A DNA stretch of 64,000 nucleotides from Peptococcaceae bacterium UBA5757 (GTDB taxonomy: Bacteria > Bacillota > Dehalobacteriia > UBA4068): contig DIFD01000015.1 of assembly GCA_002418965.1 (NCBI GenBank), forward strand, positions 215,088 to 279,087. The letters run 5' to 3'. Numbering within the stretch: the first letter of the stretch is position 1; every line of letters begins with the position of its first letter. The notes beneath the pieces are model-generated. The model was not told the DNA's origin, did no database searches, and saw only the letters and a program-made list of their open reading frames with translations. Of the stretch, positions 1 to 64,000 are shown one piece after another. The position numbers and the translations under genes were made by a program.

Positions 1-2304
1 TTGTCCTGGCAATTACTGGTTTTTAGCTTAGCAGCTTTTTTGTTGGCAAGAGCAGAGCTTTTGGGAGGGCTATATCCATTTGCGCCGGCTGTTTTGGCAG
101 CTTTGATCGTTTGCTACCGCGCACGGGGGCTCATTTATGTAATACCGATTTTGGTCGGGTTCATTACGGTGATGAGCGGGAGCGAGATTTTGCTTTATGC
201 GATCATCTGCGCATTGCTCGGAATGTTTTTTACATTTTATCCTGTTGACGGTAAACGTTTATGGTATGTTCTTCCTACTGTGGTACTGGCTACCGTTTTG
301 GTTTGTAAGGGGTTGGTGGCCGTGTTTTGGGGAGCTGTCAGTTATGAAATATTTATCGCTTTGGTGGAGGGTGCATTTGCGGCCGGGTTATCCCTGGTAT
401 TTATGGTCGTTTTGAATGCCTTCCGGCGTTTTGATCTGACCAAGAGGTTTTCTTCTGATGAAACGATTTGCCTGTTTGTAATTGGCATGGGCGTCATCTG
501 CGGCATGAGCAATTGGACAATCGCAGGAATCTCTATTCAAGCTGTTGCCAGTTGTTTTTTGATCCTGGCGGTTGCTTATTTAGGGGGAGGCGGAGTCGGA
601 GCGGCTATGGGCACCATTATGGGAATTGTTCCCAGCCTTTCCACGATGATTGCGCCATCCGTAATTGCAACCTATGCGTTTTCCGGCTTGCTTGCGGGTA
701 TCTTCAGTGGTTTCGGCCGTTTTGGGACGGTTTTGGGATTCTTTTTTGGCAATATGATTCTTTCTTTATACCTGTTATCCGGAATGCAGATCACATCCGC
801 CTTAAGCGTAACAGCAATTTCCGCTTTGATCTTTTTGCTCATTCCCAATTCTATCTATCGTAGTTTAAGAGCAGCATTTATCAACAGCGGGGTAAAAACA
901 GCTAAAGAAGACAAAAATGAACGGATTTTACGGTATTTTCTTCGCCGAATTCATCAGGCAGGCGTTGCCTACCATGATTTAAGTAAATCTTTAACCCAGA
1001 TCTTAGGACAAAATGAAAAAGAGATGGTAGAAGACAACCTGAACGATGTCTTAAAACAATTCCACCGCCAGCTTTGTACGGAATGCTCTTTGAAAGATGT
1101 CTGCTGGCGTAGGGACTACGCCAATACCGTTAAAAGCGTGGTAGAGGTTTTTAATACCGTAGAAAAAAAAGGGTACGCTACCCGAAACGATATCCCGGAG
1201 ATATTAGCCAAGCGTTGTCCGCATGTGAAAGAATTAACTGTGATCGTCAATTGTCTTTATGAGATCTTTTGCCGCAACAATTATTGGAAGACCAAACAGG
1301 AATCGAGTGCCAATCTGTTGTCTGTACAAATAGACGGAGTTTCACAAATTTTTGACGGCATTGTCAAAGAGATCAATGAGTACAACGACGAGCGCTTGCT
1401 GTTGGAAACAGAACTGCGTTATGCCCTGCAAAAAAGGGAGCTCAATATTGATTCAATCGGCATTTCTTCCTTAAAAGAAAAAAGTATCAATGTTTGGGTA
1501 CAGTTCCAGGATTGCCCGGGTGAAATTTATTGCCGGGAAGCTTTAGAAGACGAAGTCAGTTCGCTTTTAGGACATGATTATTATGTCTGTGATTCTACCT
1601 GCAGCGGCAATTGCGGCGAGCGTTGTACTTATAAATTATTGGAACAAGGCGCTAATTGCATCCATATCGGGAAAGCTCAGCTTGCCAAAGACGGGAAAGG
1701 TATTTGTGGGGACAGCGGCGTCAGTGTCCTCTTGGAAGAAGGAAAACAACTGCTTATTATCAGTGACGGTATGGGAATCGGGCAAAAAGCTGCAACAGAA
1801 TCAGACGCTGCCGTTTCTTTGTTAATTAAATTATTGGAATTGGGGTTTAGCGAAGAAACGGCTATAGATACGGTAAATTCTGCTTTTATGCTGCGGGGTA
1901 ATGAGGATAGTTTTGTTACGCTGGATCTATGCTTTGTGGATCTGATTAACGGCAATACACAGTTTATTAAAACGGGCGGCGCACCCAGCTTTATCAAACG
2001 AGGCCGGGATGTTAAAATTATCCAAGGTTCCAGCTTGCCGGTCGGCATGTTACATACGGTACAAAAGGATGTTTTTTATGAGGCCATGCAGGCCGGAGAC
2101 ATGGTTATTCTGGCTAGCGACGGGTTATGGGATATGGATACCAACCATGATTTAAAATGGTTGCAACGGACATTGTCCGCATGCAAGGCAGACACGCCCC
2201 AAGAAATGGCCGAATACATCTTAGAAAAAGTCGTGAATATTAGCGGAGGGAAAATTAAGGATGATATTACCGTTTTGGTTGCACAAATGGAGAAAATTGC
2301 CTAA
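1..2304 (+). CDS. spoIIE: Stage II sporulation protein E (PP2C-type phosphatase). N-terminal multi-TM region plus C-terminal PP2C domain. The 5' end is probably truncated by the window edge.
   Basis: ORF translation shows ~10 TM helices followed by ...GKGICGDSGVSVLLEEGKQLLIISDGMGIGQKAATESDAA..., a PP2C/SpoIIE signature. At 767 aa it is ~50-60 aa shorter than typical SpoIIE, and the window begins in-frame. Confidence 0.88.
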   Translation: MSWQLLVFSLAAFLLARAELLGGLYPFAPAVLAALIVCYRARGLIYVIPILVGFITVMSGSEILLYAIICALLGMFFTFYPVDGKRLWYVLPTVVLATVLVCKGLVAVFWGAVSYEIFIALVEGAFAAGLSLVFMVVLNAFRRFDLTKRFSSDETICLFVIGMGVICGMSNWTIAGISIQAVASCFLILAVAYLGGGGVGAAMGTIMGIVPSLSTMIAPSVIATYAFSGLLAGIFSGFGRFGTVLGFFFGNMILSLYLLSGMQITSALSVTAISALIFLLIPNSIYRSLRAAFINSGVKTAKEDKNERILRYFLRRIHQAGVAYHDLSKSLTQILGQNEKEMVEDNLNDVLKQFHRQLCTECSLKDVCWRRDYANTVKSVVEVFNTVEKKGYATRNDIPEILAKRCPHVKELTVIVNCLYEIFCRNNYWKTKQESSANLLSVQIDGVSQIFDGIVKEINEYNDERLLLETELRYALQKRELNIDSIGISSLKEKSINVWVQFQDCPGEIYCREALEDEVSSLLGHDYYVCDSTCSGNCGERCTYKLLEQGANCIHIGKAQLAKDGKGICGDSGVSVLLEEGKQLLIISDGMGIGQKAATESDAAVSLLIKLLELGFSEETAIDTVNSAFMLRGNEDSFVTLDLCFVDLINGNTQFIKTGGAPSFIKRGRDVKIIQGSSLPVGMLHTVQKDVFYEAMQAGDMVILASDGLWDMDTNHDLKWLQRTLSACKADTPQEMAEYILEKVVNISGGKIKDDITVLVAQMEKIA

Positions 2305-2447
2305 ATAGAAAGCCGGGGCGGGTTTGCTTCTCTGGCGTCAACAGGGGCAGGATTTTTAAATATTAAGGCGAAAAGGCATACTATGGTTAACATTTGCTGA
2401 TTCGCCTTTTTTATTGTGGAAGATCTTATTTTGACTGGGGTTTATAA

Positions 2448-3866
2448 ATGAAAAAAAAACAATTGGCTTCTTTAGCTGCCTGGCAAAAAAAGGTGGCAAA
2501 CTATTGCCGCAATCATGATCTCGTCCAAAATGGCGATCATATTTTGCTCGCTATTTCCGGAGGCGTTGATTCCATGTCGCTTTTGCATTTGTTTGCAGGA
2601 AGCCGGGCAGGTTGGCAGGTGTCGCTTTCAGTAGCCTATTTTAATCATCAATTGAGACCGCAAAGTGAGCTGGAAGGCAAATTTGTGGCGGATGCCTGTA
2701 AATGTCTGCAAATCCCCTTCTATTGCGGAAGCGCCGATATTAAGGCGCTTTCAGATGGGAAAAATGTAGAAGAAATAGCACGCAAGCACCGCTATGCGTT
2801 TCTTTTTTCCTGCATGAATCAAATTGGGGCAAATAAAATCGCGACTGCGCATCATCTCGACGATCAAGCAGAAACTGTGCTGTTACACATGTTGCGTGGC
2901 TGCGGGTTGGAAGGGTTAGCGGCTATTGCCCCAAAAGAAGGGGCTTTGCTCCGTCCTTTGCTATTCCTGTCCAAGGAGGAGTTGATTGCCTATAATGAGC
3001 TCTCCGGGATCGGTTATTGCCAGGATGAAAGTAACTTCTCTTTGCAGTATACCCGCAACCAAATCCGGGGAGACTTGATTCCCCGGCTAAAAAAAGAGTA
3101 TAATCCGCAAGTTGAGCACGCTTTAGCAAAAATGGCCGAAGTCTGCCGTGTTGATCAGGAATATATGACAAATCAGGCAAGAGCATCTTTTAGAAAAGTT
3201 TGGATTGTTGAAGAGCAGGCTTTGGGAGAAGTGTTTTTTAGCCTGCCGCAAGCCTTGCAGTCCCGTCTGGTGCAAATGGCTTTTGGGTTTGTAAGTGGGC
3301 AAAGTAATAATGCTTTGAGTTTTGAACAGATTGAAGCCGTGCTTCGGTTAAAAGAAGAGCAGCAAGCGCCGTTACCCAAAGATATTCGCGTTTATGTACG
3401 CTATGGCAAGTTATATTTTAACAAGAAGAAACCTGACTTACCAACATGGGAAGGTGAAGTTACGCTTTTTTGGGGGGAAAAGCTACCCATTGGAGAAAGC
3501 GGCTGGTACTATGAAATTCAGGATACTCCGATCCAAGAGCTTAAAAAGAAAGAGTATGCAGACAATTTCCCTTTTATAAAAGGAAATCCGTTGATTTTGC
3601 CGAAATCTTTTTTGCCGGATTTGAGTTTTCGCACCAAAAAGGATGGCGATAAAATTAATCTGCCGTATCTGGGGGGCAGCAAAAAATTAAAGGATATTTT
3701 TATCGACGCCAAGATAAAACCGGCATGGCGGAAAAATTGGCCCCTTTTGGTTCATCAGGGGGAAATTATTGCTGTACCATTACTGCAAACGGCAGTCGGT
3801 ATTTGTAACGGAACCGATGTGAATCAGCTCTATTTATATTTTTACCCACCGCAAAAATTTTGCTAA
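2448..3866 (+). CDS. tilS: tRNA(Ile)-lysidine synthetase
   Basis: PP-loop motif ISGGVDSMSLLHLF. 472 aa. Conserved position immediately upstream of ftsH. Confidence 0.9.
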   Translation: MKKKQLASLAAWQKKVANYCRNHDLVQNGDHILLAISGGVDSMSLLHLFAGSRAGWQVSLSVAYFNHQLRPQSELEGKFVADACKCLQIPFYCGSADIKALSDGKNVEEIARKHRYAFLFSCMNQIGANKIATAHHLDDQAETVLLHMLRGCGLEGLAAIAPKEGALLRPLLFLSKEELIAYNELSGIGYCQDESNFSLQYTRNQIRGDLIPRLKKEYNPQVEHALAKMAEVCRVDQEYMTNQARASFRKVWIVEEQALGEVFFSLPQALQSRLVQMAFGFVSGQSNNALSFEQIEAVLRLKEEQQAPLPKDIRVYVRYGKLYFNKKKPDLPTWEGEVTLFWGEKLPIGESGWYYEIQDTPIQELKKKEYADNFPFIKGNPLILPKSFLPDLSFRTKKDGDKINLPYLGGSKKLKDIFIDAKIKPAWRKNWPLLVHQGEIIAVPLLQTAVGICNGTDVNQLYLYFYPPQKFC

Positions 3867-3911
3867 AAATTGGTTATGCTATAAAGAGATTTTTTAAGAT
3901 TTCTTTTTATT

Positions 3912-3940
3912 TTGAAAAGTGCAGGTTTTTATGATATGAT
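3912..3940 (+). promoter_or_regulatory. Putative sigmaA promoter for ftsH: TTGAAA, 17 nt spacer, TATGAT.
   Basis: Hexamers read directly at 3912-3917 and 3935-3940 with a 17 nt spacer, ~60 nt upstream of the ftsH TTG start. Confidence 0.4.
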
Positions 3941-3999
3941 TAAATAATATTGATCTCAAAACGTACTTTTTCACTCCAATCCGGAAGGGGGATTTTTGT

Positions 4000-5922
4000 T
4001 TGAATCGTTTGATGAAAAACATGACAATTTTTCTGCTCATCGTTTTACTTGCCGTATCCTTTTATACCTTCGGTAATAAAGGGGCGGAACAGCCTTTAGA
4101 GATGACGTACAGTGAATTTATCGGCGCTGTTGAGCAAGGAAAAGTTGTCAGTGTTGATATAGCCGGTGATACGAATCGGTATATAATCACAGGTACCTTA
4201 TCAACGGGGGCAGTCTTTAGTACCACCGTTTTTCCAGACACCAATATTGCGGATGTGTTAACCCAATACAATGTTAAAATAACGTATGATGAAGTACCGG
4301 CGCCTCCGTGGTGGACGACGGTCTTATCTACTTTGTTGCCAATGCTCCTCATTGTCGGTTTATTAATCTTTTTGATGCAGCAAGGACAGGGCGGCAACGG
4401 GAAAGTCATGCAATTCGGCAAGAGCCGGGCCAAACTTCATACCGACGACCGTAAGAAAGTGACGTTTGAAGATGTCGCCGGTGTGGATGAAGTCAAAGAA
4501 GAATTGAATGAGGTCGTGGAGTTTTTAAAAGAACCGCGTAAATTTAATGCCCTGGGGGCTAGAATCCCCAAAGGCGTTTTGCTTTTCGGCGCTCCCGGAA
4601 CAGGGAAAACATTATTGGCAAGAGCAGTTGCCGGAGAAGCCAATGTGCCTTTTTTCTCGATCAGCGGTTCGGACTTTGTGGAAATGTTCGTCGGGGTTGG
4701 TGCCTCGCGTGTACGTGACCTTTTTGAACAGGCGAAGAAACATGCGCCTTGCATTATCTTTATTGATGAAATCGACGCGGTCGGCCGTCAACGCGGAGCG
4801 GGCTTAGGCGGCGGACACGATGAGAGAGAGCAAACTTTAAATCAATTGCTCGTAGAAATGGACGGTTTTGCTCCCAATGAAGGAATTATCGTCATCGCAG
4901 CTACCAACAGACCGGATATTTTAGACCCCGCTTTGCTGCGTCCGGGGCGTTTTGACCGCGAAATTGTTGTGGATACACCGGATGTGAACGGCCGTCGCCA
5001 GATTTTAGAAGTGCATATTAAAGGCAAGCCGCTCGATCCCGGTATCGATTTGGATGTTGTCGCGCGCCGCACACCCGGTTTTACGGGGGCCGATTTGGCC
5101 AATCTGATCAACGAGGCTGCCCTGTTAGCCGCGCGACATAATAAGAAAAGAATCGATATGGAAGAAATGGAACAGGCTGCCGAGCGTGTGATTGCCGGTC
5201 CCGAAAAGAAATCACGTGTGATCAGCGACAGAGAAAAGAAGATTGTTGCCTATCATGAAGCAGGGCATTCCGTTGTTTCTTATTATCTCAAGAATGTCGA
5301 TCCTTTGCATAAGGTTTCTATCATTCCGCGTGGGCGTGCCGGCGGGTATACATTGCTTTTACCGAAAGAAGACCGCAATTATGCCACCAAATCCCAGATG
5401 GAAGACGAGCTTGTGGTATTGTTGGGCGGCAGAATGTCCGAAGTGATTGTTTTGACCGATATCAGCACCGGAGCGCAAAACGATCTGGAGCGCTCGACAG
5501 GAATGGTACGGCAGATGATCACGCGCTACGGTATGAGCGAAGAGATGGGGCCTTTGACGTTTGGCAGACAGCATGAAACAGTTTTTTTAGGCCGCGACTT
5601 TTCACAGGAGCGCAACTACAGTGAAGCCATTGCGTATGCCATTGATAAAGAAGCTCGTACCATGATTGATAAGGCCTATCAGACGGCCAGAAAGATCCTG
5701 ACCGAGCATATTGATAAGCTTCATCTGGTGGCGGCTGCGCTGATGGAAAAAGAAACGTTGACAGCTGAGGAATTCTATCAATTGATGAAGGATCCAAATG
5801 GTCAAGCTCCGGAACAGGTTGTTTCGGATATAATCACAAAGACAGAATCAAGCGCTGCGCCGGAAATTAATTTGTCTTATCAAGATAAAACGGATCCGAA
5901 CCGTGATCCTTTTAATTCATAA
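4000..5922 (+). CDS. ftsH: ATP-dependent zinc metalloprotease FtsH
   Basis: N-terminus [18 protein letters not shown] Walker motif GPPGTGKT, and Zn-binding HEAGH. TTG start with GGAAGGGGGA SD 6 nt upstream. Confidence 0.93.
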
Positions 5923-6004
5923 GCCAGAGGGGAAATCGGATGTATCAATCGGTCTTTTGCCATCAGGTCAGAATAGATCTTATTCTAAAAAGAAGATAGA
6001 TTAA

Positions 6005-6038
6005 AAAGCCTTACGGTGTGATACCATAAGGCTTTTTG
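6005..6038 (+). terminator. Rho-independent terminator after ftsH
   Basis: Hairpin aagccttacggtgtgataccataaggctt followed by ttttt. Confidence 0.6.
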
Positions 6039-6096
6039 GGTTTAAGGTGACGAAAGTGGCCCTTAGCCATGCAAATAAAAAGGAGTGAAGTATAGG

Positions 6097-7191
6097 TTGA
6101 AAAAAACGCCTTTATATGAAGAACATGTTGCTTTAGGAGGTAGAATCGTTGATTTTGGCGGTTGGGCACTGCCGGTACAGTACAGTGGAATTTTAGAAGA
6201 GCATTTAACGGTGCGAAAAACCGCAGGTTTATTTGATGTATCCCATATGGGGGAATTTTTGCTGGAAGGCGAAAAAGCTACGGAATATCTGCAGCATTTG
6301 TTGACCAATGATTTTGCCCAGATGCCAAGCGGCAAAGTCACGTATTCGCCTATGTGTTATCCCGACGGCGGTGTGGTCGACGATTTGCTGGTTTATAAAT
6401 TTGATGATCGGAAATATTGGCTGGTGGTCAATGCCTCCAATACGCAAAAAGACTGGGAATGGTGCAATGCCCAAAACGAGCAGGGTGTTGTTTTGACCAA
6501 TCTATCGGATTCGGTAGCGGAAATTGCCTTACAGGGCCCTGCTGCCCAAGATATTTTGAGCAAATTAACCAATACAGACTTGGATGCGCTCAAGTTTTAT
6601 CATTTTGATCCCCGGGTGGAGATTTGCGGCTTTCGGGTTCTTCTCTCCCGTACCGGTTATACGGGAGAAGACGGTTTTGAGTTGTATACGGATAATGAAA
6701 ACGCCGTACGGTTATGGCGTGAGTTAATGAAAGCTGGACAAGAGTGGGGAATCAAACCGGTTGGTTTAGGAGCCAGAGACACGCTGCGTTTTGAGGCCGG
6801 GATGCCTTTGTACGGGCAGGAATTGTCAACCCAGATCAATCCTCTCGCGGCGGGTTTGGGCAGTTTTGTCCGCGAGGACAAGCCCGATTATATCGGCAAA
6901 AGCGCATTGGTGCAAATCCGCTCCCAGGGCGTCAAGCAAAAAATAGTCGGTTTTGATATGATCGATCGCGGTCTGGCCAGAAACCACTATGAGGTTTTTA
7001 GCAAAGGCAGTAAGATCGGATTTGTCACGACCGGCAGTTACGCTCCGTCTTTGGGCAAAAACATGGGGATGGCGTTCATTGACGTTGCCTATGCCACTGT
7101 CGGACAAGAAATCGAAATCATGATTCGGGATAAGGCGGTTTTGGCAAAAGTAATCAAAAGACCGTTTTATCCGAACAATTATAAAAAATAA
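6097..7191 (+). CDS. gcvT: Glycine cleavage system T protein (aminomethyltransferase). Alternative GTG start at 6085.
   Basis: MKKTPLYEEHVALGGRIVDFGGW matches the GcvT N-terminus. AGGAG SD at 6081-6085. The operon continues gcvH-gcvPA-gcvPB. Confidence 0.88.
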   Translation: MKKTPLYEEHVALGGRIVDFGGWALPVQYSGILEEHLTVRKTAGLFDVSHMGEFLLEGEKATEYLQHLLTNDFAQMPSGKVTYSPMCYPDGGVVDDLLVYKFDDRKYWLVVNASNTQKDWEWCNAQNEQGVVLTNLSDSVAEIALQGPAAQDILSKLTNTDLDALKFYHFDPRVEICGFRVLLSRTGYTGEDGFELYTDNENAVRLWRELMKAGQEWGIKPVGLGARDTLRFEAGMPLYGQELSTQINPLAAGLGSFVREDKPDYIGKSALVQIRSQGVKQKIVGFDMIDRGLARNHYEVFSKGSKIGFVTTGSYAPSLGKNMGMAFIDVAYATVGQEIEIMIRDKAVLAKVIKRPFYPNNYKK

Positions 7192-7222
7192 AAGGAAAAA
7201 ATGATAGGGGGAAAAAGAGGCA

Positions 7223-7606
7223 ATGATTAAGGTTCAGGAAGGTCTTAAATACACCAATTCGCATGAATGGGTCCGTGTAGAAGGGCAAAATGCTTATATC
7301 GGCGTGACCGATTATGCGCAACACCATTTGGGAGACATCGTTTTTGTAGAATTACCTGTCCCGGGAGATAAGGTTGCTAAAGGAGAGGTCATCAGTGTTG
7401 TGGAAAGCGTGAAAGCGGCTTCCGATGTCTATGCCCCGGTATCCGGCACCATTATGGAAATCAATGAAGAGCTGTCCGATAGCCCCGGTATGATCAATGA
7501 GGATGCTTATGAAGCGTGGATTGCCATGGTGAAATTGGAAAATGACGTGGAGTTGGAAGAACTGATGGATGACGCTGATTATGAAACCATATGTAAAGAG
7601 GGATAA
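7223..7606 (+). CDS. gcvH: Glycine cleavage system H protein (lipoyl carrier)
   Basis: 127 aa, with the lipoyl-lysine motif ESVKAASD. Position between gcvT and gcvP. Confidence 0.92.
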   Translation: MIKVQEGLKYTNSHEWVRVEGQNAYIGVTDYAQHHLGDIVFVELPVPGDKVAKGEVISVVESVKAASDVYAPVSGTIMEINEELSDSPGMINEDAYEAWIAMVKLENDVELEELMDDADYETICKEG

Positions 7607-7741
7607 CAATTTATCAGTGGTAAATCATTTGGACGAGATATAAAGAAGAGTAAGACGGATAGATGAAGTATCCCTAGCCTCTTTTTAATGACATATTATA
7701 ATTAAAAATAACGGGATCAGTTAAATGGAAGGAGTGCATGT

Positions 7742-9100
7742 ATGCACAGATACCAGGGAAACCATGCGTGTGAGCAAAAACAGATGCTCGACTCTATGGG
7801 CGTTGGCGAGATTGAAGAGTTGTTTTGTGATATCGATCCCCGGTTTCGGTTGCAGAGGGAATTAAATTTGCCCCTGCCGTTGGCCGAACAACAACTGACG
7901 GCCCATATGCGCGCTTTGGCGGCAAAAAACGCTAATCTCAATGAGTATGCTTGCTTTTTAGGTGCCGGCGCTTACGACCGCTATATTCCGGCTCTGATTC
8001 ACCATTTAACCTCCCGGCAGGAGTTTTTAACGGCTTACACGCCGTATCAACCGGAAATCAGCCAGGGGACTTTACAAAGCATTTTTGAATACCAGACCAT
8101 GATCTGTGAACTGACCGGCATGGATGTAGCCAATGCCTCCATGTACGATGGCGCCAGCGCTTTGGCGGAAGCGGCCCTTTCGGCTTGCAATGCCACGCGC
8201 CGCAGCAAAATCCTGCTTTCTTCAGCTATTCACCCCGAATACCGCAAAACCGTGCAAACCTATTGCCGTTTTTCCGGAATCGAGGTGGAGGAAGTTCCGT
8301 GTCAGAACGGCATGACTGATTTTGATCGGCTGGCAACCGTTTTAAATGATAAGGTTGCGGCTGTATTAATCGGTCAGCCTAATTTTTTTGGCATCGTGGA
8401 GGATGTGGCAAAAGCTGCGGAATTGGCCCATGCGGTTAAGTCCATGCTTTTGGTTACAGCTGACCCCATCGCTTTAGCTATGTTGGAAGCTCCCGGCAAT
8501 CAGGGGGCGGACATTGTGGTAGGCGAAGGACAGTCCTTGGGTAACCCAATTGCTTTTGGTGGGCCATATCTTGGGTTTTTTGCGACTACGGAAAAAAACT
8601 TGAGAAGAATGCCGGGCAGGATCTCCGGCATGACCAAAGACGCCCAGGATCGTCGTGGTTTCGTTTTGACCATCCAGACGAGAGAACAACATATCCGCCG
8701 GGAAAAAGCCACCTCCAACATTTGCTCCAATGAGGCGCTTTGCGCTTTGACAGCGGCTATCTATATGAGTGTGTTGGGTAAAGAGGGCTTAAAAAAAGTT
8801 GCGCAGCTTTCTTTTTCCAAGGCGCATTATGCCTATGATGCGCTGCTGAAAACAGGCGTATGCCGCCCTTTGTTTGAAAACATGCCCTTTTGTTTTGAAT
8901 TTGCCGTCCAACTGGATTTGGATATTGCAAAGTTGAACCAGGGACTATTACAGCAAAAGATCATTGGCGGGTATGACCTCAAAGAAGCATACTCGGCGTT
9001 AAAAGGCGGTTATTTGCTGGCCTTTACAGAAAAACGCAGTAAAGCCGAGATTGATACGCTGGTGCAACAAATTGCAGGGAAGGCGGGTGCAAACAAATGA
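7742..9100 (+). CDS. gcvPA: Glycine dehydrogenase (decarboxylating) subunit 1
   Basis: 452 aa. Similar to GcvPA N-terminal P-protein halves. Overlaps gcvPB by 4 nt. Confidence 0.9.
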
Positions 9101-10566
9101 GCATAAAGCAACAAATTCCTTTAATTTTTGAGCTATCCGAGCCCGGGCGTACAGCTTATTCCCTGCCGGAATGTGATGTCCCGACTGTAGACCCGAAACA
9201 ATCGCTTCCGGATCATATGCTGCGCCAACAAGACGCCCGTTTGCCTGAGGTCAGCGAAGTGGATGTCGTACGCCATTATACGCAACTGTCCCAGTTAAAT
9301 TATGGTTTGGATGCAGGATTTTACCCGTTGGGTTCCTGCACTATGAAATACAATCCGAAGGTCAACGAAGATATGGCCGCCCTGGAAGGTTTTGCGGCAC
9401 TGCACCCATATGCGAATGAAAGCTCGACGCAAGGCGCCATGCAGCTTATGGTTGAGTTGGAGGCGATGCTCTGTGAGATATCGGGTATGGACGCCATGAC
9501 GCTGATCCCTGCCGCCGGTGCGCATGGCGAGATGACGGGGCAGATGATCATCAAAGCCTACCATGAAAGCAGGGGCGACTTTGCCCGCAAAAAAATCATT
9601 ATCCCCGATGCCGCGCACGGAACCAATCCGGCTTCCGCCGTGATGGCCGGGTTTGACACTGTGCAAATCCCGACCAAGGCGGATGGCGATTTGGACTTGG
9701 ACGCTTTACGCGCCGCTATGGATGATACCGTTGCCGGTCTGATGCTGACCAATCCCAGCACTTTAGGGCTTTTTGAACGGCAGATCGGACAGGTGGCACA
9801 GATCGTGCATGATGCCGGAGGACTGTTGTATTATGACGGCGCCAATGCCAATGCCATCATCGGCATCAGCCGTCCCGGCGATATGGGGTTTGACGTGGTT
9901 CATCTCAATTTGCACAAAACCTTTTCCACACCGCATGGCGGCGGTGGGCCTGGGGCCGGCCCAGTTGGCGTTAAGAGCGATTTGATTCCCTTTTTGCCGG
10001 GGCAAAGGATTATTTTTGACGGAAAAGCTTATTCCTGGGACAAACAAACGGAAGTAAGTATCGGACAGGTAAAGGCCTTTTATGGAAACTTTCTTGTTTT
10101 GGTCAAGGCTTATTGCTATATTTTGTCTTTGGGTGCGAAAGGACTGGCCGATGTGGCCAAAGGCGCCGTGCTCAATGCCAATTATATTCAGTACCATCTT
10201 AAAGAAGATTTTTATCTCCCCTATGACCGTACCTGTATGCACGAATGCGTTTTTTCCGGTAAATTGCTTAAAGAGCGGTACGGCGTAACGACTTTGGATA
10301 TTGCAAAACGCCTCTTGGATTATGGCTATCATCCGCCGACCATTTATTTTCCTATGATCGTGGAAGAAGCGTTGATGATCGAACCGACGGAATGCGAAAG
10401 CAGACGGACATTGGATCAATTTATCGCTTGCTGCAAGCAGATCGTCCAAGAAGCTGCCGAAAATCCCGAGCTTTTAAAACAGGCTCCGCAGCATACGCCC
10501 GTACGGCGTTTGGATGAAACGGGAGCGGCGCGCAACCCTGTTTTAAAATGGCAATTTGAAGAATAA
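9097..10566 (+). CDS. gcvPB: Glycine dehydrogenase (decarboxylating) subunit 2 (PLP-binding)
   Basis: 489 aa. PLP-lysine context [16 protein letters not shown]. Confidence 0.92.
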
Positions 10567-10580
10567 ATAATATAAGAAAT

Positions 10581-10612
10581 CAAATAATCAGGCCTTAAGG
10601 CCTGATTATTTG
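10581..10612. terminator. Bidirectional terminator (perfect 32 nt palindrome) between the convergent gcvPB and dedA
   Basis: caaataatcaggccttaaggcctgattatttg, flanked by A/T runs. Confidence 0.65.
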
Positions 10613-10671
10613 ATTATGCCCGTAAAATAAAAAAATAGGTCATCGTTTATCTGATGGATCAGTCCATTTGC

Positions 10672-11289
10672 TTATGATTTTTTGCGCAGGAAAGCAATGA
10701 CGGCTGGTAAGATGGATACGAGGATGATTGCCCAGATCAGCCAATTGAAGTTTTGTTGTACCCAGGGCATATTGCCGCAAAAATAGCCTAGTCCGAAAAC
10801 GATGCAGACCCACAAAAATGCGCCGACCAAATTATAGGTAAGAAAATAGCGGTAACGCAATTTTGCCGCTCCGGCGACGAAGGGGGCAAAGGTACGGATT
10901 ACGGGCATAAAGCGGGCAATCACGATGGTCTTTCCTCCGTGCCGATCGAAGAAACGTTCCGTTTCTTGAATACGTTTTTCATTTACAAAGGGGAAGTTAA
11001 AGCGTTTACGGAAAGTACGCCCGATTTCATAATTGAGGCTGTCCCCTGCTACAGCTGCGACGAAAAAGAGAATAAAAAGGACAACCGGGTCTAAAGCGCC
11101 TGTTACGGAAGAAATGGCTCCGGCGGCAAACAGGAGCGAATCCCCCGGTAAAAAAGGGGTGACAACCAGTCCTGTTTCACAAAAAACGATCAAAAACAGG
11201 ATTAAATAGGTCCAGTTGCCGCACGATGCGATTAAGGTTTGCAGGTATTGGTCCGTATGGGTTAAAAGTTCTATCATAAATTGAATCAT
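10672..11289 (-). CDS. DedA / SNARE-associated family membrane protein
   Basis: Motif VTPFLPGDSLLFAAG. Start chosen at MIQFMIELL (GGAAGGA SD); the longer TTG-initiated ORF runs to 11304. Confidence 0.8.
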   Translation of the reverse strand: MIQFMIELLTHTDQYLQTLIASCGNWTYLILFLIVFCETGLVVTPFLPGDSLLFAAGAISSVTGALDPVVLFILFFVAAVAGDSLNYEIGRTFRKRFNFPFVNEKRIQETERFFDRHGGKTIVIARFMPVIRTFAPFVAGAAKLRYRYFLTYNLVGAFLWVCIVFGLGYFCGNMPWVQQNFNWLIWAIILVSILPAVIAFLRKKS

Positions 11290-11498
11290 AAATGATCCTT
11301 CCAAAGTACTTATTTTTCAGTTTGGGCGTTCAATTTTCTAAAATTTGTATGTATTTTTTTGAATTGGGATAAACTGAAAATATGTTAAATATGTCTTTTA
11401 ACGGCATGCATAAGAGGAAAAGGCAGCGTTTATGCAGAATAGTTATAGTTAGATTATACGGTAAACAAGGAATTTAGACAAGAAGGTAGGTGAAGAGA

Positions 11499-12212
11499 AT
11501 GCAGATCCAATTAGGCAAAAGAATGGCGGCAGCGGCAGCTTTGGTATTGGAAGGCAAGCCCGTTGCCGATATTGGTACGGATCATGCTTATTTGCCGGTT
11601 TATCTGATTGTCAATGACCTTTGCCCCAATGTGGTTGCATCCGATGTTGCCCGCGGCCCATTGGCTTCGGCTACACAACTGGTGGAATTGCTTTCTCTAA
11701 CCAAAAAAATAGATGTCCGCCTGGGAGAGGGTCTGGAAATTCTCCAGCCCGGAGAAGTCTCAACTATTTGTATTACCGGCATGGGTGGGCTTACCATTCG
11801 GGAGATATTGCAGAACTCTCCGGATGTTTTGGCGCAAACAGAACGCCTTGTACTGCAACCGCAGCGCAATGCTGCTGCTGTAAGAACATTTTTGGCTGAA
11901 CGTGGTTGGAAGATCATAAAAGAGGATCTGGTTTATGACAGCGGTTTTTATTATGTAGTGATTGCATCCGAGCACGGTGAAATGGAGCTTGACGAAATTG
12001 AGGCAGAATATGGGCCTCTTCTTTTAGCTGAGCCGCATTCGTTACTCAAGCAATACCTGGAGCTAAAATTGTCCGATATGCAGGCGATCATCGATCATTT
12101 AGCGAATAAGACAGGCAAAGAGGTTGAAGCGCGTCGTCAAGGTTTAATTGCGGAAACGCAAACAATTCAAAGAATTCTATACGGGGATTACAAGCCAAAA
12201 GGCAGAGAATAA
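11499..12212 (+). CDS. trmK: tRNA (adenine22-N1)-methyltransferase TrmK (YqfN family)
   Basis: VADIGTDHAYLPVYL motif. ATG at 11499 with SD AAGGTAGG; the ORF is open from GTG 11490. Confidence 0.8.
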   Translation: MQIQLGKRMAAAAALVLEGKPVADIGTDHAYLPVYLIVNDLCPNVVASDVARGPLASATQLVELLSLTKKIDVRLGEGLEILQPGEVSTICITGMGGLTIREILQNSPDVLAQTERLVLQPQRNAAAVRTFLAERGWKIIKEDLVYDSGFYYVVIASEHGEMELDEIEAEYGPLLLAEPHSLLKQYLELKLSDMQAIIDHLANKTGKEVEARRQGLIAETQTIQRILYGDYKPKGRE

Positions 12213-12253
12213 TTGACCTCTGTCTTTTATTGTATCATAAAGGAGTGGTGTTT

Positions 12254-12967
12254 ATGTTAAGATTCGTTTATGATTATGCGAACTTTGTGTTAACTGCCGA
12301 AGTATTGGCAAAAAAGGAATATTCTTCCCTCGCATATCTGGAAATGAAGCGGATTAAATCCATATTTGAAAAAACTCAAGAAGAGCTGCAAACTTTGAAC
12401 CAAAAAATCACCGACGACCAAAAACAGCTGGATTATTTTAAACGTGAAATCAAACAAATGCAAGAAAGATTGGAGAAGGATAGGGTCGCGCTCTATGATG
12501 GCACGGTAACCAATAAACGTATTTTAGATGCCAAAGAGCAGGAGATTTCTGCTTTACAGGATCGCTTAAAAAAACATCAGGCGTCTGAACGGTCTTTGTT
12601 GGCACAAATTGAAGCAGAAAAAGAGCGTAATAAAAACATGCAACAAACCATGCGAATCGATTATGAAAAATTTTATCTCGCTAAAGAAAAATTTGAAGAA
12701 ATCAAACGGGAATTTGCTACTCAGATAGAAGAGATTAAGCAAAAGATGGAACAATTGCGTCCCAAAATCGATGCTGCAACGTTTGCCTGGTATGAAAAGG
12801 AAAAAGACAAGTTTATGGGACAACCGGTAGCGATCCTCAATGCAAAAGGCGTTTGCAGCGGTTGTCATACGCATGTGACGGCTAATTTTTTGAATAAAGT
12901 CAAAGAACAGGACGAAATAATCCGTTGCGAGCGTTGCAGCCGTACCTTTGTTTATGATGAACAATAA
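12254..12967 (+). CDS. COG1579-type coiled-coil / C4 zinc-ribbon protein
   Basis: Long coiled-coil region followed by CSGCHTHVTANFLNKVKEQDEIIRCERCSRTF. Start at ATG 12254 after AAAGGAGTGG; the ORF is open from 12230. Confidence 0.7.
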   Translation: MLRFVYDYANFVLTAEVLAKKEYSSLAYLEMKRIKSIFEKTQEELQTLNQKITDDQKQLDYFKREIKQMQERLEKDRVALYDGTVTNKRILDAKEQEISALQDRLKKHQASERSLLAQIEAEKERNKNMQQTMRIDYEKFYLAKEKFEEIKREFATQIEEIKQKMEQLRPKIDAATFAWYEKEKDKFMGQPVAILNAKGVCSGCHTHVTANFLNKVKEQDEIIRCERCSRTFVYDEQ

Positions 12968-12982
12968 AAATTTTGTTGCAAT

Positions 12983-13011
12983 TTGAAAAAGTTTCAAGCA
13001 AATGTTATAAT
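12983..13011 (+). promoter_or_regulatory. Near-consensus sigmaA promoter (TTGAAA, 17 nt spacer, TGtTATAAT) immediately after the zinc-ribbon gene stop. It drives a structured ~140 nt leader or sRNA upstream of rnpB.
   Basis: Hexamers read directly. Downstream 13018-13160 contains two strong hairpins (atcacggcgc/gcgccgtgat and caaacca/tggtttg). Confidence 0.45.
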
Positions 13012-13189
13012 ATTTCTTAGCAAATAGCAAAGCTGTTTGCTTCCGCTTAAAGCGTGGATCACGGCGCATAGCGCCGTGATTTGGTTGTCACACCATATCC
13101 TAGTCGGTTTTACCCGGCTGGCGCTGCTAAAGCGGCGAACAAACCACAGGTGGTTTGTAACTATGGTATAATAAAGAGTAAATCACATA

Positions 13190-13547
13190 TTGCCGAGTAA
13201 GTTGGATGAACGCAGGCAGAATGCCGAAAGGCTCTGTCGGAGGAAAGTCCGGGCTCCATAGGGCAGGGTGCTGGCTAACGGCCAGTGAGGGTGACCTTAA
13301 GGATAGTGCCACAGAAAAAAACCGCCCGGGGGAAACCCCTCGGGTAAGGGTGCAACGGTGCGGTAAGAGCGCACCAGCGGTTGGGAGACCAGCCGGCTAG
13401 GTAAACCCCACCTGGAGCAAGACCGAATAGGGAAAGAAAGGTGGCCCGCCTCTTTTCCGGGTAAGGTTGCTAAAGGCTGCCGGCAACGGTAGCCGTAGAT
13501 AGATGTTCATTGAAGACAGAACCCGGCTTATAGATTTGCTCGGCAAT
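13190..13547 (+). ncRNA. rnpB: RNase P RNA (bacterial, type A-like architecture)
   Basis: Universal motifs GGAAAGTCCGGGCTCCATAGGGCA, ...GGTAAGGGTGCAACGGTGCGGTAAGAGCGCACC..., ACAGAACCCGGCTTA. P1 pairs ttgccgag(13190)/ctcggcaa(13546). Own extended -10 promoter tgGTATAAT at 13164-13172. Confidence 0.9.
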
Positions 13548-13582
13548 ATTTGATTAAACCTTAACTTGTGGAGGAATGAACC

Positions 13583-13963
13583 ATGCAGGAATTGTGTGCA
13601 AAAATGAAAGAATATCTCAAAATGACGGATCCGTTACCCTATGAAGCGTTTGTGGAATATTACCAATCCGTCCTGGATTATCTGCAGAAAAAATATCAGG
13701 ATATGACCCAGGATGAAATGGTAGAAGCCAAGACGATCTGCAATCTTTTAAACGCTAATGCTGTGGAGCGTGCAGCTAAAAAGGATGCCAATTACAAGAG
13801 ATTTCGTAAAATGGCCGAAAAATCCGCTTTTTGGCAGGATGCCATTGAAGTGAACCTATTAAAACAAGGCTTTACAAAAAAATCCTTGGAAGAAAAAGAA
13901 AAAGAGATCTGGCAAACGGTTTTTGAACCAAAAGAACAGAACCAGGAAGAAAAATTGGGATAA
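13583..13963 (+). CDS. Hypothetical acidic protein (126 aa)
   Basis: Clean ORF with GGAGG SD. No recognisable domain. Confidence 0.5.
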   Translation: MQELCAKMKEYLKMTDPLPYEAFVEYYQSVLDYLQKKYQDMTQDEMVEAKTICNLLNANAVERAAKKDANYKRFRKMAEKSAFWQDAIEVNLLKQGFTKKSLEEKEKEIWQTVFEPKEQNQEEKLG

Positions 13964-14044
13964 ATTAAAGCCTAAATCAATAATTTCCTTATAAATCAGG
14001 CACAATAAAAATACATATTGCCTGATGTTTGTAAGGAAAACTTT

Positions 14045-14980
14045 ATGTCAAAAAGAACACTGGGATTTATTGCGGCATTTTTAGCCGCATCTATCTTTGG
14101 TCTGACATTTTTATTTATTAAGATCGGTTTGCGCTATTCGGACCCCGTTCATTTGCTTGCCATGCGTTTTTTATTGGGCATGATTGTTTTTGAAGTTTTG
14201 CGCCGTCGCAAATGGATTAAGCTTAGTTTGACGCTTCGCAATTGGACGCCGCTTTTGCTGATGGTTTTATTTGAACCGGTTTGCTATTTTAGCTTTGAAA
14301 CCTATGCGCTGCTTTTTTCCACCAGCACGGAAGGTGGCATCTTTTCATCCTTTACACCGGTGATGACGACAATTTTTGCAGCTGTCTTCTTGCGTGAGTA
14401 TATCCTTCCAAGACAGATTCTGTTTTTAGGCCTATCTGTTTTTGGTATTTTTTTTATTATGTTTTTGGACGGTTTTGTTTTGTCTCACGGAGTCGGTGGC
14501 AAACTGCTTTGGATCAGTGCCGTGGTTTCTGCCGCTTTGTTTGCCGTTTGTAGCCGGTATTTTTCCCGCCGCTATAATCCCTGGGATATTACTTATATGA
14601 TGATGGTTGCAGGCGCTGTCTTTTTTAACAGCTGGTCTGTTGGCCGTCATCTGTTTCAAGGCAACTTATTAAATTATTTTACACCGCTCATCTCCGGCCC
14701 GTTTCTTCTTTCGGTGGCATTTTTGGGGATAATGGCATCCCTTGTCGGCATATTTTTTTATAATTTCGGGCTGTCGTGCCTGCCGTCTTATCAGATGTCC
14801 GTTACGGCTTCTTTAACGACAGTAGTTGCAATTTTTGCCGGCGGGGTCTTTTTGAACGAGGTAATCTCCTGGTATCATATGGTGGGCGCCATCATCATTA
14901 CCATTGGGGTAACGGGGATCAATTTAAATGCTGAAACCCGGCATAAAATCTTATCATCGCGATATATTAGAATCCGGTAA
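14045..14980 (+). CDS. EamA/DMT-superfamily permease (10 TM)
   Basis: Two EamA-like halves of hydrophobic helices. Start at MSKRTLGFIAAFLAASIFGL; the ORF is open from 14018. Confidence 0.75.
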   Translation: MSKRTLGFIAAFLAASIFGLTFLFIKIGLRYSDPVHLLAMRFLLGMIVFEVLRRRKWIKLSLTLRNWTPLLLMVLFEPVCYFSFETYALLFSTSTEGGIFSSFTPVMTTIFAAVFLREYILPRQILFLGLSVFGIFFIMFLDGFVLSHGVGGKLLWISAVVSAALFAVCSRYFSRRYNPWDITYMMMVAGAVFFNSWSVGRHLFQGNLLNYFTPLISGPFLLSVAFLGIMASLVGIFFYNFGLSCLPSYQMSVTASLTTVVAIFAGGVFLNEVISWYHMVGAIIITIGVTGINLNAETRHKILSSRYIRIR

Positions 14981-14995
14981 ATAAGGAGTGTAACC

Positions 14996-17137
14996 ATGCG
15001 TTTACGCCGTATGCCGCAGGCAAAAGAAATTGTGGCAAACAGTGATCTGGTTTTTAGCCCCAAAAATATCGCAAACTTGCGGGGTAATTGGGAAAAAATC
15101 TTTGCCAATGATTCCCCTATTTACCTGGAAGTGGGAATGGGCAGGGGTAAATGGATCACGGCAGAAGCGGCTAAAAATCCTAAGATCAATTATATCGGGT
15201 TGGAAATGCGGGAAGAAATGATCTTTCAGGCATTGGAACGCTTGCAGGGAAAAATCCCGCCTAATATACGTTTTTTATGGGTGGATGCTTCTAATCTGCC
15301 GCTTTTGTTTACCCGTGGTGAGGTCGACGGGATTTATCTTCACTTTTCCGACCCGTGGCCTAAATTGCGTCATGCCAAAAGGCGTTTGACCCACCCCTTA
15401 TTTTTAAAAGATTATGATTTTGTCTTAAAACCTAAAGGTCAATTAAATTTTAAAACAGATAATCAGGATTTTTTTGATTGGTCGTTAACCCAATTTGCCA
15501 AAACATATCAGCGGGGATGGCGCCAACTGGCTTTAGACCGCAATCTCCCGTTAGAAGAAGGCCAGGCAATAACAGAATACGAGAAGCGCTTTCGTCGCAT
15601 GAATCAGCCGATTTATTTTTGCAGTATGCAAAAGGAGGACAGACACATGTACTATGTCAGCACCCGGGGAAATTATGAGCCGCAAACCGCTGCTGAAGCT
15701 ATCTGTTTGGGGATGGTCCCGGGCGGAGGGCTTTTTGTACCGCAATCATTTCCGAACTATTTGCCCAAAGGAATTGCGACGATGACTTATCAGGAGCTGG
15801 CTTGCGATATTCTGGGGCTTTATTTAGATGATTATGACAAGAAAGAAATCAAACAGATTGTTTGGGATTCTTACAACAACGAACGGTTCGATGATGTCAT
15901 TGCGCCCTGTGTGACGGTGGGGGATTTGGAACTTTTAGAATTATGGCATGGCCCCACGGCTGCCTTTAAGGATATGGCTTTACAGATTATGCCTCGCTTA
16001 CTGAAAGCTGCTATCGCTAAAACAGAAAAAGAAAAAGAAGTGGTGATTTTGGTCGCCACCTCCGGAGATACGGGTAAAGCCGCCTTGGAAGGTTTCAAGA
16101 ACATGGAAGGGATCAAGATCATCGTCTTTTATCCCTGCGGTGGCGTCAGCCGGATTCAGGAACTGCAGATGCTGACGACGGATGGTCACAATACTTATGT
16201 CGTAGGTGTGGACGGCAATTTTGATGATTGCCAAAACGCTGTTAAGGCTGTCTTTGCCAACGAGGCCTTAAAAAAGGAAATGGATGCGGCGCAAAAAGAA
16301 TTTTCATCGGCCAATTCCATCAACTGGGGACGCTTGTTGCCGCAAATCGTTTATTATTATTATGCTTACGGGCAGATGGTTGCCAAAGGGAAAATCAAAG
16401 AGGCTCAGGAAATCGATGTGACGGTTCCTACCGGCAACTTTGGCAATATCTTGGCGGCCTATTATGCACGCCGGATGGGATTGCCTATCCACAAGCTGAT
16501 TTGCGCGTCCAACGAAAATAAAGTACTGACCGATGTGATTAAAAATGGTACCTATGACCGCCGCAGACCTTTTTACCAAACGGATAGTCCTTCCATGGAT
16601 ATTCTGATTTCCAGTAATTTTGAACGCTTTATTTATGAAATTTTTGATCGGGATGGCAAGGCCACGGCAGATGCCTTTCAGAAATTACAGGCGGAGGGAT
16701 TTTTTGCTGTTTCCGACGATCAGTCCCAAAAATGGGGTCAATTGATTTACGGTGATTTTGCGGATCGCAAAGAAGCGGCTCGTTTCATTGGGTCAGCCTA
16801 CCGGGATTATGGTTATGTGATGGACCCACATACCGGAGTGGCCGTGGCCGTAGCAAATAAATACCGACAGCAAAACGGGACAGAGCAGCGTCCCATGTTG
16901 GTCGTTTCCACGGCAAGCCCGTATAAGTTCCCTAAAGCAGTTCTTTTGGCCCTTGGTGTGGGTGAAAAGGAATTGGAGCAGATGGACGATCATACCATGC
17001 TTACCCTTTTGCAACAAAAAAGCGGGATTCCCGTTCATCGTGCCGTAGCCAACATCGAGCAAAAACCCGTTTTACACCAGATGAAGATCAAAAAAGAAGC
17101 GGTCGCCGAGACCATTAGAAATATTCTGTCTTTGTAG
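14996..17137 (+). CDS. trmB/thrC: In-frame fusion ORF, 713 aa. The N-terminal ~217 aa is tRNA (guanine46-N7)-methyltransferase TrmB and the C-terminal ~496 aa is threonine synthase ThrC. An internal AAAGGAGG SD sits before the ThrC ATG at 15648.
   Basis: TrmB motifs EVGMGRGKWI and YLHFSDPWPK. The TrmB C-terminus ...NQPIYFCSMQKEDRH runs with no stop codon into MYYVSTRG..., a ThrC N-terminus with the PLP-lysine motif AAFKDMAL. Confidence 0.8.
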   Translation: MRLRRMPQAKEIVANSDLVFSPKNIANLRGNWEKIFANDSPIYLEVGMGRGKWITAEAAKNPKINYIGLEMREEMIFQALERLQGKIPPNIRFLWVDASNLPLLFTRGEVDGIYLHFSDPWPKLRHAKRRLTHPLFLKDYDFVLKPKGQLNFKTDNQDFFDWSLTQFAKTYQRGWRQLALDRNLPLEEGQAITEYEKRFRRMNQPIYFCSMQKEDRHMYYVSTRGNYEPQTAAEAICLGMVPGGGLFVPQSFPNYLPKGIATMTYQELACDILGLYLDDYDKKEIKQIVWDSYNNERFDDVIAPCVTVGDLELLELWHGPTAAFKDMALQIMPRLLKAAIAKTEKEKEVVILVATSGDTGKAALEGFKNMEGIKIIVFYPCGGVSRIQELQMLTTDGHNTYVVGVDGNFDDCQNAVKAVFANEALKKEMDAAQKEFSSANSINWGRLLPQIVYYYYAYGQMVAKGKIKEAQEIDVTVPTGNFGNILAAYYARRMGLPIHKLICASNENKVLTDVIKNGTYDRRRPFYQTDSPSMDILISSNFERFIYEIFDRDGKATADAFQKLQAEGFFAVSDDQSQKWGQLIYGDFADRKEAARFIGSAYRDYGYVMDPHTGVAVAVANKYRQQNGTEQRPMLVVSTASPYKFPKAVLLALGVGEKELEQMDDHTMLTLLQQKSGIPVHRAVANIEQKPVLHQMKIKKEAVAETIRNILSL

Positions 17138-17195
17138 AGTCTATTAGATAGCCCGTTTCAAACTATTATAGACTATTGGAAAAAACATATCCTGT

Positions 17196-17227
17196 AAAAA
17201 AGAACCTTTTTTAAGGTTCTTTTTCTT
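17196..17227 (+). terminator. Rho-independent terminator after thrC
   Basis: aaaaagaacctt tttt aaggttcttttt. Confidence 0.6.
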
Positions 17228-17319
17228 ATGTTCTAACGTTGGCATTTTATATAAAATAGTAACAAAAATTTGTGACAAATTTTTTAGGGCCGAATAAATT
17301 ATATTGAGGTGAGAGAGGC

Positions 17320-17760
17320 GTGGATGCGAGAGAAATGTTTGCAAGATTGATCAAATGCGAGGCGGGTGGCGAGGGAGAAGCCGGAATGAAGGCTGTAGCG
17401 ACCGTCGTCATGAACCGTGTCCGGGTTGCCTACGGCGAGTATCACCGGGTATGCCAGGGGGATCTGCGCCGGGTGATCGAGCAGATGTGTCAATTTTCAT
17501 GCTTAAAAACGGTGATCGGCGGTGTTGAAAATACGCAGAACATTTGGGTAGCAACACCGGAGGAGATCCATTACCAGGTCGCGGATTGGGCGATGGGAGG
17601 AGGCATTCATACCGGGGCCGGATCAGCTTCTTTGTGGTATATGAATCCGTTTAATCCCCAGTGTCCCAACTTTTTCCCCTACAACAAGACCGGTTATTGG
17701 TTCACCAGGATCCATCAGCATTGTTTTTATAATCCTATGCCTGCTTATTCAGATACCTAA
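17320..17760 (+). CDS. cwlJ: Spore cortex-lytic enzyme CwlJ (SleB/CwlJ hydrolase_2 family)
   Basis: LIKCEAGGEGEAGMKAVATVVMNRV motif. 146 aa, followed by gerQ as in the Bacillus cwlJ-gerQ operon. Confidence 0.82.
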   Translation: MDAREMFARLIKCEAGGEGEAGMKAVATVVMNRVRVAYGEYHRVCQGDLRRVIEQMCQFSCLKTVIGGVENTQNIWVATPEEIHYQVADWAMGGGIHTGAGSASLWYMNPFNPQCPNFFPYNKTGYWFTRIHQHCFYNPMPAYSDT

Positions 17761-17782
17761 ATAGTGAGGAGGGCTTTTTTCG

Positions 17783-18160
17783 ATGGCTAAAGAGAATCTC
17801 AATTGGTTAAACAACAAGGTGTTTCATTCCGGGTCGTCGTCTCAACCTGTTACAATGTCGGAGAGCGTTTCTGAAACCGTACAGAGAGACTCGACAACGA
17901 GAAGGAATTCAACGGAGTCAGGCTTAATGTCTGAGCAGGGGCCTCCTCCGGTATCAGACAGGTATTATATTCCCGGTTATCTCAAACGGCAAATCGGCAA
18001 AAATATTAAAGCGGAGTTTTTGATTGGGACTGCCATGTTTATGGATAAAACAGGCATTCTTAGAGAAGTCGGTGTAAACTATTTTGTTTTAGAGGATTAT
18101 ATATCCCATGCTATGGTTATGTGCGATCTATATTCGGTCCGGTTTGTAACAACATTATAG
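17783..18160 (+). CDS. gerQ: Spore coat protein GerQ (YwdL), partner of CwlJ
   Basis: C-terminal region YYIPGYLKRQIGKNIKAEFLIGTAMFMDKTGILREVGVNYFVLED is typical of GerQ. Operonic with cwlJ. Confidence 0.75.
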   Translation: MAKENLNWLNNKVFHSGSSSQPVTMSESVSETVQRDSTTRRNSTESGLMSEQGPPPVSDRYYIPGYLKRQIGKNIKAEFLIGTAMFMDKTGILREVGVNYFVLEDYISHAMVMCDLYSVRFVTTL

Positions 18161-18497
18161 TTTTAGTAAATCCAAGCTAAGCTTCAGCAAATGATATCTT
18201 GATAAATTCTAATTGATATGAACAAATTGTATATTGACACAATCAAACGGAATGCTTAGTACCATAAAAACCAACATAAATGTTGGTTTTTATTGCGTTG
18301 AGGCAGGTAAAGAAAGATGCCAAAGTAAACCCTGGCGGTTTTTGAGTCTTTAAGCTGACAAGCACTATTGGGAAAAAGATGATATAATAAATAATAATTT
18401 ATGTTAGCCCAGCCCGAGTCGGTAGATCAAGATTATTCATTTTGATCTGACTATTATTTATATACTTTCCAAAATTATGATAGGGGTGATTATTGAA

Positions 18498-19319
18498 GTG
18501 AAAAAGAGAAGTATTTTTTTGCTGATTTTTTTAATTCTAATAGGCAGTACGCTTTGTGGATGTAAGGCGACTTCAACGCAATCTTTTAATGATACTGAGC
18601 AAAATACCGCCGCATCACAGGATGTGTTATATCAGGTATCAACACTTGATGCACTGATGCAAGGGGTATATGATGGTGAATTGAGCCTTGGTCAATTGAC
18701 CAGCCACGGTAATTTTGGTATCGGCACTTTTGATGGATTGGACGGCGAAATGGTGGTTTTGGATGGACAAGTTTATCAAGTGCCGGCGGACGGCAAAGTG
18801 ATTAAGAAGGATAGCGCTACATTAACGCCGTTTGCGATGGTAACCGACTTTGAAACAGATAGCCAAGTTGAGATTGCGGATATAAAAGACTAAGCACAAT
18901 TGCAAGCGGTTCTTAATGACCTTTTGCCTAGTCAGAACATGTTTTATGCGATCAAAGTCGAAGGGACGTTTGCCTATATAAAAACACGCAGTGTCCAAAA
19001 ACAAACGGAACCCTATCCGCCGCTTGTCGAGGTTACCAGTGCGCAGACTGTCTTTGAGTTCAATGATGTTGAGGGTACTTTGGTAGGTTTTTGGTGTCCT
19101 GAATATTCCGACGGCATTAATCTGCCTGGTTACCATTTGCATTTTATATCGGATGATTTTACGATGGGCGGCCATCTTTTGGAGTGTTCCATGAAAGCGG
19201 GCACAATCTTGATTGATACGACGACTGAATACCATATGCTGCTGCCCGAGAACGAACATTTTGCTCAAACAAATTTTAATAGTGTCCCCGAAGAGGATAA
19301 ACAAAAGGCAGAAAAATAG
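18498..19319 (+). pseudogene. alsD: Alpha-acetolactate decarboxylase (AlsD/BudA) with lipoprotein-like signal peptide, interrupted by an in-frame TAA at 18891-18893.
   Basis: Two same-frame ORFs, 18477..18893 and 18900..19319, are both homologous to ALDC (LYQVSTLDALMQGVYDG..., ...GYHLHFISDD...). They are separated only by TAA. The likely start is GTG 18498 after AGGGGTGA. Confidence 0.7.
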
Positions 19320-19340
19320 TTAAACCCTAATCAATCCATA

Positions 19341-19386
19341 AAAAAAGCAGGAATCCAACTTATAAGTGGAGTTCCTGCTTTTTTAT
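19341..19386. terminator. Bidirectional terminator between the convergent alsD and MFS gene
   Basis: aaaaaagcaggaa...ttcctgctttttt. Confidence 0.65.
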
Positions 19387-19395
19387 GGATGCCGT

Positions 19396-20592
19396 TTAAT
19401 GATCCAGTGTTTGATGCCGTTCGGCGCGGGCTGCCGGACGTTTTTTCATAAATAAAGCGATCAATCCGGCTATAAGCGGAAGCAAAAACACAATATTTAT
19501 GGCGATGGGAAGCCCCCAGATGTCGGCAATTTTACCAAAGGGGATAACAAAAAAGGCGCCCAGACCATTGGCGAACCCCATCGTTAATCCTGCCGCAAAT
19601 GCTTTATTATCCGGAATAACCTCCTGTGCGGCAATAACCGTAACGGAAAAGCTGGATAATAAACATGCGCCGGCTAAAGCAAGAAAAACAGTGCTCAATG
19701 TGCCTTGTGTATAAAAAAAGCCAAAGAAGAACGGTACGCATGCTATCAATGACCCGACAATCAAGCGTTTTCGTCCAAAATAATCTGAGATAAAACCGCC
19801 GATTATCCCGCCGATCGCTCCGGTTAAGAGCATAATTGTGATTAAGTGACTGGCCGTAATGTTCGATAGGTTTTGTGATTTAAAGTATAGCGGCAATAAA
19901 GTGATTAAAGCCGAATAAGCCAGGGCACGGATTGCGATGACACCTATGATGGAACTAAGTTCTTTTGACGCCGCTTTTAGGGTAGATACAACCTGGGCAA
20001 GAGAGGTTTGTGCGCCACCCAAAACGTTATCCCGCGGGGCAAAATAAAAGAGCAACACAGCCACGAGAATGCCCGGTATGACCGTAACGGTTGTCACCTG
20101 TAACCCGTATGCTTGAAATAAGGGTACAAGCAAAAGGGGGCTTAAAGCAAAACCGCAACTCCCACAAGCCACGAACATAGAAAGGATAACCGCCTTTCGG
20201 TCACCGCTTAAGACGCTGACCATGGTGGATGCCTGTGGATGAAAAGCTGCTGTTCCAAGACCGGCTAGTCCGGCCAGGATGACAAGAAGAATATAGTTGT
20301 TATGAACCAATCCTGTCATGCTAAGCATGACTGCCATCCATAAGGTGCCGACATGGACAAGCCAACGTTTGCCTTGATGGTCTAAGAAAAACCCAAAGAT
20401 CGGTTGCACAAAAGACGAGGTAATGGTAAATGCGGAAATCAAAATAGCTGCTCGGGTAGCCGTAAAGTCAGCACTTAGAACAACCAGAAAAGGCAGCATC
20501 TGGGGCAAAAAATTACTGTAGATATCGTTTACCATATGGGCAAGGGATAAGACTCCTATTTTTGCATGTGGGGTTCGTATTTTGTTAGCCAT
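19396..20592 (-). CDS. MFS transporter (12 TM)
   Basis: 398 aa with MFS-like hydrophobic topology. Confidence 0.8.
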   Translation of the reverse strand: MANKIRTPHAKIGVLSLAHMVNDIYSNFLPQMLPFLVVLSADFTATRAAILISAFTITSSFVQPIFGFFLDHQGKRWLVHVGTLWMAVMLSMTGLVHNNYILLVILAGLAGLGTAAFHPQASTMVSVLSGDRKAVILSMFVACGSCGFALSPLLLVPLFQAYGLQVTTVTVIPGILVAVLLFYFAPRDNVLGGAQTSLAQVVSTLKAASKELSSIIGVIAIRALAYSALITLLPLYFKSQNLSNITASHLITIMLLTGAIGGIIGGFISDYFGRKRLIVGSLIACVPFFFGFFYTQGTLSTVFLALAGACLLSSFSVTVIAAQEVIPDNKAFAAGLTMGFANGLGAFFVIPFGKIADIWGLPIAINIVFLLPLIAGLIALFMKKRPAARAERHQTLDH

Positions 20593-20894
20593 AACGGTCC
20601 TTTCGAAGAATACAGAAGCATTTGTATGTATAAAATTTTAGGCGAACACAGTTCAGTTAAAAAACTCTTTAAACTATATCATATAATGAAAAACCCCAAA
20701 AGACAAGAGCAAAAAGTTTAGAATATGGGTTGAGAACAAAAGAATAATTGTTTAAACAGGGAGTTTTTGCTGCCAAAGGGCATAAGGGGAGTTTGTTTGT
20801 TTTTGTATCTTAGTTTTATCGGTTGGGCGATTTTGAGGTTCTTTGACCTTTAGTGTTTTATTCTCTTTATATGTGATCCCCTTTGCCATATAAT

Positions 20895-20926
20895 ATAAGC
20901 TGGCCCTAAGGCCAGCTTATACTTTT
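20895..20926. terminator. Hairpin terminator (ataagctggccctaaggccagcttat followed by a T-run)
   Basis: Perfect stem immediately downstream of the lipoprotein gene. Confidence 0.5.
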
Positions 20927-22072
20927 TTAAAAATAAACGAATGTGCCGTTCCAGTAATCAATCATATCAATATCTTTAGGATTTTCCACCTTTTGGGAGA
21001 GCAACTCCTTCATATCCGGCAGGGAGAGCACTTTGATTACCCCGTCCGTATCCACATAGGCGAAGGCTTTATCATCATAACTCCAGGTAAATTGCGGACT
21101 AAATGCATTGTTCCCTAAACTAGCAAAAGTGAATTTTACTGCACCGTCAGCCAGATCGATATAACTGAATTGCCCCTTGCGAAAATTTTCTTGATCGGCT
21201 TTCCCACCTGCGTTGCATATCACCATATACCGCCCCTGGGGAGAAACCGCCATATAGAAAATCGTTGTATCCTTTGCATAAAACAACTCGACAGTTTGAC
21301 CGTCATATTTATAAACATTTTCCCAATCCGAAAAATAGAGATTATTATCGTTACCCCATCCTATACAATAGTATGCTGCCTCTTCATCATAAAATGTAGC
21401 TGGCCTGCTATATATTTTTTCCCAGGTTTGCTTTTGCATATCATATAAATATGCATAGTAATTTTCTTCTTTGATGTCTGAAAATAGATAGGATATCTTA
21501 TTCCCATCTTTATTAACACTATAATTAAGTGTGCCATAACCATAGTCATGCGCGTCCGCTTCATCGGGCGCTGCTGCATAGTCTTCCGCAGCAGGATATA
21601 CATATATACCTAATTTATCAAAGTCAATCTTTTGTATAACTGTATTTTTAATATTTAATATATAGCGTCCGCGCAAGAGGACATGATCATTATCCAGCCA
21701 AACGACCCGGGGCTTATCGATATATTTATTTAAATCCTCAATTAGTACCTGCTTAATTGGCTGGGTTTCATCATTCAGATAGAGATTAACCCAGAAAATA
21801 CCCCCCAAATCATCCGTTGAATCAGGGTCATATTCTTCCCGGATATAGTTCGACCCATCCGGAGAATAAGTCCGCAATATACGACCGTATCCTTCCGCTA
21901 CGCTATAGACCGCGCTGTCGTCTTCACCGGTAGAATCAACGTGTTCCCCAGTAACGGCTGGCTCTAAGTCCTGACCGGAATTATTTACGGGGGAGGACAG
22001 TTCGGAATTATTATCACAACCGCAAAGCAAAACCATCATGAGCACAATCAATACAAAACAAATCTTTTTCAT
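20927..22072 (-). CDS. Putative lipoprotein with beta-propeller-like repeats (unknown function)
   Basis: Signal MKKICFVLIVLMMVLLCGC (lipobox). Repeated aromatic/Asp-rich segments. Flanking DNA is AT-rich. Confidence 0.65.
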   Translation of the reverse strand: MKKICFVLIVLMMVLLCGCDNNSELSSPVNNSGQDLEPAVTGEHVDSTGEDDSAVYSVAEGYGRILRTYSPDGSNYIREEYDPDSTDDLGGIFWVNLYLNDETQPIKQVLIEDLNKYIDKPRVVWLDNDHVLLRGRYILNIKNTVIQKIDFDKLGIYVYPAAEDYAAAPDEADAHDYGYGTLNYSVNKDGNKISYLFSDIKEENYYAYLYDMQKQTWEKIYSRPATFYDEEAAYYCIGWGNDNNLYFSDWENVYKYDGQTVELFYAKDTTIFYMAVSPQGRYMVICNAGGKADQENFRKGQFSYIDLADGAVKFTFASLGNNAFSPQFTWSYDDKAFAYVDTDGVIKVLSLPDMKELLSQKVENPKDIDMIDYWNGTFVYF

Positions 22073-22145
22073 CTAACCCCTCCAAACATCAGATCGTTAC
22101 AACGGCGGTTAGCCCAATCAAGAATAGATAACGTAGAATTACCTG

Positions 22146-23819
22146 TTAAAATAATCCGGTGATGACGCCCGCCTCGCTGATATCTATTTTTTCTGCGGAA
22201 GGCACCTTGGGCAATCCCGGCATAACCATGATATCTCCGGTCAGGGCAACGATAAATCCCGCTCCGGCGGATACCCGCACCTCTTTGACGGTGAGGTCAT
22301 AATCCGTGGGGCAACATAACAGCTCCGGATTGTCGGACAAAGAGCATTGAGTCTTGGCCATGCAGATGGGTAGGCGGTCCAGACCGAGCTGCTCTAAGCG
22401 TTCAATTTCTTTTTCTGCTTTTGGCGTGTAGGTGACGCCTTGCGCGCCGTATAATTTGGTGGCGATTTTTTTAATTTTTATTTTGATGCGTTCATCGATG
22501 TCATAAAGACAGGCAAAATGATTTTCTTCTTCCGTTGCTTTGATGACTTGATAAGCCAAATCGATTCCGCCTTCTCCCCCTTTTTCCCATACCTGGCAAA
22601 GGGAGACTTCTAAGCCGAGATCGAGGCATTTTTTGATGACCAATTCGATTTCATTTTGGGTATCTGCGGAAAATTGGTTGAGGGCGACAACCACCGGAAC
22701 GCCGAAAGCGCGGATGTTTTCCGCCTGTTTTTTTAAATTAGCAAAGCCCACATCCAATGCCAAGAGATTTTCTTGCCAAAGTTGGCTTTTTTCTACGCCC
22801 CCGTGCATTTTTAAAGCTCTGATGGTTGCCACCAATACCACTGCCGCAGGTTTTAGACCGGCGACGCGGCATTTGATATCCATAAATTTTTCTGCGCCCA
22901 GGTCGGCGCCGAAGCCCGCTTCCGTGACCAGGTAATCAGCTAATTTAAGCCCCAGTTTGGTGGCAATGATGCTGTTACAGCCATGAGCAATATTGGCAAA
23001 AGGCCCGCCGTGGATGAAGGCCGGCGTATTTTCCAACGTTTGTACCAGGTTCGGTTTAATAGCGTCTTTCAAAAGCAAAGCCATTGCCCCTTGTACGTTT
23101 AATTGCGCTGCCGTGATCGGTTGATTATCAAAGCTGTAGCCGATGATAATTCTGCCCAGCCGCTCTTTCAGATCGGATAGATCCTTCGATAAACAGAGGA
23201 TGGCCATGATTTCAGAGGCGACGGTGATCATAAAGCCTTCCTGCCGGGTAAATCCATTGATTTTGCCTCCGAGGCCGATCACCGTGTCTCTCAATGCCCG
23301 GTCGTTCATATCGAGAACCCTTTTCCAGACGATCTGTCTGGAGTCGATACCAAGGCTGTTGCCTTGATGGATATGGTTATCGATACAAGCGGACAGCAGG
23401 TTATTGGCGGAGGTGATGGCGTGAAAATCGCCTGTAAAGTGTAAATTAATGTCTTCCATAGGCACAACCTGGGAATATCCCCCACCGGCCGCGCCCCCTT
23501 TAACGCCAAAGACAGGGCCTAAAGAAGGTTCTCTTAAGGCGATGGCTGCTTTTTTGCCTATTTTTGTCAGTGCTTGTCCCAATCCAACCGTCAGAGTAGA
23601 TTTGCCTTCTCCGGCGGGGGTGGGAGTTATGGCGGTTACCAGGATCAATTTACCGTTTGCTTGATCCTTAAGGCGCTCGAAGATTGCCAGGTTGATTTTT
23701 GCCTTATATTTTCCATACAATTCTATTTCATCTTCTTGGATACCGAGGGTTTGCGATACTAGCGTGATCGGCAGCATTTTGGCTTCCTGCGCGATTTCAA
23801 TATCGGTTTTAAACGTCAT
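22146..23819 (-). CDS. fhs: Formate--tetrahydrofolate ligase
   Basis: 557 aa. [18 protein letters not shown]... and P-loop [10 protein letters not shown]. Confidence 0.93.
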
Positions 23820-24085
23820 ACAGTTTCTCCTTCATCCAGATTTCGTTGTTCTTTTCGGGAAGAATGTTTGTGAGTAAAGTACTTAAATGTTTGATTAAGT
23901 CTTATTATTAACAAATAATATAATGAAAACCCTAAAAAGACAATATTTAATTCAAAATCCGGGTATCAGATAGAGTTTTACCGGATGATCGATTAATGCT
24001 TATATTTAGTAGAGATGCAAAAAATAGGGGGGCAAACTGTATGGCTATCATTTTACAGCGATTCTGATGAGTTTTGTTTGCATAT

Positions 24086-24116
24086 AAAAACTACCCGTAA
24101 TTACGGGTAGTTAAAA
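24086..24116 (-). terminator. Terminator downstream of the selB/small-protein transcription unit
   Basis: Palindrome ctacccgtaattacgggtag, flanked by A5 and followed by a T-run on the minus strand. Confidence 0.6.
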
Positions 24117-24133
24117 AATAATAGATACGTAGA

Positions 24134-24409
24134 TCAAGGTTCCAGGGGGATTCGTTTGAGTTCAAAAATTACCGGCACATCAGGGTCGGGACATGCCCAT
24201 GTTGTTACGTCTCTGTTTGGCGCCCAAGGGAACTGTCCCCCGTACAGTAAGGCTGCCACAGCCGAACGGATAGAGTCATAGGCAAATTGGCATAATCCCG
24301 GCGGGGTTTTTTCAGTGAATTCAAACTGATCGCCGACTTTGTGTCCGTAAGAACAAACACCTGTTCCTCGGATCTCGATGATGGTTGCAATGACTTTGTA
24401 GTGGTACAT
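24134..24409 (-). CDS. Small Cys-containing conserved protein (resembles the TIGR04076 family, identified from memory). The ORF is open to 24472.
   Basis: MYHYKVIATIIEIRGTGVCSYGHKVGDQFEF...GLCQFAYDSI...LLYGGQFPW...WACPDPDVPVIFELKRI. Same strand as selB and 115 nt downstream of it. Confidence 0.5.
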   Translation of the reverse strand: MYHYKVIATIIEIRGTGVCSYGHKVGDQFEFTEKTPPGLCQFAYDSIRSAVAALLYGGQFPWAPNRDVTTWACPDPDVPVIFELKRIPLEP

Positions 24410-24587
24410 ATAAGCAATTCCCCGTTCCATTTTAATAGATATCAGTGTAGGTATTGATTCGATAGAAAACAAAATATTCCTATGTATGCCAATAATCGGA
24501 TAGCAATAATGATTCCAAGTCTTATAGGCGTGTTAATTTGGGGAAAGATGGCTCGAATCATCAATTCAAATACGGCTGGTGGCAGCT

Positions 24588-26495
24588 TTATTTGAGGAAA
24601 TGCCTTGTATCACCAACCCGAATGGTAATTTTTTGAGCATCCAGATATTCCAAAATGGTTTGCGCGTATTTGCGGCTGACCGCAAGAGCGTCGCGGGCTT
24701 CTCCGATGGTAAAGTCATGGTTTAAAAAAAGTTTGCGTAACAAAGCTTGTGCTTTAAGTATTGCATTCGTGCTATAGTACAGGCTTCCCGCTTTGATCAA
24801 TTTGCCGTTTTCCGTCAGCCAAAGCAGGTATTCGGTGGCATCGGTTTGGGTTATGGCAAGTTCTTGGATTACTGCTTTCCACTCGGGAGGGGTAAATTTC
24901 CCCTTTTCATAGGCTTGGATAATCTGAAATAAACCTTGTTCCTGTTTGGGGTTGGGGTGGTTTGAAAAATCGGCTTTTGATATCGTTGCCCCATTGATGA
25001 TGATTTTGCCTGCTTGTTGCCACTGATCAAGTAAAATCGACAGTTGTCTGACATGATAATCGGGGAAGATAGGCTGGCGTAATTCTGGCAGGGGTACGCC
25101 TTTGCGCAACGGATATCTTTGATGATAATCCGCGATTAGGTCTAGGGATATTTTCAACAAGTTTTCTTGTTGTTCCGGCAACAAATAGTAAGACTCGTGA
25201 TCGATTTGCATTTGTATAATCCGATTTTCTTGTATTTGGGTAGCAAGGTATTGCTCAACTTCTGCCGGAGTCAGTTGGGCGGCGTGGGCGATTTCTGCCG
25301 ACGAAAGGGGTTTTTGCGACTGTCTGAGAACGTCGGTTACCGATTCATGTTGATCTTGCGTGTTTTTGCGGGCAAGTTGTAGCAATATTTGCGCATCAAA
25401 ACGTTTATGCCGTTTCGGGAAAGGATCAACAACAGTTGCCCCACCGATCGTATAGGTGGGTGAGTAAGAGCGGAGAACCAAGCGGTCCCCTTTGAGTGGC
25501 GGTAATGGTGTCTCCATGATGAGTTGGGCGAAACAGCATGCGCCTGGTTTCAATTCTTCCCGGTCTAACAGGTTTATCCGTGCTAAAGCTTCCGTGGTAC
25601 CATGATGTACCCGAACCCGGGTACGATGGGAGAGCGTTTTGGCCGATCCAAGTGAAGTCAAAAATACATCGATGCGGTAGGTTTCTTTCAGTAAACCGAC
25701 CTGGGCAAGCCAGCTGCCGCAGGCAATTTTGTCGGTATCGGAGCCAACCAGGTTGATGGCTGTACGTTGTCCGGCTTTTGCTTCCTCCACATTTTTCCCG
25801 TGCACCTGCAAGCCGCGGACGCGCAGTTCGCTGTTTTGCGGCAACAGTTGCAGCTTCTGCCCGCTTTTGATTCGGCCCATCCACAGGGTGCCGGTAACGA
25901 TGGTGCCGAAACCGGTTTTTGTAAAAACCCGGTCAACCGGTATACGGCAATATCCGTTAGCAGGCTTGCCGGACACTTCTGCTGCTACGGTATCCAGAAC
26001 ATGCCGCAGTTCTTCTATATTTTGCCCCGTGGCCGCCGATACGGCTACAATGGGAGCGTTCCTTAAAAGTGTTGGAGCAAGTAGTTCCTCGACTTGTGTC
26101 TTGACGATCTTAATCATTTCCTCATCTACCGTATCCAGTTTGGTGATGACCACAACGCCTTTATCGATGCCCAAGAGATGCAGAATATTTAAATGCTCTA
26201 CCGTTTGGGGCATGACCCCTTCATTGGCCGCTACCACCAGCATGACCATATCGATTCCTGCTACCCCTGCCAGCATATTCTTGACAAATTTTTCGTGTCC
26301 CGGAACATCGATCAAGCCCAGTCTGCGCCCACTTTTTAAGTCCAGAGGCACAAATCCGGGCACAATGGTCATCCCCCGGCGTTTCTCTTCCGGCAGTCGG
26401 TCTGTATCGATACCGGTCAGAGCGGCTGTGAGCAGAGTTTTGCCGTGGTCCACATGGCCTGCTGTTCCGATAATAATGTAATGGTCCTGATTCAT
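24588..26495 (-). CDS. selB: Selenocysteine-specific translation elongation factor SelB
   Basis: 635 aa. GTP-binding motifs [11 protein letters not shown] and DVPGHE. C-terminal winged-helix region. Confidence 0.9.
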
Positions 26496-26847
26496 GGGCT
26501 GTCTCCTTTGGCTGCGGCTATTATTAGGCCGCAGTGATTATAAGTTCGTCTTGGGCAATGGTTCGGATATCAAAAAGTGCTCTTTATCTTCTCGGATCTA
26601 TGCTGATACTGTTGGTTTTTCCGTCCGTGACACGGTCAGAAAATCAGTGATTTTTTTTATTTGGGTAGAAATTTTAATTTGATCTATATATTCTTTTTTG
26701 CCGACGATAATCCCTGCCTGATCAACACATCATCGACCACACCGCTGCGGCAACAGTTGTTGACAAGCAGTATCTTCCATAACAAATACTTGCAGGCGAG
26801 TAATTCTTTTACGGTTAAGGGTGTAGGTTGGTAATATTTTTTGCCCA

Positions 26848-26894
26848 TTGACGGATGGAAAAAAAAGTTATATCATTTATTTCGGAACCGAAAT
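26848..26894 (+). promoter_or_regulatory. marR promoter (TTGACG, 17 nt spacer, TATCAT), followed by a perfect 16 bp palindromic operator ATTTCGGAACCGAAAT at 26879-26894.
   Basis: Read directly. The palindrome lies between the -10 element and the marR start, as expected for MarR autoregulation. Confidence 0.5.
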
Positions 26895-26943
26895 ATACGC
26901 TTATGAAACATTTATTTAATAAGCAGAATAGAGGCAAAAAGAT

Positions 26944-27381
26944 ATGATAAAAGATATTGAAACACTTACTCATATTTTAAGTATAAAGGAATTGCTTATG
27001 AATGAGTTGAGAATCGTTTTTGAAAAAGAAGGGCTCAGTTCAACGGAAATTATGATTATTTATTTGCTCCAGCATCAACAGCAAGAATTCCGGGCCAGCG
27101 ATTTGGCAATCAAATTATATTTGCCTATGAGCACGTTAACCGGAATCATTGATAAAATGGTCGAAAAAGAGATTGTTATACGCAGGCATAGCGACCAAGA
27201 CAGACGCGTAGTCATCATCCAGTTGAATCCAAAATTTAAGGAAAGAACGATGCATTATATGGCTGGTTTGGTCAATCTGATGAAAGAGATTTCCGGCAGT
27301 TTTGCGCCGGAGTGGAATCAGCAGTTTAACGATAGGCTAAAAACCTACAGGACGGTTTTGGAGAAAAGAGCTCAAGCATAA
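26944..27381 (+). CDS. MarR-family transcriptional regulator
   Basis: 145 aa with a winged-HTH region. Overlaps the downstream MFS start (ATAATGG). Confidence 0.8.
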   Translation: MIKDIETLTHILSIKELLMNELRIVFEKEGLSSTEIMIIYLLQHQQQEFRASDLAIKLYLPMSTLTGIIDKMVEKEIVIRRHSDQDRRVVIIQLNPKFKERTMHYMAGLVNLMKEISGSFAPEWNQQFNDRLKTYRTVLEKRAQA

Positions 27382-28910
27382 TGGGAACAGCGGAAACAAA
27401 CAAGCCAATAGATTCCCAAAGCAGTGAAGATCTGGTCCAGTTAAAAGCCCCGTTTGCGCTTGTCATTGTTGTCATTCTCATCGGGGGCTTTATGTCTATG
27501 CTTGACTCCAGTATAGTCAATGTGGCTTTACCGCAGATGATGAGTACTTTTGGTGTTGGGTCTGAGAAGATTGGCTGGGTGCTGACGATATATATGCTGG
27601 TTCTCGGAGTCGTGGTCCCGTCTTCCGGCTGGCTGGGAGATTATTTTGGCTTAAAAAACCTATATCTGATTTCTTTGGCAATTTTTACCATCGGATCAGC
27701 TTGTTGTTCTTTGGCGTGGGATGTGCCTTCTTTATCAGTTGCCAGAGGTATTCAGGCTCTCGGTGGCGGCATGATTATGCCGCTGACCATGTCTATGATT
27801 TATAAAATTACGCCCAGGGAAAAGATCGGCAAGACCATGGCCGGTTACGGCATGGTGTTTGTTGTGGCTCCGGCCATCGGCCCTACAGTCGGCGGTTATC
27901 TGGTTGAGTTTATTAACTGGCGCTGGATTTTTACCATCAACTTGCCCATTGGTTTAATCGGTATTTTATTGGCTATCTTGTTTATACCGGCAATGAAGGG
28001 CGAAAAACCGGGTAAATTCGATTTTGGGGGAGCGCTGTTTTCCGCCGTGTCTTTGTTTTCCATTTTGCTGGTCTTATCGGAAGGTTCAGGTTGGGGCTGG
28101 ACTTCCTTGAGGAGCATTCTTTTAATTTATACCAGTATCGTATTTATGGGATTATTTATTTGGTGGGAGTTAAAAAATCCCGAGCCGCTACTGGATCTGC
28201 GCATCTTTAAAAATAAAAATTATGCTTTTGGCAATATTGCTCTTGTGCTCATTACGCTTGGCATGTATGGAGTTTTATTTTATATCCCCATTTTTTTACA
28301 GTCCGTGCGGGGAATGGGCGCCTTGGAGGCCGGGCTGTTAATGCTACCGCCCGCTTTGGTTTCAGCGGTAGCAATGCCGGTCAGCGGGGCCCTTTATGAC
28401 CGGTATGGACCAAAAGTGCCGGCGACGGTCGGCGTGATCTTGCTCGCTTTCAGTACATTTATGTTTTCTAAGATAGACTTAAGTTCCTCGATATCTTTTA
28501 TCATCTTTTGGAACTGCATTCGTTCGATCGGGATGGGTCTGATCATGATGCCGGCCCAGGTTGCCATGATGTCGGAAATAAGGCAGCAACAAGTCGGCAG
28601 GGCTTCCGCCATGAATAACATCATCACGCGGGTGGCGGGGTCTTTCGGCATAGCCGTATTATCGGTTATTTTAACGCATCGGTTAGCGTTTCATTCAGCC
28701 GTCATCAGTTGGTCAGTTTCATCAAGCAACATAGCGCTGGGCTTAGGCAAAGGCGTTCCGTTATCGGAGCTGATGTCTCAATTGGGTACAGCGATTTATC
28801 AGACAGCTTTTGTCCGGTCGCTCAATGAACTGTTTATTATTACCAGCATCATTACTTTATGTTCACTTTTTGCTGTTATTATGTTGAAGAAAGGAGTTTT
28901 AGATCAATGA
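27381..28910 (+). CDS. DHA2-family MFS drug-efflux pump (EmrB/QacA-like, 14 TM)
   Basis: 509 aa, N-terminal motif region, 14 predicted helices. Operonic with the HlyD adaptors. Confidence 0.85.
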   Translation: MGTAETNKPIDSQSSEDLVQLKAPFALVIVVILIGGFMSMLDSSIVNVALPQMMSTFGVGSEKIGWVLTIYMLVLGVVVPSSGWLGDYFGLKNLYLISLAIFTIGSACCSLAWDVPSLSVARGIQALGGGMIMPLTMSMIYKITPREKIGKTMAGYGMVFVVAPAIGPTVGGYLVEFINWRWIFTINLPIGLIGILLAILFIPAMKGEKPGKFDFGGALFSAVSLFSILLVLSEGSGWGWTSLRSILLIYTSIVFMGLFIWWELKNPEPLLDLRIFKNKNYAFGNIALVLITLGMYGVLFYIPIFLQSVRGMGALEAGLLMLPPALVSAVAMPVSGALYDRYGPKVPATVGVILLAFSTFMFSKIDLSSSISFIIFWNCIRSIGMGLIMMPAQVAMMSEIRQQQVGRASAMNNIITRVAGSFGIAVLSVILTHRLAFHSAVISWSVSSSNIALGLGKGVPLSELMSQLGTAIYQTAFVRSLNELFIITSIITLCSLFAVIMLKKGVLDQ

Positions 28911-29545
28911 AAATAGATAAGAAAAAAATGGCGGTAGTTTTGGTCTTAATCATTTTAGGGGCTGTTGCTATCTTTGCTTATTTTGGCTATCAAAAGGCGA
29001 ATTTTGTCTCTACCATCGATGCCCGGGTTGCTGCGGACATGGTAGATATAACGCCGCCACAGTCCGGAAAGCTGACCGACTGGCAAGGCTATGAGGGCGA
29101 AGATGTGGCTCAATCCGATAAACTGGGCACAGTTGAGGCCGGCACTGCGGTTGGCAGCATCAATGCACCCATCAGCGGCAAACTTGTCCAGGTAAATGTA
29201 AGACAGGGACAATCCGTATCCACAAGCCAAACCGTTGCCGTCATCGCGGATTTTAACCATCTGTATGTCAGCGCCAATATCGAAGAAACAAAGATCAATC
29301 AGATAAAAACGGGGCAAGGCGTTGAGCTTAGATTGGACGCATTCCCGAAGGAAGTCTTTTTCGGTAAGGTGGTAAGCATCGGAGAGGCGGCAAATTCCGT
29401 TTTTTCCTTAATAGCAAGTTCCAGTTCAAATGGAAATTATACCAAAATTACGCAACTGATACCGGTTAAAATAGAATTCGCCGAAAAATATGCGGATGAT
29501 TTTAAACTGGGAATGAATGTGGATGTTAAAATCCACATTAAGTAG
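28907..29545 (+). CDS. HlyD-family membrane-fusion protein (EmrA-like)
   Basis: Start MKIDKKKMAVVLVLIIL after AAAGGAG, overlapping the MFS stop. Single TM then beta-rich domain. The ORF is open from 28859. Confidence 0.78.
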   Translation: MKIDKKKMAVVLVLIILGAVAIFAYFGYQKANFVSTIDARVAADMVDITPPQSGKLTDWQGYEGEDVAQSDKLGTVEAGTAVGSINAPISGKLVQVNVRQGQSVSTSQTVAVIADFNHLYVSANIEETKINQIKTGQGVELRLDAFPKEVFFGKVVSIGEAANSVFSLIASSSSNGNYTKITQLIPVKIEFAEKYADDFKLGMNVDVKIHIK

Positions 29546-29557
29546 GGAGGCAAGAGG

Positions 29558-30463
29558 ATGCAAACGGAAAATAATCAGCCTAAAAGAACCAAAAAGCATT
29601 TGCCTTTGTTATTGATTGTTGTTGTGATTATTGCTGCTTTAGCCGGTTATAAAATATATCAAAACAGTAAAATGAATGATGCCTTGACTGCTGCCCTGGC
29701 AAAAAGCGATGAAGAGACACAAGATTTGTCCCGGCAGCCTTCCGCTCTTGAGGGCGAAGAGGGGTATGTGCTTACCGGCGTGCTTTCGCCGATTCACAGC
29801 TACAGCGTTGCTGCAAAGGTAGGCGGTCAAGTGCAGGAAGTTGCTGTTGAAAAAGGGGTTCCGGTCAAAATGGGGGATATTTTGGTACGCCAAGACGCGA
29901 CGGATGTACAGCTTACAGCCGGGCAGGGGTCTACGACAGATGAACTGTTACAGCGTTTGCAAGAAACGTATCAACTGGCAGAAGATACGTATCAAAAAAA
30001 CAAGAGTTTGTATGATCAAGGTGTTATTGCGGAATCTGTGCTCAGACAATCCCAAACCCAGCGAGATAATGCCAAACTCCAGTATGAAGGAACAGCCAAC
30101 TCCATTGCCCAACAAACGGCCAAGACCATCATCAAAAGTCCCGGAGACGGCATTGTAACCGGCTTAACGGTTCAAGTTGGCGACTATCTTGCGGCAGGGG
30201 CACAAGTTGCCAGTGTGATTGATATCTCGCAGTTGATTTTAAAAGGAACCGTTCCGGAAAGTATCTTGCAACAAATCAAAGAAGGACAAAAGGTAAGCGT
30301 GCAAATAGAATCTTTAGATAAAACGGTTGATGGCGTTATCACGTTCGTCAGCCCGGCAGCTGTTTCATCAGGGCAGATGTTCCCCGTTGAGATTACGATT
30401 ACCAATGATCAGCAAGCAATCAAAGCAGGTATGTCGGCGTTAACTACACTGGGAATAGAATAA
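29558..30463 (+). CDS. Efflux periplasmic adaptor subunit (HlyD / biotin-lipoyl-like)
   Basis: 301 aa. N-terminal TM, coiled-coil, then beta-barrel segments. Confidence 0.78.
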   Translation: MQTENNQPKRTKKHLPLLLIVVVIIAALAGYKIYQNSKMNDALTAALAKSDEETQDLSRQPSALEGEEGYVLTGVLSPIHSYSVAAKVGGQVQEVAVEKGVPVKMGDILVRQDATDVQLTAGQGSTTDELLQRLQETYQLAEDTYQKNKSLYDQGVIAESVLRQSQTQRDNAKLQYEGTANSIAQQTAKTIIKSPGDGIVTGLTVQVGDYLAAGAQVASVIDISQLILKGTVPESILQQIKEGQKVSVQIESLDKTVDGVITFVSPAAVSSGQMFPVEITITNDQQAIKAGMSALTTLGIE

Positions 30464-30464
30464 C

Positions 30465-31321
30465 AAGGGACGGTTCCTTGTTTGACTTTACCTCGGAGAT
30501 GTGCTAAACTATTCCCCGAGGTGATTTTATGCCAAGAACATCGAGATCAAAAAGCAATAGTGGAGTCTATCACATTCTTTTGAGGAGTATCGATCAGCAA
30601 CCCATATTTAAAAAAGATGCGGAGTGCGAGCGTTTTTTGGATATTCTCGCAGTCTATCAGAAAAAAACAGGATATCAACTGTATGCCTATTGTTTGATGG
30701 TTGACCACGCGCATTTGCTGATACAAGAAGGGGAAGATGATATTTCGACCACTATGAAGCGGATCGGGACAAGCTATGTCAATTGGTTCAATTGGCAATA
30801 TGCGAGGAGTGGTCCGTTGTTTGCAGACCGGTTCAAAAGTGAAGCGGTTGAGGATGGCCATTATTTATTAACAGTGTTGAGGTTTATCCATCAAAACCCT
30901 GTAAAGGCCGGAATAGCCAGAGATGTAAGGGATTATAAATGGAGTAGTTTTCGTGAATATATGGGAGAAAAAAAGCTTGTCGACCCGCAATTTGTTTGGC
31001 GGATGTTCAGCTGCGATCAAGAGCAGGCGATACGTGAATTAATTACGTATAACCAAGAAGACAATAGGGATCAATGCCTTGAAGTACCGGCCGAAAAAAC
31101 CAAAACAATATCGGATGGGGAGATTAAACAAGCCGTCCGTATGAAATACAAAATAGGTTTGGTTACGATTCAAAATCAGACACCGCAAACTCAAGCGGAG
31201 ATTCTTAAATATATGAAAGAGATGAAAGGGACATCGCTGCGGCAAATAGCCCGTCTTACCGGTTATTCGGTTAATAAAATCTATCGGGCTTAAACAAAAT
31301 TAAAACAAAGAACCGTCCCTT
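30465..31321 (+). mobile_element. Compact IS200/RAYT-like unit. A single Y1 (HuH) transposase-like gene is flanked by 19 bp inverted repeats: AAGGGACGGTTC[C/T]TTGTTT at 30465-30483 and its reverse complement at 31303-31321.
   Basis: Flanking repeats read directly, 18/19 identical in inverted orientation. The unit sits between the efflux-adaptor gene and secA. Confidence 0.55.
30529..31293 (+). CDS. IS200-like / REP-associated tyrosine (Y1, HuH) transposase-family protein with a ~100 aa C-terminal HTH-like extension
   Basis: HuH motif VDHAHLLIQ, and YIHxNP-type motif LRFIHQNPVKAGIARDVRDYKWSS. C-terminal LRQIARLTGYSVNKIY HTH-like segment. Confidence 0.75.
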   Translation: MPRTSRSKSNSGVYHILLRSIDQQPIFKKDAECERFLDILAVYQKKTGYQLYAYCLMVDHAHLLIQEGEDDISTTMKRIGTSYVNWFNWQYARSGPLFADRFKSEAVEDGHYLLTVLRFIHQNPVKAGIARDVRDYKWSSFREYMGEKKLVDPQFVWRMFSCDQEQAIRELITYNQEDNRDQCLEVPAEKTKTISDGEIKQAVRMKYKIGLVTIQNQTPQTQAEILKYMKEMKGTSLRQIARLTGYSVNKIYRA

Positions 31322-31427
31322 ATATTAATACGAATAATAGAGGAAAAAAGATTGTAATCGAGAATTTACTTATAGATATAAGAGGATAATCCGACCTCGC
31401 TTGTGGCATTTGGAGGTGCTAAATTTA

Positions 31428-34043
31428 ATGAAATTTCTGAATTTATTTGATGATAACGCCAAAGATATAAAAAAATACAGTAAAACTGTAGAAAAAGTTA
31501 ATGTTTTTGAACCTGAAATCAAGCAATTAACCGATGCAGGGTTGGCGGCCAAAACGCTGGAATTTAAAGAGCGTTTGGTCGCAGGGGAAACCATTGCCGA
31601 TATCCTGCCCGAGGCTTTTGCCGTGGTGCGGGAAGCCGCTTGGAGAACGCTTTCCATGCGGCATTTTGACGTGCAGCTCATCGGGGGATTGGTCCTGACC
31701 GACGGCAGGGTTGCCGAGATGAAAACCGGTGAGGGGAAAACGCTTGTCGCGACTTTGCCTGCCTATCTGATGGCTTTGACGGGCAAGGGCGTCCATGTGA
31801 TCACGGTCAACGATTATCTGGCAAAACGCGATAGCCAATGGATGGGACGCGTCTATAGATTTTTGGGGCTTTCTGTCGGGTTGATCGTTTACGGTTTGTC
31901 TTTTGAAGAAAAGAAAGCAGCTTATGCGGCCGATATTACTTATGGTACCAATAATGAGTTCGGTTTTGATTATTTGCGGGATAACATGGCCGTCCGACCC
32001 GAATTTATTGTGCAGCGGCCGTTGCATTATTGCATTGTGGACGAAGTAGACTCCATCCTCATCGATGAAGCCAGGACCCCCTTGATCATTTCCGGCCCTT
32101 CCAATAAACCGGCCGAAATGTATTATCAAGTCGCCAAACTGATTCCGCGTTTAAAGCGGGATGAAGATTATACCGTTGATGAAAAAATGCGTACCGTTGC
32201 TCTGGTGGAAGAAGCCGTGCCTAAAGTTGAAAAATGGCTGGGTGTCGAAAACCTCTATGATGCGGCCAACACGGAAATAAGCCATCATATTAACCAGGCC
32301 TTAAAAGCGCACGCCTTATTTAAACGCGATCGGGATTACGTGGTTAAAGACGGTCAGGTCATTATCGTAGATGAGTTTACCGGACGTTTGATGTTCGGCC
32401 GCCGTTATAGTGAAGGATTGCACCAAGCCATCGAAGCAAAGGAAAATGTCAAGATTGAGCGTGAAAGCCAAACATTGGCGTCTATTACCTTTCAGAATTA
32501 CTTCCGCATGTATGAAAAGTTAGCCGGTATGACCGGTACAGCCAAAACGGAAGAAGAAGAATTCCGCAAGATTTATAAATTTGACGTGGTGGAAGTTCCC
32601 ACCAACCTTCCTTTAGCCAGAAAGGACTTTCCGGATAGTATCTACCGTACGCAACCGGGCAAATTCAATGCTGTGGTTGAAGAGATCTTAAAAGAGCATG
32701 AAACAGGCCGCCCTGTATTGGTCGGTACGGTTTCTATTGAAAAGTCGGAGATCGTCTCCGGCATGTTGAAGCGTAAAGGGGTTCCCCATCAGGTATTAAA
32801 TGCCAAACACCATGACCGGGAAGCCGAAATCGTCGCTCAGGCGGGGCGCAAAGGGGCTATTACCATCGCCACCAATATGGCCGGTCGTGGTACGGACATT
32901 GTTTTAGGTGGTAACGCGCAAGCTTTAGCCGAGGCGGAAATGAATGCGCATGCCGATTACGAATACAGTGATGAAGAACGTTTGGCTTTGATTGAAAAAT
33001 ATAAGCAGATCACCAAAAAGGAACAGGAAGAAGTTGTCGGTTGTGGAGGTTTGCACATCATAGGGACGGAACGCCATGAAAGTCGGCGTATTGACAACCA
33101 GTTGCGCGGACGTTCCGGACGTCAGGGAGACCCCGGCTCCAGCCGCTTTTTTATCTCGGTGGAAGACGACTTGATGCGCCTGTTCGGCGGTGACAACGTT
33201 GCCGGGATGATGGACCGTATCGGCGTGGATGATAATATGCCGATCGATTCCACACTGATTTCGCGCTCCATCGAATCGGCGCAAAAGCGGGTTGAAAGCC
33301 GCAACTTTGATATCCGTAAAAACGTGCTGGAATATGACGATGTCATGAATATGCAGCGCGGGATCATTTACGGTGAGCGTAAACGTGCCTTGCACGGGGA
33401 AAACCTTCAAGAAAGCATTCACAGTATGATGGAAGAAACCGTGGATGCCGTCATAGCGGAATTTTCCGCTGTCAGCAATTATCCGGAAGAGTGGGATTTG
33501 ACCGCTTTGCGTGAGTCTTTGACTGCATTCATTCCGGAAGGGCTTCCTGACGACGAGACGATTAAAAACGTCAGCAAAGATGAAGTCAACGAACTGGTCA
33601 AGGACAGCCTGTTTGCCTATTATGCCAGGAAGGAAGAACGCCTGACTCCGGAGATTTTACGTCATTTGGAGCGCATGGTTATTTTGAAAGTGGTCGACGA
33701 AAAATGGATGGATCATTTGGACGCGATGGACCAATTGCGCCAGGGGATCGGGTTGCGTGCTTATGGGCAGCGCGATCCGTTGGTTGAGTATAAAAACGAG
33801 GCGTATAATATGTTCCAGGCCATGATCGAAGATATCCGCTCCGACGTGGTTCGCTATTGTATGCGCGTGGAAATCGTAGAAAAAAGAGAGGCTCCCGTAA
33901 AAACGACGGAAAGCAGAAATGAAGAGGCTCAAACCAAGCAGCCCATTCGTAAAGATCCGGGCAAACAGATAGGAAGAAACGATCCATGCCCTTGCGGCAG
34001 CGGCAAAAAGTACAAAAAATGTTGCGGGGCTGACAAAGAATAA
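31428..34043 (+). CDS. secA: Preprotein translocase ATPase SecA (with C-terminal [14 protein letters not shown] zinc-binding tail)
   Basis: Start MKFLNLFDD after GGAGGTG; the ORF is open from 31401. Walker A MKTGEGKT. Confidence 0.93.
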
Positions 34044-34080
34044 AGATTTTAGGAAAGAATAAAATTTGGGGAGGAAAACC

Positions 34081-35206
34081 ATGCTGGAAGATTTAAGACC
34101 TCAATTGCAGAATTGTCAGGAAAGGTTAGAAGACCTCAGGAGGTCTCTTTGACATAGAAAATAAACAAAAAGCCGTTACCGAGTTGGAGGCGTTGACGAT
34201 TGTTCCGGATTTCTGGCAGGACCGGGAGAAGGCGCAAGAGGTGATTGACCAGATCAGTGTCCGCAAGGAAGTGTTGCGGCAGTTTGCTGCCACCTTTGAG
34301 TCCCTGGGAGAAGTACAGGCTCTCTGGGATTTGGCGTTTGAGGCCGATGACGAAGAGATGGCCGGAGAAGCTAAAATAGAATGGACGCGGTTTTTGCCCC
34401 GGCTGGAAGCGTTAGAGCTGGCAACGTTGCTTTCCGGGCCCTATGATTCGCACAATGCAGTACTATCTATGCATGCCGGTGCCGGCGGTACCGAATCGCA
34501 GGATTGGGTGGAAATGCTCCTGCGTATGTATACCCGCTATTGTGAGCGGCATGGTTATAAAGTGGATACCTTGGATTACCTGCCGGGTGACGAAGCCGGT
34601 GTTAAAAGTGTTACCATCTCGGTGGATGGCTTGAACGCCTACGGGTATCTCAAGTCGGAAAGAGGCGTGCACCGCCTGGTGCGCATTTCTCCGTTCGACG
34701 CAGCGGGTCGCAGGCATACTTCTTTTGCTTCTATTGACGTCCTGCCGCAGGTTGCCGATGATCACGATGTGGATATTGATGAAGATGACCTGCGCATTGA
34801 TACCTACCGTTCCAGCGGCAAGGGTGGACAGCATCTCAATAAAACCGACTCCGCCGTACGCATCACGCATATCCCAACCGGCATCGTGGTACAGTGTCAG
34901 GATGAGCGTTCCCAGTTTTCCAACAAAGACAGAGCCATGAAGTTGTTAGCAGCTAAACTACTTGACAAAAAGCTTGCCGAACGCGAGGCGGAACTCAATT
35001 CGTTGCGCGGTCATCAACAGGAAATCGGTTGGGGCAGTCAGATCCGTTCGTATATCTTTCAACCGTATCGTTTAGTTAAGGATCACCGCACCAATTTTGA
35101 AATGGGTAATGTGGACGCCGTCATGGACGGCGATCTGGATGGGTTTATCGGAGCCTGGTTAAAGCAGGCTGCATTACAAAATCAAGTCGATTTGGACGGG
35201 AAGTAA
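34081..35206 (+). CDS. prfB: Peptide chain release factor 2, requiring a programmed +1 frameshift. Frame 0 runs 34081..34149 and ends at UGA; translation continues in the +1 frame from 34151.
   Basis: Classic recoding site AGGAGG-TCT-CTT-TGA-C at 34138-34153. Frame-0 peptide MLEDLRPQLQNCQERLEDLRRSL*. Downstream frame carries the GGQ motif (SGKGGQHLNKTDSAVRI). Confidence 0.9.
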
Positions 35207-35248
35207 ATAGATTTAGAAGTCTAAATTTAGATAAAGAGGTGTAGCGTT

Positions 35249-36064
35249 ATGGATCAAACAATGGTCGAAGCCAAGGCCAAACAAATCCGCCGTCATATCT
35301 TTACCATGTTGACAGCAGCCGCATCCGGACATCCGGGGGGGTCGCTTTCTGTTGCCGATATCATGGCCTATCTGTTTTTTGAGGAAATGCGGCTCGACCC
35401 GCAAAATCCGAAGGATCCCCAAAGGGACAGACTGGTTTTGGCAAAGGGGCATGCTGCTCCGGCACTGTATGCGGCATTGGCTATGAAGGGATATTTCCCT
35501 GAGGAGGAATTGTTGAGTTTACGTAAGTTGGGTAGCCGTCTACAAGGACATCCGGACATGAAAAAATTACCGGGCATCGATATTTCCACCGGTTCTTTGG
35601 GGCAAGGGTTATCGGCTGCCTGCGGCATGGCTTTAGCCGGAAAGATTGACAAGGCCGACTACCGAGTCTTTGCTATTTTAGGAGATGGGGAAAACGAGGA
35701 AGGCCAGGTATGGGAAGCGGCTATGTTTGGAGCCCATTATCAATTGGATAACCTGACCGCGTTTGTGGACCATAACGGGCTGCAAATCGACGGTAAAATA
35801 ACGGATGTGATGTCACCGGAACCGCTCGACGAAAAATGGAAGAGCTTCGGCTGGAATGTCCAGGTGATCGACGGTCATGATATTCGGGCCATCGCCAAAG
35901 CCGTGGCCTTAGCCAAAACAGTCAAAGGCAAACCGAGCATGATCATTGCCAATACCGTCAAAGGCAGGGGCTGTAGTTTTATGGAAAACCAGGCGGGTTG
36001 GCATGGCAAAGCCCCCAAAGAAGAAGAAACAGCCAAGGCTTTGGCTGAGTTAGGAGGGTGCTGA
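35249..36064 (+). CDS. Transketolase, N-terminal (TPP-binding) subunit
   Basis: 271 aa with TPP-binding motif GDGENEEG. Split-tkt arrangement. Confidence 0.88.
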   Translation: MDQTMVEAKAKQIRRHIFTMLTAAASGHPGGSLSVADIMAYLFFEEMRLDPQNPKDPQRDRLVLAKGHAAPALYAALAMKGYFPEEELLSLRKLGSRLQGHPDMKKLPGIDISTGSLGQGLSAACGMALAGKIDKADYRVFAILGDGENEEGQVWEAAMFGAHYQLDNLTAFVDHNGLQIDGKITDVMSPEPLDEKWKSFGWNVQVIDGHDIRAIAKAVALAKTVKGKPSMIIANTVKGRGCSFMENQAGWHGKAPKEEETAKALAELGGC

Positions 36065-36065
36065 A

Positions 36066-37004
36066 ATGACGCAAAAAATTGCAACCAGGGATGCCTATGG
36101 CAAAGCATTGGCGCAATATGGTTTGGAAAATGAAAGAATCGTCGTTTTGGATGCCGACTTATCCAAATCCACCAAGACGGCTGATTTTGCCGCTGTTGTC
36201 CCGGAGCGTTTTTTTAACGCCGGGATTGCGGAACAAAATATGATTGGCGTAGCAGCCGGTTTATCCACATGCGGTAAAATTCCTTTTGTCAGCAGTTTCG
36301 CTGTTTTTTTGACGGGACGTGCCTTTGAACAGATTCGCAATACCGTTGCCTATCCAAAGCTCAATGTCAAATTAGCTGCGACACACGCAGGCGTTACCGT
36401 GGGTGAAGACGGCGGTAGCCATCAATCGGTGGAAGATATTGCTTTAATGCGCAGCTTGCCGCGCATGACGGTGGTTGTGCCTTGCGACGCTATTGAAACA
36501 ACGCAAGCGGTTGCCGCTGCCATTGCATATGACGGTCCGGTATATCTGCGTTTAGGTCGTTTAGCCGTTCCCTTGATTAATGGCGAAGAGTATCGATTTG
36601 AGCTTGGTAAGGGAGTATTGTTGCGTGATGGCAGTGATATCGTCATTTTTGCTTGCGGGCTGATGGTCGCCGCTGCAATAGAAGCAGCTGATCTTTTAGC
36701 GGAGGAAGGGATTTCTGCCGCCGTTGCCAACATCCATACCATCAAACCCCTGGATACGGATTTTATCGCCAATTTAGCGGCGCGTTGCGGCGCGGCCGTG
36801 ACGGTAGAAGAGCACAGCATCATCGGCGGTTTAGGGAGCGCTGTGGCAGAAACGCTTGGCGAGCATTATCCGGTTCCTTTATGCCGTGTGGGAATTATGG
36901 ATATGTTCGGACAATCGGGCAGCCCGGACGCTCTTTTAGAAAAATACGGCTTGACGGCGGTTTCTATTGTTCAAAAGGTGAAAGCAACCATTGCCAGAAA
37001 GTAA
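36066..37004 (+). CDS. Transketolase, C-terminal (pyrimidine-binding) subunit
   Basis: 312 aa, immediately follows the N-terminal subunit. Confidence 0.88.
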   Translation: MTQKIATRDAYGKALAQYGLENERIVVLDADLSKSTKTADFAAVVPERFFNAGIAEQNMIGVAAGLSTCGKIPFVSSFAVFLTGRAFEQIRNTVAYPKLNVKLAATHAGVTVGEDGGSHQSVEDIALMRSLPRMTVVVPCDAIETTQAVAAAIAYDGPVYLRLGRLAVPLINGEEYRFELGKGVLLRDGSDIVIFACGLMVAAAIEAADLLAEEGISAAVANIHTIKPLDTDFIANLAARCGAAVTVEEHSIIGGLGSAVAETLGEHYPVPLCRVGIMDMFGQSGSPDALLEKYGLTAVSIVQKVKATIARK

Positions 37005-37028
37005 ACTTAAAAATAAAGTGCAATCACA

Positions 37029-37067
37029 AAAAGAAGCCGGTAGATAAATCTACCGGCTTCTTTTTTA
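37029..37067 (+). terminator. Rho-independent terminator after split tkt
   Basis: aagaagccggtaga taaa tctaccggcttctt tttttat. Confidence 0.7.
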
Positions 37068-37242
37068 TATGTCATGATATAGGTGTGATCAAATGGATTT
37101 TGGGCGTTTCCATAAAATAATTTTATCAATTCATAAAATCGATCAAAATTATTTATTAGATATATAGGGATAAAACAATTAGAATAAGGTTGTTAGATAG
37201 ATATTGGTTGGGTTTTATGAATTATTTGAGAAAGGGAACAAT

Positions 37243-38013
37243 ATGGATTGTATTGGCATTGATATCGGTTCGACCGCGGCCAAAACCGTTGTCTGGGGGT
37301 CCGGCGACATCAGGTTGACGTTTGCGATACCTACCGGTTGGAGCAGCAAAGAAACCGCGGAAAATATAAAAAAAGAGCTATTGAGCAAGGGTATTGATAT
37401 AGATACGGATTCTACTAAAGTCATCGCTACCGGATACGGCCGGATCAGTGTTCCTTACGCCGATCAATGTGTGACGGAAATCACCTGCCATGCCAAGGGG
37501 GCCTGGTATTTGATGAAGCAAAACTGTACCGTCATCGATGTCGGGGGGCAGGATACCAAGATCATAACCGTTGAGAACGGCCAGGTTAGCGATTTTTTAA
37601 TGAACGATAAATGTTCAGCCGGAACAGGTAAGTTTTTGGAGATTATGGCTAACAGGCTTGGCGTTGGTTTGGAGGAGCTCTTTGATCTGGCAAAAAGGGG
37701 AACGCCTCTTGCCATCAGTTCCATGTGCACTGTGTTTGCGGAGTCCGAGGTGATCAGCCATATCGGCCAGGGAGAAAGCCGCCCGGATATCGCAGCCGGG
37801 GTGATCCAATCCGTAATCGGCAAAGTGATGCAGCTTGCCCGCCGTCACGGGCTTAAATACCCTTGTATCCTGACCGGAGGTTTGTCTATAACCCCTTATT
37901 TTGCCGAGAAACTGGAAGAAGCCTTAAAAGTACCTGTTTGTTCTTTTGATTTAAGCCGCTATGCGGGCGCGCTGGGCGCAGCTTTGATCTGTCAAGATAA
38001 ATTTGCAAAATAA
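37243..38013 (+). CDS. BadF/BadG/BcrA/BcrD-type ATPase: CoA-substrate-specific enzyme activase (HgdC-like), orphan
   Basis: MDCIGIDIGSTAAK, and the ...CSAGTGKFLE... [4Fe-4S]-bridging Cys region. No dehydratase partner adjacent. The ORF is open from 37204. Confidence 0.75.
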   Translation: MDCIGIDIGSTAAKTVVWGSGDIRLTFAIPTGWSSKETAENIKKELLSKGIDIDTDSTKVIATGYGRISVPYADQCVTEITCHAKGAWYLMKQNCTVIDVGGQDTKIITVENGQVSDFLMNDKCSAGTGKFLEIMANRLGVGLEELFDLAKRGTPLAISSMCTVFAESEVISHIGQGESRPDIAAGVIQSVIGKVMQLARRHGLKYPCILTGGLSITPYFAEKLEEALKVPVCSFDLSRYAGALGAALICQDKFAK

Positions 38014-38217
38014 ATTAACGATATCCGGAACTTAGCAGATCTAAAAAATTTTTGCCGCATAAGAAATTGTTTTTGTCTCAACCGATCATTCCGGCTTTAC
38101 GGGACGCTTTGATTGCCAATGTTGTTTTAGTATTTAAAATACAAACATAGATTGATGAAAAGGATATAAATTTTATAAAAGGCGTAACCAAAAGTGACCT
38201 GTAACGATATTAAAAAA

Positions 38218-38252
38218 TAAATCCGACAGCCTAAGCTGCCGGATTTATTTTT
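38218..38252. terminator. Bidirectional terminator downstream of the giant SLH-protein gene (minus) and the activase gene (plus)
   Basis: aaatccgacagc ctaa gctgccggattt, flanked by T/A runs on both strands. Confidence 0.6.
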
Positions 38253-38280
38253 AAGGAGGCTTTATTGGAAAAGGGCTAGC

Positions 38281-41200
38281 CTACTTTGACAAAAGATTGT
38301 AAAGAACCTGGGCGATCTCTGCGCGTGTTGTGCCTGACTTGGGGTTAAGAAGATCATTGCTGCCGCTGATGACGCCGGCCTGAACCAGTGTCGTCATGGC
38401 ATCCTTAGCCCAATCGGCTATCAGGTCCGCGTCATTAAAGCTTGTAAGCGCTGTATTATTCATAGCATCCGGAACTTCGTCTATGACCTCTAAAGCGTTA
38501 TAGAGCATGACGATCATTTCTTGCCTGGTGATGGCTTTTTGCGGCGCGAACAGGTTATTGCCGACACCGTTCACGATGCCGAGCGCCTTGGCTTGTAAGA
38601 GATATGGCGTGTAATAGGTGTTCCCTGCATCCGAGAAATTCTCTGTCCCGGCCGTGCTTTGCGTACCGATCTGATAAGCGTTCATCAAAAGTACCACAAA
38701 TTGACCGCGGGTAAGGTTGGCGTTGGGGCTGTAGATTCCTTCGCTGGTGCCGGAGGTGATACCCCTTGCGGCAATGAAGTTTACCGCGTCGGCATACCAG
38801 GCTGAAGGAGCAACATCTCTGAATGCTACCTGATTGTAGCCGAGAATGAATTTGGAAAAGTGGGTGGTGGTGAATACCACGGCTTTTTTGATTGGGTCAT
38901 AATGACCTTTAACGGTTTGCAAGCTGCCGTCGTCCGCAAGATAGTAAACGAGAATACAATTGGGGTTTTCTCCGCTTCTGAGCGTATATGGAATGGTAAC
39001 AGTCGCATGCCCGCCGTCAAAATTGGAGACTATGGTATCGCCGTTGGTCACGGTCAGGTCATAAACCGGACGGTCTTTGACTTTTGCCTGGTCTTTTTCA
39101 CTGAGGATGGAATTGTCGATGACGGAAGCCGAAATCACTACATTACCGCCGTTATCCGCAGTCGCAATAGTTTCCAGTGCTTTATTGTCAAAGGTAACGG
39201 AGATAAAGGGAGAAGTAATGGCCAGGCTGGCATCTGTATTTTTTGCGATAGCGGATAGATCATCCTCGTCGATGGTAACGACGAGCTTTTTGGTCCCATC
39301 CGGTGTATCGATGACCAGTTTGAGGATATCTCCTTTATCGGTTCCGCCAGTATTGCCGGCTTTATCGAGCAGAGCGCTGACGATAGATGGGGTGAGCGTT
39401 GCCGAAGTCGTGCCGGATTGGGATTTGCCGTCCAATTCTACCGAGTTGGTGGTATGGCCGCCTAAACGGTTCGTTGTGACAACGATGGCGGAGCCGCCAC
39501 CACCACCGGAAGGAGGCGTTACCGGCGTGTTGTAAGGAGCGCCTTTAAGGAGTGCATAACTACTGCTGGAAGTCATACGCCAGGGATTTGAGCTGCTGTA
39601 ATAATCCGGAGCGGTGCCGCCGCTTGCATACCAGCTCCAGCCGGAACCGTAGAAGGATTTGGTCTTAAGCTGAGTCGCCGTTGCGCCCTCGTAGCTGCCT
39701 ACCAGATCATCTTCGGCCAGGATATCCATACCGCTGACGATGCCGCCTGCCGCTTTGGTAACGTTGTCGTTTGTTTCATAGTAATTTTGAGAAAGGCCGG
39801 TATTATAGATCAATCCTACGATGCCGCCGTAATAGGCGTCCCCTTCATGATTGTTGAGGGCATATACATTGGAGGCCGTGCTGTAAGTATAATTGACGGT
39901 GATTTCTCCGGCGGCGCCGACGATGCCTCCGGCCGTCAAGCCGATGCACATGGTTCCTACTTTTGGCGCGCTGTTGCTTTCGGTGTAAACGGCGCTCTTG
40001 TTATAGCAGTTTGCGATCAGGATATTGGGCGTATTAAAATCGGTGTAGGTTGTGGAACCTGCAATGCCACCCGTTAAGGTGCTCCCAGCGTAAGTAGCTA
40101 CCGTTTTGTCGGCCCCGGTATTGGCGCAATTGATAATTGTAACGCCGGCATTTGTCCCGTTACCACAATCGATATGCCCGACGATACCGCCCGCATAGGC
40201 ACGGTTTGTGGGGATCAGATTGGTGGATGTGATATTGGCATTATTTTCGCAATTTTCGATAATCGAAGCCTGGGAATAACCGTTGATGAACGCCGTGATG
40301 CCGCCGGCATAAGCATATTCTTCGCCGTTGTTGCTCGGTACGCTCATGTTTGTGATTACGTTGTTGGCGACTGTAAGACTTACATCCCCTGCATTTTCGC
40401 AGCCGAAGATGGAGGTGTAGGGGCCTGTATAGCCGACGATACCCCCGGCGTAAGCAGACTCGCCTTCTCTGATCATAGTCAGTGAAGCATTGATATCAAC
40501 CTGATTGTCGCAATTGCGGATATCACCGTCCCAGGTGTTTCCGACAATACCGCCGATATAAGCGGAATAATACGTTTGAGAGGTGAGCTCAAGGCTGCCG
40601 TCTCCGGTTACCGTGCAGTTTTCCACATATTTCCCCATGGCTCTCATTTTATCGAGACTTCCGGCTATGCCTCCAACGGCAGGAGCTTTAATCATTTCCC
40701 CTTCGTTGATAATCACATGGCAATCGATGATGGAAGAAGCTCCTCTGCCGATGATGCCGCCGGCGAGTTTCCACCAGCCATATGTGATGATGCTGCCGGT
40801 ATCAAAGGTAACGGTACAATTTTCGATATTGCCGAAATAAGCCTTTCCTGCGATCCCTCCCGATCCGCCGTTGGGTGAATCCGTCATGACGTCCCCAAGG
40901 TAATTGACTGCGCAGTTAGTGATGGTGCTGTAATCCGCCGAGCCGACGATACCGCCGACATGCGCATAATCGTCGTTGATGGTTTCAATCCCAATCACAT
41001 TGACGGTAAGGCCATCGACCAGGGCGTCTTCCCCGGTCATTCTGGCAAAGAGGCCGATATCGATAGGGTTACTCCCAAAATAATCGGAGTCGATCATCAG
41101 ATTGTCAATCGTATTTCCGTCACCCAGATACTTGCCGGTAAATTCATCGTCGTCTGTTGATTGGTTGCCGTCGACAAAGCCGCCGATGGGCGTCCAATTG

Positions 41201-44200
41201 CCGCCGTTATAATCCGCCAGGTCGATGTCCGCCGTCTGGATAAAGTTGAGATCGAGATGGTCGCTGATATGTGCCAGTTGTTCGGGAGTAGAAACATGGT
41301 AATAGGTTTCACCTCCGATTTGGCTGGAGGCAATATAGCCGCCGTAGGCTTCCGTAGTCGAACAGCCGTCGATCATACATTCATGGGAGACAGAGACGTC
41401 GTCGATGAAGATATTATATCCCCATTGACATGTACCCAAAAAGGCGATGCGCACATCCGGCTCACCGGCATATGCCGCCAGGCTGAGGGCTTCTTTCTTC
41501 CAGCCCTCGGTTTCGCTGTAATGGTAGAACGGATCATCCAAGTTGGTCCAGGTATTGCCTCCGTCGGTCGAGATCTGAACGGTAATATAATCATCGTAAT
41601 CGGACCAGCTGCTGTCATGGTACATCCAAAACTCCAGCCAGTAATCGCTTCCATTAGAAAGGTTAAGGCTTTCAGTCTGATAGAGGCGGGACCGGGTTTC
41701 TGTGGATAGAGAAAAAGAATTAAATTTGGCGACATAGCTGCCGGAATGAGCAGCAGCGGTTGGATCGGATAAAGTATTGGTTACGCTCCAGCCTGGAATT
41801 GAGCCTATAACTGATTGATCCCATCCATCCATGCCGCTCTCGAAATTCTCTTTGAAAAACTCCAGTCCCTTTAAGCGGACCGTGCTTACCCCGTCGGTAA
41901 AGACCGTGTAGCGTCCTTGTAATATGCCTTCGTCTTGGGTCATGACGGTGTCGCCTATCTTTACGTAGTTTGTAGGATTGGCGGCTGTGATGGTGCCGCC
42001 GACGGTGATCTCGGCGCCGCCAAAGACGTAAGCACCATAGGTGGGATCGTTGTTGCTTCCGTATGTGCTGGCTGTCGTCACGGTGCTGCCCTTGACAAAA
42101 ACAGTGGTTCCTGCTCCATAAGCCGCAAGCCCTATGTTGCTTTGAGCGTTGCCCCCGATCGTAACGTTTGAACCTGCGGACGCTTCCACGGCATAATAAT
42201 TTGTCGCTGTGACGTTACCGTCCACACGGACAATTCCGCCGCCTTCCGTCCAGCCATAGGCGGAAACCCCGCGATAACCGGCGGTCACATCTCCCTTTAC
42301 CGTGACCGTTCCGCCGCTGTCGGCATTAATGCCCGAGCCGCTTGTGGCGGAAAGATTACCGTCGAGGATTGCTTCTGTACCTGCACCGCTGGCATAGACA
42401 CCATTGAGGCTGTAAATATCTCCATATACATGAACGTGGGAACCGCCGTATATATGCAATCCTTCTCCGATGTAGCTTAATACTTTAATATCTCCCGTGA
42501 CCGTGACCGAGCTTCCGCTCTCCGCTATGATACCATAGCCGTTGAGGCTGTTGCTTGGGGTGGGGTCTAAAATGGAGGTGACGGTCGCCGTGCCGCCGTT
42601 TAAGGCCTTGACGCCGATATAGCCGGTCACGATATTGAGCTCGCCGCCGTCGGTGTCGTCGATGGTAAGGCTACCGCCGTCTACTTTAAGGGCTCCCTCG
42701 GAGTTGGTACGTCCGATGTTTAATTTATAAGTATCGAGATCAAAATGAAGGTCTTTTTCGATGAGGATGATGTCCCCTTGATAGCGGATATCCGCCAATA
42801 GGGTGATGGTGTCGCCGTCTTCGGCATCCTCCAGGGCGTCCTCAAGGAAGAGGTAGTTTACGCCGTCAAGGCTGCAGACCTCTTGTCTGGCCCGTACGGT
42901 AGCGGTGCCATTGGTATAAACATAGTAGTTGTCGGTAATCGAGCTGTATTGGGCCGGTGTTTTGACTGTGCCGGCAATGTTTATATAATTGGGGGCGGTA
43001 ATATAACCCTTAACAGTGATATTTGCGCTGCCCAGGGCTGCAACACCTGTGCCCCCGGTGCCCTGAGCATATACATTCCCATCAATGGTAGCGGTGCCAT
43101 AACCCGCAATCGCAAAGGCGCCCCCCGTGCCATTTGCCGTAGCATCGCCTAAGATGGTCGCGGAGGAATTTGCGTATGCTACATCTACGGCTAAGCCGTT
43201 GGAGCCTGTTGCCGTTGCGTTGGTTACTTTCGCCGAGCTGCCGTCGCCGATAATGACGCCACTACTACCGGTGACATTAAAGGCACCTTCTCCATATATA
43301 TCAACATCAATCCCGGCATTCACCCATAAAGCCGCGCCGGAATCATTGACTACGTTGAGCGTATGGCCGTTGAGGTTAAACCAGGTATCGGTTGTGGGTG
43401 CTAATTGTCCTGTATAGTTGATATCGGCCAATAGTTTGATCGTATCATTATCTACCGCTGCGGCTGCAAGCCCCTCGTCCAAAGTGTCATATTGGACGCC
43501 GTCGACTTCACAAACCGGATTGGGGATCAATACATAAACGGTATGGACATAGTTGGGGTTGTTGTTGGTATAGCAGGAATATTTCATATAATTCCCTTCT
43601 ATGACCCCGTTGCCCTCCGTATAATTAACATAATCAAGCCGGATATAAGGATTCGCGCCGCTGATGGCGCCGTTGACGGTTACCGTGGCGCCGTTATAAA
43701 TATAAACGCCGAAACTATTATTTGCAGTGATATTGCCGTTGATGGTGATGTTGCCGCTGGGGGCGTTGGAAACAACGCCCTCCTGGGCAATGATGTTGCC
43801 GTTTAAGGTAAAAGTGCTGTTTGAGGCGACACCCCACCCATCACCGCTTGTGATATCGCCGGTGACAACCATGATGCCGGTATCGTTATTGACAGCCGTG
43901 CCCGCTGCAGCATCTATGTTACCGGTAATATTAAATACAGATGTGCTTGAAGTATTTGTGATTTGTACGCCGCCCGTAATATTTCCGTCAATATCCATTG
44001 CGGAAGAACCGAAAGCCCCTGCCATCATGATCCAACCTGTTATATTGCCTTCAACATCAATGTCGGCATCACCGCCGGCATTGATCGCATAATAATTTGT
44101 GCTGATGATATTGCCGATAATATCGGCAACAGGGGCGTCCCAGCTGCCTTCATTTCTTATAAAGATGCCTAATTCGGCTGTGATATCTCCCTTGACTTCG

Positions 44201-45615
44201 GCAAGGCCGCCGTATTCCACCGTCAGTCCGTTGGTGACCGCGGTGACGTCGCCTGTGATATCCACCAGACCGCCGTAAGCGGCATAAGCTCCGTAATAGT
44301 TGCCTTCCACGTCTCCGGTGACGGTGATGGTGGCTTCATTTTGAGCGACAGCACCTCCATAATAGCCGGTGGCGCTACCAGTGAGTGTGATCGTACTGCC
44401 GGGGCCGTTGGCATATAAAGCGATGATTTCCTGATAACTCATGCCACCTGGAAATGACGCAGTGAGGGTGCCTGTGATATTGATATCCCCGCCCAAAGAG
44501 GCATGGGCGCAGGATTTCAATTCGCCTGAAGAATTGACGGTTAAGGTGCCGCCATCTCCATCAACATCATAGATATTGAGTACGCCGCTGTTAACGGCTT
44601 GAAGCGCGTGGCCGTCCACACCGGAAACAGTCAGGTCATTGCCGTTAAGGTCGATGGTGAGCGTCTCGTTATCGGCGATAATGCTCTGAGAATAGGTAAC
44701 GTCCTGGAACAGCACGATGGTATCCTCATCCTGTGCTGCAGTTAAAGCCTCGCCCAAAGTATCGTATTGGGTGTCACCGATTTTGCAGGCATAAGTAGTA
44801 GGAGCGTCAAGCATAACCGTATTGAGGGTTGCAGACCCCGCCACCCACGTTGGCGTGGTAAACCCCGTTGAGCCGCTGTAATAATATACGGTGAAGCCTG
44901 AGGAAGGGATGGAAAAAACGAAAGTGCCCATAGTTGGAGCATTCCCTTCAAAGAGGACAGAGTTTAAATTTGCATTGTTTCCAAAGGCAAAGTACTCGAT
45001 GCTTGTAATATTAGCCGGGATTGTCAATGAGTTTAAAGCGCTATCGCCAAATGTCCAACTTTTAATGGTGGATAATGATGTTGGGATTCTGATTGTACTT
45101 AATGATGTAATACTAAATGCGCCGTCACCAAGTGTCAGCAGATTATTGCCGATGATGGTTACGGAAGTTAAGTTTCTGTTGTTAGCGAAAGCGTTGTTGT
45201 CAATTTGAGTTACGCTGTTAGGGATTGTAACCGTTGCCAGCCTAGAGCCATTAAAGGCGTTTTGGCCGATATAGTTGACCCCGTCCCCCAGGTCAACCGT
45301 AGCCACCACACTATTTTGGAAAGCAGCGGACTCGATCCTGAGCACGCTGTCCGGTATGGTAACGGATGTAATCGCAATGTTGTCCATAAAAGCTTCACTG
45401 CCGATCCTTGTGACAGGTAGCCCCGCAATTGTAGACGGAATCGTGATTTCGGTAGCTGAACCATTATATCCCGTTATTGCCGCGGTTGTTCCAACGTCAT
45501 AAGTCGTATAGTACCAATCGCCCTCTATTACCGCGGCAGAGGTTGTTGTTGGCAGGATTCCGGCTAAAGCTATTAGCATAGCAGCTACTAAAAATATTAA
45601 AACTTTCTTCCTCAT
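38281..45615 (-). CDS. Giant (2,444 aa) secreted S-layer-anchored surface protein with five regions. (1) Signal peptide and BspA-type leucine-rich repeats. (2) Long Gly/Thr/Asn-rich beta-helix-like repeats. (3) A beta-sandwich module that resembles the choice-of-anchor J family (identified from memory). (4) A GLUG-motif repeat region. (5) A Gly-rich linker, a Big-like region and three C-terminal SLH domains.
   Basis: Start MRKKVLIFLVAAMLIALAGILPTTTSAAV preceded by AGGAGG; the ORF is open to 45630. LRR consensus ITSVTIPDSV/VTIPNSVTQIDNNAF. More than 10 GGIVG/GGIAG GLUG motifs. Three SLH modules (VAFRDVAPSAWYADAVNFIAARGIT..., FSDAGNTYYTPYLLQAKALGIVNG..., FNDADLIADWAKDAMTTLVQAGVISG...). Confidence 0.85.
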   Translation of the reverse strand: MRKKVLIFLVAAMLIALAGILPTTTSAAVIEGDWYYTTYDVGTTAAITGYNGSATEITIPSTIAGLPVTRIGSEAFMDNIAITSVTIPDSVLRIESAAFQNSVVATVDLGDGVNYIGQNAFNGSRLATVTIPNSVTQIDNNAFANNRNLTSVTIIGNNLLTLGDGAFSITSLSTIRIPTSLSTIKSWTFGDSALNSLTIPANITSIEYFAFGNNANLNSVLFEGNAPTMGTFVFSIPSSGFTVYYYSGSTGFTTPTWVAGSATLNTVMLDAPTTYACKIGDTQYDTLGEALTAAQDEDTIVLFQDVTYSQSIIADNETLTIDLNGNDLTVSGVDGHALQAVNSGVLNIYDVDGDGGTLTVNSSGELKSCAHASLGGDINITGTLTASFPGGMSYQEIIALYANGPGSTITLTGSATGYYGGAVAQNEATITVTGDVEGNYYGAYAAYGGLVDITGDVTAVTNGLTVEYGGLAEVKGDITAELGIFIRNEGSWDAPVADIIGNIISTNYYAINAGGDADIDVEGNITGWIMMAGAFGSSAMDIDGNITGGVQITNTSSTSVFNITGNIDAAAGTAVNNDTGIMVVTGDITSGDGWGVASNSTFTLNGNIIAQEGVVSNAPSGNITINGNITANNSFGVYIYNGATVTVNGAISGANPYIRLDYVNYTEGNGVIEGNYMKYSCYTNNNPNYVHTVYVLIPNPVCEVDGVQYDTLDEGLAAAAVDNDTIKLLADINYTGQLAPTTDTWFNLNGHTLNVVNDSGAALWVNAGIDVDIYGEGAFNVTGSSGVIIGDGSSAKVTNATATGSNGLAVDVAYANSSATILGDATANGTGGAFAIAGYGTATIDGNVYAQGTGGTGVAALGSANITVKGYITAPNYINIAGTVKTPAQYSSITDNYYVYTNGTATVRARQEVCSLDGVNYLFLEDALEDAEDGDTITLLADIRYQGDIILIEKDLHFDLDTYKLNIGRTNSEGALKVDGGSLTIDDTDGGELNIVTGYIGVKALNGGTATVTSILDPTPSNSLNGYGIIAESGSSVTVTGDIKVLSYIGEGLHIYGGSHVHVYGDIYSLNGVYASGAGTEAILDGNLSATSGSGINADSGGTVTVKGDVTAGYRGVSAYGWTEGGGIVRVDGNVTATNYYAVEASAGSNVTIGGNAQSNIGLAAYGAGTTVFVKGSTVTTASTYGSNNDPTYGAYVFGGAEITVGGTITAANPTNYVKIGDTVMTQDEGILQGRYTVFTDGVSTVRLKGLEFFKENFESGMDGWDQSVIGSIPGWSVTNTLSDPTAAAHSGSYVAKFNSFSLSTETRSRLYQTESLNLSNGSDYWLEFWMYHDSSWSDYDDYITVQISTDGGNTWTNLDDPFYHYSETEGWKKEALSLAAYAGEPDVRIAFLGTCQWGYNIFIDDVSVSHECMIDGCSTTEAYGGYIASSQIGGETYYHVSTPEQLAHISDHLDLNFIQTADIDLADYNGGNWTPIGGFVDGNQSTDDDEFTGKYLGDGNTIDNLMIDSDYFGSNPIDIGLFARMTGEDALVDGLTVNVIGIETINDDYAHVGGIVGSADYSTITNCAVNYLGDVMTDSPNGGSGGIAGKAYFGNIENCTVTFDTGSIITYGWWKLAGGIIGRGASSIIDCHVIINEGEMIKAPAVGGIAGSLDKMRAMGKYVENCTVTGDGSLELTSQTYYSAYIGGIVGNTWDGDIRNCDNQVDINASLTMIREGESAYAGGIVGYTGPYTSIFGCENAGDVSLTVANNVITNMSVPSNNGEEYAYAGGITAFINGYSQASIIENCENNANITSTNLIPTNRAYAGGIVGHIDCGNGTNAGVTIINCANTGADKTVATYAGSTLTGGIAGSTTYTDFNTPNILIANCYNKSAVYTESNSAPKVGTMCIGLTAGGIVGAAGEITVNYTYSTASNVYALNNHEGDAYYGGIVGLIYNTGLSQNYYETNDNVTKAAGGIVSGMDILAEDDLVGSYEGATATQLKTKSFYGSGWSWYASGGTAPDYYSSSNPWRMTSSSSYALLKGAPYNTPVTPPSGGGGGSAIVVTTNRLGGHTTNSVELDGKSQSGTTSATLTPSIVSALLDKAGNTGGTDKGDILKLVIDTPDGTKKLVVTIDEDDLSAIAKNTDASLAITSPFISVTFDNKALETIATADNGGNVVISASVIDNSILSEKDQAKVKDRPVYDLTVTNGDTIVSNFDGGHATVTIPYTLRSGENPNCILVYYLADDGSLQTVKGHYDPIKKAVVFTTTHFSKFILGYNQVAFRDVAPSAWYADAVNFIAARGITSGTSEGIYSPNANLTRGQFVVLLMNAYQIGTQSTAGTENFSDAGNTYYTPYLLQAKALGIVNGVGNNLFAPQKAITRQEMIVMLYNALEVIDEVPDAMNNTALTSFNDADLIADWAKDAMTTLVQAGVISGSNDLLNPKSGTTRAEIAQVLYNLLSK
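38284..38850 (-). other. Three tandem SLH (S-layer homology) cell-wall anchoring domains at the C-terminus of the giant protein
   Basis: Three ~55 aa modules, each with an aromatic/ARG...T.G motif typical of SLH. Confidence 0.7.
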
Positions 45616-45616
45616 T

Positions 45617-45913
45617 TTACTCCTCCTCATAAATTACCTTTGCTTCTACATGCTTCTTTAATTCCTGGTAAATGGCTCTCAAATCTGTATCCTCAATAAA
45701 AGTACCCCAAAACAGTAAACTCCGAGTTTTGATTTCGATCTCGGAATGCTTTTTTTTGGTAAGCGTTATGCAGTTTAGGTCTTCTGGTAAAATTTTGATA
45801 ATAGGGTTGGCCTCATTGTCATAAGGGGCGAGCAAAATGCCTCCTTCAAGCATTGAAAGGTCATAAAGTGTGGTTTCATAAAATCCGGTTTTGATTCTTA
45901 AACCATAATGCAT
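45617..45913 (-). CDS. Small hypothetical protein (~98 aa), translationally coupled to the giant surface-protein gene
   Basis: Its final codons GAG-GAG-GAG-TAA form the Shine-Dalgarno for the giant gene; 1 nt separates its stop from that gene's ATG. Start ATG after GAGGTGG; the ORF is open to 45922. Confidence 0.55.
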   Translation of the reverse strand: MHYGLRIKTGFYETTLYDLSMLEGGILLAPYDNEANPIIKILPEDLNCITLTKKKHSEIEIKTRSLLFWGTFIEDTDLRAIYQELKKHVEAKVIYEEE

Positions 45914-46064
45914 CCATACCACCTCATAAATAATTATACATGAAAGGCAGGAATAAAGGGGGATGGCATTGAATCTGTCAATGTCAAATAAGTTGGCATG
46001 ATTGATGACAACCTATTCGGTAGGGCAGTCTAATATTTAGGTGTGATTTTATGGGGGAATGTAA

Positions 46065-47588
46065 ATGGGACTTCATAAGAAACTTGATTTTTTGATGAAT
46101 ATCACAAAAACGTCGAACAGTTCTCTGGCCTTATACACTTCTTTGGATCCATCCTATATCAGTCGTTTGCGCCGGGGAGAAAGAAAACTGATAAAAGATG
46201 CCGATTATCTTAAAAAGATGGCGGTTTATTTTAGCAAACAATGTGTGGAGGAGTACCAGAAAAAAGCGCTGTTGGAAGCGCTGCAAAAACCGGCGGAACT
46301 GTTGTTTGATTCTAAGAGAATGACAGAACAGCTCTATCATTGGTTGTTGGAGGATAATTTGGCTGAAACAGCCTCCATTACCGGATTTTTAGACGGATTA
46401 TCCGCAATCAGAATGAAAAAGATGCCTGTCAATGAAAGCAAAATTACGCCACAAAAATTAAACCAAACGCAATCGGATGTATCGTTGTATTTTGGCATTG
46501 AAGGAAAACGGGAAGCGGTCATTCGATTTTTATCCAATGTTGTGGAAGCCAAGGAACAGCAAACGACTTTATATTTGTATAGCGACGAACCGATGGATTG
46601 GTTATTGGATGATCTGTCGTTTTCATTAAAATGGGCCAACTTATTAGCCCGGGTTGTCGGTCAGGGGAATCGAATTAAAATCATCCACACCGTAAGCAGA
46701 AACTTAAACGAAATGCTGGAAGCATTGACAAAATGGATGCCGCTTTATATGACCGGAGCGATTGATCCTTATTATTACCCCAAAAAAAGGGATGGCATTT
46801 TTAAGAGGACATTGTTTATCGCTCCGAAGAATGTGGCCGTAACATCGACTTCGATTGAACCGATGACAAAGCAGGCGGTCAATATCGTATTGAAGGATGC
46901 AGATGCGATCGATGCATTAACGGAAGAGCTTAAGAGTTACCTAAGTTTATGCAAGCCTCTGATGCGGATTTTTACCGATAAGGACAAATTGCACTATTTG
47001 GAAACACTGGAGGAATTTGAAAGGGAACCTGCTGATGCTATTATCAGAACCGGACATCTTTCTTTGGCTACGATGCCCTTTGCGGTTGCCGAGGCCATCG
47101 CAAGCAGATCGGCGGTTTTGGATCAAAAAGAACTGAAAGAATATTTTTTAAAAAGAAAAGAAGGATTCGAACATAGTCTGTATCAAAATCGGTTTTATGA
47201 AATCATCCGGCTGCCGGAACTGACAACCATTCAGGAAGGGCGGGTGAAAGTTCAAATACCGGGGATATCGGAATCTTTTATTTTGCAATATCGTCCCGAA
47301 GAATACCGCATGCACCTGGAAAACATTATTTTGTTGTTGCAGAATTTTGAGAACTACCAGATAAGTCTACAAAAAAATTTAACAGAAGACGGGTTCCGGC
47401 TATATTCTAAAGAGGATCTAGGTACGATTGTTGTTAAAACAACCCCTCCCCATGCGATCTTTGCCATTAACGAAAGCAATATGACGGCTGCTTTCTGGGA
47501 TTATTTAAATATGCTATATTATGAAAATAAGCCGAATAAAAAAAGAGTTATCAAAGAGCTTCAGGATTTGGCGGATGGACTAAAATAA
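46065..47588 (+). CDS. XRE-family HTH transcriptional regulator with a ~440 aa uncharacterised C-terminal domain, divergent from the surface-protein operon
   Basis: N-terminal HTH LDFLMNITKTSNSSLALYTSLDPSYISRLRRGER. The rest has no recognisable domain. Confidence 0.6.
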   Translation: MGLHKKLDFLMNITKTSNSSLALYTSLDPSYISRLRRGERKLIKDADYLKKMAVYFSKQCVEEYQKKALLEALQKPAELLFDSKRMTEQLYHWLLEDNLAETASITGFLDGLSAIRMKKMPVNESKITPQKLNQTQSDVSLYFGIEGKREAVIRFLSNVVEAKEQQTTLYLYSDEPMDWLLDDLSFSLKWANLLARVVGQGNRIKIIHTVSRNLNEMLEALTKWMPLYMTGAIDPYYYPKKRDGIFKRTLFIAPKNVAVTSTSIEPMTKQAVNIVLKDADAIDALTEELKSYLSLCKPLMRIFTDKDKLHYLETLEEFEREPADAIIRTGHLSLATMPFAVAEAIASRSAVLDQKELKEYFLKRKEGFEHSLYQNRFYEIIRLPELTTIQEGRVKVQIPGISESFILQYRPEEYRMHLENIILLLQNFENYQISLQKNLTEDGFRLYSKEDLGTIVVKTTPPHAIFAINESNMTAAFWDYLNMLYYENKPNKKRVIKELQDLADGLK

Positions 47589-47964
47589 TTCTATTTAAAT
47601 GGACAAAGAGGTTATGTTCGCGTATTTTATATGATTAAGAAAAGAGATGATAAAACCCCATAATCGTATTATATTGATTCCGGGGTTTTATCACTATGGT
47701 CGCCAGAATTGATGTGCTTTTTGAGTAGGATCACAACAATCCTGATGTGGATATTTATATCGTTACAATGATTAGCTACTTTAAGCCTAATAAAAAGAAG
47801 AGCCATCGGGATAAGGTGACGAGTAAGCTACTAATTAGCCTCCCAAAGAACATAAACATAAATAAAAAGGGTAACCATATGTTTGGTTACCTTATTTATT
47901 TAATCTAACGATAGAATTATGCTATAATTAATTAAAAAAGAAAATGAAAGTGATTTAAGTTACG

Positions 47965-49308
47965 ATGATGATTGAACTGCCTAAAGATGTAAAAACATTA
48001 ATCAATACACTTGAAAATGAGGGGTATGAAGCGTATCTCGTCGGGGGTTGCGTCCGTGACCTTTTACTGGGGATGTCTCCCCATGATTGGGATATTACGA
48101 CCGATGCGTTGCCGGAAGAGATCATCGATTGTTTCAGTGACAAAACGATTGTCAAGAGCGGTTTAAAATATGGGACGGTTATGGTCGTTGAAAACGGAAT
48201 CGCCTATGAGATCACGACCTTTAGGATCGACCAGGGCTACTCTGATAGGAGGCGGCCCGATGCGGTATTGTTTACCGCTTGCCTGCAAGACGATTTGAGC
48301 CGCAGGGACTTTTCTATTAATGCCATGGCCTATCATCCCAAAGTAGGCCTGATTGATTACTTTGGGGGAGAAGATGATTTGCAAAACAAAATAATACGCT
48401 GCATCGGCAATGCGGACGACCGTTTTAACGAGGACGCGTTGAGGATTCTGCGCGCGCTTCGTTTTGCTTCTGTATTGGGCTTTGAGATTGAAGAAACCAC
48501 GTCAAAAAGCATTGATCGAAATAAAGATCTGTTAAAAGATATTGCTATTGAACGCATCAATATAGAATTTTGCAAGTTGATTTGTGGTGGGCATGTGAAA
48601 GAAGTACTGTTAAATTACGCGGATGTCTTTGCCGTTTTTATACCGGAAATTTGGCCTATGTTTGGCTTTGAACAAAATTCTCCGCACCACTATTTGAACG
48701 TTTGGGAGCATACCGTGGAGACTGTTGCCCAAACGCCGGAAGATCTGATTTTAAGATTAACCCTCTTCTTTCATGATATTGCAAAGCCAAAATGTTATTT
48801 TGAAAGCGAGGATGGTTTCGGACATTTTTGCGGTCATCCCAAATATAGTGAAAATATGGCCTACGAGATTATGAAACGGATGAAGTTTGATAACAAAACG
48901 ATCGAGATTGTCGGCGAGCTGGTCCGTTATCATGATATTAAGATCGAAGCGGAAGGAAAACAGGTTAAAAGATTGCTGGGTAAAATCGGGGAAGAGCGGT
49001 TTAGGCAGTTGATCCTGGTAAAACGGGCCGATATATCTTCCCAAAGTCCACAATTTCGTGAGGAACGTTTAGAAAAGCTCAATGATCTTCTCCAGTTTGC
49101 GGAAGGTATTTTAGCCGAAGAGCAATGTTTTCAAATCAAGGACCTGGCAATCGATGGCAACGATCTATTGGAGATGGGGATTCCTCAGGGTATTTTAATG
49201 GGCAAGATCCTGCATCAACTTTTTGACCAGGTGCTCAATGATGCAGTTCCCAATGATAAGCAAACCTTATTGGATGCTGCAAAAGAGATCGAACAGAAAT
49301 TATCATAA
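47965..49308 (+). CDS. cca: CCA-adding tRNA nucleotidyltransferase with HD domain
   Basis: LVGGCVRDLLLG and DWDITTDALPEEI motifs. Confidence 0.88.
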   Translation: MMIELPKDVKTLINTLENEGYEAYLVGGCVRDLLLGMSPHDWDITTDALPEEIIDCFSDKTIVKSGLKYGTVMVVENGIAYEITTFRIDQGYSDRRRPDAVLFTACLQDDLSRRDFSINAMAYHPKVGLIDYFGGEDDLQNKIIRCIGNADDRFNEDALRILRALRFASVLGFEIEETTSKSIDRNKDLLKDIAIERINIEFCKLICGGHVKEVLLNYADVFAVFIPEIWPMFGFEQNSPHHYLNVWEHTVETVAQTPEDLILRLTLFFHDIAKPKCYFESEDGFGHFCGHPKYSENMAYEIMKRMKFDNKTIEIVGELVRYHDIKIEAEGKQVKRLLGKIGEERFRQLILVKRADISSQSPQFREERLEKLNDLLQFAEGILAEEQCFQIKDLAIDGNDLLEMGIPQGILMGKILHQLFDQVLNDAVPNDKQTLLDAAKEIEQKLS

Positions 49309-49381
49309 ACATGTAAACTCTCTATAAGACTATCCTGTAAAAAGGCACCCAATCGGAAGGTTGGATGCTTGGTGTATTTCT

Positions 49382-49828
49382 TTAGATAAAAAACATGGGG
49401 GCTTGATTTGTTTTTTGCTTTTCGGATTCAAGGATTAAATCTTCCAGAGTAATTTGTGCCAAATTCGTTTTGACGGTTTCATCCAAAGGGGCAAAAACAG
49501 ATAAGCGCATAGCGGCTTCGACTTCCGGAGCATTTGACTTGACGGTTTCTTCCGTTTGGTCAAAAAGGGAATTTTCTACGGCGGACAAAATATCAAATAC
49601 GGAAATTTCTTTGGGCAGCCGTGTTAATTTATATCCTCCTTGAGAACCTTTTACCGATTGGACGAGGTGTGCTCTTTTTAATAAGGCAAAAACCTGTTCC
49701 AAATAGATCTTTGATATCCCCAAGCGATCGGAAATGCTGATCACCGTGACATGCTCATTGATAGGATAACTTCGTCCCAGATCGATCATGGCGGCAAGCG
49801 CATAACGTCCTTTTACAGATATTCTCAT
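49382..49828 (-). CDS. Rrf2-family transcriptional regulator (CymR/IscR-like), divergent from cysK
   Basis: MRISVKGRYALAAMIDLGRSY N-terminal wHTH. 148 aa. Confidence 0.85.
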   Translation of the reverse strand: MRISVKGRYALAAMIDLGRSYPINEHVTVISISDRLGISKIYLEQVFALLKRAHLVQSVKGSQGGYKLTRLPKEISVFDILSAVENSLFDQTEETVKSNAPEVEAAMRLSVFAPLDETVKTNLAQITLEDLILESEKQKTNQAPMFFI

Positions 49829-50030
49829 AACCGCTCCTCCTTAACGCATACATATATGACATGTATTGAATATAGCAGTTAAAAGGCAGATTTGTCAATA
49901 GCCTATCATTCATATAAAAATTATATTAATGTATTTTAAACCTATTGACAAAAGGTTTTTTTTAGCGTATGATAATAACAAATAAAACATATTAAACATA
50001 TATGTAATTAAAATTTAAGGAGGCTTTTTT

Positions 50031-50960
50031 GTGTCAAAGGTTTACAAAACGTTAACCGATTTGATTGGGAATACGCCGCTTCTGGAACTTTCCAACTACA
50101 ATAAAAAGCATCATTTGCAGTCTGCCATTTTAGGGAAGTTAGAATATTTCAATCCAGCGGGAAGCATTAAGGACAGAATTGGCAAGGCGATGATTGACGA
50201 TGCGGAAGCAAAAGGGCTTTTAAAACCGGACTCCGTTATCATCGAACCGACAAGTGGAAATACGGGAATCGGTTTGGCTTCGGTAGCGGCTGCGAGAGGG
50301 TACCGTTTGATTTTAACTATGCCGGAGACGATGAGCTTGGAACGGAGAAACCTTTTGCAAGCTTATGGAGCCGAGTTGGTCTTGACCGAAGGGGCACAAG
50401 GAATGAAAGGCGCAATTGAAAAGGCGGATGAACTGGCCAAAGAAATCCCCAATTCCTTCATCCCGGGGCAATTTGACAACCCGGCTAATCCTGCAATCCA
50501 TAAGGCTACGACCGGCCCGGAAATTTGGAACGATACGGATGGGAAAGTGGATATTTTTGTTGCCGGGGTTGGTACCGGTGGTACCATTACCGGAGTAGGA
50601 GAGTTTTTGAAATCAAAGAACCCCAAAATTCAGGTGGTTGCCGTAGAGCCTGCCGACTCGCCTGTGTTGTCTGAAGGCAGATCCGGTTCGCATCAAATCC
50701 AGGGGATCGGCGCCGGATTTGTACCGAAAGTTCTTAACACCTCCGTTTATGATGAAATTATCGCGGTTAAAAACGAGGACGCTTTTTTAACGGGCAAAGA
50801 GCTCTCGCAAACAGAAGGGTTGCTGGTAGGGATATCCGCCGGCGCAGCTGTTTGGGCCGCGACCGAGTTGGCCAAACGTCCGGAAAACGTGGGGAAAACA
50901 ATTGTTGTGATTCTGCCGGATACCGGTGAACGGTATTTGTCCACGCCGCTGTTTACTTGA
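50031..50960 (+). CDS. cysK: Cysteine synthase A (O-acetylserine sulfhydrylase)
   Basis: 309 aa. PLP-lysine motif GSIKDR, plus GTGGT. Confidence 0.92.
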
Positions 50961-51180
50961 TAAGATCGGGTGCGCTAAAAATGAGTTGTGCGGGAATCTC
51001 TTTGGCAGTAAAATAAAATTAGTATATGGGCAATATAGAGTCTAATTTTTTTAGCAACAAACTATTAATTATATTTTGCCTGCACCTCTTGATATTTTTG
51101 TTTAAGGGGAGCATATCTTTTAATCTAAATAATACTAAATACATATGAATAATACGATATAGAAAGTGTGTGTGATGTAA

Positions 51181-52467
51181 TTGACCAGTGAGCGTAAATT
51201 AAAATTTGAGACCCTGCAAATCCATGTCGGTCAAGAGAAGCCCGATCCGGCAACCGATGCCAGAGCAGTCCCAATTTACCAGACTTCTTCCTATGTGTTT
51301 GCTAATTCAGCCCAAGCTGCAGGGAGATTTGCCCTGACGGAAGACGGCAATATCTATTCACGCATCATGAACCCGACTTCTGATGTTTTTGAAAGACGGA
51401 TTGCTGCTTTGGAAGGCGGTATTGCGGCACTGGCCACATCCAGCGGAGCGGCAGCCATTACCTATGCTGTTCAAAACATTGCCCATTCCGGTGATCATAT
51501 CGTATCCGCTAGCACTTTATACGGCGGTACTTATAATCTTTTTGCCCATACGTTAAAAGATTTTGGGATCGAAGTTACTTTTGTAGACCCGGATGTTAAA
51601 GGCGGCTTTGAAAAAGCGATTCGTCCTAATACCAAGGCGCTTTTTGTCGAAAGTTTGGGGAATCCCAATTCCAGCCTGATCGATATCGAGGCGATTGCTA
51701 ACGTGGCGCATAAACACGGGATACCCTTGATCATTGACAATACGTTTGCCACGCCTTATCTGCTCCGGCCTATCGAATATGGCGCTGATATCGTGATTCA
51801 TTCCGCCACCAAATTTATCGGTGGCCATGGCACTTCCATCGGCGGCGTGATCGTGGATGGCGGTCATTTCGATTGGGCCGCATCTGGCAAATTCCCCGCC
51901 TTGACGGAACCGGATCCCAGTTATCATGGCGTCCGCTTTACGGAGGCCGCAGGACCTGCTGCTTATATTATTCGGGCGCGCGTGATCCTGCTGCGAGATA
52001 CGGGTTCCACCTTAAGCCCATTTAACTCCTTTCTCTTTTTGCAGGGGTTGGAAACGTTGTCTTTAAGGGTGGAACGCCATATTGAAAACACACTTAAAGT
52101 GATCGATTACCTTAAAAACCATCCGAAAGTAGAACGGATCAACCATCCTTCTTTGCCGAATAGTCCCTATAAAAAACTCTATGATCGGTATTTCCCCAAC
52201 GGCGCCGGTTCCATCTTTACTTTTGAGATCAAAGGCGGAGCAAAAGAGGCCAAAGCTTTTATCGACCGCTTGGAGATCTTCTCGCTTTTGGCCAATGTTG
52301 CGGACGTAAAGTCTTTGGTTATCCATCCCGCCAGCACGACCCATTCTCAGATGAACGAACAGGAATTGCGAGATTCCGGTATCAAACCCAATACCGTACG
52401 TCTGTCGATCGGAACGGAACATATCGACGATTTGATCTATGACTTGGATCAGGCTTTTAAAGGGTGA
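51181..52467 (+). CDS. metY: O-acetylhomoserine aminocarboxypropyltransferase (OAH sulfhydrylase)
   Basis: 428 aa, [11 protein letters not shown]... PLP-dependent Cys/Met-metabolism family. TTG start immediately after an in-frame TAA. Confidence 0.88.
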
Positions 52468-52539
52468 GTTCAGGAAAGCGATCCAGTGTCGTAAGCATTT
52501 GGGCTTAAGTTTTGGTTAACCCAAATATGTTGTTCAAAT

Positions 52540-52825
52540 TGACAAAGAGAATAATACCGTTACTTTTGGGGACGAGGCCGATCTTTATCAGGATGATTTG
52601 ATAGCTGGATATATCAACTTGATTTCTGTAGAAAATCTGCCTTCACCCATGAAAGTTACTGTTATGACCAGGTATAATCAAGCGGAAACACCTGCTACCA
52701 TTTGCATGTTGGCCGGGAGCATATTTATGTTAAATTTGATGAGCCGCAATGCGCCGTCTCTCCCGGACAGGTCGTCGTTTTTTTATGACAGAGATATCGT
52801 AGTCGGCGGCACCATTATTGAATAA
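52540..52825 (+). pseudogene. mnmA: Decayed 3' remnant (~90 codons) of tRNA-specific 2-thiouridylase MnmA, with at least two frameshifts
   Basis: Frame 1 reads ...AGYINLISVENLPSPMKVTVMTRYNQAETPAT... A different frame reads VKFDEPQCAVSPGQVVVF. After a T7 run the reading returns to the first frame with YDRDIVVGGTIIE*. All three match the MnmA C-terminal domain consensus. No N-terminal PP-loop part is present. Confidence 0.65.
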
Positions 52826-53268
52826 ACAAAATCAAGATTATTGAATATAAGCGATAAACTTATATATTTGAGGGAAAAAGCTTGTCGCTTATATTTATAG
52901 TAATATGGTGACAAGCTTTATATGTTTTGTCTATAAAGTCTGAGATTTTCCTTACTATATACATAGATAGGTTGTATATTGTTTTGGGGTTTGTTATAGT
53001 CATAAGGGGAGTATCTTTTTTATATAGGGGTATAAATTAAATACATACCTTGATAATCGTGTCATTTTTTCTTAAAATGGTATATGTCAATAACCCATTT
53101 TATCAATTATTCTAATCTTACTAGTTTTTATAACCGACACATTAGCCGATTGAAAGTTATTTTGCAGGTTATTAATACTTTGATAGCAAATTGATAAAGA
53201 TTAAGAATGCGATAAAAAATTGATAAAGACGGAATAATAAATGGGCAACATGAAGGAGGACAAAAAAT

Positions 53269-55857
53269 ATGATTCCTCAAAGACTTACTCAAGGATCACG
53301 TGATGTCATTCAGGGAGCTCAAAAGATTGCGGTTCAAAATAATAATTATCAGATTGAAGAAGAACATCTTGCGCAAGCATTGTTTGAGCAGGAGAACGGC
53401 TTGATTCCGCTCTTATTACGAAAAATGCGTATCAGCCCACTAGCCGTTTTAAATGGAATCAGAACCCAGGTTTCCAAGTTGCCCAGTTCGCAAGAAACCG
53501 ATCAGGGGGAAGTGTGTATTTCACCCAAAGTAGATATTCTGCTCGGTTATGCGGAAAAAGAAGCTGCTCGCATGAAAGATGAATTTGTATCCGTAGAGCA
53601 TATCATGATCGCATTACTGGACCAGCCTGATACGGTTATGCATGAAGTCTATGACTCGTATGGCATCCAAAAGGATCAGTTTTTAACGATCCTTTATTCC
53701 GAGCGGTATAATAACCGCTCTGCCAATGATATTCCGGAAGATACCCATAATGTGCTTGCAAAGTATGGGCGTGACTTGGTGAAGATGGCAAAAAACAACA
53801 AATTAGATCCGGTTATTGGCAGGGATAAGGAACTTCGGGATTTGGTTCGGGTCTTATCGCGTAAGACAAAGAACAATCCGGTATTGATCGGAGAACCGGG
53901 CGTAGGGAAAACGGCCATTGTGGAAGGGCTTGCCTTGCGGATTGCCTACGGCGACGTGCCCCATGCGCTGAAAGATAATATCCTATTTTCCTTAGATATC
54001 GGTGCGCTGATTGCCGGGACAAAATTCCGGGGAGAATTTGAGGATCGGCTGAAAGCTGTTTTAAAAGAAATCAATAAGAACGAAGGAAGAATTATTCTCT
54101 TCATAGATGAATTGCATACCATTATTGGGGTAGGCAAAACGGAAGGCTCGATCGACGCCGGCAATCTGCTTAAACCCATGCTGGCTTATGGGGAGCTGCA
54201 TTGTATCGGCGCAACCACGCTGAAAGAATACCATCAGTATATAGAAAAGGACCCTGCGTTGGAACGCCGTTTTCGTCCCATTTTGGTAGAAGAACCCAGT
54301 GTGGCCGATACCATATCGATTTTGCGCGGTTTAAAAGACCGTTATGAAAATTATCATGGGGTTAAAATCCAGGACCAGGCATTGGTTGCCGCGGCTACGC
54401 TTTCTCACCGCTATATTTCTGACCGGTTTCTGCCGGATAAAGCCATCGATTTGATTGACGAGGCTTGTGCCATGATTCGTAGCGAAATGGATTATATGCC
54501 TACCCAATTGGATGAAGCCTCCCGGAAAATTATTCAGTTGGAGGCCGAAGCGGAGACGTTAAAACTAGATCCCAGTTCTTTTTCGCAATTAAAGGCCGTG
54601 CAAATTGAATTGGCTAACTTACGGGAACAACATGAAAAATTGAAAGCAAGATGGGAAAAAGAAAAGCGCACGCATAATAAAGTACAAAAATTACGTGAAC
54701 AAATCAATGAAGTCAATGCTGAAATTGAGGGTGCAAAATGCAAATATGGCACTTATGAAACTAAAGATGGCCATAAACTACCGGAACTAGCCCAGCAATT
54801 AGAGAAACAGGAGCAAGCGGAAGCAGAAAATGCAAAGCTACCCGGCTCCTTATTGCGGGATCACGTTTCAGAGGAAGAGATTGCTCAGATTGTCTGTCGC
54901 TGGACGGGGATCCCTGTTACCAGATTAATGGAAAGTGAACGGGAAAAACTACTGAAACTAGAGGATACGCTGCATAAACGTGTAATAGGACAGAATTTCG
55001 CTGTAGAAAAGGTGGCCGAGGCTATTTTGCGTTCCCGGGCAGGCATCCAAAATCCCGACCGTCCGATCGGTTCTTTCCTCTTTCTTGGCCCGACCGGCGT
55101 CGGCAAAACCGAGCTGGGTAAAGCGTTGGCCGAAGCGTTATTCGATGACGAAAAAAATATCGTACGCATCGATATGAGTGAGTATATGGAAAAGTATACG
55201 GTATCCCGTTTGATCGGCGCGCCTCCCGGTTATGTAGGATATGAGGAAGGCGGGCAATTGACCGAGGCTGTACGCAGGCATCCGTATTCTGTTGTCTTGT
55301 TTGACGAGGCGGAAAAGGCGCATCCTGATGTCTTTAATGTGTTATTGCAGGTATTGGACGATGGTCGGATTACCGATTCGCAGGGGAGAACGGTTGACTT
55401 TAAAAATACCATCATTATTCTCACCTCCAATCTTGGTTCGGATGTGATTCTGCAAGGGATTGACGAGAACGGTAATATTTGTGAGGAAGCGGAAACACGT
55501 GTCTCGTATATGCTCAAGCAACAGTTACGGCCGGAGTTTTTGAACCGTTTGGATGAGATTGTATTTTTTAAGCCATTGACCAAAATGGAGATTGCCCAGA
55601 TCGTAGACTTGATTATTGCCGATCTGCAAAAAAGAATGGATGAAAAACTGATTACCATCCATGTGACTCAGGCGGCAAAACAATATATGATTGACCAGGG
55701 GTATAATCCCTGCTACGGCGCGAGGCCCATGAGGCGATTTATCCAGAGTAAGGTTGAAACGATGATCGCAAGGAAAATCATATCCGAGGATATCAAACAA
55801 AACAGAACATTGACTATCGATCTTGTTGACGGTCAACTCTCTTTGGAAGTAAGCTGA
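53269..55857 (+). CDS. clpB: ATP-dependent chaperone ClpB
   Basis: 862 aa, two AAA+ modules ([16 protein letters not shown]) with the long middle coiled-coil. AAGGAGG SD. Confidence 0.93.
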
Positions 55858-55956
55858 AATGATATCAGGATCTCGAAACAAATTGTGTTCTGATGGGCTT
55901 TGATTTATTTGTGATGGTGGTGGGTATTCCCTTTTTTCTATATATTAACAAAGCGA

Positions 55957-55996
55957 TAAAAGACTTGAGTTTATTTATTCTTAAGTCTTTTATTAA
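55957..55996 (+). terminator. Possible terminator after clpB
   Basis: aaaagactt...aagtctttt stem with a 16 nt loop, then attaatttt. Confidence 0.35.
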
Positions 55997-56104
55997 TTTT
56001 GTCTATAAATTCCATATCTAGCGCTATATCGTGTTGATTTTTATATAATTTGTCGATATAATGAGAATAGTAGCATAATTAGAAATTCGTTTGGGAGGAT
56101 TATC

Positions 56105-58495
56105 ATGAGTAAATTTGCCATGCAAACGGAACCTCAATCCCAGAATTCTAAAAATCAAACGGATACTAATTTAAAAGATATACTTGACTGGCAAGCAATT
56201 CAGGAATGCTTCGAGGAGTTTAATAAACTGGTCAAATTACCGATAGCGATTATAGATATAGATGGTAATTTCTTAGCGCAGGTTGGAATTCAAGATATTT
56301 GTGCAAAATATCACCGAATTAATCCTGAAGCATTTAAAAATTGTTACGAGAGCGATATCAATTTAACTCAGGGAGTACCGGTTGGCAGTTATAAATTATA
56401 TAGATGTCATAATAACATGTATGATGCTGTCACACCATTGGTTATTGAAGGAAGGCATCTTGGTAATTTACTGGTCGGCCAATTTTTATTTGCAGACGAA
56501 CTGCTTGATCTAGAATTGTATCGGGAACAAGCCAGGAAGTACGGATTTGATGAGCGTGAATATCTATCAGCATTACAACAAGTTCCGGTCATTAGCCGGG
56601 AGATTATTGATGATGTTATGTCTTTTTTAAGCAAGTTTGCTGATATTTTATCTACAAAGGGATATAGCAATGTGCAATTATCCAGGAGTTTAGCTGAAAT
56701 TAAAATTTTGATAGAATCATTAAAAAAAAGTGAGGGAAAATATCGGCTTTTAGTTGAGAATCAAACCGATCTTTTTGTCAAAAATGATTCTGACGGCAAT
56801 TTCTTATACGCAAGCCCATCTTATTGTCAACTTTTCGGAGTGGATGAGAAGGATCTATTGGGTAAACCGTATTCTTCTGTAATTAGTGAAGAAAATCTTT
56901 CGGATTATGAAAGAGCTATTAAAGAAATGTTGGAGTCACCATACACCTGTTTTTATGAAGAAAGAGTAAAAACTCTGAAAGGTTGGAGATGGCTTCAATG
57001 GACCGGAAAAACAGTGATCGGCGAAAATGGGGAAATAGAGGCGTTTATTGGTAATGGCCGTGATATTACGGAGAAGAAAAACCTAGAAAAGGAACTGATA
57101 GCAAAGCAGGCACAACAAAGCGCTATGGTCGCCAATATCTTAGATGTGTTGATGATTGCTGATGAAAATTTAGATATTAAATACGTTAGTGCAAATATAC
57201 AAAAATATTTTGGTTGGACACCGCAAGATTTATATGGGAAGCAAGCTTTTATAAGGATATATGATGATGATAAACCAAGATTAACAAAAATGATTAATGA
57301 AATAAAATCGGGCAATAGTTTTGCCAAAACCGGAGAATTTAGATATTTAGTTAAAGATGGAGCATATAAAGACGTTGAAATAACAGCGGTTAATCTCATC
57401 CAGGACACCTATATTAATGGCTATATGATCAATTTTCATGATATAACAGAGCATAAACGCAGGGAAAACGAAATTAAATATTTGAGTTATAGAGATGCTT
57501 TAACCGGTTTATATAACCGGACATTTTTTGAAGAAGAAATCAAACGCTATGCAATGACAGAAGATTTATTGCCTTTTTCAGTGATTATGGGGGATGTCAA
57601 CGGCTTAAAAATAATTAATGATGGGTTTGGGCACGAAGAAGGGGATACTGTTTTAAAACGAATTGCTCAGATTTTGCTTAGTTGTTGCAGAGCAAATGAT
57701 GTTGTATGCAGAATTGGCGGGGACGAGTTCTGTGTTCTTTTGCCTCGCACCAAACGTACAATAGCAGAAAAAATATGCGGTCGTATTTATAAAAAATGCG
57801 TAGAGATTAACACGATCGGCAAACATAAGATCAATCTAAGTATTTCGCTTGGATATGAAACAAAAGAATATGAGAATGATGCATTAACAGAAACGATAAA
57901 AAGAGCCGAGTCAATTATGTATCGGCATAAACTTTTAGAGAGTAGGTCGGCATATAGTTCTATCATTTCTGCTATCAAAGCGACTATGTATGAAAAAAGT
58001 GAAGAAATGGAAAAGCATTCGGAAAGGACAGTTGATTTAACGGTTTTTTTAGGTAAAAAATTAGGTTTGGCGGAAGAGCAGCTTAACCAATTGGAACTTT
58101 TGGCCACTTTACATGATATCGGCAAAATGAGCATCGATAGGCGTATTTTAAATAAACCGGGCAAACTAACTGCTTCCGAATGGTTGGAAGTAAAAAAACA
58201 CCCGGAAGCAGGATACAGAATCGCACTCGCTTCGCCGGAATTGGTTCATATTGCGGATTACATCTTGTATCATCATGAACGTTGGGACGGGAGCGAATAC
58301 CCGCAAGGATTAAAAGGAGAAGATATTCCTTTTCTTTCAAGAATTGTTGCGGTCGTTGATGCTTACGACGCCATTACCAATGGCCGCTCCTATAAAGAAG
58401 CGCAAACCAAAGAGTACGCAATCGATGAAATCAAAAAAAATTCCGGGACACAATTTGACCCGGATGTCGTCAAAGCTTTTTTAACGATTATTTAA
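56105..58495 (+). CDS. Multidomain c-di-GMP signalling protein: PocR sensor, PAS, PAS, GGDEF (diguanylate cyclase) and HD-GYP (phosphodiesterase)
   Basis: PocR-like N-terminus (KLPIAIIDIDGNFLAQVG...). GGDEF signature RDALTGLYNR...GGDEFCVLL. HD-GYP signature HDIGK...HHERWDGSEYP. Confidence 0.85.
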   Translation: MSKFAMQTEPQSQNSKNQTDTNLKDILDWQAIQECFEEFNKLVKLPIAIIDIDGNFLAQVGIQDICAKYHRINPEAFKNCYESDINLTQGVPVGSYKLYRCHNNMYDAVTPLVIEGRHLGNLLVGQFLFADELLDLELYREQARKYGFDEREYLSALQQVPVISREIIDDVMSFLSKFADILSTKGYSNVQLSRSLAEIKILIESLKKSEGKYRLLVENQTDLFVKNDSDGNFLYASPSYCQLFGVDEKDLLGKPYSSVISEENLSDYERAIKEMLESPYTCFYEERVKTLKGWRWLQWTGKTVIGENGEIEAFIGNGRDITEKKNLEKELIAKQAQQSAMVANILDVLMIADENLDIKYVSANIQKYFGWTPQDLYGKQAFIRIYDDDKPRLTKMINEIKSGNSFAKTGEFRYLVKDGAYKDVEITAVNLIQDTYINGYMINFHDITEHKRRENEIKYLSYRDALTGLYNRTFFEEEIKRYAMTEDLLPFSVIMGDVNGLKIINDGFGHEEGDTVLKRIAQILLSCCRANDVVCRIGGDEFCVLLPRTKRTIAEKICGRIYKKCVEINTIGKHKINLSISLGYETKEYENDALTETIKRAESIMYRHKLLESRSAYSSIISAIKATMYEKSEEMEKHSERTVDLTVFLGKKLGLAEEQLNQLELLATLHDIGKMSIDRRILNKPGKLTASEWLEVKKHPEAGYRIALASPELVHIADYILYHHERWDGSEYPQGLKGEDIPFLSRIVAVVDAYDAITNGRSYKEAQTKEYAIDEIKKNSGTQFDPDVVKAFLTII

Positions 58496-58515
58496 CCTTA
58501 AAATTATATAAAATA

Positions 58516-58558
58516 AAAGATATTGCCGGTATTTAATTGATACCGGCAATATCTTTTG
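58516..58558 (+). terminator. Rho-independent terminator after the GGDEF/HD-GYP gene
   Basis: aaaagatattgccggta tttaattga taccggcaatatctttt. Confidence 0.7.
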
Positions 58559-58776
58559 TGTATCATTCAGGCGGTTTATAAAAGCTGGTTTCTTAACCCA
58601 GACAAAAACTTCTTTTTTTCTTTGAGGGAATCCGATATATGACCCGGGACACCGACGGTATTGTCTAATTCTATAATAATTACCGATAAATGTTTATTTA
58701 TGGACATATTTTGTTATGATAAGATTAGATTCGGATTGAGGGTAAAAAAAAGACCAGGCATGAAGGAGGCGATGAT

Positions 58777-59775
58777 GTGACCGATTTAAGTTTTGAGAAG
58801 AAGCCCGGAGTCGAGGTGATCTATTTGGCCGGGGGATGCTTTTGGGGTCTGCAAAAGCTAATGCAGTCCTTACCCGGCGTTGTTGCTACCGTAAGCGGGT
58901 ATGCCAATGGGACAAGCGATAAAGAGGCTACTTACAGGGCTGTCTGCAGCGGTAATACAGGCTTTCGGGAAACGGTTCGGGTTGAATATGACCCGAAACG
59001 CACCAGTTTAGACATCCTTTTGTATGCTTATTTTGCCGTCATTGACCCGACTGTAAAAAATGCGCAGGGAAATGATAAAGGAACGCAGTATCAGACAGGA
59101 ATCTATTATACAGATGAGGCTTCCCGCCAGACGGTGGAACGCATTGCTGAAATTGAGCGGGAGCGCCACCCCCAATTTGCTGTGGAAATCAAGCCCTTGG
59201 AGTGTTTTTATGACGCTGAGGAATATCATCAGAACTATCTGGATAAAAACCCATTTGGCTACTGCCATATCCCGGAAAAAGAGATGGAAAAACTCAGCCA
59301 GGTTGTGATTGACCCTGCCCAATACAAACGTCCGGACAAAGATGTCATCGCTCAAAAGCTTGATGACATGCAGTTTGATGTAACACAAAATGCGGCGACG
59401 GAGCCCCCTTTTCAAAATACTTTCTGGGACCACTTTGAAAAAGGTATCTATGTGGATATTGTTACCGGTGAGCCACTTTTTTCTTCCCAAGACAAATATT
59501 TGAGCTCTTGCGGCTGGCCCAGTTTTGCCAAAGGACTGGATGACAATGCGCTGGTTTATTTGGAAGATCGTTCCCATTTTATCAAGCGGACGGAAGTACG
59601 CAGCCGGACAGGCAACTCGCATTTGGGACATGTTTTCCGCAGAGACTCCGAATCTCCAACCAAAACCCGTTATTGTATCAATAGCGCCTCCCTGCGTTTT
59701 ATTCCCTATGACGAAATGGAAGCCCAAGGATATGGGTATTTAAAGCTTTATTTGGAGGAAAAATCACAGAAATAG
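58777..59775 (+). CDS. msrAB: Bifunctional peptide-methionine sulfoxide reductase MsrA/MsrB
   Basis: MsrA motif GGCFWG, then a C-terminal MsrB/SelR domain with CGWPSF and RYCINSASL. GTG start after GAAGGAGG. Confidence 0.9.
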   Translation: MTDLSFEKKPGVEVIYLAGGCFWGLQKLMQSLPGVVATVSGYANGTSDKEATYRAVCSGNTGFRETVRVEYDPKRTSLDILLYAYFAVIDPTVKNAQGNDKGTQYQTGIYYTDEASRQTVERIAEIERERHPQFAVEIKPLECFYDAEEYHQNYLDKNPFGYCHIPEKEMEKLSQVVIDPAQYKRPDKDVIAQKLDDMQFDVTQNAATEPPFQNTFWDHFEKGIYVDIVTGEPLFSSQDKYLSSCGWPSFAKGLDDNALVYLEDRSHFIKRTEVRSRTGNSHLGHVFRRDSESPTKTRYCINSASLRFIPYDEMEAQGYGYLKLYLEEKSQK

Positions 59776-59980
59776 GGTTTAGGTGAGTATAAATAACACT
59801 TTTTTAAAAAAGTCAGAGGAGTAATGCGGTTCATTTATAAAAACAATATTTTTACATGGTTCAATAACTTTGTATCGATTCGTTTCCCATGCCTCATTTG
59901 CGAATTGAATCGTGGATAACCCAACAAACAATACACAATAGTCCGTATTTGTGTATATTTGTTGGAATGTAGAGGATCGT

Positions 59981-60028
59981 ATAGTAATAAAAGAGCAACC
60001 TCTTAAGAGGTTGCTCTTTTATTACTAT
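59981..60028. terminator. Bidirectional terminator (48 nt perfect palindrome) between the convergent msrAB and phoR
   Basis: atagtaataaaagagcaacctcttaagaggttgctcttttattactat. Confidence 0.7.
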
Positions 60029-60038
60029 AATTTAGCTG

Positions 60039-61769
60039 TTATTCCGGTAGGTCAACGGTGACGGTTGTACCCTGTCCTTTTGCACTTTCTAAGCCGATTT
60101 TGCCATGATGGTATTCTACGACGTGTTTAACGATCGACAGTCCTAACCCGGTACCGCCGCTTTGTTTGGAGCGGCTTTTATCTACCCGGTAAAAACGCTC
60201 AAAGATGCGTTCCTGGTACTGGGGATCGATGCCGATGCCCGTATCGCTGATGGTAATTTGGGCGAACCCTTCTTTTTTTTGAATCGAAACAGAGATGCTG
60301 CCGTTTTCTTGATTGTATTTGACGGCGTTATCGATAAGATTATAAAGCAATTCGAAGATCATCTGGCGGTTAGCCTTGATGGTGATTTCTTCGGAAGCAT
60401 ATTCCAGGCGGATCTTTTTTGCCGCTATGCTTGGAGTCAGAGAATGTATTGTTTCACTCAAAAGTTCGGGTAAATAGACTTGCGTCATGGTATCCTGATC
60501 GACAAGACCGCTTTCAATTTCTGAAAGACGCATGATCTCGTTAATTAAGAGGAGCAAACGCTCCGCTTCTTTTTTGATTGCTGCTGCCGACTTCTTGATA
60601 TCGACTTCGTCTTTGATCATTCCGCCGGAAATCATCTCTGCGTAACCATTGATGGAAGTCAGCGGTGTTTTTAATTCATGCGAGACATTGGCGGCAAAAT
60701 CCTGCCGGACCTTTTCTGCCTTTATTTCCTGAGAAACATCCAAGATCAAGATCATTACGCCTTCGGCCCGCTCTGCCCGGGCAATACCAACCGGACTGAT
60801 ATAGTAACGCAGATAATGCCCTTGGTTTTCATAGGTAAAGGAAAATTCCTCATTTTTAGCCAGGGTTTGGTCGATGAAAGTTAGCAATTCAATATTTCTT
60901 GTTAGCTTGGAGATACTTTCCCCGGTGTGGTTATGATTAGGATTAATATGCAGCATTAAAGAAGCGCTGTTGTTGATGGATACGATATGTTTGTTTTGAT
61001 CAAGCAAAATCAGTCCTTCGCGCATATTGGCGCTGATATCGCTGATGGTATCCCGTTCGGCTTTTAAGGTTAGGATTTGTTGGTTAATCCGTTCATTTTG
61101 CATCCTGATTTTGCGGATGAAGGGAATCATCTCATCATAAATGGGGATATCGTAGAGGTTGCCGTTTTGTTCGTCGGATGGGTTGTCTAAGCGTTCTGCG
61201 ATTTTATTGACCGGCTTGACGATCGATTTGGTCAAGAAAGAAGCGGCGATCAAACTTGCGATGATTAAAAGTAGGAGGATGATCACAACATAGGGGATAA
61301 TTCCGGAAAATACGGTGCGGATGCTTTCCAACTGACGGGAAAGACGCAAAAAAGCGCCGTTATCCATCTTGAGCGCATAGTAATAAGCATCTTTACCCAA
61401 TGTGGCCGAATAGCGTACCGCTTCGCCGCTGCCGGTCTCTTGGGCAGAAAGTACTTCCGGGCGGTTTAAGTGGTTTTCCAGTGTTTCAGCCGTGGCGTCG
61501 GTGTCAAAAAGAACGGCTCCTTTAGCATCGATAATGGTAATCCGGGTGTAAGTGGAGATCTCCGAACCGATCTTTGTAATCAATGTTTTATAGTCCGTGT
61601 TGCCCGGACTGTTTTGCAAATAATCCTTGATTAAGGAAGCCTCAGCCCGGAGTTCGGATTTGATATTGTCGCTGTAAAAATCATAATAAACCCTGGTGAG
61701 GGCCAGGGCGCAGATGACCGAAAAAGATATGGTCAATAAGACAAAAATCAGAAAGATACGTTTTTTCAT
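60039..61769 (-). CDS. phoR: Phosphate-regulon sensor histidine kinase (PhoR-like: sensor domain, PAS, HisKA, HATPase)
   Basis: 576 aa. H-box SHELKTPL. G-box region GTGLGLSIVKH. Upstream of phoP, phoU and pstB on the same strand. Confidence 0.85.
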   Translation of the reverse strand: MKKRIFLIFVLLTISFSVICALALTRVYYDFYSDNIKSELRAEASLIKDYLQNSPGNTDYKTLITKIGSEISTYTRITIIDAKGAVLFDTDATAETLENHLNRPEVLSAQETGSGEAVRYSATLGKDAYYYALKMDNGAFLRLSRQLESIRTVFSGIIPYVVIILLLLIIASLIAASFLTKSIVKPVNKIAERLDNPSDEQNGNLYDIPIYDEMIPFIRKIRMQNERINQQILTLKAERDTISDISANMREGLILLDQNKHIVSINNSASLMLHINPNHNHTGESISKLTRNIELLTFIDQTLAKNEEFSFTYENQGHYLRYYISPVGIARAERAEGVMILILDVSQEIKAEKVRQDFAANVSHELKTPLTSINGYAEMISGGMIKDEVDIKKSAAAIKKEAERLLLLINEIMRLSEIESGLVDQDTMTQVYLPELLSETIHSLTPSIAAKKIRLEYASEEITIKANRQMIFELLYNLIDNAVKYNQENGSISVSIQKKEGFAQITISDTGIGIDPQYQERIFERFYRVDKSRSKQSGGTGLGLSIVKHVVEYHHGKIGLESAKGQGTTVTVDLPE

Positions 61770-61774
61770 GAGCC

Positions 61775-62458
61775 TTACCCCTCAATCTTATATCCTACCG
61801 AGCGGATGGTTTTGATCAGGTCGATACACCCGCAGGCTTCTAACTTTTGTCTTAAGGTTTTGATATGCATATCAACGGTCCGCGTTTCGCCTTCAAAATC
61901 AAAGCTCCAAACCGCGGCAAGAATTTTTTCACGGGAGAGGACAATGCTTTTGTTTTTTACCAGATAATATAAAAGCTCGAATTCTTTATAGGTTAAATCA
62001 CATAGCTGCTCTTTATAGCGTACTTCCCTTTTATCATAATCAATGGAGAGATCACCTAAGCAAACAAGGGTGGAAGGGGATTCCTTTTCCTCATATCTGC
62101 GCAAAACAGCCCGGATCCGGGATATTAATTCCATGATCCCGAAGGGTTTAGTGATATAATCATCCGCGCCGCTATCCAGGCCTTTCACTTTATCATATTC
62201 ACTGGTTTTTGCTGTGATCATGATCACAGGGATTTTTTGATAGGTCGGGTCGGCTTTGAGTTTTTTTAGGATCTCGATGCCGTCTTCTTCCGGTAGCATG
62301 ATGTCAAGGAGAATGAGGGAAGGAAGTTCCTCTTTTAGGGCCCGATAAAAATCCGAACCTCTCTCAAACCCTACTGCGGTATAATCGACGCTTTTTAAGG
62401 CATATATGATCAGTTCGCGGATGCTCTCGTCATCTTCTACGCAATAGATCTTTTTCAT
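61775..62458 (-). CDS. phoP: OmpR-family response regulator (PhoP/PhoB-like)
   Basis: Receiver D-box LILLDIMLPEEDG and C-terminal winged-helix region. Confidence 0.85.
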   Translation of the reverse strand: MKKIYCVEDDESIRELIIYALKSVDYTAVGFERGSDFYRALKEELPSLILLDIMLPEEDGIEILKKLKADPTYQKIPVIMITAKTSEYDKVKGLDSGADDYITKPFGIMELISRIRAVLRRYEEKESPSTLVCLGDLSIDYDKREVRYKEQLCDLTYKEFELLYYLVKNKSIVLSREKILAAVWSFDFEGETRTVDMHIKTLRQKLEACGCIDLIKTIRSVGYKIEG

Positions 62459-62467
62459 CGTCCACCT

Positions 62468-63124
62468 CTAAACTATCTTTTCGTTTTTGTGCTCACCGGT
62501 AATGGAAAAAATGACCCATTCTGCGATATTAACTGCGTGATCACCAATACGTTCCAGGTATTTGGCGATCATTAAAAAATCGATGGCCTGTTCGCCGGAT
62601 GATATATCTTTGCGGATCAACTCTAAGAGTTCCTCTTTGATCACATTAAAAAAGTCGTCGACGATATCGTCTTGGGCGATAACATGTTTGGCTAGTTCCA
62701 GGTCTCTGCTGACAAATGCGTCGATGCTTCCGGTAACCATTTCGATTGCTGCAGCTGCCATTTGCGGCATATGGACCAGTTCTTTAATATATTGTTGCGG
62801 AGCGAGGCGCAGGGTTATTTCGGAGATGTCGGCAGCCTGATCCCCAATACGTTCCATATCCGTGACCATTTTTAAAGCCGTTGAAATCAGGCGCAGATCT
62901 TTGGCTACCGGTTGTTGTTGCAGGAGCAGTCTAAGACAATGACGCTCTATGGCTCTTTCTTTGTCATCTGTGCCTCTTTCCAAGTCAAAGACTTTCTTCG
63001 CCAATTCCGTATCTTTCTTGATCAACGCTTCTACAGAAGTCCCGATGGCCTCTTCGATCAGTGCACCCATTTCAATCAGGGCTGTATTTAATTTCTCCAG
63101 TTCTTCGTCAAATCGATAACGCAT
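62468..63124 (-). CDS. phoU: Phosphate transport system regulator PhoU
   Basis: Two PhoU repeats. Start MRYRFDEELEKL after GAGGTGG; the longer ORF to 63199 overlaps pstB. Confidence 0.85.
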   Translation of the reverse strand: MRYRFDEELEKLNTALIEMGALIEEAIGTSVEALIKKDTELAKKVFDLERGTDDKERAIERHCLRLLLQQQPVAKDLRLISTALKMVTDMERIGDQAADISEITLRLAPQQYIKELVHMPQMAAAAIEMVTGSIDAFVSRDLELAKHVIAQDDIVDDFFNVIKEELLELIRKDISSGEQAIDFLMIAKYLERIGDHAVNIAEWVIFSITGEHKNEKIV

Positions 63125-63137
63125 ATCTTTCCACCTC

Positions 63138-63890
63138 TCATCCGAATCTTCCGGTAATATAATCTTCTGTACGTTTGTCTTTGGGTAACGAAAACACATC
63201 TTCTGTGTTTCCGTATTCTATAATTTCACCCAGAAGGAAAAATGCGGTTTTGTCTGATATCCGGGTGGCCTGTTGCATATTATGGGTTACGATAACAATA
63301 GTATAATCTTTTTTTAGCTCCTGAACAAGATCTTCTATTTTGGTGGTGGAGATTGGGTCAAGCGCGCTTGTGGGTTCATCCATTAAAAGCACTTCCGGCT
63401 CGACGGCTAAAGCTCTGGCAATGCAAAGCCGCTGTTGTTGTCCTCCGGATAGGCTTAAAGCATTCTTTTTGAGGCGGTCTTTTAGTTCATCCCAGATAGC
63501 GGCTGCACGAAGGCTTTGCTCTACGATCTCGTTGAGCTTAAGTTTGGAGCGGATGCCGTGGGTACGCGGTCCGTAAGCCACATTATCGAAAACGGTCATG
63601 GGAAAGGGGTTAGGCTTTTGAAAGACCATACCGACTCTTTTTCTTAGAAGATTGACATCGTAATTATGGGCATAGATATCTTCATCCCCTAAGAGTACCT
63701 GGCCGCTGATGTGGCAATCTTCAATCAGGTCGTTCATTCTGTTTAAGGTTTTTAAAAAAGTGGATTTGCCGCAGCCGGATGGACCGATTAAAGCGGTAAT
63801 GCTTTTTTCTTCGATATTGATTTGAATATCTTGCAAAGCATGCAGCGTATCATAATATAAATTGAGGTTTGAGATAGAAAATTTATTCAT
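63138..63890 (-). CDS. pstB: Phosphate ABC transporter ATP-binding protein
   Basis: Walker [10 protein letters not shown], signature LSGGQQQR. 250 aa. Confidence 0.92.
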
Positions 63891-63900
63891 AGTTCACCTA

Positions 63901-64000
63901 ACCTTTGGTCATTTTTTTAGCTAGGAAAGAAGTAAAGATATTAATGATAAAAACAGTGATCAAAAGCACCAACGCCGTGGCATAAGCCTGATCAATATGC
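63901..64000 (-). CDS. pstA: Phosphate ABC transporter permease PstA, C-terminal end (partial; continues beyond the window)
   Basis: Reverse translation ...IDQAYATALVLLITVFIINIFTSFLAKKMTKG*. Stop overlaps the pstB SD region. Confidence 0.7.

Follow-up and report, generated by a model that had tools for sequence, protein, structure and literature searches.

Organisation of the trmB-thrC locus

In the window (the whole 64-kb stretch of DNA that was analysed), positions 14996 to 17137 of the forward strand form a single ORF of 713 aa with no in-frame stop codon, as read from both the ORF list and the raw sequence. By Pfam and NCBIfam, aa 1-217 of this ORF constitute a complete TrmB and aa 218-713 a complete ThrC, which bore out the single in-frame TrmB-ThrC ORF proposed in a preliminary description of this DNA. 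The junction of the two parts reads ...NQPIYFCSMQKEDRH/MYYVSTRG... (the slash marks the boundary), and the polypeptide starting at 14996 has a predicted size of 81 kDa. The continuous trmB-thrC gene of 713 codons was confirmed as a genuine fusion gene and, as its trmB part has no stop codon of its own, free TrmB cannot be made from it. The features of the locus are as follows:

13583-13963, forward strand: conserved ORF of 126 aa, present directly 5' of trmB(-thrC) in nearly all pair-bearing loci
14018-14980, forward strand: EamA-family transporter gene (Pfam EamA), ending 15 nt before the fusion ORF
14983-14988, forward strand: Shine-Dalgarno (SD) sequence AAGGAG of trmB, 7 nt 5' of the ATG at 14996, by direct reading
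14996-15646, forward strand: TrmB part, domain plus five-residue linker KEDRH (aa 1-217), by HMM, alignment and predicted fold
15631-15638, forward strand: internal SD sequence AAAGGAGG, inside the linker codons CAA AAG GAG GAC
15647-15649, forward strand: internal in-frame ATG, codon 218, the ancestral thrC start, aligned to the initiator Met of unfused ThrCs
15647-17137, forward strand: ThrC part (aa 218-713), 55.4 kDa if separate, with a TAG stop at 17135-17137
17197-17224, forward strand: terminator-like hairpin followed by a T-run, 60 nt 3' of the stop, from a terminator pattern scan

Two positions in the preliminary description had to be corrected. The internal ATG had been placed at 15648 and is codon 218 at 15647-15649, and the SD spacing had been given as 7 nt and is 8 nt, counted from AAAGGAGG at 15631-15638.

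The 126-aa ORF matched no Pfam or NCBIfam family, and its homologues (30-52% identity by tblastn) were found 5' of trmB at L004, L008, L011, L085, L086 and L088-L098. The EamA gene, which occupies this position in the window and L087 only, is probably co-transcribed with the fusion ORF. The synteny common to fused and split loci was TrmK-NIF3-...-unknown (~115-128 aa)-trmB/thrC-zf_Tbcl-CSD-uvrB. When the whole window was scanned against Rfam with gathering thresholds, the only match was RNase P RNA, with no T-box or riboswitch near the fusion gene. A second thrC promoter inside trmB was considered and rejected, the weak match at 15386-15415 (9/12) being no better than the shuffled background.

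Identity of the TrmB and ThrC parts

The TrmB part scored above the NCBIfam cut-offs of TIGR00091 (152.6 bits on aa 16-213, cut-off 112.65) and NF001080 (147.2 bits, cut-off 132), and matched Pfam Methyltransf_4 with 137 bits. It aligned end to end with the stand-alone Bacillus subtilis YtmQ/TrmB (aa 1-211 with residues 1-209 of the 213-residue structures 7nyb and 2fca), with the same SAM-binding, acidic post-beta-2, DPWPK and TEYE motifs, and the predicted fold gave TM-scores of about 0.9 (target-normalised 0.92 and rmsd 1.7 Å against 7nzi). Unlike the B. subtilis protein, however, there is no stop here, and about five residues past the natural C-terminus the chain enters ThrC. Residues E45-G47-G49-R50-G51, E70, D119-P-W-P122, H126, R129-R130, T154-D155 and T193-E-Y-E196 were invariant in 33 fused proteins. 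Judged from its sequence, this part would be a tRNA (guanine46-N7)-methyltransferase (EC 2.1.1.33) with m7G46 activity.

Two other NCBIfam families, NF002421 (bifunctional PrmC/TrmB) and NF010719 (long TrmB), also describe a TrmB joined to another protein, although the partner in NF002421 is a release-factor methyltransferase and not ThrC. The window protein is a member of neither, because its scores are far below the cut-offs (39.8 against 567 bits for NF002421 and 90.3 against 402 bits for NF010719).

The ThrC part matched TIGR00260 over aa 218-713 with 253-254 bits (cut-off 167.1), and showed the Thr_synth_N, PALP and THR4_C architecture, with PF14821, PF00291 and PF24857 all over their gathering scores. 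Residues 218-699 aligned with 6-483 of Streptococcus pneumoniae ThrC (8g1y) at 42% identity, and the target-normalised TM-score of the predicted fold against the same structure was 0.93. The PLP lysine K325, in HGPTAAFKDMAL (motif GPTAAFKD), was invariant and aligned with that of 8g1y. The three domains and the PLP lysine motif are the same as in the long-form threonine synthases of S. pneumoniae and yeast (Thr4, 1kl7), from which the window ThrC differs in bearing an extra 217-residue N-terminal TrmB. We infer that this part acts as a long-form threonine synthase (EC 4.2.3.1). As no thrB-like gene was matched by tblastn within the 64-kb window, and none in the flanks of related loci, the role in threonine synthesis rests on the equivalog HMM and on the likeness to solved threonine synthases.

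Fused and split forms of the locus

The identical 713-aa protein was recovered on seven contigs, JGI and ENA records included. In the close relative L087, at 80% nucleotide identity and with matching synteny, the junction is also in frame (...FCSLQKEENH/MYYVSTRG); a stop codon at this position in a close relative had been named beforehand as a sign of assembly error, and L087 has none. This locus keeps CAAAAGGAGGA identical while the following 9 nt differ. It also contains many frameshifts (27 gap positions), which reflect either an error-prone long-read assembly or gene decay. The fusion of the window lineage is known from the window and L087; 43 other fused TrmB-ThrC clusters were found, and the listed members of two of these (P0040 and P0046) are mostly full-length at 731 aa.

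The seven contigs, the L087 junction and the 43 other clusters together support a genuine two-enzyme encoded protein, which the preliminary description had offered as an alternative to a recent loss of the trmB stop codon. Both alternatives can be seen as parts of one story. A stop was indeed lost from an adjacent pair, but "recent" is too strong and needs qualifying, because the fusion is older than the split at about 80% nucleotide identity. Similarly, the fusion had been called unusual; this holds for the lack of a common pathway between the two enzymes, but the combination is recurrent among the 43 other clusters.

Comparison of orthologous trmB 3' ends showed that the nearest unfused relatives, L088 (L088/L089) and L090 (L090/L091), carry separate trmB and thrC genes at the syntenic locus. 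There, trmB ends in TAA, AGGAGG lies within the 20-31 nt that separate the two genes, and thrC is in a different reading frame. The closest unfused ThrCs, P0033 and P0044, are 62% and 60% identical to that of the window, and are encoded directly 3' of a separate trmB of 208-210 aa. The best match of the window TrmB was the TrmB of L088, and the C-terminal TrmB motif QPIYFC is common to the window, L087, L088 and L090. As the unfused relatives carry AGGAGG in the spacer at this place, the KEDRH linker would be the former ribosome-binding-site region, which is now translated.

More split pairs were found at L003, L004, L008 (TAATG overlap), L011 (ATGA overlap), L083, L084 and L098. Together with L088 and L090, these pairs come from related Bacillota MAGs and have the same genes, gene order, upstream ORF and synteny as the window, and AGGAGG before the thrC ATG. 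Unlike in the window, a trmB stop (TAA, TAG or TGA) is located 0-31 nt before the thrC ATG or overlaps it, and the frame is usually different.

A second, larger clade of fused proteins

Fused proteins of about 40 clusters, from Peptococcaceae-like MAGs such as Ca. Avidehalobacter, form a clade of their own. When a ThrC-only sequence of this clade was used as query, the 41 best-scoring other proteins, whose ThrC identities ran from 92% to about 59%, included 38 fused ones. The Ca. Avidehalobacter gallistercoris protein (HIU10832.1; UniProt A0A9D1KY80; 725 aa) has the same architecture as the window protein and keeps the internal Met and the SD. In contrast, identity between the large clade and the window is 46-52%, the linkers are longer (21 to 47 aa, with indels all in frame), and the junction is of the ...E-V-K-x-M type.

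In neighbour-joining trees, the window ThrC grouped with the ThrCs of split pairs, outside the 40-member fused clade, in 200/200 bootstraps. As it never joined the large fused clade, the split/fused boundary has changed state more than once, and the large clade, being phylogenetically separate, probably stems from a different fusion event. The direction of these changes, several fusions or several fissions, is beyond the resolution of a neighbour-joining tree. Two unfused examples are nested within the large fused clade: L098, which is split by an in-frame TAG directly before the thrC ATG, and P0080.

The searches differed in what they could count. A degenerate DNA pattern laid across the junction, which covers linkers of 21-31 aa, matched four metagenome loci, two fused and two split. 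A scan of GTDB genomes, from which the window's genome is absent, gave mostly unrelated thrC genes among the matches listed, with 76 of 80 loci having no trmB within 4 kb. The word index of a TrmB-only search missed the fused proteins, TrmB being short and uniformly about 45% identical; as it is too short and too uniform to resolve, a TrmB phylogeny was replaced by the best match given above. Searching representatives of a 50% clustering reduced the whole fused family to one representative (P0043), making it unsuited to counting fused lineages.

Start signals of thrC inside the fused ORF

The preliminary description had also suggested that free ThrC is made by internal initiation. AAAGGAGG is located at a functional spacing from the in-frame ATG at 15647, and its predicted pairing with the 3' tail of the 16S rRNA (-11.8 kcal/mol) is the strongest of about 2,000 positions scored in the ORF (mean -2.9, sd 2.7), well outside what chance would give. 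Of the 43 fused clusters, 41 have the ThrC Met at exactly this position, and two have it one residue away. An SD motif was present at all 10 fused junctions for which DNA was available, with a Fisher combined p of 1.4e-8 over nine of them, an optimistic value as the loci of the large clade are not phylogenetically independent. In 8/8 cases the SD core encodes its Glu by GAG, a codon that accounts for just 14-34% of Glu codons in six of the eight genes; this choice despite the bias towards GAA speaks for a conserved nucleotide motif and not a conserved amino acid.

The mRNA at the internal start folds about as strongly as the ORF does on average (40th percentile), so there is no signature of openness at this site. 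A programmed frameshift at CAA-AAG before the SD, which would end TrmB, was considered and rejected, there being neither a canonical slippery heptamer nor any support from comparison. Overall, continued internal initiation at 15647 probably yields a free 55-kDa ThrC beside the fusion protein; the suggestion has gained comparative support from the conserved Met, SD and GAG codon, with the product itself still a predicted one.

In-frame starts within genes have been described in other systems. The large-subunit gene of type I-D CRISPR systems also yields the small subunit (bioRxiv 10.1101/2020.04.18.045682), and other gene-in-gene arrangements are found in phage endolysins made of two polypeptides (PMC9430671) and in Vibrio cholerae Fha (PMC13389060); internal starts have been mapped by retapamulin-assisted profiling (bioRxiv 10.1101/520783). 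The trmB-thrC gene resembles these loci in having a conserved in-frame SD and ATG inside an ORF, with long and short products predicted to have a common C-terminus. It differs from them in that the short product, here a predicted one, would be a whole ancestral enzyme to which the long product adds an unrelated enzyme, and in that the internal start would be a retained ancestral gene start and not a newly evolved one.

Origin and products of the fusion

The reading that we consider likely is a genuine trmB-thrC fusion that arose from an adjacent gene pair, encoding two complete enzymes, with free ThrC as a probable additional product. The ancestral pair would have consisted of trmB followed within 0-31 nt by thrC. 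In the window lineage, the trmB stop and most of the spacer would have been lost, turning the old ribosome-binding-site region into the translated linker KEDRH. Ribosomes starting at 14996 would then make the 81-kDa head-to-tail TrmB-ThrC, and others would probably still start at 15647, by means of the old SD and ATG, to make the free 55-kDa ThrC. The fusion is most likely a tolerated, perhaps mildly useful outcome of tight operon packing and not the result of a shared biochemical pathway.

An apparently suspicious missing stop codon is therefore real biology in this case. At the orthologous locus, overlapping genes, genes parted by one in-frame stop and complete fusions form, in this order, a natural series, which shows how neighbours in an operon turn into multidomain proteins and how the start signals of a downstream gene can outlast the fusion inside the new ORF. 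If both the long and the short product are made, the locus would lend itself to simple tests of how dual-product genes work in anaerobic Bacillota.

It could also be that the 81-kDa protein is the only product, with AAAGGAGG and the ATG being relics, or being kept for the residues they encode or for SD-induced pausing that aids folding. In the window lineage they could indeed be inherited signals that have not decayed; the fusion there is confined to the window and one relative, so there has maybe been little time for decay. The internal start shows no unusual openness in its mRNA structure, and ribosomes elongating from trmB would occlude the internal site. However, the older clade, with ThrC identities down to about 59%, keeps the Met nearly throughout and the SD amid otherwise free-running linkers, and two outliers shift the Met by one residue instead of losing it. 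The use of GAG over GAA fits the conservation of a nucleotide motif, and the thrC of L098, with a TAG directly before its ATG, can be translated only from these start signals. A fusion protein as the sole product is, on this evidence, unlikely.

A further possibility is that the fusion was selected for its own sake, given that it is found in at least two separate places (possibly up to five), is stable in a clade of about 40 clusters and keeps the ThrC start. We regard this as quite improbable. If true, trmB-thrC would be a conserved dual-product gene whose TrmB needs its attachment to a ThrC dimer in order to function, which could, for example, tie threonine synthesis to SAM status or to m7G46 methylation, and could fix the TrmB:ThrC stoichiometry through heterodimers of long and short chains.

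Adaptive coupling in the stricter sense, where the SAM-binding TrmB modulates ThrC, or where tethering to the ThrC dimer sets the dosage, stability or localisation of TrmB, is very unlikely. Plant threonine synthase is activated by SAM, and a solved plant ThrC structure (2c2b) was among the structure-search matches. The pair is found fused in no fewer than two distinct parts of the phylogeny, the fusion is stable through about 40 clusters despite many linker indels, every one of them in frame, and the adjacency is conserved along with a third gene, the 126-aa ORF. The AlphaFold model of the fusion protein (mean pLDDT 89, pTM 0.73) predicts no disordered linker between the two enzymes (pLDDT 82 for aa 211-220), which would also suit such coupling. 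On the other hand, no pathway connects m7G46 formation with threonine synthesis, and the invariance of all catalytic motifs of TrmB is what a working methyltransferase, and not a sensor domain, would be expected to show. The pair is also common in split form, which is evidently viable, and genes so tightly spaced (with ATGA and TAATG overlaps, or one in-frame stop between them) need little mutation to become fused. ThrC is also fused to other neighbours (sigma-70 region 2, a shikimate-kinase-like domain and a GHMP kinase), and no literature was found.

That trmB and thrC are truly separate, with a stop or a frameshift removed by sequencing or assembly error, can be practically dismissed: split pairs do occur in relatives, and L003 and L098 are one in-frame stop short of fusion, but the same protein is present on seven contigs, including JGI and ENA records, the L087 junction is in frame at 20% nucleotide divergence, and dozens of fused clusters, such as P0040 and P0046, were recovered repeatedly.

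The fusion in databases and literature

In the literature, no paper was found that unites TrmB, threonine synthase and fusion, or m7G46 and threonine synthase, and a comparative paper on Dehalobacteriia does not mention the fusion. The fusion is already present in databases under the name of one enzyme, with no paper found describing it: fused proteins are named 'threonine synthase' in NCBI and 'tRNA (guanine-N(7)-)-methyltransferase' in UniRef. Because of this single-enzyme naming, inventories of metabolism or tRNA modification in these uncultured Bacillota can miss one of the two functions.

Two complete enzymes in one reading frame

The preliminary description had proposed that TrmB (tRNA m7G46 methyltransferase) and ThrC (threonine synthase) are encoded in one uninterrupted 713-codon ORF, and this was borne out, as was the junction it reported, ...NQPIYFCSMQKEDRH running directly into MYYVSTRG.

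Features around the fusion gene in the window
13194-13546, +, bacterial RNase P RNA, class A (310.6 bits, full length)
13583-13963, +, conserved ORF with homologues of about 115-128 aa
14018-14980, +, EamA-family transporter gene (1064-2002 in L087, the fused relative)
14996..17137, +, trmB-thrC fusion ORF, 713 codons without an in-frame stop
15631-15638, +, internal Shine-Dalgarno (SD) motif AAAGGAGG, 8 nt upstream of the ATG at 15647-15649
17197-17224, terminator-like hairpin, probable 3' end of the transcription unit
18477-19319, +, alpha-acetolactate decarboxylase gene with an in-frame TAA at 18891-18893 (...ADIKD-stop-AQLQAVLN...)

By Pfam and NCBIfam profiles, conserved motifs and predicted fold, each half belongs to its own enzyme family and is a predicted enzyme. 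TrmB is complete at residues 16-213 (TIGR00091, 152.6 bits, cut-off 112.65) and its residues 1-211 align to 1-209 of the 213-residue Bacillus subtilis TrmB structures 7nyb and 2fca. The long form of ThrC is complete at residues 218-713 (NCBIfam TIGR00260, 253 bits, cut-off 167.1) with the Pfam domains Thr_synth_N, PALP and THR4_C, and residues 218-699 align to 6-483 of Streptococcus pneumoniae threonine synthase 8g1y, with the PLP-lysine motif HGPTAAFKDMAL inside the aligned part. Across 33 fused proteins the TrmB SAM-binding and catalytic motifs (E45, G47, G49, R50, G51, E70, D119-PWP122 and T193-EYE196) and the ThrC lysine K325 were invariant. By calculation the fusion has a mass of 81.2 kDa, its TrmB part 25.8 kDa and ThrC on its own 55.4 kDa.

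Since M218 follows the natural TrmB C-terminus at a distance of just a few residues, the linker amounts in essence to five residues, KEDRH. An AlphaFold model built from 33 fused sequences (mean pLDDT 89, pTM 0.73) contained no low-confidence linker, with a pLDDT of 82 across residues 211-220 between the final TrmB strand (207-213) and the first ThrC strand (220-222). By Foldseek, the target-normalised TM-scores were 0.93 for the ThrC half and 0.92 for the TrmB half against the respective solved structures, and no solved chain spanning both was found in this search.

The fusion is not an assembly error

An assembly error could have removed a stop codon; however, 7 contigs, JGI 3300002219 and ENA ERZ27315046 among them, encode exactly the same 713-aa protein. 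L087 (ENA ERZ21831104), the closest relative obtained, is 80% identical in nucleotides across the entire gene and shares with the window the upstream EamA gene and the downstream acetolactate decarboxylase and MFS transporter genes. Its junction, ...FCSLQKEENH followed by MYYVSTRG, is in frame within an intact segment spanning residues 85-357. Elsewhere the L087 gene (ctg76207l, 2018-4167) is broken by many frameshifts (27 gap positions relative to the window) and was called as at least six small ORFs, owing either to errors in the long-read assembly or to genuine decay of the gene. Among 5.8 billion proteins searched there were 43 further fused clusters of 704-754 aa, 46-52% identical, with the whole query aligned in all but three (96-98% in those). 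Full-length copies of many turned up repeatedly, the listed members of P0040 and P0046 being mostly 731 aa.

Origin from a tightly packed gene pair

The unfused ThrCs nearest to that of the window, P0033 (62% identical) and P0044 (60%), are each encoded directly 3' of a separate 208-210-aa trmB in a different reading frame. These trmB genes end ...QPIYFCRLANPDK-TAA or ...QPIYFCRVAKS-TAA, followed by a 20-31 nt spacer with AGGAGG. The TrmB half encoded in the window is most similar to that of L088, one of the nearest unfused relatives (52%, 231 bits). Scans of genomes and metagenomes gave further split pairs.

Boundaries of further split trmB-thrC pairs
L004: TAA, then AGGAGG
L008: TAATG overlap
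L011: ATGA overlap
L083: TAG stop, 3 nt, ATG
L084: TAA, then AGGAGG
L003 (Dehalobacterium sp. AnMBR.bin330), about 4630-4664: in-frame TAA ten codons 5' of the thrC ATG
L098 (GCA_964261755.1), 2434-4497: in-frame TAG directly 5' of the ATG, ...PIAKEQA-stop-MEYISTRG

In L003 one TAA is all that separates the two genes, which share a frame, and a single point mutation would fuse them. Fused and split loci share the order TrmK, NIF3, ..., the ~115-128-aa ORF, trmB/thrC, zf_Tbcl, CSD and uvrB. This synteny and the split pairs indicate that the ancestral state was a tightly packed trmB-thrC pair. Among the matches listed, 76 other thrC loci in GTDB genomes (Halanaerobiales, Oscillospiraceae and others) had no trmB within 4 kb. 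The stops present in split relatives at the shared locus support the suggested loss of the trmB stop: compared with the P0033 and P0044 pairs, the window's lineage has lost the stop together with the greater part of the spacer, and the former ribosome-binding-site region now encodes K-E-D-R-H.

When 130 ThrC sequences were placed in a neighbour-joining tree with bootstrapping, the window ThrC grouped with P0033 and P0044, outside a 40-member fused clade, in 200/200 replicates; the fused proteins P0016 (0%), P0021 (12%) and P0025 (3%) also rarely or never joined that clade. Within it the fusion is stable, and its linkers of 21 to 47 residues are in frame without exception. When only the ThrC of one member, Ca. 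Avidehalobacter gallistercoris (NCBI lineage Peptococcaceae incertae sedis), was used as the query, the 41 other proteins with the best scores, at ThrC identities of 92% to about 59%, included 38 fused ones. Only two unfused proteins are nested in the clade, and one of them, P0074 (L098), is a single TAG short of fusion. A nonsense mutation may have split a fused gene here; alternatively, UAG could be read through, some Peptococcaceae-like bacteria decoding it as pyrrolysine. These placements and the nested unfused proteins indicate that the trmB/thrC boundary changed state more than once, by fusions, fissions or both.

Retained start signals for ThrC

The proposed internal ATG (codon 218) and its SD are present in frame, with the ATG at 15647-15649 rather than 15648 and the spacing 8 nt rather than 7. 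None of the other ~2,000 ORF positions that were scored has a predicted pairing with the 16S rRNA 3' tail as strong as that of this SD (-11.8 kcal/mol; ORF mean -2.9, sd 2.7), which is beyond a chance match. Of 43 fused clusters, 41 have the ThrC-initial Met in precisely this place, and in the other two it has moved by one residue without being lost. An SD-like motif lies 5-9 nt upstream in all ten fused junctions with DNA (-6.5 to -11.8 kcal/mol), and pairing energies in split pairs are comparable (-5.9 to -12.8). For nine fused loci, each against its own gene background and with the window's close relative L087 excluded, the Fisher combined p was 1.4e-8.

Conservation lies in the nucleotide motif and not in the amino acids. 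CAAAAGGAGGA is identical between the window and L087, while the following 9 nt differ at 5. At 8 of 8 fused junctions the Glu within the SD core is encoded by GAG, even though six of these eight genes use GAG for just 14-34% of their Glu codons (the window's share being 26%). In L098, the TAG directly 5' of the ATG means that thrC can be translated only from its own SD and ATG. Calling for caution, the mRNA structure around this start does not stand out from the ORF average. The comparative evidence of Met, SD and GAG codon supports the proposal of free ThrC by internal initiation and is consistent with ThrC having kept its own start in fused genes.

Expression and possible meaning

A gap of 15 nt separates the EamA gene from the fusion ORF; the transcription unit probably starts upstream of the former and has two SD-plus-ATG sites in one frame. 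Initiation at 14996 would give an 81-kDa TrmB-ThrC, the sole source of TrmB, and initiation at 15647 would give a free 55-kDa ThrC, presumably with both activities kept.

Selected functional coupling of TrmB and ThrC has some room because the fusion recurs and is long retained, but we consider it improbable. We know of no pathway connecting m7G46 methylation with threonine synthesis, and no paper linking them was found in the searchable literature. The findings are explained most simply by a fusion that is tolerated and was eased by tight gene packing. ThrC is also fused to other neighbours, namely a C-terminal GHMP kinase (ThrB-like, homoserine-kinase-like), a shikimate-kinase-like domain or sigma-70 region 2. 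The 50%-identity representatives of these other fusions are P0261, P0313 and P0366 (about 780 aa), P0269 and P0365 (about 675 aa) and P0369 (704 aa). Another ThrC, P0003 (781 aa, ENA), has two PALP stretches, an apparent internal duplication that could be an assembly chimera or real.

The locus can be placed in two established categories, genes fused with their neighbours and gene-in-gene loci with an internal start (here a putative one), the second exemplified by the type I-D CRISPR large-subunit gene (bioRxiv 10.1101/2020.04.18.045682), two-polypeptide endolysins (PMC9430671) and Fha (PMC13389060). The architecture is already in sequence databases with one enzyme named only, as 'threonine synthase' (HIU10832.1) or 'tRNA (guanine-N(7)-)-methyltransferase' (UniRef A0A9D1KY80), and no description of it was found in the searchable literature. 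Overall, the observation in the preliminary description was confirmed and its interpretation supported.

Neighbouring genes

The ~115-128-aa ORF, which matched no Pfam or NCBIfam family, lies directly upstream of trmB(-thrC) in nearly every pair-bearing locus, fused or split (also just 5' of trmB in L004, L008, L011, L085, L086 and L088-L098), and forms a conserved three-gene cluster with trmB and thrC. Only in the window and L087 does an EamA gene stand between this ORF and trmB; the EamA family includes threonine and homoserine exporters. A 44-aa gene in the JGI record overlaps the RNase P RNA and is probably spurious. The alpha-acetolactate decarboxylase gene is split in the same way in L087 and in both assemblies (JGI, ENA), and is likely a pseudogene.

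Follow-up and report, generated by a model that had tools for sequence, protein, structure and literature searches.

The window analysed here, a stretch of 64 kb from Peptococcaceae bacterium UBA5757, contains between the hlyD gene of an efflux operon and secA a small unit which would best be explained as a TIRtron whose single gene, coding for a RAYT-like HUH/Y1 protein with a predicted HTH domain at the C-terminus, is placed between inverted repeats with the core GGGACGGTTC. With a probability of about 0.6 we regard this unit as an immobilised, selectively maintained and catalysis-dead TIRYT, and we infer from its sequence that the protein would have lost cleavage and would still bind DNA and regulate its own expression. 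In the wider Firmicutes family the active site is complete, consisting of the HUH motif plus Y---NP, and the repeat is a hairpin with a covarying stem. In the lineage of the window both the nucleophile and the stem of the right repeat have been lost, and with no other copies within 64 kb the element would be immobilised. The gene and both repeat cores have been kept at the same site in two species, and this retention under purifying selection is the reason for reading the product as a domesticated, presumably catalysis-dead DNA-binding protein which would still bind its own repeats.

The gene order at this position is hlyD, an ORF of 254 aa preceded by the SD sequence GAGGTGA, and secA (Table 1). 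The ORF is flanked by a 19-nt inverted repeat, the copies of which are identical at 18/19 positions, and a repeat search extended this pair to 25 nt with 88% identity. When up to 3 mismatches were allowed, the repeat was matched twice in the 64-kb window, a number of matches (two or more) reached by none of 100 shuffles, and the exact 10-mer core is likewise restricted within the window to the two flanking copies. A third core-like site at 24230 (GGGACAGTTC), located within an ORF, was rejected as a probable chance match. The initial annotation, which had described a single gene between the efflux operon and secA, bounded by 19-bp inverted repeats without further copies in the window, is borne out on these points. 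Its statement that each copy is part of a hairpin holds for the left copy, which overlaps the hlyD stop codon, starting 2 nt inside it, and folds as ssDNA with -5.3 kcal/mol (z -3.5), but not for the right copy, for which no fold was obtained on either strand (0 kcal/mol). An Rfam scan of positions 30300-31500 gave no match at E <= 1. The comparison with PHROGs returned one weak family of unknown function.

Table 1. Positions of the unit and its parts in the window.
Feature	Position	Strand	Basis or remarks
hlyD stop codon	30461-30463		
Left terminal repeat, hairpin AACAAGGGACGGTTCCTTGTT	30462-30482	+	variable outer stem around invariant core GGGACGGTTC (30467-30476)
19-nt inverted repeat, left copy AAGGGACGGTTCCTTGTTT	30465-30483	+	
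Left arm of long-range inverted repeat, 25 nt	30465-30489	+	88% complementary to 31297-31321
Predicted sigma-70-like promoter	30482-30510	+	consensus match and comparative conservation
-35 box TTGACT	30482-30487		
Second hairpin (TACCTCGG...CCGAGGTG)	30489-30523	+	predicted pairing with the SD only in hlyD read-through transcripts
Extended -10 TGcTAAACT	30502-30510		
SD GAGGTGA	30518-30524		
TIRYT / RAYT-like HUH-Y1 gene, 254 aa	30529-31293	+	Pfam, NCBIfam, 4ER8 alignment, AF2, Foldseek
HUH motif H60-A-H62	30706-30714	+	
Phe119 at the catalytic-Tyr position (motif F-IHQ-NP)	30883-30885	+	alignment to 4ER8
Predicted five-helix HTH domain at the C-terminus (residues 196-254)	31114-31290	+	AF2 pLDDT about 90
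Right terminal repeat	31297-31321	-	core GGGACGGTTC at 31310-31319, 17 nt past the stop codon; outer stem degenerate
19-nt inverted repeat, right copy AAGGGACGGTTCTTTGTTT	31303-31321	-	

The 254-aa protein is a RAYT-like HUH/Y1 protein and not an IS200 transposase. It matches the Pfam family Y1_Tnp (PF01797) with 49.8 bits against a cutoff of 23 (E 4.7e-13) and the NCBIfam model NF047646 (REP_Tyr_transpos) with 76.2 bits, just under the cutoff of 80; the model NF033573 (transpos_IS200) gives 13.5 bits against a cutoff of 55. In a phmmer search of the PDB sequences the TnpA-REP structure 4ER8 was the sole match, and the same structure is the top match of Foldseek (E 1.6e-8, TM 0.75), with the IS608 and ISDra2 transposases ranking behind it. 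The AF2 model of the whole protein has a pLDDT of 89.7, and in it the C-terminal extension, which had been called HTH-like in the initial annotation, indeed appears as a five-helix domain. R238, Q239, R242 and G245 of this domain are invariant in the family. Pfam HTH matches are weak, with E about 0.1 for HTH_28 and HTH_23 on the window protein, and among the 84 family members HTH_24 is matched by nine and HTH_23 by four. For the fold of this domain the best matches are DNA-binding domains (domain IV) of DnaA, 3PVP with a probability of 0.95 and 8BTG with one of 0.66; neither is significant (E 0.3-0.4, 0.44 for the top one), and a profile search of the PDB found nothing.

The HuH motif of the initial annotation is present; H60 is invariant and H62 at least 90% conserved in an alignment of 84 family sequences, and both are invariant in an alignment of 20 sequences. 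The second motif, which had been described as YIHxNP-like, actually reads FIHQNP, so that N123-P124 of the class-2 signature Y---NP are present and the tyrosine is absent. In the alignment the counterpart of Phe119 (RFIHQNP) in E. coli TnpA-REP (4ER8) is the catalytic Y115, and this position is occupied by Tyr in 114 of 117 homologues and by Phe in the other three, and there is no replacement Tyr near position 119 in the window protein. Three near-invariant residues near the active site are altered in addition (N59D, H96P and Q99A). The HUH histidines and N123 are retained, and it is conceivable that the protein still has some metal-dependent activity which requires no covalent intermediate. 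In total, the window protein differs at 14 of the 80 columns which are at least 90% conserved, as compared with a family median of 2; twelve of these deviations fall into residues 1-141, the other two are L157W and F171L, and none affects the terminal HTH. Judged from the Y-to-F change, the element would most likely no longer be able to cut or move, although outside these 64 kb the genome might contain dispersed repeat copies or an intact paralogue acting on the repeats.

Phe119 is shared by a second pair of proteins, P0049 and P0261, which are 96% identical to each other and both intact. At the locus of P0049 (L203), which represents the other early F119 lineage, the right repeat is entirely lost. 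Within the family the tyrosine appears to have been lost at least twice, in the window/P0049 lineage and in P0118. The phenylalanine in place of the nucleophilic tyrosine, the loss of the right hairpin and the age of the 'insertion' had escaped the initial annotation.

Repeats with the core GGGGACGGTTC occur widely among the relatives of the gene. A significant flanking inverted repeat with this core was found at about 45 of the ~70 testable homologous loci, and about 50 distant homologues, situated in genomic contexts unrelated to each other, lie between inverted hairpins with the invariant core GGGACGGTTC. In 803 kb of related loci the exact core was counted 229 times, whereas shuffled 10-mers gave a mean of 1.0. 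Among 71 copies the core is asymmetric and invariant and the stem is variable, and the outer stem shows covariation: 83% of its cells are paired, and double changes were counted in 158 cells where 64 were expected, a value which none of 500 shuffles reached. On the G-rich strand the stem closes with G·T pairs. In homologues the distance from the upstream core to the ATG is 59-72 nt, and the downstream core is found near the stop codon, in most cases some 12-60 nt past the last residue matched. Adjacent cores less than 120 bp apart are arranged as '+ then -' in 28 pairs and as '- then +' in none. Moreover, 109 core copies in 30 of the 80 loci are separated from the gene by over 300 bp, and in some Firmicutes, including some Bacillaceae and Clostridia, gene-less REP/REPIN-like '+ then -' hairpin dimers are dispersed. 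None of the 80 homologous loci has secA or hlyD as a neighbour. In metagenome contigs AAGGGACGGTTCYTTGT was found in at least 120 stretches, a number of matches which for a 17-mer is, by rough estimate and not by computation, about that due to chance in a collection of this size; among the matches listed, 21 of 120 adjoin a TIRYT gene and none is on a contig of the source sample. The analogy to TnpA-REP and REP/REPIN suggests that in the wider family the protein would recognise and process the folded repeat.

The left repeat is directly followed by a predicted promoter, the -35 box of which comes immediately after the 3' stem arm with an overlap of 1 nt and is separated from an extended -10 element by a spacer of 17 nt. 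The transcription start is predicted near 30516-30518. Elements of the promoter recur at homologous loci, where TTGAC is found 3' of the core in 13 of 35 upstream copies versus 1 of 36 downstream copies, and TGnTAnnnT in 22 of 27 upstream regions, mostly 26-29 nt before the ATG (controls 2/36 and 10/158). Given this contact between the left repeat and the -35 box of the gene, autoregulation would be the simplest activity of the protein. The second hairpin forms in the window and in the orthologous locus of a related species (L204), with -27.1 and -29.6 kcal/mol for the whole region, and would have a lineage-specific role in sequestering the SD. An SD-sequestering 5' hairpin as a trait of the whole family was ruled out, as z was below -2 in only 4 of 27 loci.

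At L204 the same gene is found at the same chromosomal site, with a protein which is 90.6% identical and also carries F119, D59, P96 and A99, and with a HlyD which is 87% identical to that of the window. In both species the ORF is intact with 254 aa, and the promoter, the SD and both cores are conserved. The left repeat is identical at 26/26 positions and the right core at 10/10, the flanks are more diverged, and the stretch of 16 nt from the stop codon to the right core is conserved at nine positions. In this one pairwise comparison dN/dS is 0.12 at a dS of 0.40 (HUH domain 0.14, C-terminal part 0.09) and the flanking secA, hlyD and selB have values of 0.055-0.20; purifying selection on the gene matches that on its neighbours in strength. 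The insertion is old and common to species at a dS of about 0.4. The empty HlyD-secA site which the initial annotation had proposed to look for in related strains did not turn up: L204 is occupied, and there was no clean case of an empty junction among the sequences compared. The next HlyD homologue (54%) belongs to an efflux operon at another place, and for the next SecA homologues (72-73%) the gene upstream of secA is hpf, and neither the efflux operon nor a TIRYT is present. A gene at the same position without the flanking repeats, which had been named as evidence against the annotation, was not encountered either, because L204 keeps both repeat cores. The suggestion of a domesticated element gains from the fixation of the gene at this site in a second species and from the purifying selection.

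It could be argued that the unit is a decaying relic which drifts neutrally towards loss and has just not been disrupted yet. Indeed, no other family member departs from the family-conserved residues as often as the window protein, the terminal branch of which is among the two longest, the right repeat of the window is degenerate and P0049 lacks the right repeat, but a relic of this kind seems unlikely in view of the intact ORF in both species, the intact second F119 pair, a dN/dS within the range of the flanking housekeeping genes and the conservation of promoter, SD and both cores. We consider it slightly less likely still that the unit is an active, autonomous mobile TIRtron whose protein cuts the terminal hairpins like the RAYT/IS200-type enzymes. 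The protein does have an intact fold with the HUH motif and N123-P124 unaltered, both cores are present in the correct inverted orientation and relatives exist in unrelated genomic contexts, some of them with amplified repeats; however, the nucleophilic Tyr is a Phe with no new Tyr nearby, the same site is occupied in the species at a dS of about 0.4, and the element is single-copy in 64 kb and has lost its right hairpin.

Very improbable is the explanation that the repeats are ordinary terminators or mRNA-stabilising hairpins of hlyD and the Y1 gene and have nothing to do with the protein, given that homologues in dozens of different, unrelated contexts are bordered by the same 10-nt core, that a variable stem encloses an asymmetric and invariant core, and that the right copy is unfolded and no terminator was called on the + strand. 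The left hairpin does start at the hlyD stop codon, 3' ends of genes are a known location of REP-like hairpins (PMC3733652), and a terminator-like site was called at 30462-30482, though on the - strand. Least probable of all is a classical IS200/IS605 insertion sequence with tnpA alone. The Pfam Y1_Tnp match and the single small gene would fit; the IS200 model, however, stays far below its cutoff, the motif is of the class-2 type x---NP instead of Y---Q, the ends are inverted repeats and not distinct subterminal LE/RE hairpins, tnpB is missing, and IS200 TnpA has no C-terminal HTH domain. The initial annotation had likewise preferred a RAYT/REP-type or domesticated element to IS200/IS605, and the REP_Tyr_transpos score, 4ER8 as the best match and the flanking hairpins with a shared core agree with this preference.

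The RAYTs are the textbook example of 'domesticated' bacterial transposases. To our knowledge, the catalytic tyrosine is retained in all RAYTs which have been characterised. A lineage which has lost the nucleophile and yet is under selection together with two repeat cores would separate a DNA-binding role from cleavage, and with two candidate binding sites and one predicted promoter it would be a simple system for the question of the host role. If true, the recurrent loss of the tyrosine would represent a repeated route from a REP-type transposase to a Tyr-independent function. More tentatively, the RAYT-like protein with its Y119F, N59D, H96P and Q99A changes may have been exapted as a sequence-specific DNA-binding protein, kept at a fixed site with the cores of what were once its two transposon ends and acting on its own promoter and possibly on neighbours or incoming relatives. 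Any additional role for the host is speculative, be it an influence on secA, which lies ~100 bp downstream of the right repeat, or the blocking of incoming active relatives.

The closer names for the unit would be TIRYT/TIRtron or TnpA-REP subclass 2.1, as the TIRtron arrangement has already been published by Di Nocera, De Gregorio and Rocco in 2013 (PMC3733652) and the subclass 2.1 proteins, which combine the class-2 signature Y---NP with HTH domains at the C-terminus, by Quentin et al. in 2018 (PMC6006769). Like a TIRtron, the unit has a single Y1 gene which is longer than canonical RAYTs and has a predicted C-terminal HTH-type domain, terminal inverted repeats at fixed distances with a G-rich motif (GGGGACGG in the present family), and relatives in which the repeats are sometimes amplified to moderate abundance in dimers or clusters. 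The published consensus of the TIR motif, GGGGWSAS (PMC3733652), is matched at 6/8 positions by the window core AGGGACGG, at 7/8 by the family consensus and at 8/8 by GGGGACAG in some relatives (e.g. L020, L029 and L206). All published TIRYTs keep the catalytic Tyr (PMC3733652), in contrast to the Phe of the window protein. No REP-like sequences have been reported near subclass 2.1 genes (Quentin et al. 2018, PMC6006769), whereas the repeats of the present family are covarying hairpins which are dispersed in several Firmicutes genomes. The little-studied TIRYT or subclass 2.1 proteins of Firmicutes do have a cognate hairpin repeat with an unusually conserved core, which was missed by the 2018 survey and of which no report was found in the literature searched.

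E. coli TnpA-REP (RAYT, YafM) with its REP/BIME sequences (4ER8; Messing 2012; Ton-Hoang 2012; Corneloup 2021, PMC8266576) is the best match in sequence and fold, with the HUH motif plus x---NP on the same helix. Its gene also lies between inverted palindromic repeats, and relatives of the window gene have REPIN-like dimers. Unlike in E. coli, no GTAG tetranucleotide adjoins either repeat of the window and the conserved bases GGGACGGTTC are located at the apex of the hairpin instead of at its foot, the protein has an extra C-terminal domain of 100 aa, the core is conserved across Firmicutes orders and not species-specific, and the unit has two repeat copies only (in 64 kb) and no catalytic Tyr.

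The TnpA proteins of IS200/IS605 elements (IS608, ISDra2 and IS200) share the HUH/Y1 fold (Foldseek E about 4e-5) and differ in the active-site helix with Y---Q and in the lack of both terminal inverted repeats and a C-terminal HTH. The lineage-specific hairpin which would sequester the SD in the window resembles the translational control of IS200. The Y-to-F exchange has been made in the laboratory to trap a DNA-bound, cleavage-dead HUH enzyme. ISDra2 TnpA Y132F (2XO6) carries the same substitution and its complex shows DNA still bound; the substitution in the window protein, in contrast, is a natural one which has become fixed in two species or more, and additional residues in the region of the active site have changed along with it.

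The protein encoded between the inverted repeats is of the RAYT/REP type by both family identity and fold, as had been proposed from the sequence. It matches Pfam Y1_Tnp (E 4.7e-13) and scores 76.2 bits with the NCBIfam model for REP-associated tyrosine transposases, slightly below the cutoff of 80, whereas the IS200 model, whose cutoff is 55, yields 13.5 bits. E. coli TnpA-REP (4ER8) was the sole solved relative found by sequence and also the top fold match (Foldseek E 1.6e-8, TM 0.75) of an AlphaFold model built with 84 homologues (pLDDT 89.7), with the IS608, ISDra2 and IS200 transposases ranking below it at about 4e-5. The model shows a separate domain of five helices at residues 196-254, to which Pfam HTH families match weakly and for which a profile search of PDB sequences gave no match. 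Taken alone, this domain is closest in fold to DnaA DNA-binding domains (3PVP, 8BTG; probability up to 0.95, rmsd 2.9 Å over 65 columns), but because of E values of 0.3-0.4 this likeness is a lead only. About 2,200 homologues are detectable, the best of them mostly of about 253 aa and from Clostridia, Negativicutes and Bacilli; the nearest one beyond the protein's own 90% cluster shows 56% identity. The domain combination is that of TnpA-REP subclass 2.1 of Quentin et al. 2018, whose members are long and end in a domain of the Bac_DnaA_C, HTH_23 or HTH_28-like type (PMC6006769).

The repeats enclose this single ORF, which is preceded by the SD sequence GAGGTGA. It comes after a MarR-MFS-HlyD-HlyD operon, whose second HlyD-type adaptor gene is its neighbour, and before secA-prfB. 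Both repeats described in the initial annotation are present with one mismatch, and the pair can be extended to 25 nt with 88% complementarity. The absence of further copies also held: at up to 3 mismatches the 64-kb window contains two matches and no more (0 of 100 shuffles give two), and the exact 10-nt core GGGACGGTTC is found solely at the two flanking sites. A hairpin had been claimed for each copy; this is true of the left one (-5.3 kcal/mol as ssDNA, z -3.5), but the right one folds on neither of the two strands computed. A third core-like site, GGGACAGTTC, which probably arose by chance, lies without a flanking palindrome in a 112-aa ORF of unknown function. The classical site for programmed +1 frameshifting, AGGAGG TCT CTT TGA C, is present in prfB (RF2), of which the mechanical ORF list includes the downstream frame only.

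Coordinates of features in the window and in loci of homologues or relatives
Feature	Location	Strand	Remark
Left repeat	window 30465-30483	+	AAGGGACGGTTCCTTGTTT
Right repeat	window 31303-31321	-	reverse complement, one mismatch
Predicted -35 box	window 30482-30487	+	TTGACT; immediately 3' of the left repeat's 3' stem arm, with an overlap of 1 nt
Second hairpin	window 30489-30523; L204 5980-6014 (approximate)		SD region paired with segment 5' of predicted transcription start
Y1 ORF	window 30529-31293		254 aa
Synteny breakpoint with Y1 gene	window 30440-31430
Core-like site	window 24230-24239	-	GGGACAGTTC
prfB frameshift site	window 34082-34153		ATG at 34082; in-frame TGA 34150-34152
prfB downstream frame	window 34184-35206
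Upstream repeat at P0049 locus	L203 6726-6764		GACCGTCCC on coding strand
TIRYT paralogue pairs	L013 6001-6768 + 9507-10073; L022 6001-6723 + 7640-8371; L081 4680-5243 + 6001-6399; L009 6001-6759 + 12511-12759
Split MFS gene	L204 2856-4384		two ORFs
comF-like/hpf 5' of secA	L207 4378-5001; L208 4202-5001

To place the repeats in the context of the family, the flanks of the gene were searched at 80 homologous loci from reference genomes. A significant inverted repeat surrounds the gene at about 45 of the roughly 70 testable loci, nearly always with the common core GGGGACGGTTC(T). Upstream of the gene the core is on the coding strand, 59-72 nt 5' of the ATG; downstream it is on the opposite strand, mostly about 12-60 nt past the last matched residue and near the stop codon. 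In the 803 kb of homologous loci the exact 10-mer occurs 229 times, whereas shuffled versions of it occur 1.0 times on average and 6 times at most. Only copies with the exact core entered the alignment of 71 flanking copies, so that the invariance of the ten core bases follows from this selection; the 7-8 bp on each side are variable yet complementary, with 83% of the cells paired. The stem covaries: 158 changes are double-sided where shuffles give 64 (0/500), and shifting the partner by a single column abolishes the signal. Two positions of the core form G·T pairs on the G-rich strand only, and the hairpin is therefore strand-asymmetric. The repeats might instead have been a conserved terminator unrelated to the gene. 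However, secA, prfB or HlyD genes are found near the gene at none of the 80 loci, so it is with the gene that the repeats travel rather than with the genes around it, and the terminator explanation is ruled out. Several genomes (loci L013, L022, L081 and L009) contain two paralogues of such RAYT-like genes with terminal inverted repeats (TIRYTs), no more than a few kb apart, each gene having its own flanking hairpins.

The core is also dispersed: 30 of the 80 loci have copies at a distance of over 300 bp from any Y1 gene, 109 in total or about 1.6 per 10 kb. Core-dense loci include those of Bacillus litorisediminis (L044), Halobacillus locisalis (L064), Mesobacillus persicus (L066), Neobacillus niacini (L035) and a Fimenecus MAG (L037). 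Neighbouring copies less than 120 bp apart stand in the order "+ then -" 28 times and "- then +" never. As this is the order flanking the gene, the pairs look like gene-less mini-elements comparable to REPINs. Dense arrays of GGGGACGGTTC hairpins were seen throughout these five loci as well as L034, L059 and L075, in Bacillaceae and Clostridia genomes, reaching 19 copies in 12.8 kb, with many "+ then -" dimers 30-60 bp apart; they are a REP/REPIN-like family. In the literature searched we found no description of the hairpin, its cross-order conservation or the dimers.

The motif annotated as YIHxNP-like in fact reads FIHQNP. The catalytic Y115 of 4ER8 aligns with Phe119, the class-2 signature Y---NP thus appearing as F-IHQ-NP, and the nucleophile is substituted. 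Tyrosine is present in 114 of 117 motif-bearing homologues and phenylalanine in three, the window protein, P0049 and P0118, all of which are among the four most deviant sequences. At 80 columns conserved in at least 90% of the other 83 sequences, the window protein departs from the consensus 14 times (median 2, next highest 8), the deviations including G20S, N22D, N59D (adjoining the HUH motif), H96P, Q99A and Y119F. Twelve of the 14 fall in residues 1-141 and the other two (L157W, F171L) at 157-171; the terminal HTH is free of them. Neighbour joining places the window protein and P0049 as sisters, with the two longest terminal branches of the tree; this pairing may reflect a true clade or long-branch attraction. 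P0118, which has GGGGACAGGG-type repeats on both sides, is nested among Tyr-bearing proteins, and the tyrosine was therefore lost at least twice. At the P0049 locus the upstream copy retains the stem and the TTGACT -35 box but has an inverted core that is shorter by one base, and no downstream repeat is detectable.

The -35 box is part of a predicted promoter with a 17-nt spacer and an extended -10 element, TGcTAAACT. TTGAC follows the core in 13 of 35 upstream copies, in 1 of 36 downstream and in 16 of 158 other copies; TGnTAnnnT occurs in 22 of 27 upstream regions, mostly 26-29 nt 5' of the ATG (controls 2/36 and 10/158). Since the -35 box adjoins the left repeat, any protein binding there would sit on the gene's own promoter. 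The second hairpin would sequester the SD only in transcripts reading through from hlyD. It is kept in the sister species but missing from most of the family, and was rejected as a family-wide feature.

This sister species is represented by an ENA contig (L204) found by searching with the neighbouring HlyD protein (identities: HlyD 87%, SecA 96%). Its gene order matches that of the window (selB, marR, MFS, hlyD, hlyD, Y1 gene, secA, prfB), and its Y1 protein is identical at 230 of 254 residues, including F119, D59, P96 and A99. The repeats had been expected to accompany the gene at this position in related genomes, and in L204 they do: identity is 26/26 across the left repeat and -35 box and 10/10 in the right core, compared with 34/41 for the spacer/-10/SD stretch and 9/16 between stop codon and right core; a 17-bp indel is found at the hlyD 3' end. 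The dN/dS of the Y1 gene is 0.12 at dS 0.40 (Nei-Gojobori; 0.14 for residues 1-150, 0.09 for 151-254), the flanking genes giving 0.20 and 0.145 (hlyD), 0.055 (secA), 0.12 (selB) and 0.13 (marR). Thus the Tyr-less gene has long resided at this site, is transmitted vertically and is under constraint similar to that of an ordinary gene, which speaks against an active transposon as well as a neutral relic. In L204 the MFS gene consists of two ORFs of 130 and 377 aa, compared with 509 aa in the window, either by frameshift/pseudogenisation or by assembly error. In more distant relatives (SecA 72-73% identical) comF-like/hpf lies directly 5' of secA-prfB-transketolase, with neither the efflux operon nor the Y1 gene. 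The selB-marR-MFS-hlyD block and the Y1 gene occupy this place in the window and L204, and the gene thus lies at a synteny breakpoint; a clean empty site was not found among the relatives compared.

We suggest that the Tyr-bearing relatives process the hairpins as TnpA-REP does REPs. The F119 protein would be unable to form the covalent intermediate and hence immobile, yet may still bind GGGACGGTTC via its HUH domain and/or the C-terminal HTH, and binding to the left repeat might repress its own promoter.

The kind of element is already known from publications. RAYT-like genes with long terminal inverted repeats instead of GTAG REPs were named TIRtrons or TIRYTs by Di Nocera et al. 2013; they have a GGGGWSAS motif in common, and their moderately abundant TIR families occur in dimers or clusters (PMC3733652). 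TIRYTs correspond to subclass 2.1 according to Quentin et al. (PMC6006769), and the element is best read as a member of this barely studied class. New here is a naturally Tyr-less, selectively maintained TIRYT variant. As a by-product, the analysis documents a hairpin repeat that is widely conserved in Firmicutes and is the cognate repeat of these proteins. The catalytic tyrosine and HUH were stated to be conserved in all TIRYTs (PMC3733652), in contrast to Phe119 of the window protein, and subclass 2.1 genes were reported to have no REP-like sequences nearby (PMC6006769), whereas hairpin repeats flank many of the homologues analyzed here.
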